From the NCBI GenBank assembly GCA_051313645.2, contig JBNRSN020000031.1:4836001-4900000 (forward strand): a stretch of 64,000 nucleotides of DNA, written 5' to 3'. The DNA is from Centroscyllium fabricii. Taxonomy: Eukaryota. The position numbers and the translations under genes were made by a program. The notes below the pieces were generated by a model. It was not told where the DNA came from and did not search any database. It saw only the letters and a program-made list of their open reading frames with translations. The stretch's first letter is position 1. The number at the start of each line of letters is the position of its first letter. Below, in pieces: positions 1 through 64,000 of the stretch.

Positions 1-3000
1 CTGTAAGGACTCCCTATTATATTCACGTAATCACATGCTGAGATATCATTGGCCCACAGGCATCTGTAAGGACTACCTATTATATTCACGTAATCACATG
101 CTGAGTTATCATTGGCCCACAGGCATCTGTAAGGACTACCTATTATATTCACGTAATCACATGCTGAATTATCATTGGCCCACAGTCATCTGTAAGGGCT
201 ACCTATTATATTCACGTAATCACATGCTGAGTTATCATTGACCCACAGGCATCTGTAAGGACTACCTATTATATTCACGTAATCACATGCTCAGTTATCA
301 TTGGCACACAGGCATCTGGAAGGACTACCTATTATATTCAGGTAATCAGATGCTGAATTATCATTGGACCAAAGGCATCTCTAAGGACTACTATTGTATT
401 CACGTAATCACATGCTGAGTTATCATTGGCCCACAGGCATCTGTAAGGACTACCTATTATATTTACATAATCACATGCTGAGTTATCATTGGCCTACAGG
501 CATCTGGAAGGTCTACCTATTATATTCACGTTATCACATGCTGAGTTATCATTGGCCCACAGGCATCTGGAAGGACTACCTATTATATTCACGTAATCAC
601 ATGCTGAATTATCATTGGACCAAAGGCATCTGTAAGGACTACCTATTATATTCATGTAATCACATGTTGAGTTATCATTGGCCCACAGGAATCTGTAAGG
701 ACTACCTATTATATTCACGTAATCACAAGCTGAATTATCATTGCCCACAGGCATCTCTAAGGACTACCTATTATATTCACGTAATCACATGCTGAGTTAT
801 CTTTGGCCCACTGGCATCTGTAAGGACTACTATTGTATTCACTTAAACACATGCTGAGTTATCATTGGCCGCAGGCGTCTGTAAGGACTACCTATTATAT
901 TCACGTAATCACATGCTGAGATGTCATTGGCCCACAGGCATCTGTATGGACCACCTGTTATATTCATGTAATCACATGCTGAGTTATCATTGGCCCACAG
1001 GCATCTGTAAGGACTACCTATTATATTCACGTAATCACATGCTGAGTTATCATTCGCCCACAGGCATCTGGAAGGACTACCTATTATATTCACGTAATCA
1101 CATGCTGAATTATCATTGGACCAAAGGCATCTGTAAGGACGACTATTGTATTCACGTAATCACATGCTGAGATATCATTGGCCCACAGGCATCTGTAATG
1201 ACTACCTATTATATTTACGTAATCACATGCTGAGTTATCATTGGCCCACAGGCTTCTGGAAGGACTACCTATTATATTCACGTAATCACATGCTGAATTA
1301 TCATTGGACCAAAGGCATCTGTAAGGAATACCTATTATATTCAAGTAATCACTTGTTGAGTTATCATTGGCCCACAGGCATCTGGAAGGACTTCCTATTA
1401 TATTCACGTAATCACATGCTGAATTATCATTGGACCAAAGGCATCTGTAAGGTCTACCTATTATATTAATGTAATCACATGCTGAGTTATCATTGGCCCA
1501 CTGGCATCTGTAAGGACTACTATTGTATTCACTTAACCACATGCTGAGTTATCATTGGCCGCAGGCATCTGTAAGGACTACCCATTATATTCACGTAATC
1601 ACATGCTGAGTTATCATTGGCCCACAGTCATCTGTAAGGACTACTATTGTATTCACGTAATCAAATGCTGAGTTATCATTGGCCCACAGGCATCTGTAAG
1701 GACGTCCTATTATATTCACGTAATCACATGCTGAGTTATCATTGGCCCACAGGCATCTGTAAGGACTACCTATTATATTCACGTAATCACATGCTGAATT
1801 ATCATTGGCCCACAGTCATCTGTAAGGACTACCTATTATATTCACGTAATCACATGCTGAGTTATCATTGGCCCACAGGCATCTGTAAGGACTACCTATT
1901 ATATTCACGTAATCCAAGCTGAGATATCATTGGCCCACAGGCATCTGTAAGGACTACCGATTATATTCACGTAATCACATGCTAAGTTATCATTGGCCCA
2001 CAGGCATCTGTAAGGACTACCTATTATATTCACGTAATCACATGCTGAGTTATCAATGGCCCACAGGCATCTGTAACGACTACCTGTTATATTCACGTAA
2101 TCACATGTTGAGTTATCATTGGCCCACAGGCATTTGTAAGGACTACCTATTATATTCACGGAATCACATGCTGAGATATCATTGGCCAACAGGCATCTGT
2201 AAGGACTACCTATTATATTCACGTAATCACATGCTGAATTATCATTGGCCCACAGGCATCAGTAAGGACTACCTATTATATTCACGTAATTACTTGCTGA
2301 GTTATCATTGGCCCACAGGCATCTGTAAGGACGACATATTATATTCACGTAATCACATGCTGAGATATCATTGGCCCACAGGCATCTGTAAGGACTACCT
2401 ATTATATTCACGTAATCACATGCTGAGTTATCATTGGCCCACAGTCATCTGGAAGGACTATCTATTATATTCACGTAATCACATGCTGAATTATCATTGG
2501 ACCAAAGGCATCTGTAAGGACGACTATTGTATTCACGTAATCACATGCTGAGATATCATTGGCCCACAGGCATCTGTAAGGACTACCTATTATAATTACG
2601 TAATCACATGCTGAGTTATCATTGGCCCACAGGCATCTGTAAGGGCTTCCTAGTATATTCCCGTAATAATATGCTGAGTTATCATTGCCCACAGGCATCT
2701 GTAAGGACTACCTATTATATTCACGTAACCAAATGCTGAGTTTTCATTGGCCCACAGGCATCTGTAAGGACTACCTATTATATTCAGGTAATCTCATGCT
2801 GAATTATGATTGGCCCACAGGCATCTATAAGGACTACCTATTATATTCACGTAATCACATGCTGAGTTATCATTGGCCCACAGGCATCTGAAAGGACTAC
2901 CTGTTATATTCACGTAATCACATGCTGAGTACCATTCGCCAACAGGCATTTGTAAGGACTACCTATTATATTCACGTATTCACATGCTGAGTTATCGTTG

Positions 3001-6000
3001 GCCCAGAGGCATCTGTAAGGACTACCTATTATATTCACGTAATCACATGCTGAGTTATCATTGGCCCACAGGCATCTGTAAGGACTACCTATTATATTCA
3101 CGTAATCACATGCTGAATTATCATTGGCCCACAGTCATCTGTAAGGACTACCTATTATATTCACGTAATCACATGCTGAGTTATCATTGGCCCACAGGCA
3201 TCTGTAAGGACTAGCTATTATATTCACGTAATCCAAGCTGAGATATCATTGGCCCACAGGCATCTGTAAGGACTACCGATTATATTCACGTAATCACATG
3301 CTAAGTTATCATTGGATCACAGGCATCTGTAAGGACTACCTATTACATTCACGTAATCACATGCTGAGTTATCAATGGCCCACAGGCATCTGTAAGGACT
3401 ACCTGTTATATTCACGTAATCACATGCTGAGTTATCATTGGCCCACAGGCATTTGTAAGGACTACCTATTATATTCACGGAATCACATGCTGAGATATCA
3501 TTGGCCAACAGGCATCTGTAAGGACTACCTATTATATTCACGTAATCACATGCTGAATTATCATTGGCCCACAGGCATCAGTAAGGACTACCTATTATAT
3601 TCACGTAATTACATGCTGAGTTATCATTGGCCCACAGGCATCTGTAAGGACGACATATTATATTGACGTAATCACATGCTGAGATATCATTGGCCCACAG
3701 GCATCTGTAACGACTACCTATTATATTCACGTAATCACATGCTAAGTTATCATTGGCCCACAGGCATCTGTAAGGACTACCTATTATATTCACATAATCA
3801 CATGCTGCGTTATCATTGGCCCGCAAGCATCTGTAAGGACTACCTATTATATTCACATAATCACATGCTGAGTTATCATTGGCCCACAGGCATCTGTAAG
3901 GACAACTATTATATTCACGTAATGTCATGCTGAATTATCATTGGACCACAGGCATTTGTAAGGACTACCTATTATATTCACGTAATCACATGCTGAGTTA
4001 TTAATGGCCCACAGGCATCTGTAAGGGCTACCTATTATTTTCAAGTAATCACATGATGAGTTATCATATGCCCACAGGCATCTGTAAGGGCTTCCTAGTA
4101 TATTCCCGTAATAATATGCTGAGTTATCATTGCCCACAGGCATCTGTAAGGACTACCTATTATATTCACGTAACCAAATGCTGAGTTTTCATTGGCCCAC
4201 AGGCATCTGTAAGGACTACCTATTATATTCAGGTAATCTCATGCTGAATTATGATTGGCCCACAGGCATCTATAAGGACTACCTATTATATTCACGTAAT
4301 CACATGCTGAGTTATCATTGGCCCACAGGCATCTGAAAGGACTACCTGTTATATTCACGTAATCACATGCTGAGTACCATTCGCCAACAGGCATTTGTAA
4401 GGACTACCTATTATATTCACGTATTCACATGCTGAGTTATCATTGGCCCAGAGGCATCTGTAAGGACTACCTATTATATTCACGTAATCACATGCTGAGT
4501 TATCATTGGCCAACAGGCATCTGTAAGGACTACCTATTATATTCACGTAATCATATGCTGAGTTATCATCGGCCAACAGACATCTGTAAGGACAACCTAT
4601 TGTATTCAAGTAATCACATGATGAGTTATCATTGGCCCACAGGCATCTGTAAGGACTACCTATTATATTCACATAATCACATGCTGAGTTATCATTGGCT
4701 CACAGGTATCTGTAAGGACTACCTATTTTATTCAAGTAATCACATGCTGAGTTATCATTGGCCCACAGGCATCTGGAAGGACTACCTATTATATTCACGT
4801 AATCACATGCTGAATTATCATTGGACCAAAGGCATCTGTAAGGACAGCCTATTATATTCAGGTAATCACATGTTGAGTTATCATTGGCCCACAGGCATCT
4901 GAAAGGACTACTTATTATATTCACGTAATCACATGCTGAGTTATCATTGGCCCACAGGCATCTGGAAGGACTAGCTATTATATTCACGTAATCACATGCT
5001 GAGTTATCATTGGCCCACAGGCATCTGTAAGGACTACCTATTATATTCACGTAATCACATGCTGAATTATCATTGGCCCAGAGGCATCTGTAAGGACTAC
5101 CTATTATATTCACGTAATCACATGCTGAGTTATCATTGGCCCGCAGGCATCTGTAAGGACTATCTATTATATTCACGTAATCACATGCTGAATTATCATT
5201 GGCCACAGGCATCTGTAAAGACTACCTATTATATTCACGTAATCACATGCTGAGTTATCATTGGCACACAGGCATCTGTAAGGACTACCTTTTATATTCA
5301 CATAATCACATGCTGAATTATCATTGACCCACAGGCATCTGTAAGGACAACCTGTTATATTCACGTAATCACATGCTGAGTTATCATTGGCCCACAGGCA
5401 TCTGTAAGGACTACCTATTATATTCACGTAATCACATGCTGAGATATCATTGGCCCACAGGCATCTGTAAGGACTACCTATTATATTCACGTAATCACAT
5501 GCTGAGTTATCATTGGCCCACAGGCATCTGTAAGGACTACCTATTATATTCACGTAATCACATGCTGAATTATCATTGGCCCACAGTCATCTGCAAGGAC
5601 TACCTATTATATTCACGTAATCACATGCTGAGTTATCATTGGCCCACAGGCATCTGTAAGGACTACCTATTATATTCACGTAATCCAAGCTGAGATATCA
5701 TTGGCCCACAGGCATCAGTAAGGACTACCGATTATATTCACGTAATCACATGCTAAGCTATCATTGGCCCACAGGCATCTGTAAGGACTACTTATTATAT
5801 TCACGTAATTACATGCTGAGTTATCATTGGCCCACAGGCATCTGTAAGGACTACCTATTATATTCACGTAATCACATGCTGAGTTATCATTGGCCCACTG
5901 GCATCTGGAAGGACTACCTATTATATTCACGTAATCACATGCTGAATTATCATTGGACCAAAGTCATCTGTAAGGACTACTATTGTATTCACGTAATCAC

Positions 6001-9000
6001 ATGCTGAGTTATCATTGGCCCACAGGCATCTCTAAGGACTACCTATTATATTTACGTAATCACATGCTGAGTTATCATTGGCCTACAGGCACCTGGAAGG
6101 ACTACCTTTTATATTCATGTAATCACATGCTGAGTTATCATTGGCCCACAGGCATCTGGAAGAACTACCTATTATATTCACGTAATCACATGCTGAATTA
6201 TCATTGGACCAAAGGCATCTGTAAGGACTACCTATTATATTCACGTAATCACATGTTGAGTTATCATTGGCCCACAGGAATCTGTAAGGACTACCTATTA
6301 AATTCACGTAATCACAAGCTGAATTATCATTGCCCACAGGCATCTGTAAGGACTACCTATTATATCCACGTAATCACATGCTGAGTTATCATTGGCCCAC
6401 TGGCATCTGTAAGGACTACTATTGTATTCACTTAAACACATGCTGAGTTATCATTGGCCGCAGGCATCTGTAAGGACCACCTATTATATTCATGTAATCA
6501 CATGCTGAGTTATCATTGGCCCACAGGCATCTGTAAGGACTACTATTGTAATCACGTAACCAAATGCTGAGTTATCATTGGCCCACAGGCATCTGTAAGG
6601 ACTACTATTGCATTCAAGTAATCACATGCTGAGTTATCATTGGCCCGCAGGCATCTGTAAGGTCTACCTATTATATTCACGTAATCACACGCTGAGTTAT
6701 CATTGGCCCACAGGCATCTGTAAGGACTACTATTATACTCACGTAATCACATGCTGAGTTATCATTGGCCCACTGGCATTTTTAAGGACGACTATTGTAT
6801 TCCCGTAATCAAATGCTGAGTTATCATTGGCCCCCAGGCATCTGTATTGTCTACTATTGTGTTCACGTAATCACATGCTGAGTTATCATTGGCCCACAGG
6901 CATCTGTAAGGACTACTTATTATATTCACGTAATCACATGCTGAGTTATCATTGGCCCACAGGCATCTGGAAGGACTACCTATTATATTCACGTAATCAC
7001 ATGCTGAGTTATCATTGGCCCACAGGCATCTGTAAGGACTACCTATTATATTCAGGTAATCACATGCTGAATTATCATTGGCCCACAGGCATCTGTAAGG
7101 ACTACCTATTATATTCACGTAATCACATGCTGAGTTATCATTGGCCGGCAGGCATCTGCAAGGACTACCTATTATATTCACGTAATCACATGCTGAGTTA
7201 TCATTGGCCACAGGCATCTGTAAAGACTACCTATTATATTGACGTAATCACATGCTGAGTTTTCATTGGCCCACAGGCATCTGTAAGGACTACCTTTTAT
7301 ATTCACGTAATCACATGCTGAATTATCATTGGCCCACAGGCATCTCTAAGGACTACCTTTTATATTCACGTAATCACATGCTGAATTATCATTGGCCTAC
7401 AGCAATCTGTAAGGACTTCCTATTATATTCACGTAATCACATGCTGAGTTATCATTGGCCCACAGGCATCTGTAAGGACTACCTATTATATTCACGTAAT
7501 CACATGCTGAGATATCATTGGCCCACACGCATCTGTAAGGACTACCTATTATATTCTCCTAATCACATGCTGAATTATCATTGGCCCACAGGCATCTGTA
7601 AGGACTACCTTATATATTCACGTAATCACATGCTGAATTATCATTGGCCCACAGGCATCTTTAAGGACTACCTATTATATTCACGTAATCACATGCTGAG
7701 TTATCATTGGCCCGCAGGCATCTGTAAGGACTACCAATTATATTCAAGTGATCACATGCTGAGTTATCATTGGCCCTCAGGCATCTGTAAGGACTACTAT
7801 TGTAATCACGTAACCAAATGCTGAGTTATCATTGGCCCACAGGCATCTGTAAGGACTACTATTTTATTCAAGTAATCACATGCTGAGTTATCATTGGCCC
7901 GCAGGCATCTGTAAGGACTACTATTATATTCACGTAATCACACGCTGAGTTATCATTGGCCAACAGGCATCTGTAAGGACTACTATTATATTCACGTAAT
8001 CACATGCTGAGTTATCATTGGCCCACTGGCATCGGTAAGGACGACTATTGTATTCACGTAATCACATGCTGAGTTATCATTGGCCCCCAGGCATCTGTAT
8101 GGTCTACTATTGTATTCACGTAATCACATGCTGAGTTATCATTGGCCCGCAGGCATCTGTAAGGACTACCTATTATATTCACGTAATCGCTTGCTGAGTT
8201 ATCATTGGCACACAAGCATCTGTAAGGACTACCTATAATAATCACGTAATCACATGCTGAGTTATCATTGGCCCGCAGGCATCTGTAAGGACTACCTATT
8301 ATATTCACGTAATCGCTTGCTGAGTTATCATTGGCACACAAGCATCTGTAAGGACTACCTATTATAATCACGTAATCACATGCTGAGTTATCATTGGCCC
8401 ACAGGCATCTGTAAGGACTACCTATTATATTCACGTAATCACATGCTGAGTTATCATTGGCCAACAGGCATATGTAAGGACTACCAATTATATTCACGTT
8501 ATCATATGCTGAGTTATCATCGGCCAACAGACATCTGTAAGGACTACCTATTGTATTCAAGTAATCACATGCTGAGTTATCATTGGCCCACAGGCATCTG
8601 GAAGGACTACCTATTATATTCACGTAATCACATGCTGAGTTATCATTGGCCCACAGGCATCTGTAAGGACTACCTATTATATTCAGGTAATCACATGCTG
8701 AATTATCATTGGCCCACAGGCATCTGTAAGGACTACCTATTATATTCACGTAATCACATGCTGAGTTATCATTGGCCGGCAGGCATCTGCAAGGACTACC
8801 TATTATATTCACGTAATCACATGCTGAGTTATCATTGGCCACAGGCATCTGTAAAGACTACCAATTATATTCACGTAATCACATGCTGAGTTATCATTGG
8901 CCCACAGGCATCTGGAAGGACTACCTATTATATTCACGTAATCACATGCTGAGTTATCATTGGCCCACAGGCATCTGTAAGGACTACCTATTATATTCAC

Positions 9001-12000
9001 GTAATCACATGCTGAGATATCATTGGCCCACAGGCATCTGTAAGGACTACCTATTATATTCACGTAATCACATGCTAAGTTATCATTGGCCCACAGGCAT
9101 CTGTAAGGACTACCTTATATATTCACGTAATCACATGCTGAATTATCATTGGCCCACAGGCATCTGTAAGGACTACCTATTATATTCACGCAATCACATG
9201 CTGAGTTATCATTGGCCCACAGGCATCTGTAAGGACTACCTATTACATTCACGTAATCACATGCAGAGTTATCATTGGCCCACTGGCATCTGGAAGGACT
9301 ACCTATTATATTCACGTAATCTCATGCTGAATTATCATTGGACCAAAGTCATCTGTAAGGACTACTATTGTATTCACGTAATCACATGCTGAGTTATCAT
9401 TGGCCCACAGGCATCTGTAAGGTCTACTTATTATATTCACGTAATCACATGCTGAGTTATCATTGGCCCACAGGCATCTGGAAGGACTACCTATTATATT
9501 CACGTAATCACATGCTGAGTTATCATTGGCCCACAGGCATCTGTAAGGACTACCTATTATATTCAGGTAATCACATGCTGAATTATCATTGGCCCACAGG
9601 CATCTGTAAGGACTACCTATTATATTCACGTAATCACATGCTGAGTTATCATTGGCCCGCAGGGATCTGCAAGGAATACCTATTATATTCACGTAATCAC
9701 ATGCTGAGTTATCATTGGCCACAGGCATCTGTAAAGACTACCTATTATATTCACGTAATCACATGCTGAGTTATCATTGGCCCACAGGCATCTGTAAGGA
9801 CTACATTTTATATTCACGTAATCACATGCTGAATTATCATTGGCCCACAGGCATCTGTAAGGACTACCTTTTATATTCACGTAATCACATGCTGAATTAT
9901 CATTGGCCTACAGCAATCTGTAAGGACTTCCTATTATATTCACGTAATCACATGCTGAGTTATCATTGGCCCACAGGCATCTGTAAGGACTACCTATTAT
10001 ATTCACGTAATCACATGCTGAGATATCATTGGCCCACAGGCATCTGTAAGGACTACCTATTATATTCACGTAATCACATGCTAAGTTATCATTGGCCCAC
10101 AGGCATCTGTAAGGACTACCTTATATATTCACGTAATCACATGCTGAATTATCATTGGCCCACAGGCATCTGTAAGGACTACCTATTATATTCACGTAAT
10201 CTCATGCTGAGTTATCATTGGCCCGCAGGCATCTGTAAGGACTACCAATTATATTCACGTGATCACATGCTGAGTTATCATTGGCCCACAGGCATCTGTA
10301 AGGTCTACTATTGTAATCACGTAACCAAATGCTGAGTTATCATTGGCCCACAGGCATCTGTAAGGACTACTATTGTATTCAAGTAATCACATGCTGAGTT
10401 ATCATTGGCCCGCAGGCATCTGTAAGGACTACCTATTATATTCACGTAATCACACGCTGAGTTATCATTGGCCCACAGGCATCTGTAAGGACTACTATTA
10501 TATTCACGTAATCACATGCTGAGTTATCATTGGCCCACTGGCATCGGTAAGGACGACTATTGTATTCACGTAATCATATGCCGAGTTATCATTGGCCCTC
10601 AGGCATCTGTAAGGACTACCTATTATATTCACGTAATCGCATGCTGAGTTATCATTGGCACACAAGCATCTGTAAGGACTACCTATTATAATCACGTAAT
10701 CACATGCTGAGTTATCATTGGCCCACAGGCATCTGTAAGGACTACCTATTATATTCACGTAATCACATGCTGAGTTATCATTGGCCAACAGGCATCTGTA
10801 AGGACTACCAATTATATTCACGTTATCATATGCTGAGTTATCATCGGCCAACAGACATCTGTAAGGACTACCTATTGTATTCAAGTAATCACATGCTGAG
10901 TTATCATTGGCCCACAGGCATCTGGAAGGACTACCTATTATATTCACGTAATCACATGCTGAGTTATCATTGGCCCACAGGCATCTGTAAGGACTACCAA
11001 TTATATTCAGGTAATCACATGCTGAATTATCATTGGCCCACAGGCATCTGTAAGGACTACCTATTATATTCACGTAATCACATGCTGAGTTATCATTGGC
11101 CCGCAGGCATCTGCAAGGACTACCTATTATATTCACGTAATCACATGCTGAGTTATCATTGGCCACAGGCATCTGTAAAGACTACCTATTATATTCACGT
11201 AATCACATGCTGAGTTATCATTGGCCCACAGGCATCTGGAAGGACTACCTATTATATTCACGTAATCACATGCTGAGTTATCATTGGCCCACAGGCATCT
11301 TTAAGGACTACCTATTATATTCAGGTAATCACATGCTGAATTATCATTGGCCCACAAGCATCTGTAAGGACTACCTATTATATTCACGTTATCACATGCT
11401 GAGTTATCATTGGCCCGCAGGCATCTGTAAGGACTATCTATTATATTCACGTAATCACATGCTGAGTTATCATTGGCCACAGGCATCTGTAAAGACTACC
11501 TATTATATTCACGTAATCACATGCTGAGTTATCATTGGCACACAGGCATCTGTAAGGACTACCTTTTATATTCACATAATCACATGCTGAATTATCATTG
11601 ACCCACAGGCATCTGTAAGGACAACCTGTTATATTCACGTAATCACATGCTGAGTTATCATTGGCCCACAGGCATCTGTAAGGACAACATATTATATTCA
11701 CGTAATCACATGCTGAGATATCATTGGCCCACAGGCATCTGTAAGGACTACCTATTATATTCACGTAATCACATGCTGAGTTATCATTGGCCCACAGGCA
11801 TCTGTAAGGACTACCTATTATATTCAGGTAATCACATGCAGAATTATCATTGGCCCACAGGCATCTGTAAGGACTACCTATTATATTCACGTAATCACAT
11901 GCTGAGTTATCATTGGCCCGCAGGCATCTGTAAGGACTATCTATTATATTCACGTAATCACATGCTGAGTTATCATTGGCCACAGGCATCTGTAAAGACT

Positions 12001-15000
12001 ACCTATTATATTCACGTAATCACATGCTGAGTTATCATTGGCACACAGGCATCTGTAAGGACTACCTTTTATATTCACATAATCACATGCTGAATTATCA
12101 TTGACCCACAGGCATCTGTAAGGACAACCTGTTATATTCACGTAATCACATGCTGAGTTATCATTGGCCCACAGGCATCTGTAAGGACTACCTATTATAT
12201 TCACGTAATCACTTGCTGAGATATCATTGGCCCACAGGCATAGGTAAGGACTACCTATTATATTCACGTAATCACATGCTGAGTTATCATTGGCCCACAG
12301 GCATCTGTAAGGTCTACCTATTATATTCACGTAATCACATGCTGAATTATCATTGGCCCACAGTCATCTGTAAGGACTACCTATTATATTCACGTAATCA
12401 CATGCTGAGTTATCATTGGCCCACAGGCATCTGTAAGGACTACCTATTATATTCACGTAATCCAAGCTGAGATATCATTGGCCCACTGGCATCTGTAAGG
12501 ACTACCGATTATATTCACGTAATCACATGCTAATTATCATTGGCCCACAGGCATCTGTAAGGTCTACCTATTATATTCACGTAATCACATGCTGAATTAT
12601 CATTGGCCCACAGGCATCTGTAAGGACTACCTATTATATTAACGTAATCACATGCTGAATTATCATTGGACCAAAGTCATCTGTAAGGACTACTATTGTA
12701 TTCACGTAATCACATGCTGAGTTATCATTGGCTCACAGGCATCTGTAAGGACTACTTATTATATTCACGTAATCACATGCGGAGTTATCATTGGCCCACA
12801 GGCATCTGGAAGGACTACCTATTATATTCACGTAATCACATGCTGAGTTATCATTTGCCCACAGGCATCTGTAAGGACTACCTATTATATTCAGGTAATC
12901 ACATGCTGAATTATCATTGGCCCACAGGCATCTGTAAGGACTACCTATTATATTCACGTAATCACATGCTGAGTTATCATTGGCCCGCAGGCTTCTGCAA
13001 GGACTACCTATTATATTCACGTAATCACATGCTGAGTTATCATTGGCCACAGGCATCTGTAAAGACTACCTATTATATTCACGTAATCACATGCTGAGTT
13101 ATCATTGGCCCACAGGCATCTGTAAGGACTACCTTTTATATTCACGTAATCTCATGCTGAATTATCATTGGCCCACAGGCATCTGTAAGGACTACCTTTT
13201 ATATTCACGTAATCACATGCTGAATTATCATTGGCCTACAGCAATCTGTAAGGACTTCCTATTATATTCACGTAATCACATGCTGAGTTATCATTGGCCC
13301 ACAGGCATCTGTAAGGACTACCTATTATATTCACGTAATCACATGCTGAGATACCATTGGCCCCCAGGCATCTGTAAGGACTACCTATTATATTCACGTA
13401 ATCACATGCTAAGTTATCATTGGCCCACAGGCATCTGTAAGGACTACCTTATATATTCACGTAATCACATGCTGAATTATCATTGGCCCACAGGCATCTG
13501 TAAGGACTACCTATTATATTCACGTAATCACATGCTGAGTTATCATTGGCCCGCAGGCATCTGTAAGGACTACCAATTATATTCACGTGATCACATGCTG
13601 AGTTATCGTTGGCCCACAGGCATCTGTAAGGACTACTATTGTAATCACGTAACCAAATGCTGAGTTATCATTGGCCCACAGGCATCTGTAAGGACTACTA
13701 TTGTATTCAAGTAATCACATGCTGAGTTATCATTGGCCCGCAGGCATCTGTAAGGACTACCTATTATATTCACGTAATCACACGCTGAGTTATCATTGGC
13801 CCACAGGCATCTGTAAGGACTACTATTATATTCACGTAATCACATGCTGAGTTATCATTGGCCCACTGGCATCGGTAAGGACGACTATTGTATTCACGTA
13901 ATCAAATGCTGAGTTATCATTGCCCCCAGGCATCTGTATGGTCTACTATTGTGTTCACGTAATCACATGCTGAGTTATCATTGGCCCGCAGGCATCTGTA
14001 AGAACTACTATTATATTCACGTAATCATATGCCGAGTTATCATTGGCCCTCAGGCATCTGTAAGGACTACCTATTATATTCACGTAATCGCATGCTGAGT
14101 TATCATTGGCACACAAGCATCTGTAAGGACTACCTATTGTATTCAAGTAATCACATGCTGAATTATCATTGGCCCACAGGCATCTGTAAGGACTACCTAT
14201 TATATTCACGTAATCACATGCTGAGTTATCATTGGCCCACAGGCATCTGTAAGGACTACCTATTATATTCACGCAATCACATGCTGAGTTATCATTGGCC
14301 CACTGGCATCTGGAAGGACTACCTATTATATTCACGTAATCAAATGCTGAATTATCATTGGACCAAAGTCATCTGTAAGGACTACTATTGTATTCACGTA
14401 ATCACATGCTGAGTTATCATTGGCCCACAGGCATCTGTAAGGACTACTTATTATATTCACGTAATCACATGCTGAGTTATCATTGGCCCACAGGCATCTG
14501 GAAGGACTACCTATTATATTCACGTAATCACATGCTGAGTTATCATTGGCCCACAGGCATCTGTAAGGACTACCTATTATATTCTGGTAATCACATGCTG
14601 AATTATCATTGGCCCACAGGCATCTGTAAGGACTACCTATTATATTCACGTAATCACATGCTGAGTTATCATTGGCCCGCAGGCATCTGCAAGGACTACC
14701 TATTATATTCACGTAATCACATGCTGAGTTATCATTGGCCACAGGCATCTGTAAAGACTACCTATTATATTCACGTAATCACATGCTGAGTTATCATTGG
14801 CCCACAGGCATCTGTAAGGACTACCTTTTATATTCACGTAATCACATGCTGAATTATCATTGGCCCACAGGCATCTGTAAGGACTACCTTTTATATTCAC
14901 GTAATCACATGCTGAATTATCATTGGCCTACAGCAATCTGTAAGGACTTCCTATTATATTCACGTAATCACATGCTGAGTTATCATTGGCCCACAGGCAT

Positions 15001-18000
15001 CTGTAAGGACTACCTATTATATTCACGTAATCACATGCTGAGATATTATTGGCCCACAGGCATCTGTAAGGACTACCTATTATATTCACGTAATCACATG
15101 CTAAGATATCATTGGCCCACAGGCATCTGTAAGGACTACCTTATATATTCACGTAATCACATGCTGAATTATCATTGGCCCACAGGCATCTGTAAGGGCT
15201 ACCTATTATATTCACGTAATCACATGCTGAGTTATCATTGGCGCGCAGGCATCTGTAAGGACTACCAATTATATTCACGTGATCACATGCTGAGTTATCA
15301 TTGGCCCACAGGCATCTGTAAGGACTACTATTGTAATCACGTAACCAAATGCTGAGTTATCATTGGAAGACAGGCATCTGTAAAGACTACTATTGTATTC
15401 AAGTAATCACATGCTGAGTTATCATTGGCCCGCAGGCATCTGTAAGGACTACCTATTATATTCACATAATCACACGCTGAGTTATCATTGGCCCACAGGC
15501 ATCTGTAAGGACTACTATTATATTCACTTAATCACATGTTGAGTTATCATTGGCCCACTGGCATCTGTATGGTCTACTATTGTATTCACGTAATCACATG
15601 CTGAGTTATCATTGGCCCGCAGCCATTTGTAAGAACTACTATTATATTCACGTAATCATATGCCGAGTTATCATTGGCCCTCAGGCATCTGTAAGGACTA
15701 CCTATTATATTCACGTAATCGCATGCTGAGTTATCATTGGCACACAAGCATCTGTAAGGACTACCTATTATAATCACATAATCACATGCTGAGTTATCAT
15801 TGGCCCACAGGCATCTGTAAGGACTACCTATTATATTCACGTAATCACATGCTGAGTTATCATTGGCCAACAGGCATCTGTAACGACTACCAATTATATT
15901 CACGTTATCATATGCTGAGTTATCATCGGCCAACAGACATCTGTAAGGACTACCTATTGTTTTCAAGTAATCACATGCTGAGCTATCATTGGCCCACAGG
16001 CATCTGGAAGGACTACCTATTATATTCACGTAATCACATGCTGAGTTATCATTGGCCCACAGGCATCTGTAAGGACTACCTATTATATTCAGGTAATCAC
16101 ATGCTGAATTATCATTGGCCCACAGGCATCTGTAAGGACTACCTATTATATTCACGTAATCACATGCTGAGCTATCATTGGCCCGCAGGCATCTGCAAGG
16201 ACTACCTATTATATTCACGTAATCACATGCTGAGCTATCATTGGCCACAGGCATCTGTAAAGACTACCTATTATATTCACGTAATCACATGCTGAGTTAT
16301 CATTGGCCCACAGGCATCTTTAAGGACTACCTTTTATATTCACGTAATCACATGCTGAATTATCATTGGCCCACAGGCATCTGTAAGGACAACCTGTTAT
16401 ATTCTCGTAATCACATGCTGAGTTATCATTGGCCCACAGGCATCTGTAAGGGCTACCTATTATATTCACGTAATCACATGCTGAGTTATCATTGGCCCAC
16501 AGGCATCTGGAAGGACTACCTATTATATTCACGTAATCACATGCTGAGTTATCATTGGCCCACAGGCATCTGTAAGGCCTACCTGTTATATAGACGTAAT
16601 CACATGCTGAGTTATCATTGGCCCACAGGCATTTGTAAGGACTACCTATTATATTCACGTAATCACATGCTGAGTTATCATTGGCCCACAGGCATCAGTA
16701 AGGGCTACCTTTTATATTCACGTAATCACATGCTGAATTATCATTGGCCCACAGCAATCTGTAAGGACTTCCTATTATATTCACGTAATCACATGCTGAG
16801 ATATCATTGGCCCACAGGCATCTGTAAGGACTACCTATTATATTCACGTAATCACATGCTGAGTTATAATTGGCCCACAGGCATCTGTAAGGACTACTAT
16901 TGTAATCACGTAACCAAATGCTGAGTTATCATTGGCCCACAGGCATCTGTAAGGACTACTATTGTATTCAAGTAATCACATGCTGAGTTATCATTGGCCC
17001 GCAGGCATCTGTAAGGACTACCTATTATATTCACCTAATCACACGCTGAGTTATCATTGGCCCACAGGCATCTGTAAGGACTACTATTATATTCACGTAA
17101 TCACATGCTGAGTTATCATTGGCCCACTGGCATCTGTAAGGACGACTATTGTATTCACGTAATCAAATGCTGAGTTATCATTGGCCCCCAGGCATCTGTA
17201 AGGACTACCTATTATATTCAGGTAATCACATGCTGAATTATCATTGGCCCACAGGCATCTGTAAGGACTACCTATTATATTCATGTAATCACATGCTGAG
17301 TTATCATTGGCCCGCAGGCATCTGCAAGGACTACCTATTATATTCACGTAATCACATGCTGAGTTATCATTGGCCCACAGGCATCTGTAAGGACTACCTA
17401 TTATATTCACGTAATCACATGCTGAGTTATCATTGGCCCGCAGGCATCTGCAAGGACTACCTATTATATTCACGTAATCACATGCTGAGTTATCATTGGC
17501 CCACAGTCATCTTTAAGGACTACCTTTTATATTCACGTAATCACATGCTGAATTATCATTGGCCCACAGGCATCTGTAAGGACAACCTGTTATATTCACG
17601 TAATCACATGCTGAGTTATCATTGGCCCACAGGCATCTGTAAGGACTACCTATTATATTCACGTAATCACATGCTGAGATATCATTGGCCCACAGGCATC
17701 TGTAAGGACTACCTATTATATTCACGTAATCACATGCTGAGTTATCATCGGCCCACAGGCATCTGTAAGGACTAACTATTATATTCACGTAATCACAAGC
17801 TGAATTTTCATTTGCCCAAAGTCATTTGTAAGGACTACCTATTATATTCACGTGATCACATGCTGAGTTATCATTGGCCCACAGGCATCTGTAAGGACTA
17901 CTATTGTAATCACGTAACCAAATGCTGAGTTATCATTGGCCCACAGGCATCTGTAAGGACTACTATTGTATTCAAGTAATCACATGCTGAGTTATCATTG

Positions 18001-21000
18001 GCCCGCAGGCATCTGTAAGGACTACCTATTATATTCACGTAATCAGACGCTGAGTTATCATTGGCCCACAGGCATCTGTAAGGACTACTATTATATTCAC
18101 GTAATCACATGCTGAGTTATCATTGGCCCACTGGCATCGGTAAGGACGACTATTGTATTCACGTAATCAAATGCTGAGTTATCATTGCCCCCAGGCATCT
18201 GTATGGTCTACTATTGTGTTCACGTAATCACATGCTGAGTTATCATTGGCCCGCAGGCATCTGTAAGAACTACTATTATATTCACGTAATCATATGCCGA
18301 GTTATCATTGGCCCTCAGGCATCTGTAAGGACTACCTATTATATTCACGTAATCGCATGCTGAGTTATCATTGGCACACAAGCATCTGTAAGGACTACCT
18401 ATTATAATCACGTAATCACATGCTGAGTTATCATTGGCCCACAGGCATCTGTAAGGACTACCTATTATATTCACGTAATCACATGCTGAGTTATCATTGG
18501 CCAACAAGCATCTGTAAGGACTACCAATTATATTCACGTTATCATATGCTGAGTTATCATCGGCCAACAGACATCTGTAAGGACTACCTATTGTATTCAA
18601 GTAATCACATGCTGAGTTATCATTGGCCCACAGGCATCTGTAAGGACTACCTATTATATTCAGGTAATCACATGCTGAATTATCATTGGCCCACAGGCAT
18701 CTGTAAGGACTACCTATTATATTCACGTAATCACATGCTGAGTTATCATTGGCCCGCAGGCATCTGCAAGGACTACCTATTATATTCACGTAATCACATG
18801 CTGAGTTATCATTGGCCACAGGCATCTGTAAAGACTACCTATTATATTCACGTAATCACATGCTGAGTTATCATTGGCCCACAGGCATCTGGAAGGACTA
18901 CCTATTATATTCACGTAATCACATGCTTAGTTATCATTGGCCCACAGGCATCTGTAAGGACTACCTATTATATTCAGGTAATCACATGCTGAATTATCAT
19001 TGGCCCACAGGCATCTGTAAGGACTACCTATTATATTCACGTAATCACATGCTGAGTTATCATTGGCCCGCAGGCATCTGTAAGGACTATCTATTATATT
19101 CACGTAATCACATGCTGAGTTATCATTGGCCACAGGCATCTGTAAAGACTACCTATTATATTCACGTAATCACATGCTGAGTTATCATTGGCACACAGGC
19201 ATCTGTAAGGACTACCTTTTATATTCACATAATCACATGCTGAATTATCATTGACCCACAGGCATCTGTAAGGACAACCTGTTATATTCACGTAATCACA
19301 TGCTGAGTTATCATTGGCCCACAGGCATCTGTAAGGACTACCTATTATATTCACGTAATCACATGCTGAATTATCATTGGCCCACAGTCATCTGTAAGGA
19401 CTACCTATTATATTCACGTAATCACATGCTGAGTTATCATTGGCCCACAGGCATCTGTAAGGACTACCTATTATATTCACGTAATCCAAGCTGAGATATC
19501 ATTGGCCCACAGGCATCTGTAAGGACTACCGATTATATTCACGTAATCACATGCTAAGTTATCATTGGCCCACAGGCATCTGTAAGGACTACCTATTATA
19601 TTCACGTAATCACATGCTGAATTATCATTGGCCCACAGGCATCTGTAAGGACTACCTATTATATTCACGTAATCACATGCTGAGTTATCATTGGCCCACA
19701 GGCATCTGTAAGGACTACCTATTATATTCACGTAATCACATGCTGAGTTATCATTGGCCCACTGGCATCTGGAAGGACTACCTATTATATTCACGTAATC
19801 ACATGCTGAATTATCATTGGACCAAAGTCATCTGTAAGGACTACTATTGTATTCACGTAATCACATGCTGAGTTATCATTGGCCCACAGGCATCTGTAAG
19901 GACTACTTATTATATTCACGTAATCACATGCTGAGTTATCATTGGCCCACAGGCATCTGGAAGGACTACCTATTATATTCACGTAATCACATGCTGAGTT
20001 ATCATTGGCCCACAGGCATCTGTAAGGACTACCTATTATATTCAGGTAATCACATGCTGAATTATCATTGGCCCACAGGCATCTGTAAGGACTACCTATT
20101 ATATTCACGTAATCACATGCTGAGTTATCATTGGCCCGCAGGCATCTGCAAGGACTACCTATTATATTCACGTAATCACATGCTGAGTTATCATTGGCCA
20201 CAGGCATCTGTAAAGACTACCTATTATATTCACGTAATCACATGCTGAGTTATCATTGGCCCACAGGCATCTGTAAGGACTACCTTTTATATTCACGTAA
20301 TCACATGCTGAATTATCATTGGCCCACAGGCATCTGTAAGGACTACCTTTTATATTCACGTAATCACATGCTGAATTATCATTGGCCTACAGCAATCTGT
20401 AAGGACTTCCTATTATATTCACGTAATCACATGCTGAGTTATCATTGGCCCACAGGCATCTGTAAGGACTACCTATTATATTCACGTAATCACATGCTGA
20501 GATATTATTGGCCCACAGGCATCTGTAAGGACTACCTATTATATTCACGTAATCACATGCTAAGATATCATTGGCCCACAGGCATCTGTAAGGACTACCT
20601 TATATATTCACGTAATCACATGCTGAATTATCATTGGCCCACAGGCATCTGTAAGGGCTACCTATTATATTCACGTAATCACATGCTGAGTTATCATTGG
20701 CGCGCAGGCATCTGTAAGGACTACCAATTATATTCACGTGATCACATGCTGAGTTATCATTGGCCCACAGGCATCTGTAAGGACTACTATTGTAATCACG
20801 TAACCAAATGCTGAGTTATCATTGGAAGACAGGCATCTGTAAAGACTACTATTGTATTCAAGTAATCACATGCTGAGTTATCATTGGCCCGCAGGCATCT
20901 GTAAGGACTACCTATTATATTCACGTAATCACACGCTGAGATATCATTGGCCCACAGGCATCTGTAAGGACTACTATTATATTCACTTAATCACATGTTG

Positions 21001-24000
21001 AGTTATCATTGGCCCACTGGCATCTGTATGGTCTACTATTGTATTCACGTAATCACATGCTGAGTTATCATTGGCCCGCAGCCATTTGTAAGAACTACTA
21101 TTATATTCACGTAATCATATGCGGAGTTATCATTGGCCCTCAGGCATCTGTAAGGACTACCTATTATATTCACGTAATCGCATGCTGAGTTATCATTGGC
21201 ACACAAGCATCTGTAAGGACTACCTATTATAATCACATAATCACATGCTGAGTTCTCATTGGCCCACAGGCATCTGTAAGGACTACCTATTATATTCACG
21301 TAATCACATGCTGAGTTATCATTGGCCAACAGGCATCTGTAACGACTACCAATTATATTCACGTTATCATATGCTGAGTTATCATCGGCCAACAGACATC
21401 TGTAAGGACTACCTATTGTTTTCAAGTAATCACATGCTGAGCTATCATTGGCCCACAGGCATCTGGAAGGACTACCTATTATATTCACGTAATCACATGC
21501 TGAGTTATCATTGGCCCACAGGCATCTGTAAGGACTACCTATTATATTCAGGTAATCACATGCTGAATTATCATTGGCCCACAGGCATCTGTAAGGACTA
21601 CCTATTATATTCACGTAATCACATGCTGAGCTATCATTGGCCCGCAGGCATCTGCAAGGACTACCTATTATATTCACGTAATCACATGCTGAGCTATCAT
21701 TGGCCACAGGCATCTGTAAAGACTACCTATTATATTCACGTAATCACATGCTGAGTTATCATTGGCCCACAGGCATCTTTAAGGACTACCTTTTATATTC
21801 ACGTAATCACATGCTGAATTATCATTGGCCCACAGGCATCTGTAAGGACAACCTGTTATATTCTCGTAATCACATGCTGAGTTATCATTGGCCCACAGGC
21901 ATCTGTAAGGGCTACCTATTATATTCACGTAATCACATGCTGAGTTATCATTGGCCCACAGGCATCTGGAAGGACTACCTATTATATTCACGTAATCACA
22001 TGCTGAGTTATCATTGGCCCACAGGCATCTGTAAGGCCTACCTGTTATATAGACGTAATCACATGCTGAGTTATCATTGGCCCACAGGCATTTGTAAGGA
22101 CTACCTATTATATTCACGTAATCACATGCTGAGTTATCATTGGCCCACAGGCATCAGTAAGGGCTACCTTTTATATTCACGTAATCACATGCTGAATTAT
22201 TATTGGCCCACAGCAATCTGTAAGGACTTCCTATTATATTCACGTAATCACATGCTGAGATATCATTGGCCCACAGGCATCTGTAAGGACTACCTATTAT
22301 ATTCACGTAATCACATGCTGAGTTATAATTGGCCCACAGGCATCTGTAAGGACTACTATTGTAATCACGTAACCAAATGCTGAGTTATCATTGGCCCACA
22401 GGCATCTGTAAGGACTACTATTGTATTCAAGTAATCACATGCTGAGTTATCATTGGCCCGCAGGCATCTGTAAGGACTACCTATTATATTCACCTAATCA
22501 CACGCTGAGTTATCATTGGCCCACAGGCATCTGTAAGGACTACTATTATATTCACGTAATAACATGCTGAGTTATCATTGGCCCACTGGCATCTGTAAGG
22601 ACGACTATTGTATTCACGTAATCAAATGCTGAGTTATCATTGGCCCCCAGGCATCTGTAAGGACTACCTATTATATTCAGGTAATCACATGCTGAATTAT
22701 CATTGGCCCACAGGCATCTGTAAGGACTACCTATTATATTCATGTAATCACATGCTGAGTTATCATTGGCCCGCAGGCATCTGCAAGGACTACCTATTAT
22801 ATTCACGTAATCACATGCTGAGTTATCATTGGCCCACAGGCATCTGTAAGGACTACCTATTATATTCACGTAATCACATGCTGAGTTATCATTGGCCCGC
22901 AGGCATCTGCAAGGACTACCTATTATATTCACGTAATCACATGCTGAGTTATCATTGGCCAAAGGCATCTGTCAAGACTACCTATTATATTCACGTAATC
23001 ACATGCTGAGTTATCATTGGCCCACAGTCATCTTTAAGGACTACCTTTTATATTCACGTAATCACATGCTGAATTATCATTGGCCCACAGGCATCTGTAA
23101 GGACAACCTGTTATATTCACGTAATCACATGCTGAGTTATCATTGGCCCACAGGCATCTGTAAGGACTACCTATTATATTCACGTAATCACATGCTGAGA
23201 TATCATTGGCCCACAGGCATCTGTAAGGACTACCTATTATATTCACGTAATCACATGCTGAGTTATCATCGGCCCACAGGCATCTGTAAGGACTAACTAT
23301 TATATTCACGTAATCACATGCTGAATTTTCATTTGCCCAAAGTCATTTGTAAGGACTACCTATTATATTCACGTAATCACATGCTGAGTTATCATTGGCC
23401 GACAGGCATCTGTAAAGATTACCTATTATATTCACGTAATCAAAGCTGAGATATCATTGGCCCACAGGCATCTGTAAGGACTAGCGATTATATTCACGTA
23501 ATCACATGCTGAGTTATCATTGGCCAACAGGCATCTGTAAGGACTACCTATTATATTCACATAATCACATGCTGAGTTATCATTGGCCAACAGGCATCTG
23601 TAAGGACTACCAATTATATTCACGTAATCATATGCTGAGTTATCATCGGCCAACAGACATCTGTAAGGACTACCTATTGTATTCAAGTAATCACATGCTG
23701 AGTTATCATTGGCCCACAGGCATCTGGAAGGACTGCCTATTATATTCACGTAATCACATGCTGAATTATCATTGGACCAAAAGCATCTGTAAGGACAGCA
23801 TATTATATTCACGTAATCACATGTTGAGTTATCATTGGCCCACAGGCATCTGTAAGGACTACTTATTATATTCACGTAATCACATGCTGAGTTATCATTG
23901 GCCACAGGCATCTGTAAAGACTACCTATTATATTCACGTAATCACATGCTGAGTTATCATTGGCCCACAGGCATCTGTAAGGACTACCTTTTATATTCAC

Positions 24001-27000
24001 GTAATCACATGCTGAATTATCATTGGCCCACAGGCATCTGTAAGGACAACCTGTTATATTCACGTAATCACATGCTGATTTATCATTGGCCCACAGGCAT
24101 CTGTAAGGAGTACCTATTATATTCACGTAATCACATGCTGAGATATCATTGGCCCACAGGCATCTGTAAGGACTACCTATGATATTCACGTAATCACACG
24201 CTGAGTTATCATTGGCCCACAGGCATCTGTAAGGACTACCTATTATATTCACGTAATCACATGTTGAATTATCATTGGCCCACAGTCATCTGTAAGGACT
24301 ACCTATTATATTCACGTAATCACATGCTGAGGTATCATTGGCCGACAGGCATCTGTAAGGACTACCTATTATATTCACGTAATCAAAGCTGAGATATCAT
24401 TGGCCCACAGGCATCTGTAAGGACTACCGATTATATTCACGTAATCACATGCTGAATTATCATTGGCCCACAGGCATCTGTAAGGACAACCTATTATATT
24501 CATGTAATCACATGCTGAGTTATCATTGGCCCACAGGCATCTGTAAGGACTACCTATTATATTCACGTAATCACATGCTGAGTTATCATTGGCCCACAGG
24601 CATCTGGAAGGACTACCTATTATATTCACGTAATCACATGCTGAATTATCATTGGACCAAAGGCATCTGTAAGGACTACTATTGTATTCACGTAATCACA
24701 TGCTGAGTTATCATTGGCCAACAGGCATCTCTAAGGACTACCTATTATATTTACGTAATCACATGCTGAGTTATCATTGGCCTACAGGCATCTGGAAGGA
24801 CTACCTATTATATTCACATGTACACATGCTGAGTTATCATTGGCCCACAGGCATCTGGAAGGACTACCTATTATATTCACGTAATCACATGCTGAATTAT
24901 CATTGGACCAAAGGCATCTGTAAGGACTACCTATTATATTCACGTAATCACATGTTGAGTTATCATTGGCCCACAGGAATCTGTAAGGACTACCTATTAT
25001 ATTCACGTAATCACAAGCTGAATTATCATTGCCCACAGGCATCTGTAAGGACTACCTATTATATCCACGTAATCACATGCTGAGTTATCATTGGCCCACT
25101 GGCATCTGTAAGGACCACCTAATATATTCACGTAATCACATGCTGAGTTATCATTGGCCCACAGGCATCTGTATGGACCACCTATTATATTCACGTAATC
25201 ACATGCTGAGTTATCATTGGCCCACAGTCATCTGTAAGGACTACCTATTATATTCACGTAATCACATGCTGAGCTTTCATTGGCCCACAGTCATCTGGAA
25301 GGACTACCTATTATATTCACGTAATCACATGCTGAATTATCATTGGACCAAAGGCATCTGTAAGGACTACTATTGTATTCACGTAATCACATGCTGAGAT
25401 ATAATTGTCCCACAGGCATCTGTAAGGACTACCTATTATATTTACGTAAACACATGCTGAGTTATCATTGGCCCACAGGCTTCTGGAAGGACTACCTATT
25501 ATATTTACGTAATCACATGCTGAGTTATCATTGGCCCACAGGCATCTGGAAGGACTACCTATTATATTCACGTAATCACATGCTGAATTATAATTGGACC
25601 AAAGGCATCTGTAAGGAATACCTATTATATTCACGAAATCACTTGTTGAGTTATCATTGGCCCACAGGCATCTGTACGGACTACCTATTATATTCACGTA
25701 ATCACATGCTGAATTATCATTGCCCACAGGTATCTGTAAGGACTACCTATTATATTCACGTAATCACATGCTGAGTTATCATTGGCCCACTGGCATCTGT
25801 AAGGACTACTATTGTATTCACTTAACCACATGCTGAGTTATCATTGGCCGCAGGCATCTGTAAGGACTACCCATTATATTCACGTAAACACATGCTGAGT
25901 TATCATTGGCCCACAGGCATCTGTAAGGACTACTATTGTATTCACGTAATCAAATGCTGAGTTATCATTGGCCCACAGGCATCTGTAAGGAATACCTATT
26001 ATATTCACGTAATCACATGCTGAGTTATCATTGGCTCACAGGCATCTGTAAGGACTACCTGTTATATTCATGTAATCACATGCTGAGTTATCATTGGCCC
26101 ACAGGCATTTGTAAGGACTACGTATTATATTCACGTATTCACATGCTGAGTTATCATTGGCCCACAGGCATCTGTAAGGACTACCTATTATATTCATGCA
26201 ATCACATGCTGAGTTATCATTGGCCCACAGGCATCTGTAAGGACTACCTATTATATTCACGTAATCACATGCTGAGATATCATTGGCCCACAGGCATCTG
26301 TAAGGACTACCTATTATATTTACGTAATCACCTGCTGAGTTTTCATTGGCCCGCAGGCATCTGTAAGGACTACCAATTATATTCATGTGATCACATGCTG
26401 AGTTATCATTGGCCCACAGGCATCTGTAAGGACTACTATTGTATTCACGTAATCACATGCTGAGTTATCATTGGCCCGCAGGCATCTGTAAGGACTACCT
26501 ATTATATTCACGTAATCACACGCTGAGTTATCATTGGCCCACAGGCATCTGTAAGGACTAATATTATATTCACGTAGTCACAAGCTGAGTTACCATTGAC
26601 CCACTGGCATCTGTAAGGACTACTAATGTATTCACGTAATTAAATGCTGAGTTATCATTGGCCCACAGGCTTCGGTAAGGACTGCTATTGTATTCACGTA
26701 ATCACATGCTGAGTTATCATTGGCCCACTGGCATCTGTAAGGGCTACCTATTATTTTCACGTAATCACATGCTGAGTTATCATTGGCCCACAGGCATCTG
26801 TAAGGACTACTATTATATTCACGTAATCATATGCTGAGTTATCATTGGCCCACAGACATCTGTAAGGACTACCTGTTATATTCACGTAATTACATGCTGA
26901 GTTATCATTCGACAACAGGCATTTGTAAGGACTACCTATTATATTCACGTATTCACATGCTGAGTTATCATTGGCCCACAGGTATCAGTAAGGACTACCT

Positions 27001-29954
27001 ATTATATTCACGTAATCACATGCTGAGTTATCATTGGCCCACAGGCAACTGTATGGACTACCTATTATATTCACGTAATCACATGCTGAGTTATCATTGG
27101 CCCACAGGTATCTGTAAGGACTTCCTATTAAATTCACGTAATCACATACTGAGATATCATTGGCCCACAGGCATTTGGAAGGACTACCTATTATATTCAC
27201 GTAATCACATGCTGAATTATCATTGGACCAAAGGCATCTGTAAGGACTACCTATTATATTCACGTAATCACATGTTGAGTTATCATTGGCCCACAGGCAT
27301 CTGTATGGACTACTTATTATATTCACGTAATCACATGCTGAGTTATCATTGGCCCACAGGCATCTGTAAGGACTACTATTGTATTCACTTAACCACATGC
27401 TGAGTTATCATTGGCCCAATGGCATCTGTAAGGACTACTATTGTATTCACTTAACCACATGCTGAGTTATTATTGGCCGCAGGCATCTGTAAGGACTACC
27501 TATTATATTCACGTAATCACATGCTGAGTTATCATTGGCCCACAGGCATCTGTATGGACCTCGTATTATATTCACGTATTCACATGCTGAGTTATCATTG
27601 GCCCACAGGCATCTGTAAAGACTACCTATTATATTCACGTAATCACATGCTGAGTTATCATTGGCCCACAGGCATCTGGAACGAGTACCTATTATATTCA
27701 CGTAATCACATGCTGAATTATCATTGGACCAAAGGCATCTGTAAGGACTACTATTGTATTCACGTAATCACATGCTGAGATATCATTGGCCCACAGGCAT
27801 CTGTAAGGACTACCTATTATACTTACGTAATCACATGCTGAGTTATCATTGGCCCACAGGCATCTGGAAGGACTACCTATTATATTCACGTAATCACATG
27901 CTGAGTTATCATTGGCCCACAGGCATCTGGAAGGACTACCTATTATTTTCACGTAATCACATGCTGAATTATCATTGGTCCAAAGGCATCTGTAAGGACT
28001 ACCTATTATATTCACGTAATCACTTGTTGAGTTATCATTGGCCCACAGGCATCTGTAAGGACTACCTATTATATTCACGTAATCACATGCTGAATTATCA
28101 TTGGCCCGCAGGCATCTGTAAGGACTACCAATTATATTCACGTGATCACATGCTGAGTCATCATTGGCCCACAGGCATCTGTAAGGACTACTATTGTTTT
28201 CACGTAATCAAATGCTGAGTTATCATTGGCCCACAGGCATCTGTAAGGACTACCTATTATATTCAGGTAATCACATGCTGAATTATCATTGGCCCACAGG
28301 CATCTGTAAGGACTACATATTATATTCACGTATTCACATGCTGAGTTATCATTGGCCCACAGGCATCTGTAAGGACTACCTATTATATTCACGTAATCAC
28401 ATGTGAATTATCATTGGCCCACAGGCATCTGTAATGACTACCTATTATATTTACGTAATCACATGCTGAGTTATCATTGGCCCGCAGGCATCTGTAAGGA
28501 CTACCAATTATATTCACGTGATCACATGCTGAGTTATCATTGGCCCACAGGCATCTGTAAGGACTACTATTGTACTCAATTAACCAAATGCTGAGTTATC
28601 ATTGGCCCACAGGCATCTGTTAGGACTACTATTGTATTCACGTAATCACATGCTGAATTACCATTGCCCACAGGTATCTGTAAGGGTTACCTATTATATT
28701 CACGTAAGCACATGCTGAATTATCATTGGCCCGCAGGCATCTGTAAGGACTACCAATTATATTCACGTGATCACTTGCTGAGTTATCATTGGCCCACAGG
28801 CATCTGTAAGGACTACTATTGTTTTCACGTAATCAAATGCTGAGTTATCATTGGCCCACAGACATCTGTAAGGAATACCTATTATATTCACGTAATCACA
28901 TGCTGAGTTATCATTGGCCCACAGGCATCTGTAAGGATTACCTATTATAATCATGTAATCACATGCTGAGTTATCATTGGCCCACAGGCATCTGTAAGGA
29001 CTATCTATTATATTCACGTAATCACATGCTGAATTACATTGGCACAATGGCATTTGTAAGGACGACTATTGTATTCACGTAATCAAATGCTGAGTTATCA
29101 TTGGCCCACAGGCATCTGTAAGGACTACCTATTATATTCACGTAATCACATGCTGAGATATCATTGGCCCACAGGCATCTGTAAGGACTACCTATTATAT
29201 TCATTTAATCACTTGCTAAGTTATCATTAGCCCACAGGCATCTGTAAGGACTACCTATTATATTCACTTAATCACATGCTGAATTATCATTGGCACACAG
29301 GCATCTGTAGGGACTACCTATTATATTCACGTAATCACATGCTGAGTTATCATTGGCCCGCTGGCATCTGTAAGGACTACCAATTATATTCACGTGATCA
29401 CATGCTGAGTTATCATTGGCCCACAGGCATCTGTAAGGACTACTATTGTATTCACGTAACCAAATGCTGAGTTATCATTGGCACACAGGCATCTTTAAGG
29501 ACTACTATTGTATTCACGTAATCACATGCTGAGTTATCATTGGCCCGCAGGCATCTGTAAGGACTACCTATTATATTCACGTAATCACATGCTGAGTTAT
29601 CATTGGCCCACAGGCATCTGTAAGGACTACTATTATATTCACGTAATCACATGCTGAGTTATCATTGGCCCACAGGCATCTGTAAGGACGACTATTGTAT
29701 TCACGTAATCAAATGCTGAGTTATCATTGGCCACAGGTATCTGTATGGTGTACTATTTTATTCACGTAATCACATGCTGAGTTATCATTGGCCCGCAGGC
29801 ATCTGTAAGGACTACCTATTCTAATCACGTAATCACATGCTGAGTTATCATTGGCCCACAGGCATCTGTATGGACTACCTATTATTTTCACGTAATCACA
29901 TGCTGAATTATCATTGGACCACAGGCATTTGTAAGGACGACCTATTATATTCAC
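1..29954. repeat. 63-bp tandem satellite array, segment 1
   Basis: Uninterrupted head-to-tail copies of TTCACGTAATCACATGCTGAGTTATCATTGGCCCACAGGCATCTGTAAGGACTACCTATTATA (consensus 26/63 GC). Most monomers differ by a few substitutions, and 62-bp deletion variants recur. The array continues past the window start. Confidence 0.99.
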
Positions 29955-30078
29955 AAAGTCACACAACACCAGGTTTAAAGTCCAACGTTTTATTTTAAAT
30001 CACAAGCCTTCGGAGCTTTTGCCCCTTCGTCAGGCAAAGAGAAACTGTTGGACTTTAAACCTGGTGTTGTGTGACTTT
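29955..30078. repeat. Perfect 32-bp inverted repeat (arms 29955-29986 and 30047-30078)
   Basis: AAAGTCACACAACACCAGGTTTAAAGTCCAAC versus GTTGGACTTTAAACCTGGTGTTGTGTGACTTT: exact reverse complements with a 60-bp spacer. Confidence 0.97.
30000..30035 (-). ncRNA. Degenerate minimal hammerhead-ribozyme-like motif
   Basis: The minus strand reads CUGACGA-A-GGGGC-AAAA-GCUCC-GAAG-GCUUGUG: a CUGANGA box, a 5-bp stem II (one G-U pair) with a tetraloop, then GAAG in place of the canonical GAAA. Confidence 0.5.
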
Positions 30079-30126
30079 TTGCATTTGTTCACCCCAGTCC
30101 AACACCGGCACCTCCGCATTATGGGA

Positions 30127-33100
30127 ATTATATTCACGTAATCACATGCTGAGTTATTATTGGCCCACAGGCATCTGTAAGGACTACATATTATATTTAC
30201 GTAATCACTTGATGAGTTATTATTGGCACACAGGCATCTGTACGGGCTAACTATTATACTCCCGTAATAATATTTCTGAGTTATCATTGCCCACAGGCAT
30301 CTGTAAGGACTACATTTATATTCACATAATCAAATGCTGAGTTATCATTGGCCCACAGGCATCTGTAAGGACCACCTATTATATTCAGGTAATCACATGC
30401 TAAATTATGATTGGCCCACAGGCATCTGTAAGGACTACCTATTATAGTCACGTAATCACATGCTGAGTTATCATTGGCCCACAGGCATCTGTAAGGACTA
30501 CCTGTTATATTCACGTAATTACATGCTGAGTTATCATTCGACAACAGGCATTTGTAAGGACTACCTATTATATTCACGTATTCACATGCTGAGTTATCAT
30601 TGGCCCACAGGTATCAGTAAGGACTACCTATTATATTCACGTAATCACATGCTGAGTTATCATTGGCCCACAGGCAACTGTATGGACTACCTATTATATT
30701 CACGTAATCACATGCTGAGTTATCATTGGCCCACAGGTATCTGTAAGGACTTCCTATTAAATTCACGTAATCACATACTGAGATATCATTGGCCCACAGG
30801 CATTTGGAAGGACTACCTATTATATTCACGTAATCACATGCTGAATTATCATTGGACCAAAGGCATCTGTAAGGACTACCTATTATATTCACGTAATCAC
30901 ATGTTGAGTTATCATTGGCCCACAGGCATCTGTATGGACTACTTATTATATTCACGTAATCACATGCTGAGTTATCATTGGCCCACAGGCATCTGTAAGG
31001 ACTACTATTGTATTCACTTAACCACATGCTGAGTTATCATTGGCCCACTGGCATCTGTAAGGACTACTATTGTATTCACTTAACCACATGCTGAGTTATT
31101 ATTGGCCGCAGGCATCTGTAAGGACGACCTATTATATTCACGTAATCACATGCTGAGTTATCATTGGCCCACAGGCATCTGTATGGACCTCGTATTATAT
31201 TCACGTATTCACATGCTGAGTTATCATTGGCCCACAGGCATCTGTAAGGACTACTTATTATATTCACGTAATCACATGCTGAGTTATCATTGGCCCACAG
31301 GCATCTGGAAGGAGTACCTATTATATTCACGTAATCACATGCTGAATTATCATTGGACCAAAGGCATCTGTAAGGACTACTATTGTATTCACGTAATCAC
31401 ATGCTGAGATATCATTGGCCCACAGGCATCTGTAAGGACTACCTATTATACTTACGTAATCACATGCTGAGTTATCATTGGCCCACAGGCATCTGGAAAG
31501 ACTACCTATTATATTCACGTAATCACATGCTGAGTTATCATTGGCCCACAGGCATCTGGAAGGACTACCTATTATATTCACGTAATCACATGCTGAATTA
31601 TCATTGGTCCAAAGGCATCTGTAAGGACTACCTATTATATTCACGTAATCACTTGTTGAGTTATCATTGGCCCACAGGCATCTGTAAGGACTACCTATTA
31701 TATTCACGTAATCACATGCTGAATTATCATTGGCCCGCAGGCATCTGTAAGGACTACCAATTATATTCACGTGATCACATGCTGAGTCATCATTGGCCCA
31801 CAGGCATCTGTAAGGACTACTATTGTTTTCACGTAATCAAATGCTGAGTTATCATTGGCCCACAGGCATCTGTAAGGACTACCTATTATATTCAGGTAAT
31901 CACATGCTGAATTATCATTGGCCCACAGGCATCTGTAAGGACTACATATTATATTCACGTATTCACATGCTGAGTTATCATTGGCCCACAGGCATCTGTA
32001 AGGACTACCTATTATATTCACGTAATCACATGCTGAATTATCATTGGCCCACAGGCATCTGTAATGACTACCTATTATATTTACGTAATCACATGCTGAG
32101 TTATCATTGGCCCGCAGGCATCTGTAAGGACTACCAATTATATTCACGTGATCACATGCTGAGTTATCATTGGCCCACAGGCATCTGTAAGGACTACTAT
32201 TGTACTCAATTAACCAAATGCTGAGTTATCATTGGCCCACAGGCATCTGTTAGGACTACTATTGTATTCACGTAATCACATGCTGAATTACCATTGCCCA
32301 CAGGTATCTGTAAGGGTTACCTATTATATTCACGTAAGCACATGCTGAATTATCATTGGCCCGCAGGCATCTGTAAGGACTACCAATTATATTCACGTGA
32401 TCACTTGCTGAGTTATCATTGGCCCACAGGCATCTGTAAGGACTACTATTGTTTTCACGTAATCAAATGCTGAGTTATCATTGGCCCACAGACATCTGTA
32501 AGGACTACCTATTATATTCAGGTAATCACATGCTGAATTATCATTGGCCCACAGGCATCTGTAAGGACTACATATTATATTCACGTAATCACATGCTGAG
32601 TTATCATTGGCCCACAGGCATCTGTAAGGACTACCTGTTATATTCATGTAATCACATGCTGAGTTATCATTGGCCCACAGACATTTGTAAGGACTACGTA
32701 TTATATTCACGTATTCACATGCTGAGTTATCATTGGCCCACAGGCATCTGTAAGGACTACCTATTATATTCACGTAATCACATGCTGAGTTATCATTGGC
32801 CCACAGGCTTCTGTAAGGACTACCTATTATATTCACGTAATCACATGCTGAGATATCATTGGCCCACAGGCATCTGTAAGGACTATCTATTATATTCATG
32901 TAATCACATGCTAAGTTATCATTGGACCACAGGCATCTGTAAGGACTACCTATTATATTCACGTAATCACATGCTGAATTATCATTGGCCCACAGGCATC
33001 TGTAATGACTACCTATTATATTTACGTAATCACATGCTGAGTTATCATTGGCCCGCAGGCATCTGTAAGGACTACCAATTATATTCACGTGATCACATGC

Positions 33101-35535
33101 TGAGTTATCATTGGCCCACAGGCATCTGTAAGGACTACTATTGTACTCAATTAACCAAATGCTGAGTTATCATTGGCCCGCAGGCATCTGTAAGGACTAC
33201 CAATTATATTCACGTGATCACATGCTGTGTTATCATTGGCCCACAGGCATCTGTAAGGACTACTATTATATTCACGTAATCACAAGCTGAGTTATCATTG
33301 GACACCTGGCATCTGTAAGGACTACTATTGTATTCATGTAATCAAACACTGAGATATCATTGGCCCACAGGCATCTGTAAGGACTACTATTGTATTCACG
33401 TAATCACATGCTGAGTTATCATTGGCCCGCAGGCATCTGTAAGGGCTACCTATTATATTCACGTAATCACATGCTGAGTTATCATTGGCCCACAGGCATC
33501 TGTAAGGACTACTATTATATTCACGTAATCATATGCTGAGTTATCATTGGTCCATAGGCATCTGTAAGGACTACCTATTATATTCACGTAATCAAATGCT
33601 GAATTATCATTGTCCCAGAGGCATCTGTAAGGACTACCTATTATAATCACGTAATCACATGCTGAGTTATCGTTGGCCCACAGGAATCTGTAAGGACTAC
33701 CTATTATTTTCATGTAATCACATGCTGAGTTATCATTGGCCCACAGGCATCTGTAAGGACTACCTGTTATATTCACGTAATCACATGCTGAGTTATCATT
33801 GGCCCACAGGCATTTGGAAGGACTACCTATTATATTCACGTATTCACATGCTGAGTTATCATTTGCCCACAGGCATCTGTAAGGACTACCTTTTAAATTC
33901 ACATAATCACATGCTGAGTTATCATTGGCCCACAGGCATCTGTAAGGACTACCTATTATATTCACGTAATCACATGCTGAGTTATCATTGTCCCACAGGT
34001 ATCTGTAAGGACTACCTATTATATTCACGTAATCACATGCTGCGTTATCATTGTCCCACAGGCATCTGGAAGGACTACCTATTATATTCACGTAATCACA
34101 TGCTGAAATATCAGTGTACCAAAGGCATCTGTAAGGACTACCTATTATATTCACGTAATCACATGTTGAGATATCATTGGCCCACAGGCATCTGTAAGGA
34201 CTACCTATTATATTCACGTAATCACATGTTGAGTTATCATTGGCCCACAGGCATCTGGAAGGACTATCTATTATATTCACGTAATCACATGCTGAGTTAT
34301 CATTGGCCACAGGCATCTGTAAGGACAACCTATTATATTCACGTAATCACATGCTGAGTTATCATTGGCCTGCAGGCATCTGTAAGAAATGCCTATTATA
34401 TTCACGTAATCAGATGCTGAGTTATCATTGGCCCACAGGCATCTGTAAGGACTACCTATTATATTCACGTAATCACATGCTGAGTTATCATTGGCCACAG
34501 GCATCTGTAAAGACTACCTATTATATTCACGTAATCACATGCTGAGTTATCATTGGCCCACAGGCATCTGTAAGAACTACCTTTTATATTCACGTAATCA
34601 CATGCTGAATTATCATTGGCCCACAGGCATCTGGAAGGACTACCTATTATATTCACGTAATCACATTCTGATTTATAATTGGCCCACAGGCATCTGGAAG
34701 GACTACCTATTATATTCACGTAATCACATGCTGAATTATCATTGGACCAAAGGCATCTGTAAGGACTACCTATTATATTCACGTAATCACATGTTAGTTA
34801 TCATTGGCCCCAGGCATCTGTAAGGACTACCTATTACATTCAGGTAATCACATGCTGAATTATCATTGCCCACAGGCATCTGGAAGGACTACCTATAATA
34901 TTCACGTAATCACATGCTGATTTATCATTGGACCAAAGGCATCTGTAAGGACTAATATTGTATTCACGTAATCACATGCTGAGATATCATTGGCCTACAG
35001 GCATCTGTAAGGACTACCTATTATATTTACGTAATTACATGCTGAGTTATCATTGGCCCACAGGCTTCTGGAAGGACTACCTATTATATTCACGTAATCA
35101 CATGCTGAGTTATCATTGGCCCACATGCATCTGGAAGGCCTACCTATTATATTCACGTAATCACATGCTGAATTATCATTGGACCAAAGGCATCTGTAAG
35201 GACTACCTATTATATTCACGTAATCACATGTTGAGTTATCATTGGCCAGCAGGCATTTGTAAGGACTACCTATTATATTCAGGTAATCACATGCTGAATT
35301 ATCATTGCCCACAGGCATCTGTAAGGACTACCCATTTTATTCACGTAATCACATGCTGAGTTATCATTGCCCCACTGGCATCTGTATGGACTACCTATTA
35401 TATTCACGTAATCACATGCTGAGTTATCATCGGCCCACAGGCATCTGTAAGGACTACCTATTATATTCACGTAATCACATGCTGAGTTATCATTGGCCCA
35501 CAGGCATCTGGAAGGACTACCTATAATATTCACGT
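30127..35535. repeat. 63-bp tandem satellite array, segment 2
   Basis: Same monomer and orientation as segment 1. Confidence 0.99.
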
Positions 35536-35813
35536 TGTGGCGACACGCCCACCGGCAGCCACGAACCCGCGCTGGGAAGGCTGCAAAGCGGCCCCGCCCG
35601 TCGGAGGACGCACGGACTTCCCCGACGTGATGACGTCACCAGGTGGCCAGCCGGCAGTGACGTCCCCAGCCGCGGGACCTTTAAATATCTGAGAGCCAGG
35701 TGGCTCTCTCTCTTTCTCCCTACCTGGCCCTAGCTGTAACAAGTAGTTAATAAAAACTCTGCATTCAACCTCTCTGTGTCCAGCGTGGTCCTTCAGCCTT
35801 GCAGGCCTCAACA
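35536..35813 (+). repeat. 5' LTR of Gypsy element (278 bp)
   Basis: TGTGGCGACACG...GGCCTCAACA. No difference from 40066-40343 found by eye. Confidence 0.97.
35592..35754 (+). promoter_or_regulatory. LTR promoter and polyadenylation signals
   Basis: GC box CCCCGCCC (35592-35599), perfect CRE palindrome TGACGTCA (35631-35638), TATA-like TTTAAATA (35680-35687) and AATAAA (35749-35754), in the expected U3-R order. Motif matches only. Confidence 0.55.
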
Positions 35814-35814
35814 C

Positions 35815-35826
35815 TGGTGACCCCGA
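35815..35826 (+). promoter_or_regulatory. Primer-binding site, tRNA-Trp
   Basis: TGGTGACCCCGA lies one base after the 5' LTR and equals the first 12 nt of the canonical tRNA-Trp PBS TGGTGACCCCGACGTGAT (as in avian sarcoma/leukosis viruses). Confidence 0.88.
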
Positions 35827-35909
35827 TACCTGAGACGTTTCTCAGGGGAACAATGAAGCAGCCACTGCAGGACTGAGGGACAAGCTGCCGCAGCCGAATC
35901 GCTACCACC

Positions 35910-38900
35910 ATGCCAGCAGCAACCGACTCAGCACGCCAAGGCAGACGGGGCCAAGTTTACCTCCCGGTCCCAACCATACCACAATTCTGGGAGCTCCGTC
36001 CAGCGGCTTGGTTTCGCAACACCGAGAACACCTTCCGCATTCATGGCGTGCACGCAGACGACCGCTACAGCCTGCTCTTCGCAGCCCTCGCACAGTCCAC
36101 CATCGACAGAATGTGGGACACCATCGAGGAAGACACTTCTGCTGGCAGGTACGAATCGCTAAAGGCCGCGCTGCTCGCAAAATTTACCCCAACCATTTTC
36201 GAGCGCGATTGCCAGGTCATTAACCTCCCCGACCTGGGAGATGCAGACCCCACCGACTTGTGGGCCCAGTTCGAGGCGCTTAATCGCGACTCAGACACCC
36301 TTAAGCGCGCCCTCTACCTCCTTAAGCTGCCGCCCTCCATCAGACCGACACTGACGGTCTTGGAGCACCTCTCAAACAGGCAGCTAGCTCAGGAGGCAGA
36401 CAAGCTCATTAAGGCCGAGCGCACCCGCGCCACCATGCACCGCCATGCTGCCGCTCAACAAGAGCAGCACCAACCACAACCCCGGCCCCAACTCAGAGCC
36501 GCGCGGACCCACAAAAAGCCACGCACCGCGGCAACCGGCTGGTGCTACTACCATACCAGGTTTGAGGCCAAAGCGCAGCGCTGCGTTCCGCCCTGCAACT
36601 TCAAACCCCAAACCTGCCCCAGCCCCACCATGTGCGTCGGCCGCTCCGGAGCGCTGCTCTTCGTTACAGACAGTGTCTCAGGCCTCCGTTTCCTCTGCGA
36701 CACAGGCGCGCAGCACAGCATCGTGCCAGCCTCCCCCGCAGAATCCAAGCAGGGCACCCAAGGCCCACCACTCAAAGCCGCAAACGGCTCCGAGATACTC
36801 ACGTTCGGTACCCGCCAGCTCACCATTAAACTAGCAGGCCACAGGTATACGTGGGACTTCATCACCGTGCAGGTTAACACGCCCCTACTCGGAGCCGACT
36901 TTCTGTGCGCCCACGGGCTCCTTGTCGATGTTACCCGGCGCCGCCTGGTCGACATCCAAATCATGTCGACCATTCCGTGCTCCACAGCCCCAGCACACCA
37001 GACCCACGCGGCAGCTCACTGCCGGGCCCGCAACTCCGACACGTACGCCACGCTGCTCGCCGAGTTCGCCACCCTAACCAACCCCACCTTCACAGCCCGC
37101 TCCGCCAAGCACGGCGTAGAGCACCACATCACCACCACAGGCCCCCCGGTCCACGCCCACGCACGCAGGCTGGACCCGGCCAAGCTAGAGATCGCTCGAG
37201 CCGAGTTTCACATCATGGAACAGCTCGGCATCATCCGCCGCTCCAGCAGCCCCTGGGCCTCCCCCCTCCACATTGCCCCTAAACCCGATGGCGGCTGGCG
37301 CCCCTGCGGAGACTACCGCCGCCTCAACAACGCCACCACCCCGGATAGGTACCCAGTCCCCCACATCCAGGATTTTTCCGTGAGGCTAGCCGGCTGCACG
37401 GTCTTTTCAAAGATCGACCTGGTACGGGGCTACCACCAAGTTCCAGTGCACCCGGCGGATGTCCCTAAGACAGCCGTCATCACCCCATTCGGCCTATTTG
37501 AATTTCTCCGGATGCCCTTCGGACTCAAAAACGCGGCCCAGGCTTTCCAGCGCCTCATGGACTCAGTCCTCCGGGACCTCCAGTTCACATTCGTCTATCT
37601 CGACGACATCCTGGTGGCCAGCGCCTCCCCCCGGGAACACCTCATCCACCTCAGAACCCTTTTTAAACGCCTGGCCGACCACGGCCTCATATTAAGCCCC
37701 TCCAAGTGCCGATTCGGCCTCGAGGCTATTGACTTCCTCGGCCACCACATCTCCCACACCGGGGCCATACCCCTGCCCTCCAAGGTGCAGGCGGTCCAGG
37801 AATTCCCCCGCCCGCACTCCATCAAGGGGCTGCAGGAATTCCTTGGAATGGTTAATTTTTACAACCGTTTCATCCCCGGCGCAGCCGCCCTCATGGCCCC
37901 CCTCTACCAGGCCACCCACGGGCAATCCAACAAGACCGCGGTCGAGTGGACGGCCGAAGCCGCCACCGCTTTCACCGCAACCAAAACGGCCCTTGCCAAA
38001 GCCACCCTCCTCAGCCACCCCAGGCCCAACGCCAGAGTAGCCCTCACCACCGACGCCTCCGACCACGCTGTCGGAGCAGTCTTCGAGCAGTGGTCGGGCG
38101 ACTCATGGCAACCACTGGCCTTTTTCAGCCGCCGCCTCCGGCCCCCAGAGGTCAAGTACAGCGCCTTCGATAGGGAGCTACTCGCTCTCTACCTCGCAGT
38201 GCGCCACTTCCGCTTCCTTTTAGAGGGCCGCCACTTTACAGCATTTGTGGACCACAAACCATTAGTCTCCGCAATGGCTAAGCTCTCCGAACCCTGGTCG
38301 GCCAGGCAGCAGCGCCAGCTCGCGGCCGTGTCCGAGTTCACGACCGACATCCAGCACATTGCCGGCCGCGACAACGTGGTCGCCGACTGCCTCTCACGAC
38401 CCGCCATTCACAAGCCCAACCCCGACCACCCCGCGGGCCCCGCCATCAGCAGCGCAGGCACAACCGGCACCCAAACCGCCGACCACCCCCCAACCCCAGC
38501 CACCAACCGCGCCTGCGCACACTGCTGCGCATTCCCAACCACCAACACTGTCCAGACCGCGGTCGACTACGTCAAAATGGCGGCCGACCAACTCAGCGAT
38601 CCCGACCTCCTCGACCCCACCAACAAACTTCCCGGCCTACTCTTGGCCACCGTAGCACACGGACCCACAGCCACGGCGGTCCGCTGCGACGTCACCCTGC
38701 CCCAACCCAGGCCCGTGGTGCCCCTCGCGTGGAGGCAGCACATCTTCCAGACCCTCCACGGCCACTCCCACCCCGGCGTCCGCGCATCCACCAAGCTCAT
38801 CTCTGCGCGATTCGTTTGGCGCGGCCTAAAACAAGATGTCCGCGCCTGGACCACCTCGTGCAATGCCTGCCAGCGAGCCAAGGTGCACAAACACATCAAA

Positions 38901-39857
38901 GCACCGCTCCAACCAATCGCCATCCCAGCCAGACGCTTCAGCCACGTGCACATCGACCTGGTTGGACCACTACCCCCATCACGTGGACACTTGTACCTCC
39001 TCACAATGGTCGACCGCACCACCCGCTGGCCTGAAGCGGTCCCCCTCAACACGACCACCACCGCCGAACTGGCCAGGGCCTTCATCGCCACCTGGGTCGC
39101 CCGCTTCGGCGTCCCCAACGACATTACTTCAGACAGGGGCCCCCAATTCACTTCAACTCTATGGTCAACCATCGCTCACGACCTTGGGGTAACCCTGCAC
39201 CGAACCACTGCCTACCACCCGCAAGCCAACGGCCTCTGCGAACGGTTCCACCGAACTTTTAAAACATCCCTGCGGGCCAGCCTCCAGGACGCAACCTGGA
39301 CGGACCGCCTGCCCTGGGTAATGCTCGGCCTCCGCACAGCGGCCAAAGAAGATCTACACGCCTCGGCAGCCGAACTCGTTTACGGCCAACCACTAACCGT
39401 ACCAGGTGAGTTCGTCGCAGAAACAAACGAACCCTGGTCGGCCGAGCGCTGCCTCAGGGAATTCAACAACCAGGCAGCAGAATTCAAACCACTTCCGGTG
39501 GCCCGCCACGGTCAACCGGCGACACGCGTCCCCAACACCATTCAGGACGCCAAGTACGTGTTTGTCCGCCATGACTCTCACAAAGCACCGCTGCAGGCAC
39601 CGTACGACGGGCCATTCAGAGTGCTTCGGGCGGGACCCAAGACTTTTGACATTCAAATGGGCAACAGAACTGAGACCGTATCCATTGACCGGCTCAAACC
39701 AGCACACGTAATGGCGGGCGAGACAACAGTCCCCGCACAACCACCTAAACGCGGCCGCCCTACCGCACCAAAATCCGCCCACACTCCCACACAGACCAAC
39801 AAGCAACACATCACACGTGCCGGCCGTACCATCAGTCCACCTAAGCGCCTCGCCTGA
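35910..39857 (+). CDS. gag-pol: Gag-Pol polyprotein (gag with CHCC box, aspartic protease, reverse transcriptase, RNase H, integrase with GPY/F module), 1315 aa
   Basis: ACCACCATG start. Motifs in order: PQFW..PAAWF (gag), CYYHx9Cx3C, FLCDTGAQHS (protease), SPWASP/DYRRLN/DLVRGYHQ/MPFGLKNA/YLDD (RT), TDAS...YSAFDRELLA...DHKPL...NVVADCLSR (RNase H), HGHSHPG...CNACQ, HIDLVGP, SDRGPQF, NGLCER (integrase), YDGPF. No stops or frameshifts. Confidence 0.98.
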   Translation: MPAATDSARQGRRGQVYLPVPTIPQFWELRPAAWFRNTENTFRIHGVHADDRYSLLFAALAQSTIDRMWDTIEEDTSAGRYESLKAALLAKFTPTIFERDCQVINLPDLGDADPTDLWAQFEALNRDSDTLKRALYLLKLPPSIRPTLTVLEHLSNRQLAQEADKLIKAERTRATMHRHAAAQQEQHQPQPRPQLRAARTHKKPRTAATGWCYYHTRFEAKAQRCVPPCNFKPQTCPSPTMCVGRSGALLFVTDSVSGLRFLCDTGAQHSIVPASPAESKQGTQGPPLKAANGSEILTFGTRQLTIKLAGHRYTWDFITVQVNTPLLGADFLCAHGLLVDVTRRRLVDIQIMSTIPCSTAPAHQTHAAAHCRARNSDTYATLLAEFATLTNPTFTARSAKHGVEHHITTTGPPVHAHARRLDPAKLEIARAEFHIMEQLGIIRRSSSPWASPLHIAPKPDGGWRPCGDYRRLNNATTPDRYPVPHIQDFSVRLAGCTVFSKIDLVRGYHQVPVHPADVPKTAVITPFGLFEFLRMPFGLKNAAQAFQRLMDSVLRDLQFTFVYLDDILVASASPREHLIHLRTLFKRLADHGLILSPSKCRFGLEAIDFLGHHISHTGAIPLPSKVQAVQEFPRPHSIKGLQEFLGMVNFYNRFIPGAAALMAPLYQATHGQSNKTAVEWTAEAATAFTATKTALAKATLLSHPRPNARVALTTDASDHAVGAVFEQWSGDSWQPLAFFSRRLRPPEVKYSAFDRELLALYLAVRHFRFLLEGRHFTAFVDHKPLVSAMAKLSEPWSARQQRQLAAVSEFTTDIQHIAGRDNVVADCLSRPAIHKPNPDHPAGPAISSAGTTGTQTADHPPTPATNRACAHCCAFPTTNTVQTAVDYVKMAADQLSDPDLLDPTNKLPGLLLATVAHGPTATAVRCDVTLPQPRPVVPLAWRQHIFQTLHGHSHPGVRASTKLISARFVWRGLKQDVRAWTTSCNACQRAKVHKHIKAPLQPIAIPARRFSHVHIDLVGPLPPSRGHLYLLTMVDRTTRWPEAVPLNTTTTAELARAFIATWVARFGVPNDITSDRGPQFTSTLWSTIAHDLGVTLHRTTAYHPQANGLCERFHRTFKTSLRASLQDATWTDRLPWVMLGLRTAAKEDLHASAAELVYGQPLTVPGEFVAETNEPWSAERCLREFNNQAAEFKPLPVARHGQPATRVPNTIQDAKYVFVRHDSHKAPLQAPYDGPFRVLRAGPKTFDIQMGNRTETVSIDRLKPAHVMAGETTVPAQPPKRGRPTAPKSAHTPTQTNKQHITRAGRTISPPKRLA

Positions 39858-40053
39858 GGCGACACGGGCAGAGCATAGACGGCCCGCCACAACACCATCT
39901 TTCGAACCACGGAACAGCACACAACACCTGCCGGCCACAACACCAGGCCATTGCGGCAAACTGTCGGACATTCTGTGTGTAATCGAAATGTGTGTCTGCT
40001 CTCCTTTTTGTCTCCCTCTCCTCTAGGAAACTACACTTCCCCTCGCGGATTCT

Positions 40054-40062
40054 GGGGGGGAG
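40054..40062 (+). promoter_or_regulatory. Polypurine tract
   Basis: GGGGGGGAG three bases upstream of the 3' LTR. Confidence 0.8.
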
Positions 40063-40065
40063 CTG

Positions 40066-40343
40066 TGTGGCGACACGCCCACCGGCAGCCACGAACCCGC
40101 GCTGGGAAGGCTGCAAAGCGGCCCCGCCCGTCGGAGGACGCACGGACTTCCCCGACGTGATGACGTCACCAGGTGGCCAGCCGGCAGTGACGTCCCCAGC
40201 CGCGGGACCTTTAAATATCTGAGAGCCAGGTGGCTCTCTCTCTTTCTCCCTACCTGGCCCTAGCTGTAACAAGTAGTTAATAAAAACTCTGCATTCAACC
40301 TCTCTGTGTCCAGCGTGGTCCTTCAGCCTTGCAGGCCTCAACA
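40066..40343 (+). repeat. 3' LTR of Gypsy element (278 bp)
   Basis: Direct repeat of 35536-35813 at offset 4530, followed by the TSD ACGT. Confidence 0.97.
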
Positions 40344-43300
40344 ACGTATTCACATGCTGAGTTATCATTGGCCCACAGGCATCTGTAAGGACTACTATTG
40401 TTTTCACGTAATCAAATGCTGAGTTATCATTGGCCCACAGGCATCTGTAAGGACTACCTATTATATTCAGGTAATCACACGCTGAATTATCATTGGCCCA
40501 CAGGCATCTGTAAGGACTACATATTATATTCACGTAATCACATGCTGAGTTATCATTGGCCCACAGGCATCTCTAAGGACTACCAGTTATATTCATGTAA
40601 TCACATGCTGACTTATCATTGGCCCACAGGCATTTGTAAGGACTACGTGTTATATTCACGTATTCACATGCTGAGTTATCATTGGCCCACAGGCATCTGT
40701 AAGGATTACCTATTATATTCACGTAATCACATGCTGAATTATCATTGGCCCACAGGCATCTGTAATGACTACCTATTATATTTACGTAATCACATGCTGA
40801 GTTATCATTGGCCCGCAGGCATCTGTAAGGACTACCAATTATATTCACGTGATCACATGCTGAGTTATCATTGGCCCACAGGCATCTGTAAGGACTACTA
40901 TTGTACTCAATTAAACAAATGCTGAGTTATCATTGGCCCACAGGCATCTGTAAGGACTACTATTGTATTCACGTAATCACATGCTGAGTTATCATTTGCC
41001 CGCAGGCATCTGTAAGGACTACCTATTATATTCACGTAATCACATGCTGAATTACCATTGCCCACAGGTATCTGTAAGGGTTACCTATTATATTCACGTA
41101 ATCACATGCTGAGTTATCATTGGCCCACAGGATTCTGTAAGGACTACCTATTATATTCACGTAATCACATGCTGAATTAACATTGGCTCGCAGGCATCTG
41201 TAAGGACTACCAATTATTTTCACGTGATCACATGCTGAGTTATCATTGGCCCACAGGCATCTGTAAGGACTACTATTGTTTTCACGTAATCAAATGCTGA
41301 GTTATCATTGGCCCACAGACATCTGTAAGCACTACCTATTATATTCAGGTAATCACATGCTGAATTATCATTGGCCCACAGGCATCTGTAAGGACTACAT
41401 ATTATATTCACGTAATCACATGCTGAGTTATCATTGGCCCACAGGCATCTGTAAGTCTACCTGTTATATTCATGTAATCACATGCTGAGTTATCATTGGC
41501 CCACAGGCATTTGTAAGGACTACGTATTATATTCACATATTCACATGCTGAGTTATCATTGGCCCACAGGCATCTGTAAGGACTACCTATTATATTCACG
41601 TAATCACATGCTGAGTTATCATTGGCCCACAGGCATCTGTAAGGCCTACCTATTATATTCACATAATCACATGCTGAGATATCATTGGCCCACAGGCATC
41701 TGTAAGGACTATCTATTATATTCACGTAATCACATGCTAAGTTATCATTGGCCCACAGGCATCTGTAAGGACTACCTATTATATTCACGTAATCACATGC
41801 TGAATTATCATTGGCCCACAGGCATCTGTAATGACTACCTATTATATTTACGTAATCACATGCTGAGTTATCATTGGCCCGCAGGCATCTGTAAGGACTA
41901 CCAATTATATTCACTTGATCACTTGCTGAGTTATCATTGGCCCACAGGCATCTGTAAGGACTACTATTGTTTTCACGTAATCAAATGCTGAGTTATCATT
42001 GGCCCACAGACATCTGTAAGGACTACCTATTATATTCAGGTAATCACATGCTGAATTATCATTGGCCCACAGGCATCTGTAAGGACTACATATTATATTC
42101 ACGTAATCACATGCTGAGTTATCATTGGCCCACAGGCTTCTGTAAGGACTACCTGTTATATTCATGTAATCACATGCTGAGTTATCATTGGCCCACAGGC
42201 ATTTGTAAGGACTACGTATTATATTCACGTATTCACATGCTGAGTTATCATTGGCCCACAGGCATCTGTAAGGACTACCTATTATATTCACGTAATCACA
42301 TGCTGAGTTATCATTGGCGCACAGGCATCTGTAAGGACTACCTATTATATTCACGTAATCACATGCTGAGATATCATTGGCCCACAGGCATCTGTAAGGA
42401 CTATCTTTTATATTCATGTAATCACATGCTAAGTTATCATTGGACCACAGGCATCTGTAAGGACTACCTCTTATATTCACGTAATCACATGCTGAATTAT
42501 CATTGGCCCACAGGCATCTGTAATGACTACCTATTATATTTACGTAATCACATGCTGAGTTATCATTGGCCCGCAGGCATCTGTAAGGACTAACAATTAT
42601 ATTCACGTGATCACATGCTGAGTTATCATTGGCCCACAGGCATCTGTAAGGACTACTATTGTACTCAATTAACCAAATGCTGAGTTATCATTGGCCCGCA
42701 GGCATCTGTAAGGACTACCAATTATATTCACGTGATCACATGCTGAGTTATCATTGGCCCACAGGCATCTGTAAGGACTACTATTATATTAACTTAATCA
42801 CAAGCTGAGTTATCATTGGACACCTGGAATCTGTAAGGACTACTATTGTATTCACGTAATCAAACACTGAGATATCATTGGCCCACAGGCATCTGTAAGG
42901 ACTACTATTGTATTCACGTAATCACATGCTGAGTTATCATTGGCCCGCAGGCATCTGTAAGGGCAACCTATTATATTCACGTAATCACATGCTGAGTTAT
43001 CATTGGCCCACAGGCATCTGTAAGGACTACTACTATATTCACGTAATCATGTGCTGAGTTATCATTGGTCCATAGGCATCTGTAAGGACCACCTATTATA
43101 TTCACGTAATCAAATGCTGAATTATCATTGTCCCAGAGGCATCTGTAAGGACTACCTATTATAATCACGTAATCACATGCTGAGTTATCATTGGCCCACA
43201 GGAATCTGTAAGGACTACCTATTATATTCATGTAATCACATGCTGAGTTATCATTGGCCCACAGGCATCTGTAAGGACTACCTGTTATATTCACGTAATC

Positions 43301-46300
43301 ACATGCTGAGCTATCATTGGCCCACAGGCATTTGGAAGGACTACTTATTATATTCACGTACTCACATGCTGAGTTATCATTGGCCCACAGGCATCTGTAA
43401 GGACTACCTTTTATATTCACATAATCACATGCTGAGTTATCATTGGCCCACAGGCATCTGTAAGGACTACCTATTATATTCACGTAATCACATGCTGAGT
43501 TATCATTGTCCCACAGGTATCTGTAAGGACTACCTATTATATTCACGTAATCACATGCTGCGTTATCATTGTCCCACAGGCATCTGGAAGGACTACCTAT
43601 TATATTCACGTAATCACATGCTGAAATATCATTGGACCAAAGGCATCTGTAAGGACTACCTATTATATTCACGTAATCACATGTTGAGATATCATTGGTC
43701 CACAGGCATCTGTAAGGACTACCTATTATATTCACATAATCAAATGTTGAGTTATCATTGGCCCACAGGCATCTGGAAGGACTATCTATTATATTCACGT
43801 AATCACATGCTGAGTTATCATTGGCCACAGGCATCTGTAAGGACAACCTATTATATTCACGTAATCACATGCTGAGTTATCATTGGACTGCAGGCATCTG
43901 TAAGAACTGCCTATTATATTCACGTAATCAGATGCTGAGTTATCATTGGCCCACAGGCATCTGTAAGGACTACCTATTATACTCACGTAATCACATGCTG
44001 AGTTATCATTGGCCCACAGGCATCTGTAAGAACTATCTTTTATATTCACGTAATCACATGCTGAATTATCATTGGCCCACAGGCATCTGGAAGGACTACC
44101 TATTATATTCACGTAATCACATTCTGATTTATAATTGGCCCACAGGCATCTGGAAGGACTACCTACTATATTCACGTAATCACATGCTGAATTATCATTG
44201 GACCAAAGGCATCTGTAAGGACTACCTATTATATTCACATAATCACATGTTGAGTTATCATTGGCCCCAGGCATCTGTAAGGACTACCTATTATATTCAG
44301 GTAATCACCTGCTGAATTATCATTGCCCACAGGCATCTGGAAGGACTACCTATAATATTCACGTAATCACATGCTGATTTATCATTGGACCAAAGGCATC
44401 TGTAAGGACTAATATTGTATTCACGTAATCACATGCTGAGATATCATTGGCCCACAGGTATCTGTAAGGACTACCTATTATATTTACGTAATCACATGCT
44501 GAGTTATCATTGGCCCACATGCATCTGGAAGGCCTACCTATTATATTTACGTAATCACATGCTGAATTATCATTAGACCAAAGGCATCTGTAAGGACTAC
44601 CTATTATATTCACGTAATCACATGTTGAGATATCATTGGCCCGCAGGCATCTGTAAGGACTACCTATTATATTCAGGTAATCACATGCTGAATTATCATT
44701 GCCCACAGGCATCTGTAAGGACTACCTATTATATTCACGTAATCACATGCTAAGTTATCATTGCCCCACTGGCATCTGTATGGACTACCTATTATATTCA
44801 CGTAATCACATGCTGAGTTATCATCGGCCCACAGGCATCTGTAAGGACTACCTATTATATTCACGTAATCACATGCTGAGTTATCATTGGCCCACAGGCA
44901 TCTGGAAGGACTACCTATAATATTCACGTATTCACATGCTGAGTTATCATTGGCCCACAGGCATCTGTAAGGACTACTATTGTTTTCACGTAATCAAATG
45001 CTGAGTTATCATTGGCCCACAGGCATCTGTAAGGACTACCTATTATATTCAGGTAATCACATGCTGAATTATCATTGGCCCACAGGCATCTGTAAGGACT
45101 ACATATTATATTCACGTAATCACATGCTGAGTTATCATTGGCCCACAGGCATCTGTAAGGACTACCTGTTATATTCATGTAATCACATGCTGAGTTATCA
45201 TTGGCCCACAGGCATTTGTAAGGACTACGTATTATATTCATGTATTCACATGCTGAGTTATCATTGGCCCACAGGCATCTGTAAGGATTACCTATTATAT
45301 TCACGTAATCACATGCTGAATTATCATTGGCCCACAGGCATCTGTAATGACTACCTATTATATTTACGTAATAACATGCTGAGTTATCATTGGCCCGCAG
45401 GTATCTGTAAGGACTACCAATTATATTCACGTGATCACATGCTGAGTTATCATTGGCCCACAGGCATCTGTAAGGACTACTATTGTACTCAATTAAACAA
45501 ATGCTGAGTTATCATTGGCCCACAGGCATCTGTAAGGACTACTATTGTATTCACGTAAACACATGCTGAGTTATCATTGGCCCGCAGGCATCTGTAAGGA
45601 CTACCTATTATATTCACGTAATCACATGCTGAATTACCATTGCCCACAGGTATCTGTAAGGGTTACCTATTATATTCACGTAATCACATGCTGAGTTATC
45701 ATTGGCCCGCAGGCATCTGTAAGGACTACCAATTATATTCACGTGATCACATGCTGAGTTATCATTGGCCCACATGCATCTGTAAGGACAACTATTGTTT
45801 TCACGTAATCAAATGCTGAGTTATCATTGGCCCACAGACATCTGTAAGGACTACCTATTATATTCAGGTAATCACATGCTGAATTATCATTGGCCCACAG
45901 GCATCTGTAAGGACTACATATTATATTCACGTAATCACATGCTGAGTTATCATTGGCCCACAGGCATCTGTAAGGACTACCTGTTATATTCATGTAATCA
46001 CATGCTGAGTTATCATTGGCCCACAGGCATTTGTAAGGACTACGTATTATATTCACATATTCACATGCTGAGTTATAATTGGCCCACAGGCATCTGTAAG
46101 GACTACCTATTATATTCACGTAATCACATGCTGAGTTATCATTGGCCCACAGGCATCTGTATGGCCTACCTATTATATTCACGTAATCACATGCTGAGAT
46201 ATCATTGGCCCACAGGCATCTGTAAGGACTATCTATTATATTCACTTAATCACATGCTAAGTTATCATTGGCCCACAGGCATCTGTAAGGACTACCTATT

Positions 46301-49300
46301 ATATTCACGTAATCACATGCTGAATTATCATTGGCCCACAGGCATCTGTAATGACTACCTATTATATTTACGTAATCACATGCTGAGTTATCATTGGCCC
46401 GCAGGCATCTGTAAGGATTACCAATTATATTCTCGTGATCACATGCTGAGTTATCATTGGCCCACAGGCATCTGTAAGGACTACTATTGTACTCAATTAA
46501 CCAAATGCTGAGTTATCATTGGCCCACAGGCATCTGTAAGGACTACTATTGTATTCACGTAATCACATGCTGAGTTATCATTGGCCCGCAGGCATCTGTA
46601 AGGACCACCTATTATATTCACGTAATCACACGCTGAGTTATCATTGGCCCACAGGCATCTGTAAGGACTACTATTATATTCACGTATTCACAAGCTGAGT
46701 TATCATTGGCCCACTGGCATCTGTAAGGACTACTATTGTATTCACGTAATCAAACGCTGAGATATCATTGGCCCACAGGCATCTGTAAGGACTGCTATTG
46801 TATTCACGTAATCACATGCTGAGTTATCATTGGCCCGCAGGCATCTGTATGGGCTACCTATTATATTCACGTAATCACATGCTGAGTTATCATTGGCCCA
46901 CAGGCATCTGTAAGGACTACTATTATATTCACGTAATCATATGCTGAGTTATCATTGGCCCATAGGCATCTGTAAGGACTACCTATTATATTCACGTAAT
47001 CAAATGCTGAATTATCATTGTCCCAGAGGCATCTGTAAGGACTACCTATTATAATCACGTAATCACATGCTGAATTATCATTGGCCCACAGGAATCTGTA
47101 AGGACTACCTATTATATTCATGTAATCACATGCTGAGTTATCATTGGCCCACAGGCATCTGTAAGGACTACCTGTTATATTCACGTAATCACATGCTGAG
47201 TTATCATTGGCCCACAGGCATTTGGAAGGACTACCTATTGTATTCACGTATTCACATGCTGAGTTATCATTGGCCCACAGGCATCTGTAAGGACTACCTT
47301 TTATATTCACGTAATCACATGCTGAATTATCATTGGCCAACAGGCATCTGTAAGGAATACCTATTATATTCACGTAATCATATGCTGAGTTATCATCGGC
47401 CAACAGTCATCTGTAAGGACAACTTATTGTATTCAAGTAATCACATGCTGAGTTATCATTGGCCCACAGTCATCTGTAAGGGCTACCTATTATATTCACA
47501 TAATCACATGCTGAGTTATCATTGGCCCACAGGCATCTGTAAGGACTACCTATTATATTCACGTAATCACATGCTGAGTTATCATTGGCCCACAGGTATC
47601 TGTAAGGACTACCTATTATATTCACGTAATCACATGCTGCGTTATCATTGTCCCACAGGCATCTGGAAGGACTACCAATTATATTCACGTAATCACATGC
47701 TGAATTATCATTGGACCAAAGGCATCAGTAAGGACTACCTTTTATATTCACGTAATCACATGTTGAGTTATCATTGGCCCACAGGCATCTGTAAGGACTA
47801 CCTATTATATTCACGTAATCACATGTTGAGTTATCATTGGCCTATAGGCATCTGGAAGGTCTATCTATTATATTCACGTAATCACATGCTGAGTTATCAT
47901 TGGCCACAGGCATCTGTAAGGACAACCTATTATATTCACGTAATCACATGCTGAGTTATCATTGGCCCACAGGCATCTGTAAGGACTACCTATTATATTC
48001 ACGTAATCAAATGCTGAGTTATCATTGGCCTGCAGGCATCTGTAAGAACTGCCTATTATATTCACGTAGTCAGATGCTGAGTTATCATTGGCCCACAGGC
48101 ATCTGTAAGGACTACCTATTATATTCACGTAATCACATGCTGAGTTATCATTGGCCACAGGCATCTGTAAAGACTACCTATTATATTCACGTAATCACAT
48201 GCTGAGTTATCATTGGCCCACAGGCATCTGTAAGAACTACCTTTTATATTCACGTAATCACATGCTGAATTATCATTGGCCACAGGCATCTGAAAGGACT
48301 ACCTATTATATTCACGTAATCACATTCTGATTTATCATTGGCCAACAGGCATCTGGAAGGACTACCTATTATATTCACGTAATCACATGCTGAATTATCA
48401 TTGGACCAAAGGCATCTGTAAGGACTACCTATTATATTCAGGTAATCACATGCTGAATTATCATTGCCCACAGGCATCTGTAAGGACTACCTATTATATT
48501 CACGTAATCACATGCTGAGTTATCATTGCCCCACTGGCATCTGTATGGACTACCTATTATATTCACGTAATCACATTCTGAGTTATCATCGGCCCACAGG
48601 CATCTGGAAGGACTATCTATAATATTCACGTAATCACATGCTGATTTATCATTGGACCAAAGGCATCTGTAAGGACTAATATTGTATTCACGTAATCACA
48701 TGCTGAGTTATCATTGGCCCGCAGGCATCTGTAAGGACCACCTATTATATTGACGTAATCACACGCTGAGTTATCATTGGCACACAGGCATCTGTAAGGA
48801 CTACTATTATATTCACGTATTCACAAGCTGAGTTATCATTGGCCCACTGGCATCTGTAAGGACTACTATTGTATTCACGTAATCAAACGCTGAGATATCA
48901 TTGGCCCACAGGCATCTGTAAGGACTACTATTGTATTCACGTAATCACATGCTGAGTTATCATTGGCCCGCAGGCATCTGTATGGGCTACCTATTATATT
49001 CACGTAATCACATGCTGAGTTATCATTGGCCCACAGGCATCTGTAAGGACTACTATTATATTCACGTAATCATATGCTGAGTTATCATTGGCCAATAGGC
49101 ATCTGTAAGGACTACCTATTATATTCACGTAATCAAATGCTGAATTATCATTGTCCCAGAGGCATCTGTAAGGACTACCTATTATAATCACGTAATCACA
49201 TGCTGAATTATCATTGGCCCACAGGAATCTGTAAGGACTACCTATTATATTCATGTAATCACATGCTGAGTTATCATTGGCCCACAGGCATCTGTAAGGA

Positions 49301-50009
49301 CTACCTGTTATATTCACGTAATCACATGCTGAGTTATCATTGGCCCACAGGCATTTGGAAGGACTACCTATTATAATCACGTATTCACATGCTGAGTTAT
49401 CATTGGCCCTCAGGCATCTGTAAGGACTACCTTTTATATTCACGTAATCACATGCTGAATTATCATTGGCCAACAGGCATCTGTAAGGACTACCTATTAT
49501 ATTCACGTAATCATATGCTGAGTTATCATCGGCCAACAGTCATCTGTAAGGACAACTTATTGTATTCAAGTAATCACATGCTGAGTTATCATTGGCCCAC
49601 AGGCATCTGTAAGGACTACCTATTATATTCACATAATCACATGCTGAGTTATCATTGGCCCACAGGCATCTGTAAGGACTACCTATTATATTCACGTAAT
49701 CTCATGCTGAGTTATCATTGGCCCACAGGTATCTGTAAGGACTACCTATTATATTCACGTAATCACATGCTGCGTTATCATTGTCCCACAGGCATCTGGA
49801 AGGACTACCAATTATATTCACGTAATCACATGCTGAATTATCATTGGACCAAAGGCATCTGTAAGGACTACCTGTTATATTCACGTAATCACATGTTGAG
49901 TTATCATTGGCCCACAGGCATCTGTAAGGACTACCTATTATATTCACGTAATCACATGTTGAGTTATCATTGGCCCACAGGCATCTGGAAGGACTATCTA
50001 TTATATTCA
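40344..50009. repeat. 63-bp tandem satellite array, segment 3
   Basis: The monomer resumes in register after the TSD. Confidence 0.99.
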
Positions 50010-50330
50010 TGTAACCCTTTTTACGATTGGCCCCCCCCCTTCTCCTTTACTGAGAATGGGGGGGTAGGTTAATACCAATTACCCCGTAGGTTCTTAACGT
50101 ACCCCACGTGTAGAACTCTGTGACCTCCACCCAAATGTAACCCTTTTAACTTGAGAGAGATGAATCTGAGACAAGATTTCTATTTACAAACTTTAATAAC
50201 AGGGTTGGGAGATAGAGTTTAAATACAAACAGTGTTAAACAACTAGCAACTGCATACACAAATAGAAAGCAGCATTAATGTCATACAACAAATCATTTAC
50301 ACATTCATTCAGCTCACAACCACTCCCAAG

Positions 50331-50497
50331 AACACACTTCAATCAGAACTTTACAATGGCAAGGCGCTCGCTTTAGCACCCTTCCAGAACACATTTCAAT
50401 CAGCAATTTACAATGGCAAGGCACTCGCTTTAGCACCCTCACAGAACACATTTCAATCAGCAATTTACAATGGCAAGGCATCCACTTTAGCACCCTT
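50331..50497. repeat. 57-bp tandem repeat x3 inside the LTR (also at about 51981-52147)
   Basis: CAATGGC recurs at 50354, 50411 and 50468. Confidence 0.9.
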
Positions 50498-50504
50498 ACA
50501 CCTT

Positions 50505-51050
50505 GTTCCCCAAGCCCTTTTCTCAGAAGTTATTACTCACGACTGTCCGAATAGGGCTTGACAATGAGGACCGTACACTACAGTCTCCTCATCTCAAGGG
50601 AGACAACGATGGCTCTTGGATCTGCCTCTGTCCTTTTAACACGAAAGCTTCCAGCATCTTCCAGCAGTGGGCGTCGCACACAGCTCTCCACCCTCTGCTT
50701 CCTGCAACCTCGTCTTCCCCAAGCCCTTCTCTCAGTAGCCGCCACTCACGACTGTCCGAATAGGGCTTGACAATGAGTACCGTACACTACAGCCTACTCA
50801 TCTCAAGAGAAACAACGACGGCTCTTGGAACTGTCTCTCAGTCCTTTTAACACGAAAGCCTCCAGCCTCTTCCAGCAATGGGCGTCGCACACAGCTCTCC
50901 ACCCTCTGCTTCCTGCAACCTCGTCTTCCCCAAGCCCTTCTCTCAGTAGCCGCCACTCACGACTGTCCGAACAGGGCTTGGCAATGAGTACCGTACACTA
51001 CAGCCTACTCATCCCAAGGGAAACAACGACGGCTCTTGGAACTGCCTCTC
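50505..51050. repeat. ~211-bp tandem repeat inside the left LTR (about 2.6 units)
   Basis: CACGACTGTCCGAA recurs at 50538, 50747 and 50958. Confidence 0.92.
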
Positions 51051-51515
51051 TCATGGCTTCTCTGGATCTTTCCCGGATCTTCTCAATCTAACCTCCTTCT
51101 GGATCTTCCCCGGATCTTCTCAATCTAACCTCCTGCTCAATCTTCTCTCTTCCTCCTGCGCTCTATCTTAATTCCAGCTCAATCTTCTCTCCAGCTCAAT
51201 CTTAATAATCCTGTCTCTAGGCGTGTCCAGCCTTTTATCCTGTCCTGGCTCCACCCTCCAGTAACTCACCCCACTTTTAGCCAGCCTATCACAAAGCAAT
51301 CACACAGACTGGCCGGAGCCGAGTGCTGGTTTCCATGGCAGCCCAGCCTGTCTGAAACAGTGTTCAATCTCACACCTGGACAACCACCCCATGTGATCTG
51401 AACTTCCAGACAAACTGGCACCGAAGAGGTCACCTGACCTCAGACCACTGGATCCCTAGACTTTTAACCCTTTAGGGAGATTCTCCCTGACTCTGGGTTT
51501 CAGACCCAGGTTACA

Positions 51516-51525
51516 CTCCCCCCTT
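51516..51525 (-). promoter_or_regulatory. Polypurine tract
   Basis: The minus strand reads AAGGGGGGAG immediately before the TGTAACC start of the 3' LTR. Confidence 0.85.
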
Positions 51526-51639
51526 ACCAAACCTAGTCATGTCCTCATGACTACACCACAAAGTAACTGTGCTCACGTCCATCTCTCTCTCGGCAACAAT
51601 GGGTTCACTCCACTAGTGTATGAAACTGGAAGTCACAGT

Positions 51640-51659
51640 ATCCCGGAAACGAGCCCCCA
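51640..51659 (-). promoter_or_regulatory. Primer-binding site, tRNA-Pro
   Basis: The minus strand reads TGGGGGCTCGT-tt-CCGGGAT, 2 nt after the LTR end. The canonical tRNA-Pro PBS (as in MoMLV) is TGGGGGCTCGTCCGGGAT. Confidence 0.88.
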
Positions 51660-51661
51660 AA

Positions 51662-53798
51662 TGTAACCCTTTTTACGATTGGCCCCCCCCTCTCCTTTAC
51701 TGAGAATGGGGGGGTAGGTTAATACCAATTACCCCGTAGGTTCTTAACGTACCCCACGTGTAGAACTCTGTGACCTCCACCCAAATGTAACCCTTTTAAC
51801 TTGAGAGAGATGAATCTGAGACAAGATTTCTATTTACAAACTTTAATAACAGGGTTGGGAGATAGAGTTTAAATACAAACAGTGTTAAACAACTAGCAAC
51901 TGCATACACAAATAGAAAGCAGCATTAATGTCATACAACAAATCATTTACACATTCATTCAGCTCACAAACACTCCCAAGAACACACTTCAATCAGAACT
52001 TTACAATGGCAAGGTGCTCGCTTTAGCACCCTTCCAGAACACATTTCAATCAGCAATTTACAATGGCAAGGCACTCGCTTTAGCACCCTCACAGAACACA
52101 TTTCAATCAGCAATTTACAATGGCAAGGCATCCACTTTAGCACCCTTACACCTTGTTCCCCAAGCCCTTTTCTCAGAAGTTATTACTCACGACTGTCCGA
52201 ATAGGGCTTGACAATGAGGACCGTACACTACAGTCTCCTCATCTCAAGGGAGACAACGACGGCTCTTGGATCTGCCTCTGTCCTTTTAACACGAAAGCTT
52301 CCAGCATCTTCCAGCAGTGGGCGTCGCACACAGCTCTCCACCCTCTGCTTCCTGCAACCTCGTCTTCCCCAAGCCCTTCTCTCAGTAGCCGCCACTCACG
52401 ACTGTCCGAATAGGGCTTGACAATGAGTACCGTACACTACAGCCTACTCATCTCAAGAGAAACAACGACGGCTCTTGGAACTGTCTCTCAGTCCTTTTAA
52501 CACGAAAGCCTCCAGCCTCTTCCAGCAATGGGCGTCGCACACAGCTCTCCACCCTCTGCTTCCTGCAACCTCGTCTTCCCCAAGCCCTTCTCTCAGTAGC
52601 CGCCACTCACGACTGTCCGAACAGGGCTTGACAATGAGTACCGTACACTACAGCCTACTCATCTCAAGGGAAACAACGACGGCTCTTGGGACTGTCTCTC
52701 AGTCCTTTTAACACGAAAGCCTCCAGCATCTTCCAGCAGTGGGCGTCGCACACAGCTCTCCACCCTCTGCTTCCTGCAACCTCGTCTTCCCCAAGCCCTT
52801 CTCTCAGTAGCCGCCACTCACGACTGTCCGAATAGGGCTTGACAATGAGTACCGTACACTACAGCCTACTCATCTCAAGAGAAACAACGACGGCTCTTGG
52901 AACTGTCTCTCAGTCCTTTTAACACGAAAGCCTCCAGCCTCTTCCAGCAATGGGCGTCGCACACAGCTCTCCACCCTCTGCTTCCTGCAACCTCGTCTTC
53001 CCCAAGCCCTTCTCTCAGTAGCCGCCACTCACGACTGTCCGAATAGGGCTTGACAATGAGTACCGTACACTACAGCCTACTCATCTCAAGAGAAACAACG
53101 ACGGCTCTTGGAACTGTCTCTCAGTCCTTTTAACACGAAAGCCTCCAGCATCTTCCAGCAGTGGGCGTCGCACACAGCTCTCCACCCTCTGCTTCCTGCA
53201 ACCTCGTCTTCCCCAAGCCCTTCTCTCAGTAGCCGCCACTCACGACTGTCCGAACAGGGCTTGGCAATGAGTACCGTACACTACAGCCTACTCATCCCAA
53301 GGGAAACAACGACGGCTCTTGGAACTGCCTCTCTCATGGCTTCTCTGGATCTTTCCCGGATCTTCTCAATCTAACCTCCTTCTGGATCTTCCCCGGATCT
53401 TCTCAATCTAACCTCCTGCTCAATCTTCTCTCTTCCTCCTGCGCTCTATCTTAATTCCAGCTCAATCTTCTCTCCAGCTCAATCTTAATAATCCTGTCTC
53501 TAGGCGTGTCCAGCCTTTTATCCTGTCCTGGCTCCACCCTCCAGTAACTCACCCCACTTTTAGCCAGCCTATCACAAAGCAATCACACAGACTGGCCGGA
53601 GCCGAGTGCTGGTTTCCATGGCAGCCCAGCCTGGCTGAAACAGTGTTCAATCTCACACCTGGACAACCACCCCATGTGATCTGAACTTCCAGACAAACTG
53701 GCACCGAAGAGGTCACCTGACCTCAGACCACTGGATCCCTAGACTTTTAACCCTTTAGGGAGATTCTCCCTGACTCTGGGTTTCAGACCCAGGTTACA
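51662..53798 (-). repeat. 5' LTR (2137 bp) of the non-autonomous element
   Basis: Copy of 50010-51515 with three additional 211-bp units, a 2-bp indel at the C tract and about four substitutions seen by eye. Confidence 0.92.
52155..53333. repeat. ~211-bp tandem repeat inside the right LTR (about 5.6 units)
   Basis: CACGACTGTCCGAA recurs at 52188, 52397, 52608, 52819, 53030 and 53241. Confidence 0.92.
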
Positions 53799-56700
53799 TT
53801 CACGTAATCACATGCTGAGTTATCATTTGCCACAGGTATCTGTAAGGACAACCTATTATATTCACGTAATCACATGCTGAGTTATCATTGGCCCACAGGC
53901 ATCTGTAAGGACTACCTATTATATTCACGTAATCAAATGCTGAGTTATCATTGGCCTGCAGGCATCTGTAAGAACTGCCTATTATATTCACGTAATCAGA
54001 TGCTGAGTTATCATTGGCCCACAGGCATCTGTAAGGACTACCTTTTATATTCACGTAATCACATGCTGAATTATCATTGGCCAACAGGCATCTGTAAGGA
54101 CTACCTATTATATTCACGTAATCATATGCTGAGTTATCATCGGCCAACAGTCATCTGTAAGGACAACATATTGTATTCAAGTAATCACATGCTGAGTTAT
54201 CATTGGCCCACTGGCATCTGTATGGACTACCTATTATATTCACGTAATCACATTCTGAGTTATCATCGGCCCACAGGCATCTGGAAGGACTATCTATAAT
54301 ATTCACGTAATCACATGCTGATTTATCATTGGACCAAAGGCATCTGTAAGGACTAATATTGTATTCACGTAATCACATGCTGAGTTATCATTGGCCCGCA
54401 GGCATCTGTAAGAACTACCAATTATATTCACGTGATCACATGCTGAGTTATCATTGGCCCACAGGCATCTGTAAGGACTAGTATTGTACTCAATTAACCA
54501 AATGCTGAGTTATCATTGGCCCAAATTCATCTGTAAGGACTACTATTGTATTCACGTAATCACATGCTGAGTTATCATTGGCACGCAGGCATCTGCAAGG
54601 ACCACCTATTATATTCACGTAATCACACGCTGGGTTATCATTGGCCCACAGGCATCTGTAAGGACTACTATTATATTCACGTATTCACAAGATGAGTTAT
54701 CATTGGCCCACTGGCATCTGTAAGGACTACTATTGTATTCACGTAATCAAACGCTGAGATATCATTGGCCCACAGGCATCTGTAAGGACTACTATTGTAT
54801 TCACGTAATCACATGCTGAGTTATAATTGGCCCGCAGGCATCTGTATGGGCTACCTATTATATTCACGTAATCACATGCTGAGTTATCATTGGCCCACAG
54901 GCATCTGTAAGGACTACTGTTATATTAACGTAATCATATGCTGAGTTATCATTGGCCCATAGGCATCTGTAAGGACTACCTATTATATTCACGTAATCAA
55001 ATGCTGAATTATCATTGTCCCAGAGGCATCTGTAAGGACTACCTATTATTATCACGTAATCACATGCTGAATTATCATTGGCCCACAGGAATCTGTAAGG
55101 ACTACCTATTATATTCATGTAATCACATGCTGAGTTATCATTGGCCCACAGGCATCTGTAAGGACTACCTGTTATATTCACGTAATCACATGCTGAGTTA
55201 TCATTGGCCCACAGGCGTTTGGAAGGACTACCTATTATATTCACGTATTCACATGCTGAGTTATCATTGGCCCACAGGCATCTGTAAGGACTACCTTTTA
55301 TATTCACGTAATCACATGCTGAATTATCATTGGCCAACAGGCATCTGTAAGGACTACCTATTATATTTACGTAATCATATGCTGAGTTATCATTGGCCCA
55401 CAGGCATCTGTAAGGACAACTTATTGTATTCAAGTAATCATATGCTGAGTTATCATTGGCCCACAGGCATCTGTAAGGACTACCTATTATATTCACATAA
55501 TCACATGCTGAGTTATCATTGGCCCACAGGTATCTGTAAGGACTACCTATTATATTCACATAATCACATGCTGCGTTATCATTGTCCCACAGGCATCTGG
55601 AAGGACTACCAATTATATTCACGTAATCACATGTTGAGTTATCATTGGCCCACAGGCATCTGTAAGGACTACCTATTATATTCACATAATCACATGTTGA
55701 GTTATCATTGGCCCACAGGCATCTGGAAGGACTATCTATTATATTCACGTAATCACATGCTGAGTTATCATTGGCCACAGGCATCTGTAAGGACAACCTA
55801 TTATATTCACGTAATCACATGCTGAGTTATCATTGGCCCACAGGCATCTGTAAGGACTACCTATTATATTCACGTAATCAAATGCTGAGTTATCATTGGC
55901 CTGCAGGCATCTGTAAGAACTGCCTATTATATTTACGTAATCAGATGCTGAGTTATCATCGGCCCACAGGCATCTGTAAGGACTACCTATTATATTCACG
56001 TAATCACATGCTGAGTTATCATTGGCCCACAGGCATCTGTAAGAACTACCTTTTATATTCACGTAATCACATGCTGAATTATCATTGGCCCACAGGCATC
56101 TGGAAGGACTACCTATTATATTCACGTAATCACATTCTGATTTATCATTGGCCAACAGGCATCTGGAAGGACTACCTATTATATTCACGTAATCACATGC
56201 TGAATTATCATTGGACCAAAGGCATCTGTAAGGACTACCTATATATTCAGGTAATCACATGCTGAATTATCATTGCCCACAGGCATCTGTAAGGACTACC
56301 TATTATATTCACGTAATCACATGCTGAGTTATCATTGCCCCACTGGCATCTGTATGGACTACCTATTATATTCACGTAATCACATTCTGAGTTATCATCG
56401 GCCCACAGGCATCTGGAAGGACTATCTATAATATTCACGTAATCACATGCTGATTTATCATTGGACCAAAGGCATCTGTAAGGACAAATATTGTATTCAC
56501 GTAATCACATGCTGAGATATCATTGGCCCACAGGCATTTGTAAGGACTACCTATTATATTTACGTAATTACATGCTGAGTTATCATTGGCCCACAGGCAT
56601 CTGGAAGGACTACCTATTATATTCACGTAATCACATGCTGAGTTATCATTGGCCCACATGCATCTGGAAGGCCTACCTATTATATTCACGTAATCACATG

Positions 56701-59700
56701 CTGAATTATCATTGGACCAAAGGCATCTGTAAGGACTACCTATTATATTCACGTAATCACATGTTGAGTTATCATTGGCCACCATGCATCTGTAAGGAAT
56801 ACCTATTATATTCACGTAATCACATGCTGAATTATCATTGCGCACAGGCATCTGTAAGGACTACCTATTATATTCACGTAATCACATGCTGAGTTATCAT
56901 TGGCCCAATGGCATCTGTAAGGACTACTAATGTATTCACTTAACCACATGCTGAGTTATCATTGTCCGCAGGCATCTGTAAGGACTACCCATTATATTCA
57001 CGTAATCACATGCTGTGTTATCATTGGCCCATAGGCATCTGTAAGGACTACTATTGTATTCACGTAATCAAATGCTGAGTTATTATTGGCCTGCAGCCAT
57101 CTGTAAGGACAACTAATATATTCACGTAATCACATGCTGAGTTATCATTGGCCCACAGGCATCTGTAAGGACTTCCCATTGTATTCACGTAATCACATGC
57201 TGAGTTATCATTGGCCCACAGGCATCTGTAAGGTCTACTATTGTATACACGTAATCAAATGCTGAGTTATTATTGGCCTACAGGCATCTGTAAAGACTAC
57301 TATTATATTCACATAATCACATGCTGAGTTATCATTGGCCCACTGGCATCTGTAAGGACTACTATTGTATTCACGTAATCAAATGCTGAGTTATCATTGG
57401 CCCACAGGCATCTGTAAGGACTACTATTTTATTCACGTAATCACATGCTGAGTTATCATTGGCCCGCAGGCATCTGTAAGGACTACGTATTATATTCACG
57501 TATCCACATGCTGAATTATCATTGGATGAAAGGCATCCGTAAGGACTGCCTATTATATTCACGTAATCACATGTTGAGTTATCATTGGACCACAGGCATC
57601 TGTAAGGACTACCTATTATATTCACGTAATCACAAGCTGAATTATCATTGCCCACAGGCATCTGTAAGGACTACCTATTATATTCACGTAATCACATGCT
57701 GAGTTATCTTTGGCCCACTGGCATCTGTAAGGACTACTATTGTATTCACTTAACCACATGCTGAGTTATCATTGGCCGGAGGCATCTGTAAGGACGACCT
57801 ATTATATTCACGTAATCACATGCTGAGTTATCATTGGCCCACAGGCATCTGTATGGACTACCTATTATATTCACGTAATCACATGCTGAGTTATCATTGG
57901 GCCACAGGCATCTGTAAGGACTACCTATTATATTCACGTAATCACATGCTGAGTTATCATTGGCCCACAGGCATTTGTAAGGGTTACCTATTATATTCAC
58001 GTAATCACATGCTGAGTTATCATTGGCACACAGGCATCTGTAAGGACTACCTATTATATTCTCGTAATCACATGCTGAATTATCATTGGCCCACAGGCAT
58101 CTGTAAGGACTATGTATTATATTCACGTAATCACATGCTGAGTTATCATTGGCCCACAGGCATCTGTAAGGACTACCTATTATATTCACGTAATCACATG
58201 CTGAGTTATCATTGGCCCACAGGCATCTGTAAGGACTACCTATTATATTCACGTAATCCCATGCTGAGATACCATTGGCCCACAGGCATCTGTAAGGACT
58301 ACCTATTATATTCACGTAATCACATGCTAAGTTATCATTGGCCCACAGGCATCTGTAAGGACTTCCTATTATATTCACGTAATCACATGCTGAATTATCA
58401 TTGGCCCACAGGCATCTGTAATGACTACCTATTATATTTACGTAATCACATGCTGAGTTATCATTGGCCCGCAGGCATCTGTAAGGACTACCAATTATAT
58501 TCACGTGATCACATGCTGAGTTATCATTGGCCCACAGGCATCTGTAAGTACTACTATTGTATTCAATTAACCAAATGCTGAGTTATCATTGGCCCACAGG
58601 CATCTGTAAGGACTACTAATGTATTCACGTAATCACATGCTGAGTTATCATTGGCCCGCAGGCATCTGTAAGGACTAACAATTATATTCACGTAATCAGA
58701 CGCTGAGTTATCATTGGCCCACAGGCATCTGTAAGGACTACTATTATATTCACGTAATCACATGCTGAGTTATCATTGGCCCACTGGCATCTGTAAGGAC
58801 TACTATTGTATTCAAGTAATCAAATGCTGAGTTATCATTGGCCCACAGGCATCTGTAAGGACTACTATTGTATTCACGTAATCACATGCTGAGTTATCAT
58901 TGGCCCGCAGGCATCTGTAAGGGCTCCTATTATATTCACGTAATCACATGCTCAGTTATCATTGGCCCACAGGCATCTGTAAGGACTACCTATTATATTC
59001 ACGTAATCACATGCTGAATTATCATTGGCCCACAGTCATTTGTAAGGGCTACCTATTATATTCTCGTAATCACATGCTGAGTTATCATTGGCCCACAGGC
59101 ATCTGTAAGGACTACCTATTTTATTCACGTAATCACATGATGAGTTATCATTGGCCCACAGGCATCTGTAAGGACTACCTATTATATTCCCGCAATAATA
59201 TGCTGAGTTATCATTGGCCCATGGGCATTTGTAAGGTCTACCTATTATATTCACGTAATCAAATGCTGAGATATCATTGGCCCACAGGCTACTGTAAGGA
59301 CTACCTATTATACTCAGGTAATCAAATGCTGAATTATCATTGGCCCACAGGCATCTGTAAAAACTACCTATTATATTCACGTAATCACATGCTGAGTTAT
59401 CATTGGCCCACAGGTATCTGTAAGGACTACCTATTATATTCACGTAATCACATGCTGAGTTATCATTGGCCGACTGGCATCTGTAAGGACTACTATTGTA
59501 TTCACGTAATCTAATGCTGAGTTATCATTGGCCTGCAGGCATCTGTAAGGACAACTATTATATTCACGTAATCACATGCTGAGTTATCATTGGCCCACAG
59601 GCATCTGTAAGGACTACCTATTATATTCACGTAATCACATGCTGAGTTATCATTGGCACACAGGCATCTGTAAGGACTACCTCTAATATTCACGTAATCA

Positions 59701-62700
59701 CATGCTGAATTATCATTGGCCCACAGGCATCTGAAAGGACTACCAATTATATTCACGTGATCACATGCTGAGTTATCATTGGCCCACAGGCATCTGTAAG
59801 GACTACCTGTTATATTCATGTAATCTCACGCTGAGTTATCATTGGCCCACAGGCATTTGTAAGGACTACGTATTATATTCACGTAATCACATGCTGAGTT
59901 ATCATTGGCCCACAGGCATCTGTAAGGACTACCTATTATATTCACGTAATCACATGCTGAGTTATCATTGGCCCACAGGCATCTGTAAGGACTACCTATT
60001 ATATTCACGTAAACCCATGCTGAGATACCATTGGCCCACAGGCATCTGTAAGGACTACCTATTATATTCACGTAATCACATGCTGAATTATCATTGGCCC
60101 ACAGGCATCTGTAATGACTACCTATTATATTTACGTAATCACATGCTGAGTTATCATTGGCCCGCAGGCATCTGTAAGGACTACCAATTATATTCACGTG
60201 ATCACATGCTGAGTTATCATTGGCCCACAGGCATCTGTAAGGACTACTATTGTATTCAATTAACCAAATGCTGAGTTATCAGTGGCCCACAGGCATCTGT
60301 AAGGACTACTAATGTATTCACGTAATCACATGCTGAGTTATCATTGGCCCGCAGGCATCTGTAAGGACTACCTATTATATTCACGTAATCAGACGCTGAG
60401 TTATCATTGGCCCACAGGCATCTGTAAGGACTACTATTATATTCACGTAATCACATGCTGAGTTATCATTGGCCCACTGGCTTCTGTAAGGACTACTATT
60501 GTATTCAATTAATCAAATGCTGAGTTATCATTGGCCCACAGGCATCTGTAAGGACTACTATTGTATTCACGTAATCACATGCTGAATTATCATTGGCCCG
60601 CAGGCATCTGTAAGGGCTCCTATTATATTCACGTAATCACATGCTGAGTTATCATTGGCCCACAGGCATCTGTAAGGACTACCTATTATATTCACGTAAT
60701 CACATGCTGAATTATCATTGGCCCACAGGCATTTGTAAGGGTTACCTATTATATTCACGTAATCACATGCTGAGTTATCATTGGCCCACAGGCATCTGTA
60801 AGGACTACCTATTTTATTCACGTAATCACATGATGAGTTATCATTGGCCCACAGGCATCTGTAAGGACTACCTATTATATTCCCGCAATAATATGCTGAG
60901 TTATCATTGGCCCATGGGCATCTGTAAGGTCTACCTATTATATTCACGGAATCAAATGCTGAGATATCATTGGCCCACAGGCTACTGTAAGGACTACCTG
61001 TTATACTCAGGTAATCACATGCTGAATTATCATTGGCCCACAGGCATCTGTAAAAACTACCTATTATATTCACGTAATCACATGCTGAGTTATCATTGGC
61101 CCACAGGTATCTGTAAGGACTACCTATTATATTCACGTAATCACATGCTGAGTTATCATTGGCCCACTGGCATCTGTAAGGACTACGTATTATATTCACG
61201 TAATCACATGCTGAGTTATCATTGGCCCACAGGTATCTGTAAGGACTACCTATTATATTCACGTAATCACATGCTGAGTTATCATTGGCCCTCAGGCTTC
61301 TGGAAGGACTACCTATTATATTCACGTAATCACATGCTAAATTATCATTGGACCAAAGGCATCTGTAAGGACTACCTATTATATTCACGTAATCACATGT
61401 TGAGTTATCATTGGCCCACAGGCATCTGTAAGGACTACCTATTATACTCACGTAATCACATGCTGAGTTATCATTGGCCCACAGGCATCTGTAAGGACTA
61501 CATATTATATTGACGTTATCACATGCTGAATTATGATTGGCCCACAGGCATCTGGAAGGACTACCTATTATATTCACGTAATCACATGCTGAGTTATCAT
61601 TGGCCACAGGCATCTGTAAGGACAACCTATTATATTCACGTAATCACATGCTGAGTTATCATTGGCCCACAGGCATCTTTAAGGACTACCTATTATATTC
61701 ACGTAAACAAATGCTGAGTTATCATTGGCCTGCAGGCATCTGTAAGGACTGCCTATTATATTCACGTAATCACATGCTGAGTTATCATTGGCCCACAGGC
61801 ATCTGTAAGGACTAACTATTATATTCACGTAATCACATGCTGAGTTATCATTGGCGACAGGCATCTCTAAAGACTACCTATTATATTCACGTAATCACAT
61901 GCTGAGTTATCATTGGCCCACAGGCATCTGTAAGGACTACCTTTTATATTCACGTAATCACATGCTGAATTATCATTGGCCCACAGGCATCTGTAAGGAC
62001 AACCTATTATATTCACGTAATCACATGCTGAGTTATCATTGGCCCACAGGCACCTGTAAGGACTACCTATTATATTCACGTAATCACATGATGATATATC
62101 ATTGGCCCACAGGCATCTGTAAGGACTACCTATTATATTCACGTAATCACATGCTGAGTTATCATTGGCCCACAGGCATCAGTTAGGACTACCTATTATA
62201 TTCACATAATCACATGCTGAATTATCATTGGCCCACAGGCATCTGTAAGGACTACCTATTATATTCACGTAATCAAATGCTGAGTTATCATTGCCCACTG
62301 GCATCTGTAAGGACTACCTATTATATTCACGTAATCACATGCTGAGATATCATTGGCCCACAGGCATCTGTAAGGACTACCTATTATATTCACGTAATCA
62401 CATGCTAAGTTATCATTGGCCCACAGGCATCTGTAAGGACTACCTATTATATTCACGTAATCACATTCTGAATTATCATTGGCCCACAGGCATCTGTAAG
62501 GACTACCTATTATATTCCCGTAATCATATGCTGAGTTATCATTGGCCCACAGACATCTGTAAGGATTACCTTTTATATTCACGTAATCACATGCTGAGTT
62601 ATCATTGCGCACAGGCATCTGTAAGGACTACCTATTATATTCCCGCAATAATATGCTGAGTTATCATTGGCCCATGGGCATCTGTAAGGTCTACCTATTA

Positions 62701-64000
62701 TATTCACGTAATCAAATGGTGAGATATCATTGGCCCACAGGCAACTGTAAGGACTACCTATTATATTCAGGTAATCACATGCTGAATTATCATTGGCCCA
62801 CAGGCATCTGCAAAAACTACCTATTATATTCACGTAATCACATGCTGAGTTATCATTGGCCCACAGGCATCTGTAAGGACTACCTGTTATATTCACGTAA
62901 TCCCATGCTGAGTATTCATTGGCCCACAGGCATTTGAAAGGACTACCTATTATATTCAAGTATTCACATATTGAGTTATCATTGGCCCACAGCCATCTGT
63001 AAGGACTACCTTTTATATTCACGTAATCACATGCTGAGTTATCATTGGCCAACAGGCATCTGTAAGGACTACCTATTATATTCACGTAATCATATGTTGA
63101 GTTATCATCGGCCAACAGTCACCTGTAAGGACAACCTATTGTATTCAATGAATCACATGCTGAGTTATCATTGGCTCACAGGCATCTGTAAGGACTACCT
63201 ATTATATTCACGTAATCACATGCTGAGTTATCATTGGCCCACAGGCATCTGTAAGGACTACCTATTATATTCACGTAATCACATGCTGAGTTATCATTGG
63301 CCCACAGGCATCTGTAAGGACTACCTATTATATTCACGTAATCCCATGCTGAGATACCATTGGCCCACAGGCATCTGTAAGGACTACCTATTATATTCAC
63401 GTAATCACATGCTAAGTTATCATTGGCCCACAGGCATCTGTAAGGACTTCCTATTATATTCACGTAATCACATGCTGAATTATCATTGGCCCACAGGCAT
63501 CTGTAATGACTACCTATTATATTTACGTAATCACATGCTGAGTTATCATTGGCCCGCAGGCATCTGTAAGGACTACCAATTATATTCACGTGATCACATG
63601 CTGAGTTATCATTGGCCCACAGGCATCTGTAAGGACTACTATTGTATTCAATTAACCAAATGCTGAGTTATCATTGGCCCACAGGCATCTGTAAGGACTA
63701 CTAATGTATTCACGTAATCACATGCTGAGTTATCATTAGCCCGCAGGCATCTGTAAGGACTAACTATTATATTCACGTAATCAGACGCTGAGTTATCATT
63801 GGCCCACAGGCATCTGTAAGGACTACTATTATATTCACGTAATCACATGCTGAGTTATCATTGGCCCACTGGCATCTGTAAGGACTACTATTGTATTCAA
63901 GTATTCAAATGCTGAGTTATCATTGGCCCACAGGCATCTGTAAGGACTACTATTGTATTCACGTAATCACATGCTGAGTTATCATTGGCCCGCAGGCATC
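53799..64000. repeat. 63-bp tandem satellite array, segment 4
   Basis: The monomer resumes in register after the TSD and runs off the window end. Confidence 0.99.

Follow-up and report, generated by a model that had tools for sequence, protein, structure and literature searches.

The locus considered here raises the question of how an LTR retroelement with almost no interior could have been copied, and whether it belongs to a family or is the product of a single deletion. The window, meaning the whole 64-kb stretch of DNA that was analyzed, is filled by a 63-bp satellite array of 1016 units with three interruptions (Table 1). The first is a 172-bp insert that returned only sub-threshold matches from Rfam and which we take to be similar to a repeat of sharks. 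The second is a Gypsy element with an intact 1326-aa frame containing DUF7041, RT, RNase H, and integrase; it has an identical pair of 278-bp LTRs, a TSD of ACGT, and a PBS that is presumably of the tRNA-Trp type. Among the best 120 matches to its protein, the named relatives are teleost with approximately 50–63% identity. The third interruption is the element under study. It is very probably a recently inserted copy from a multi-copy family of non-autonomous LTR retrotransposons of a fish-like vertebrate, and a helper primed by tRNA-Pro would copy this family in trans.

Table 1. Features of the window and of the LTR element, by position in the window.
Feature	Position	Strand	Remarks
Interruption 1, 172-bp insert	near 29955
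Interruption 2, Gypsy element	35536-40343
Interruption 3, LTR element under study	50010-53798	minus
TSD, left copy, TTCA, 4 bp	50006-50009		satellite register
TSD, right copy, TTCA, 4 bp	53799-53802		satellite register
5' LTR, 2137 bp	51662-53798	minus	TGTAAC...GTTACA
3' LTR, 1506 bp	50010-51515	minus	TGTAAC...GTTACA
Non-coding core, 146 bp	51516-51661	minus	contig coverage in organisms A, B, D
PBS, tRNA-Pro type, two-base bulge	51640-51659	minus	2-nt spacer 51660-51661
Hairpin, 8-bp perfect stem, 4-nt loop	51534-51553	minus
PPT, 10 purines abutting 3' LTR	51516-51525	minus
TATA-like motif, LTR position 277	53514-53522 (3' LTR copy 51231-51239)	minus
211-bp array, 5.6 units, 5' LTR	52156-53333	minus
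211-bp array, 2.6 units, 3' LTR	50506-51050	minus
57-bp array, three units	51979-52150 (copy 50329-50500)	minus
37-bp and 17-bp arrays, smaller	53344-53489 and 51061-51206	minus
Sole ATTAAA/AATAAA-type hexamer, ~187 nt from LTR end	50192-50197 (copy 51842-51847)	minus	putative poly(A) signal
Terminal module, ~125 bp between inner and outer copies of LTR 3' end	51662-51791	minus

Anatomy of the element

The TSD of the element is fixed by the register of the satellite around it. The PBS and PPT place the element on the minus strand, which makes the 2137-bp repeat the 5' LTR. Together the two LTRs and the core amount to 3789 bp, which is 1.04 times twice the LTR length. The earlier note had described near-identical LTRs of 1506 and 2137 bp and an intact TSD, and these figures are exact: over 1504 aligned bases, the LTR pair has four substitutions (0.27%), and it also differs by a 2-bp indel in a run of C and by a 633-bp indel. 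The insertion is young. The minus-strand orientation, the tandem arrays within the LTRs, and an inner copy of the LTR 3' terminus were not part of the earlier note.

The element has the two direct LTRs with TG...CA ends and the TSD that are expected of a non-autonomous LTR retrotransposon. A PBS, here carrying a two-base bulge, follows the 5' LTR and a PPT precedes the 3' LTR. The location of the element within a 64-kb satellite array, together with a 633-bp length difference that could represent a collapse of near-identical units, might instead suggest two adjacent solo LTRs or an assembly artefact of the array. This reading is scarcely credible, since one TSD encloses the entire structure, the spacer between the LTRs is not satellite and has its PBS and PPT in the right order and position, and the join of LTR, PPT, and core is bridged by a contig from an independent organism.

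Tandem arrays within the LTRs

Tandem arrays with units of 211, 57, 37, and 17 bp make up 1482 of the 2137 bp of the 5' LTR and 849 of the 1506 bp of the 3' LTR. The sequence outside of the arrays is 655 bp in the 5' LTR and 657 bp in the 3' LTR. Thus, the length of the LTRs is mostly due to inflation of an LTR of approximately 655 bp by tandem repeats.

The length difference between the two LTRs is exactly three 211-bp units. When a single 633-bp block is deleted from the 5' array, what is left matches the 3' array at all but one position, and one 211-bp unit of the 5' LTR has a letter that is absent from every unit of the 3' LTR. Since the removal fits and the letter is specific to the 5' LTR, a loss in the 3' LTR after insertion or an assembly collapse is simpler than a gain. 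Probably, the two LTRs were alike when the element inserted, and three units were afterwards either lost from the 3' LTR by recombination within the array or collapsed in the assembly.

The arrays are located between the TATA-like motif and the poly(A)-type hexamer. From the TATA-like motif, the U3/R boundary may be placed putatively about 30 nt downstream. If both motifs function as they appear to, transcription by Pol II would start in the 5' LTR, approximately 300 bp from its beginning, and stop near the ATTAAA of the 3' LTR, the arrays would fall within R, and the product would be a non-coding RNA of approximately 3.3 kb with a long R composed mostly of tandem repeats.

At the other side of the arrays, an inner copy of the LTR 3' terminus is present in both LTRs (51786-51791 and 50136-50141), about 125 bp from the end. 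The terminal module that it delimits folds well (z = -2.48, with 2 of 200 shuffles as good) and is spanned by a contig from a public sequencing run (X1). The possibility that the module is a copy of the core was rejected, given a global alignment score of -47 against a shuffle mean of -38.

Signals and coding capacity

The content of the 146-bp interior (PBS, hairpin, and PPT) was borne out as the earlier note had listed it, with some qualification of the first two. Except at a two-base bulge after base 11, which leaves just 11 contiguous matches to the primer, the PBS agrees with both the PBS-Pro sequence of PMC4587795 and the 3' primer of tRNA-Pro given in PMC12217144. Variation in the length of a T-run in the PBS was found among contigs from public runs, with three lengths in X1. 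A stem like that of the hairpin was reached in 11 of 2000 mononucleotide shuffles, and the hairpin may contribute to packaging or dimerization. Over its full length, the core shows no more folding than expected at random (z = +1.0, with 168 of 200 shuffles as good).

No frame of at least 120 aa is present in the element and the longest stop-to-stop frame is 104 aa. As judged by frame lengths and the 146-bp interior, gag/pol coding capacity is absent. The earlier proposal of a non-autonomous element primed by tRNA-Pro thus agrees with both the frames and, bar the bulge, the PBS.

Searches for small RNAs and ribozymes in the element were negative within their scope. ARAGORN identified no tRNA in the LTR, and an Rfam search at E<=5 returned nothing but four weak matches to TCL6_1, all well short of the gathering threshold. 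Neither program detected the tRNA- or 5S-derived LTR sequence by which Helenus, Ajax, and Cassandra (TRIMp3) are recognized, although a decayed tRNA remnant could escape both. A hammerhead, as in retrozymes, was not apparent: CTGANGA occurs on neither strand and the Rfam scan included no ribozyme family among its matches. A sigma-70 and terminator scan, a method inapplicable to a eukaryote, returned nothing from the sequence.

Copies in public sequencing runs

An 816-bp query (51170-51985) was compared to public sequencing runs. Sixteen runs from six studies were listed, representing five coded organisms and one fish-gut metagenome, and 14 of them contained part of the query. There is no RNA run among the 16, which therefore say nothing on expression. 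Contigs were aligned for four of the runs (X1, X6, X10, and X11), one each for organisms A–D; the aligned set leaves out organism E and the fish-gut run. Runs X11–X14 contain small shares of the query, and X11 is the one of these four that was aligned.

In X1 and X6, 1058 and 346 contigs, respectively, align to the 816-bp query and leave none of its 30 bins empty, those of the core included. Among the matches listed, no contig spans the whole query; core variants are present at position 51568 in five contigs of X1 and five of X6, and at 51617 in four contigs of X1. The letter of the window at 51568 differs from nearly all of the aligned depth in X1, X6, and X11, so these contigs represent other copies and not simply this locus. 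A 302-nt contig from organism D (X11), with nine letters that differ, spans 51351-51652 and so links U3, the PPT, and the core with part of the PBS. Flanks that are not satellite were observed at the LTR tips in organism C (X10, behind 51517) and organism D (X11, before 51660). The short form exists in several copies, on the evidence of contigs and not of a count of copies having both flanks.

These data bear upon whether the locus arose just once, when a full-length element lost its interior, and has a short form that does not replicate. Only a single copy is present in the window, and a PBS and PPT at the ends of the interior would outlast such a deletion. However, the core is covered by overlapping contigs with several variants in each of organisms A and B, the organism D contig connects the two sides of the core, that of the PPT and that of the PBS, and the letter at 51568 sets the contigs apart from this locus. 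The clean TSD and the proper spacing of both priming signals also fit transposition of the short form. A single deletion is therefore highly improbable, and the earlier claim of a family is upheld by the core variants within a run, the bridging contig, and the other insertion sites.

The fraction of aligned X1 and X6 contig sequence that continues unlike the query is 0.01. Among the matches listed, loose contig ends cluster at 51211-51220, 51305, and 51945-51952. Since the loose ends gather there, the array-rich middle of the LTR appears to vary between subfamilies, which have the U3 and U5 sides in common. The bin means in X1 are 26,000–57,000 for the core and 56,000–314,000 for the shared LTR parts, and such contig depth can neither rank the parts nor give a copy number. 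A sister form with a long interior and the same LTR may exist alongside the short form.

Candidate helpers

The neighboring Gypsy was doubted as the helper in the earlier note, with good reason: its LTR ends and PBS differ from those of the element and no blastn match was found at E<0.05, making it an unlikely partner. A pattern of the junction between LTR end and PBS, with GTTACA required, was found at nine metagenome loci. In seven of them the sequence goes on into a complete PBS-Pro, another is truncated where its contig ends, and the last (L002) was dismissed as fortuitous because it lies within an ORF of no relation. Seven of the nine have one LTR end in common and constitute one family of invertebrate type. 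Two ORFs scanned from the junction loci revealed a SCAN-like domain (below the cut-off) with a CCHC gag, and integrase before RT-RNase H. The element represented by L001 and L009 is ordered in this manner, has an LTR of approximately 1 kb, and presents a GTTACA-TT-PBS junction that is identical to that of the element under study, with nothing in common beyond about 28 nt.

The Gmr1 clade of Gypsy retrotransposons was reportedly described by Goodwin and Poulter in 2002. Its features were taken here from passages of PMC8220671, PMC4131045, and PMC2582038; integrase ahead of RT-RNase H is the Gmr1 order (PMC8220671) and SCAN occurs in Gmr elements (PMC4131045). The gag region of L009 gave 10 matches in the protein set, the named ones being echinoderm and mollusc and none fish. 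A search of viral contigs for relatives of the L009 RT produced 10 candidates, of which none were confirmed. As suggested by the junction sequence, a Gypsy of the Gmr1 type is the leading guess for the helper, held with about even confidence, and some other Gypsy is an improbable choice. In animals, Helenus TRIMs with 4-bp TSDs have been assigned to Gypsy helpers (PMC10886601, in part), and autonomous partners are often untraceable according to section 37 of PMC13570524.

While the junction is common to a Gmr1-like family of other organisms, it is mostly common to gammaretroviruses too. The strict pattern had no matches in viral contigs. A looser pattern identified two genomes with CA-TT-PBS-Pro, both of gammaretrovirus type (Gag_p30, TLV_coat), and an MLV probe in PMC4587795 has the same TT spacer before PBS-Pro. 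These likenesses would fit a reading in which the element is a counterpart of VL30 and other ERV satellites that lack coding sequence, descended from an endogenous retrovirus of the ERV1 type (gamma/epsilon-like) and moved by retroviral enzymes. This reading differs from the preferred explanation in the helper only. The TSD length of 4 bp is also in keeping with class I ERVs. Against this origin, neither gammaretrovirus-type LTR ends in GTTACA, unlike that of the Gmr1-like family. The short U3 and very long putative R of the element are a layout unlike that of gammaretroviral LTRs, and one viral contig, L010, has just ~140 nt before its PBS. Moreover, the packaging signal of a retrovirus typically takes up a leader of a few hundred bases, and the core supplies only about 115. 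A retroviral origin is thus considered rather unlikely.

Under the preferred explanation of a trans-mobilized family, the RNA would be packaged by the Gag of the helper. The helper RT would be primed by tRNA-Pro at the PBS and by the PPT, and the helper integrase would recognize the TGTAAC/GTTACA ends and generate the 4-bp TSD. The element introduces no new mechanism. No more than 146 bp of interior would be needed for packaging and priming, a narrow bound, unless the signals have moved into the long R; either answer would help to define the cis requirements in a poorly studied group of Gypsy elements.

A bolder and improbable extension is that the family is abundant and still active in vertebrates and would be the first recognized minimal parasite of a Gmr1-type Gypsy, with a TRIM-sized core and a kilobase R of subfamily-specific, interchangeable tandem cassettes that are duplicated into both LTRs. 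If so, the family would seed tandem repeats around the genome. The PBS bulge is kept in most of the aligned contig depth, and under the same extension its persistence would imply that the tRNA sequence does not regularly replace the primer site during copying.

Comparison with known elements

LARDs are non-coding elements with long LTRs, a PBS, a PPT, and a long interior. All but the last apply to the element, which has 3789 bp and an interior of 146 bp. LARDs are given as >4 kb in PMC13570524; if both LTRs were once 2137 bp, the element would have been approximately 4.4 kb.

TRIMs are defined by a size of <1 kb with terminal repeats of 100–250 bp in PMC6934838, with 1.5 kb as an alternative limit. 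The element exceeds this strict size, and its LTRs are 655 bp each even without the arrays; its short, non-coding interior with a PBS and PPT is that of a TRIM. The interior of biv-TRIM is likewise a PBS, short spacer, and PPT within 77–80 bp (PMC6934838, in part). Vertebrate Helenus elements (LTR1_LCh, LTR2_LCh, and LTR-11_DR) also have a 4-bp TSD, and a Gypsy helper is inferred for animal Helenus; in contrast, the longest Helenus in the available text of PMC10886601 is 1263 bp, and the vertebrate members are primed by His, Leu, or Lys. The small-RNA insert that the same text describes for Helenus, Ajax, and Cassandra was not detected in the LTR of the element. Despite its size, the element works like a TRIM. 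The Gmr1-like elements of L001 and L009 are autonomous, have a PBS without a bulge, and have no other sequence in common with it; they represent a candidate class of helper and not the family of the element.

The closest likeness in layout is found in plants. Of 115 families in sugar beet, 14 (TRIM-95, -97, and -116 to -127) have LTRs of 2.1–5.5 kb and a ratio of length to twice the LTR of 1.05–1.11 (Maiwald et al. 2026, PMC13570524). As far as the available text of that source goes, these families resemble the element in having kilobase LTRs, a PBS and PPT, TGTA/TACA ends, TSDs in most copies, no listed protein domains, and no listed autonomous partner. They differ in being from a plant, in a tRNA-Met primer, and in interiors of approximately 330–1220 bp versus 146 bp, and the likeness in layout does not imply homology. 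In the earlier note, the element was said to be neither a TRIM nor a LARD. It does fall outside both size definitions; however, the two classes are treated as ends of a continuum with an unnamed range of 1.5–4 kb, and the 14 similar beet families have been published (PMC13570524, in part). No such element in fishes or sharks was found in a literature search; Repbase and Dfam lay outside that search and may already hold it. Structure-based annotation tends to miss elements with long LTRs and a tiny interior, as stated in PMC13570524. Since the almost-pure-LTR layout is already published for plants in the same source, the element is a new example and not a new kind, and it is apparently an uncatalogued vertebrate representative of the non-autonomous LTR elements that combine long LTRs with a tiny interior at one end of the continuum.

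Terminal Module and Primer Binding Site

Each LTR of the non-coding element carries a terminal module of approximately 125 bp between the inner and outer copies of the LTR 3' end. The module opens with a PBS-like TGG run after the inner LTR end and has a purine tract near its opposite end; it resembles the relic of an older mini-interior. One contig from sequencing run X6 joins the module at 51782 to a different sequence with a TG..CA-type terminus.

Among the aligned contigs, the commonest form of the element's PBS is the bulged one (51647–51648). Forms with a T-run one or two letters shorter account for ~6% and ~10%, respectively, of the summed depth of run X1, depth being a rough measure only.

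Insertions into the Satellite Array

The 63-bp satellite array is possibly centromeric or subtelomeric. Three mutually unrelated insertions, at 29951, 35535 and 50009, all lie within ~6 bp of one position of the monomer. This near-shared position hints, from three cases, at a satellite with a preferred, accessible insertion site.

Features of the satellite array and its insertions
Feature	Position	Strand	Description
63-bp satellite array	1–64000		Homogeneous, at least 64 kb; 1016 units, 79–82% matches
~172-bp insert	29952–30126		48-nt inverted repeat, ~10-bp flanking duplication
Gypsy element	35536–40343	+	Seemingly intact; LTRs, TSD, single long frame
Terminal module, both LTRs	51662–51791 and 50010–50141

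The short insert gave no significant match in an Rfam search; we take it to be similar to the end of a shark Penelope-type repeat with a hammerhead-like core.

Gypsy Elements

The LTRs of the neighboring Gypsy element are identical (278 bp), its TSD is ACGT, and its frame of 1326 aa contains DUF7041, RT, RNase H and integrase. Among the best 120 hits to this protein, none exceeded 65% identity and all named relatives were from teleosts. The element is presumably CsRn1-like with tRNA-Trp as its primer.

A complete Gypsy element of ~6.3 kb with the Gmr1 order was found in several metagenome contigs (L001, L004, L005 and L009, loci matching the GTTACA LTR-end/PBS junction pattern). It has a 1660-aa frame and an LTR of ~1 kb, and three of the contigs that carry it show terminal redundancy.
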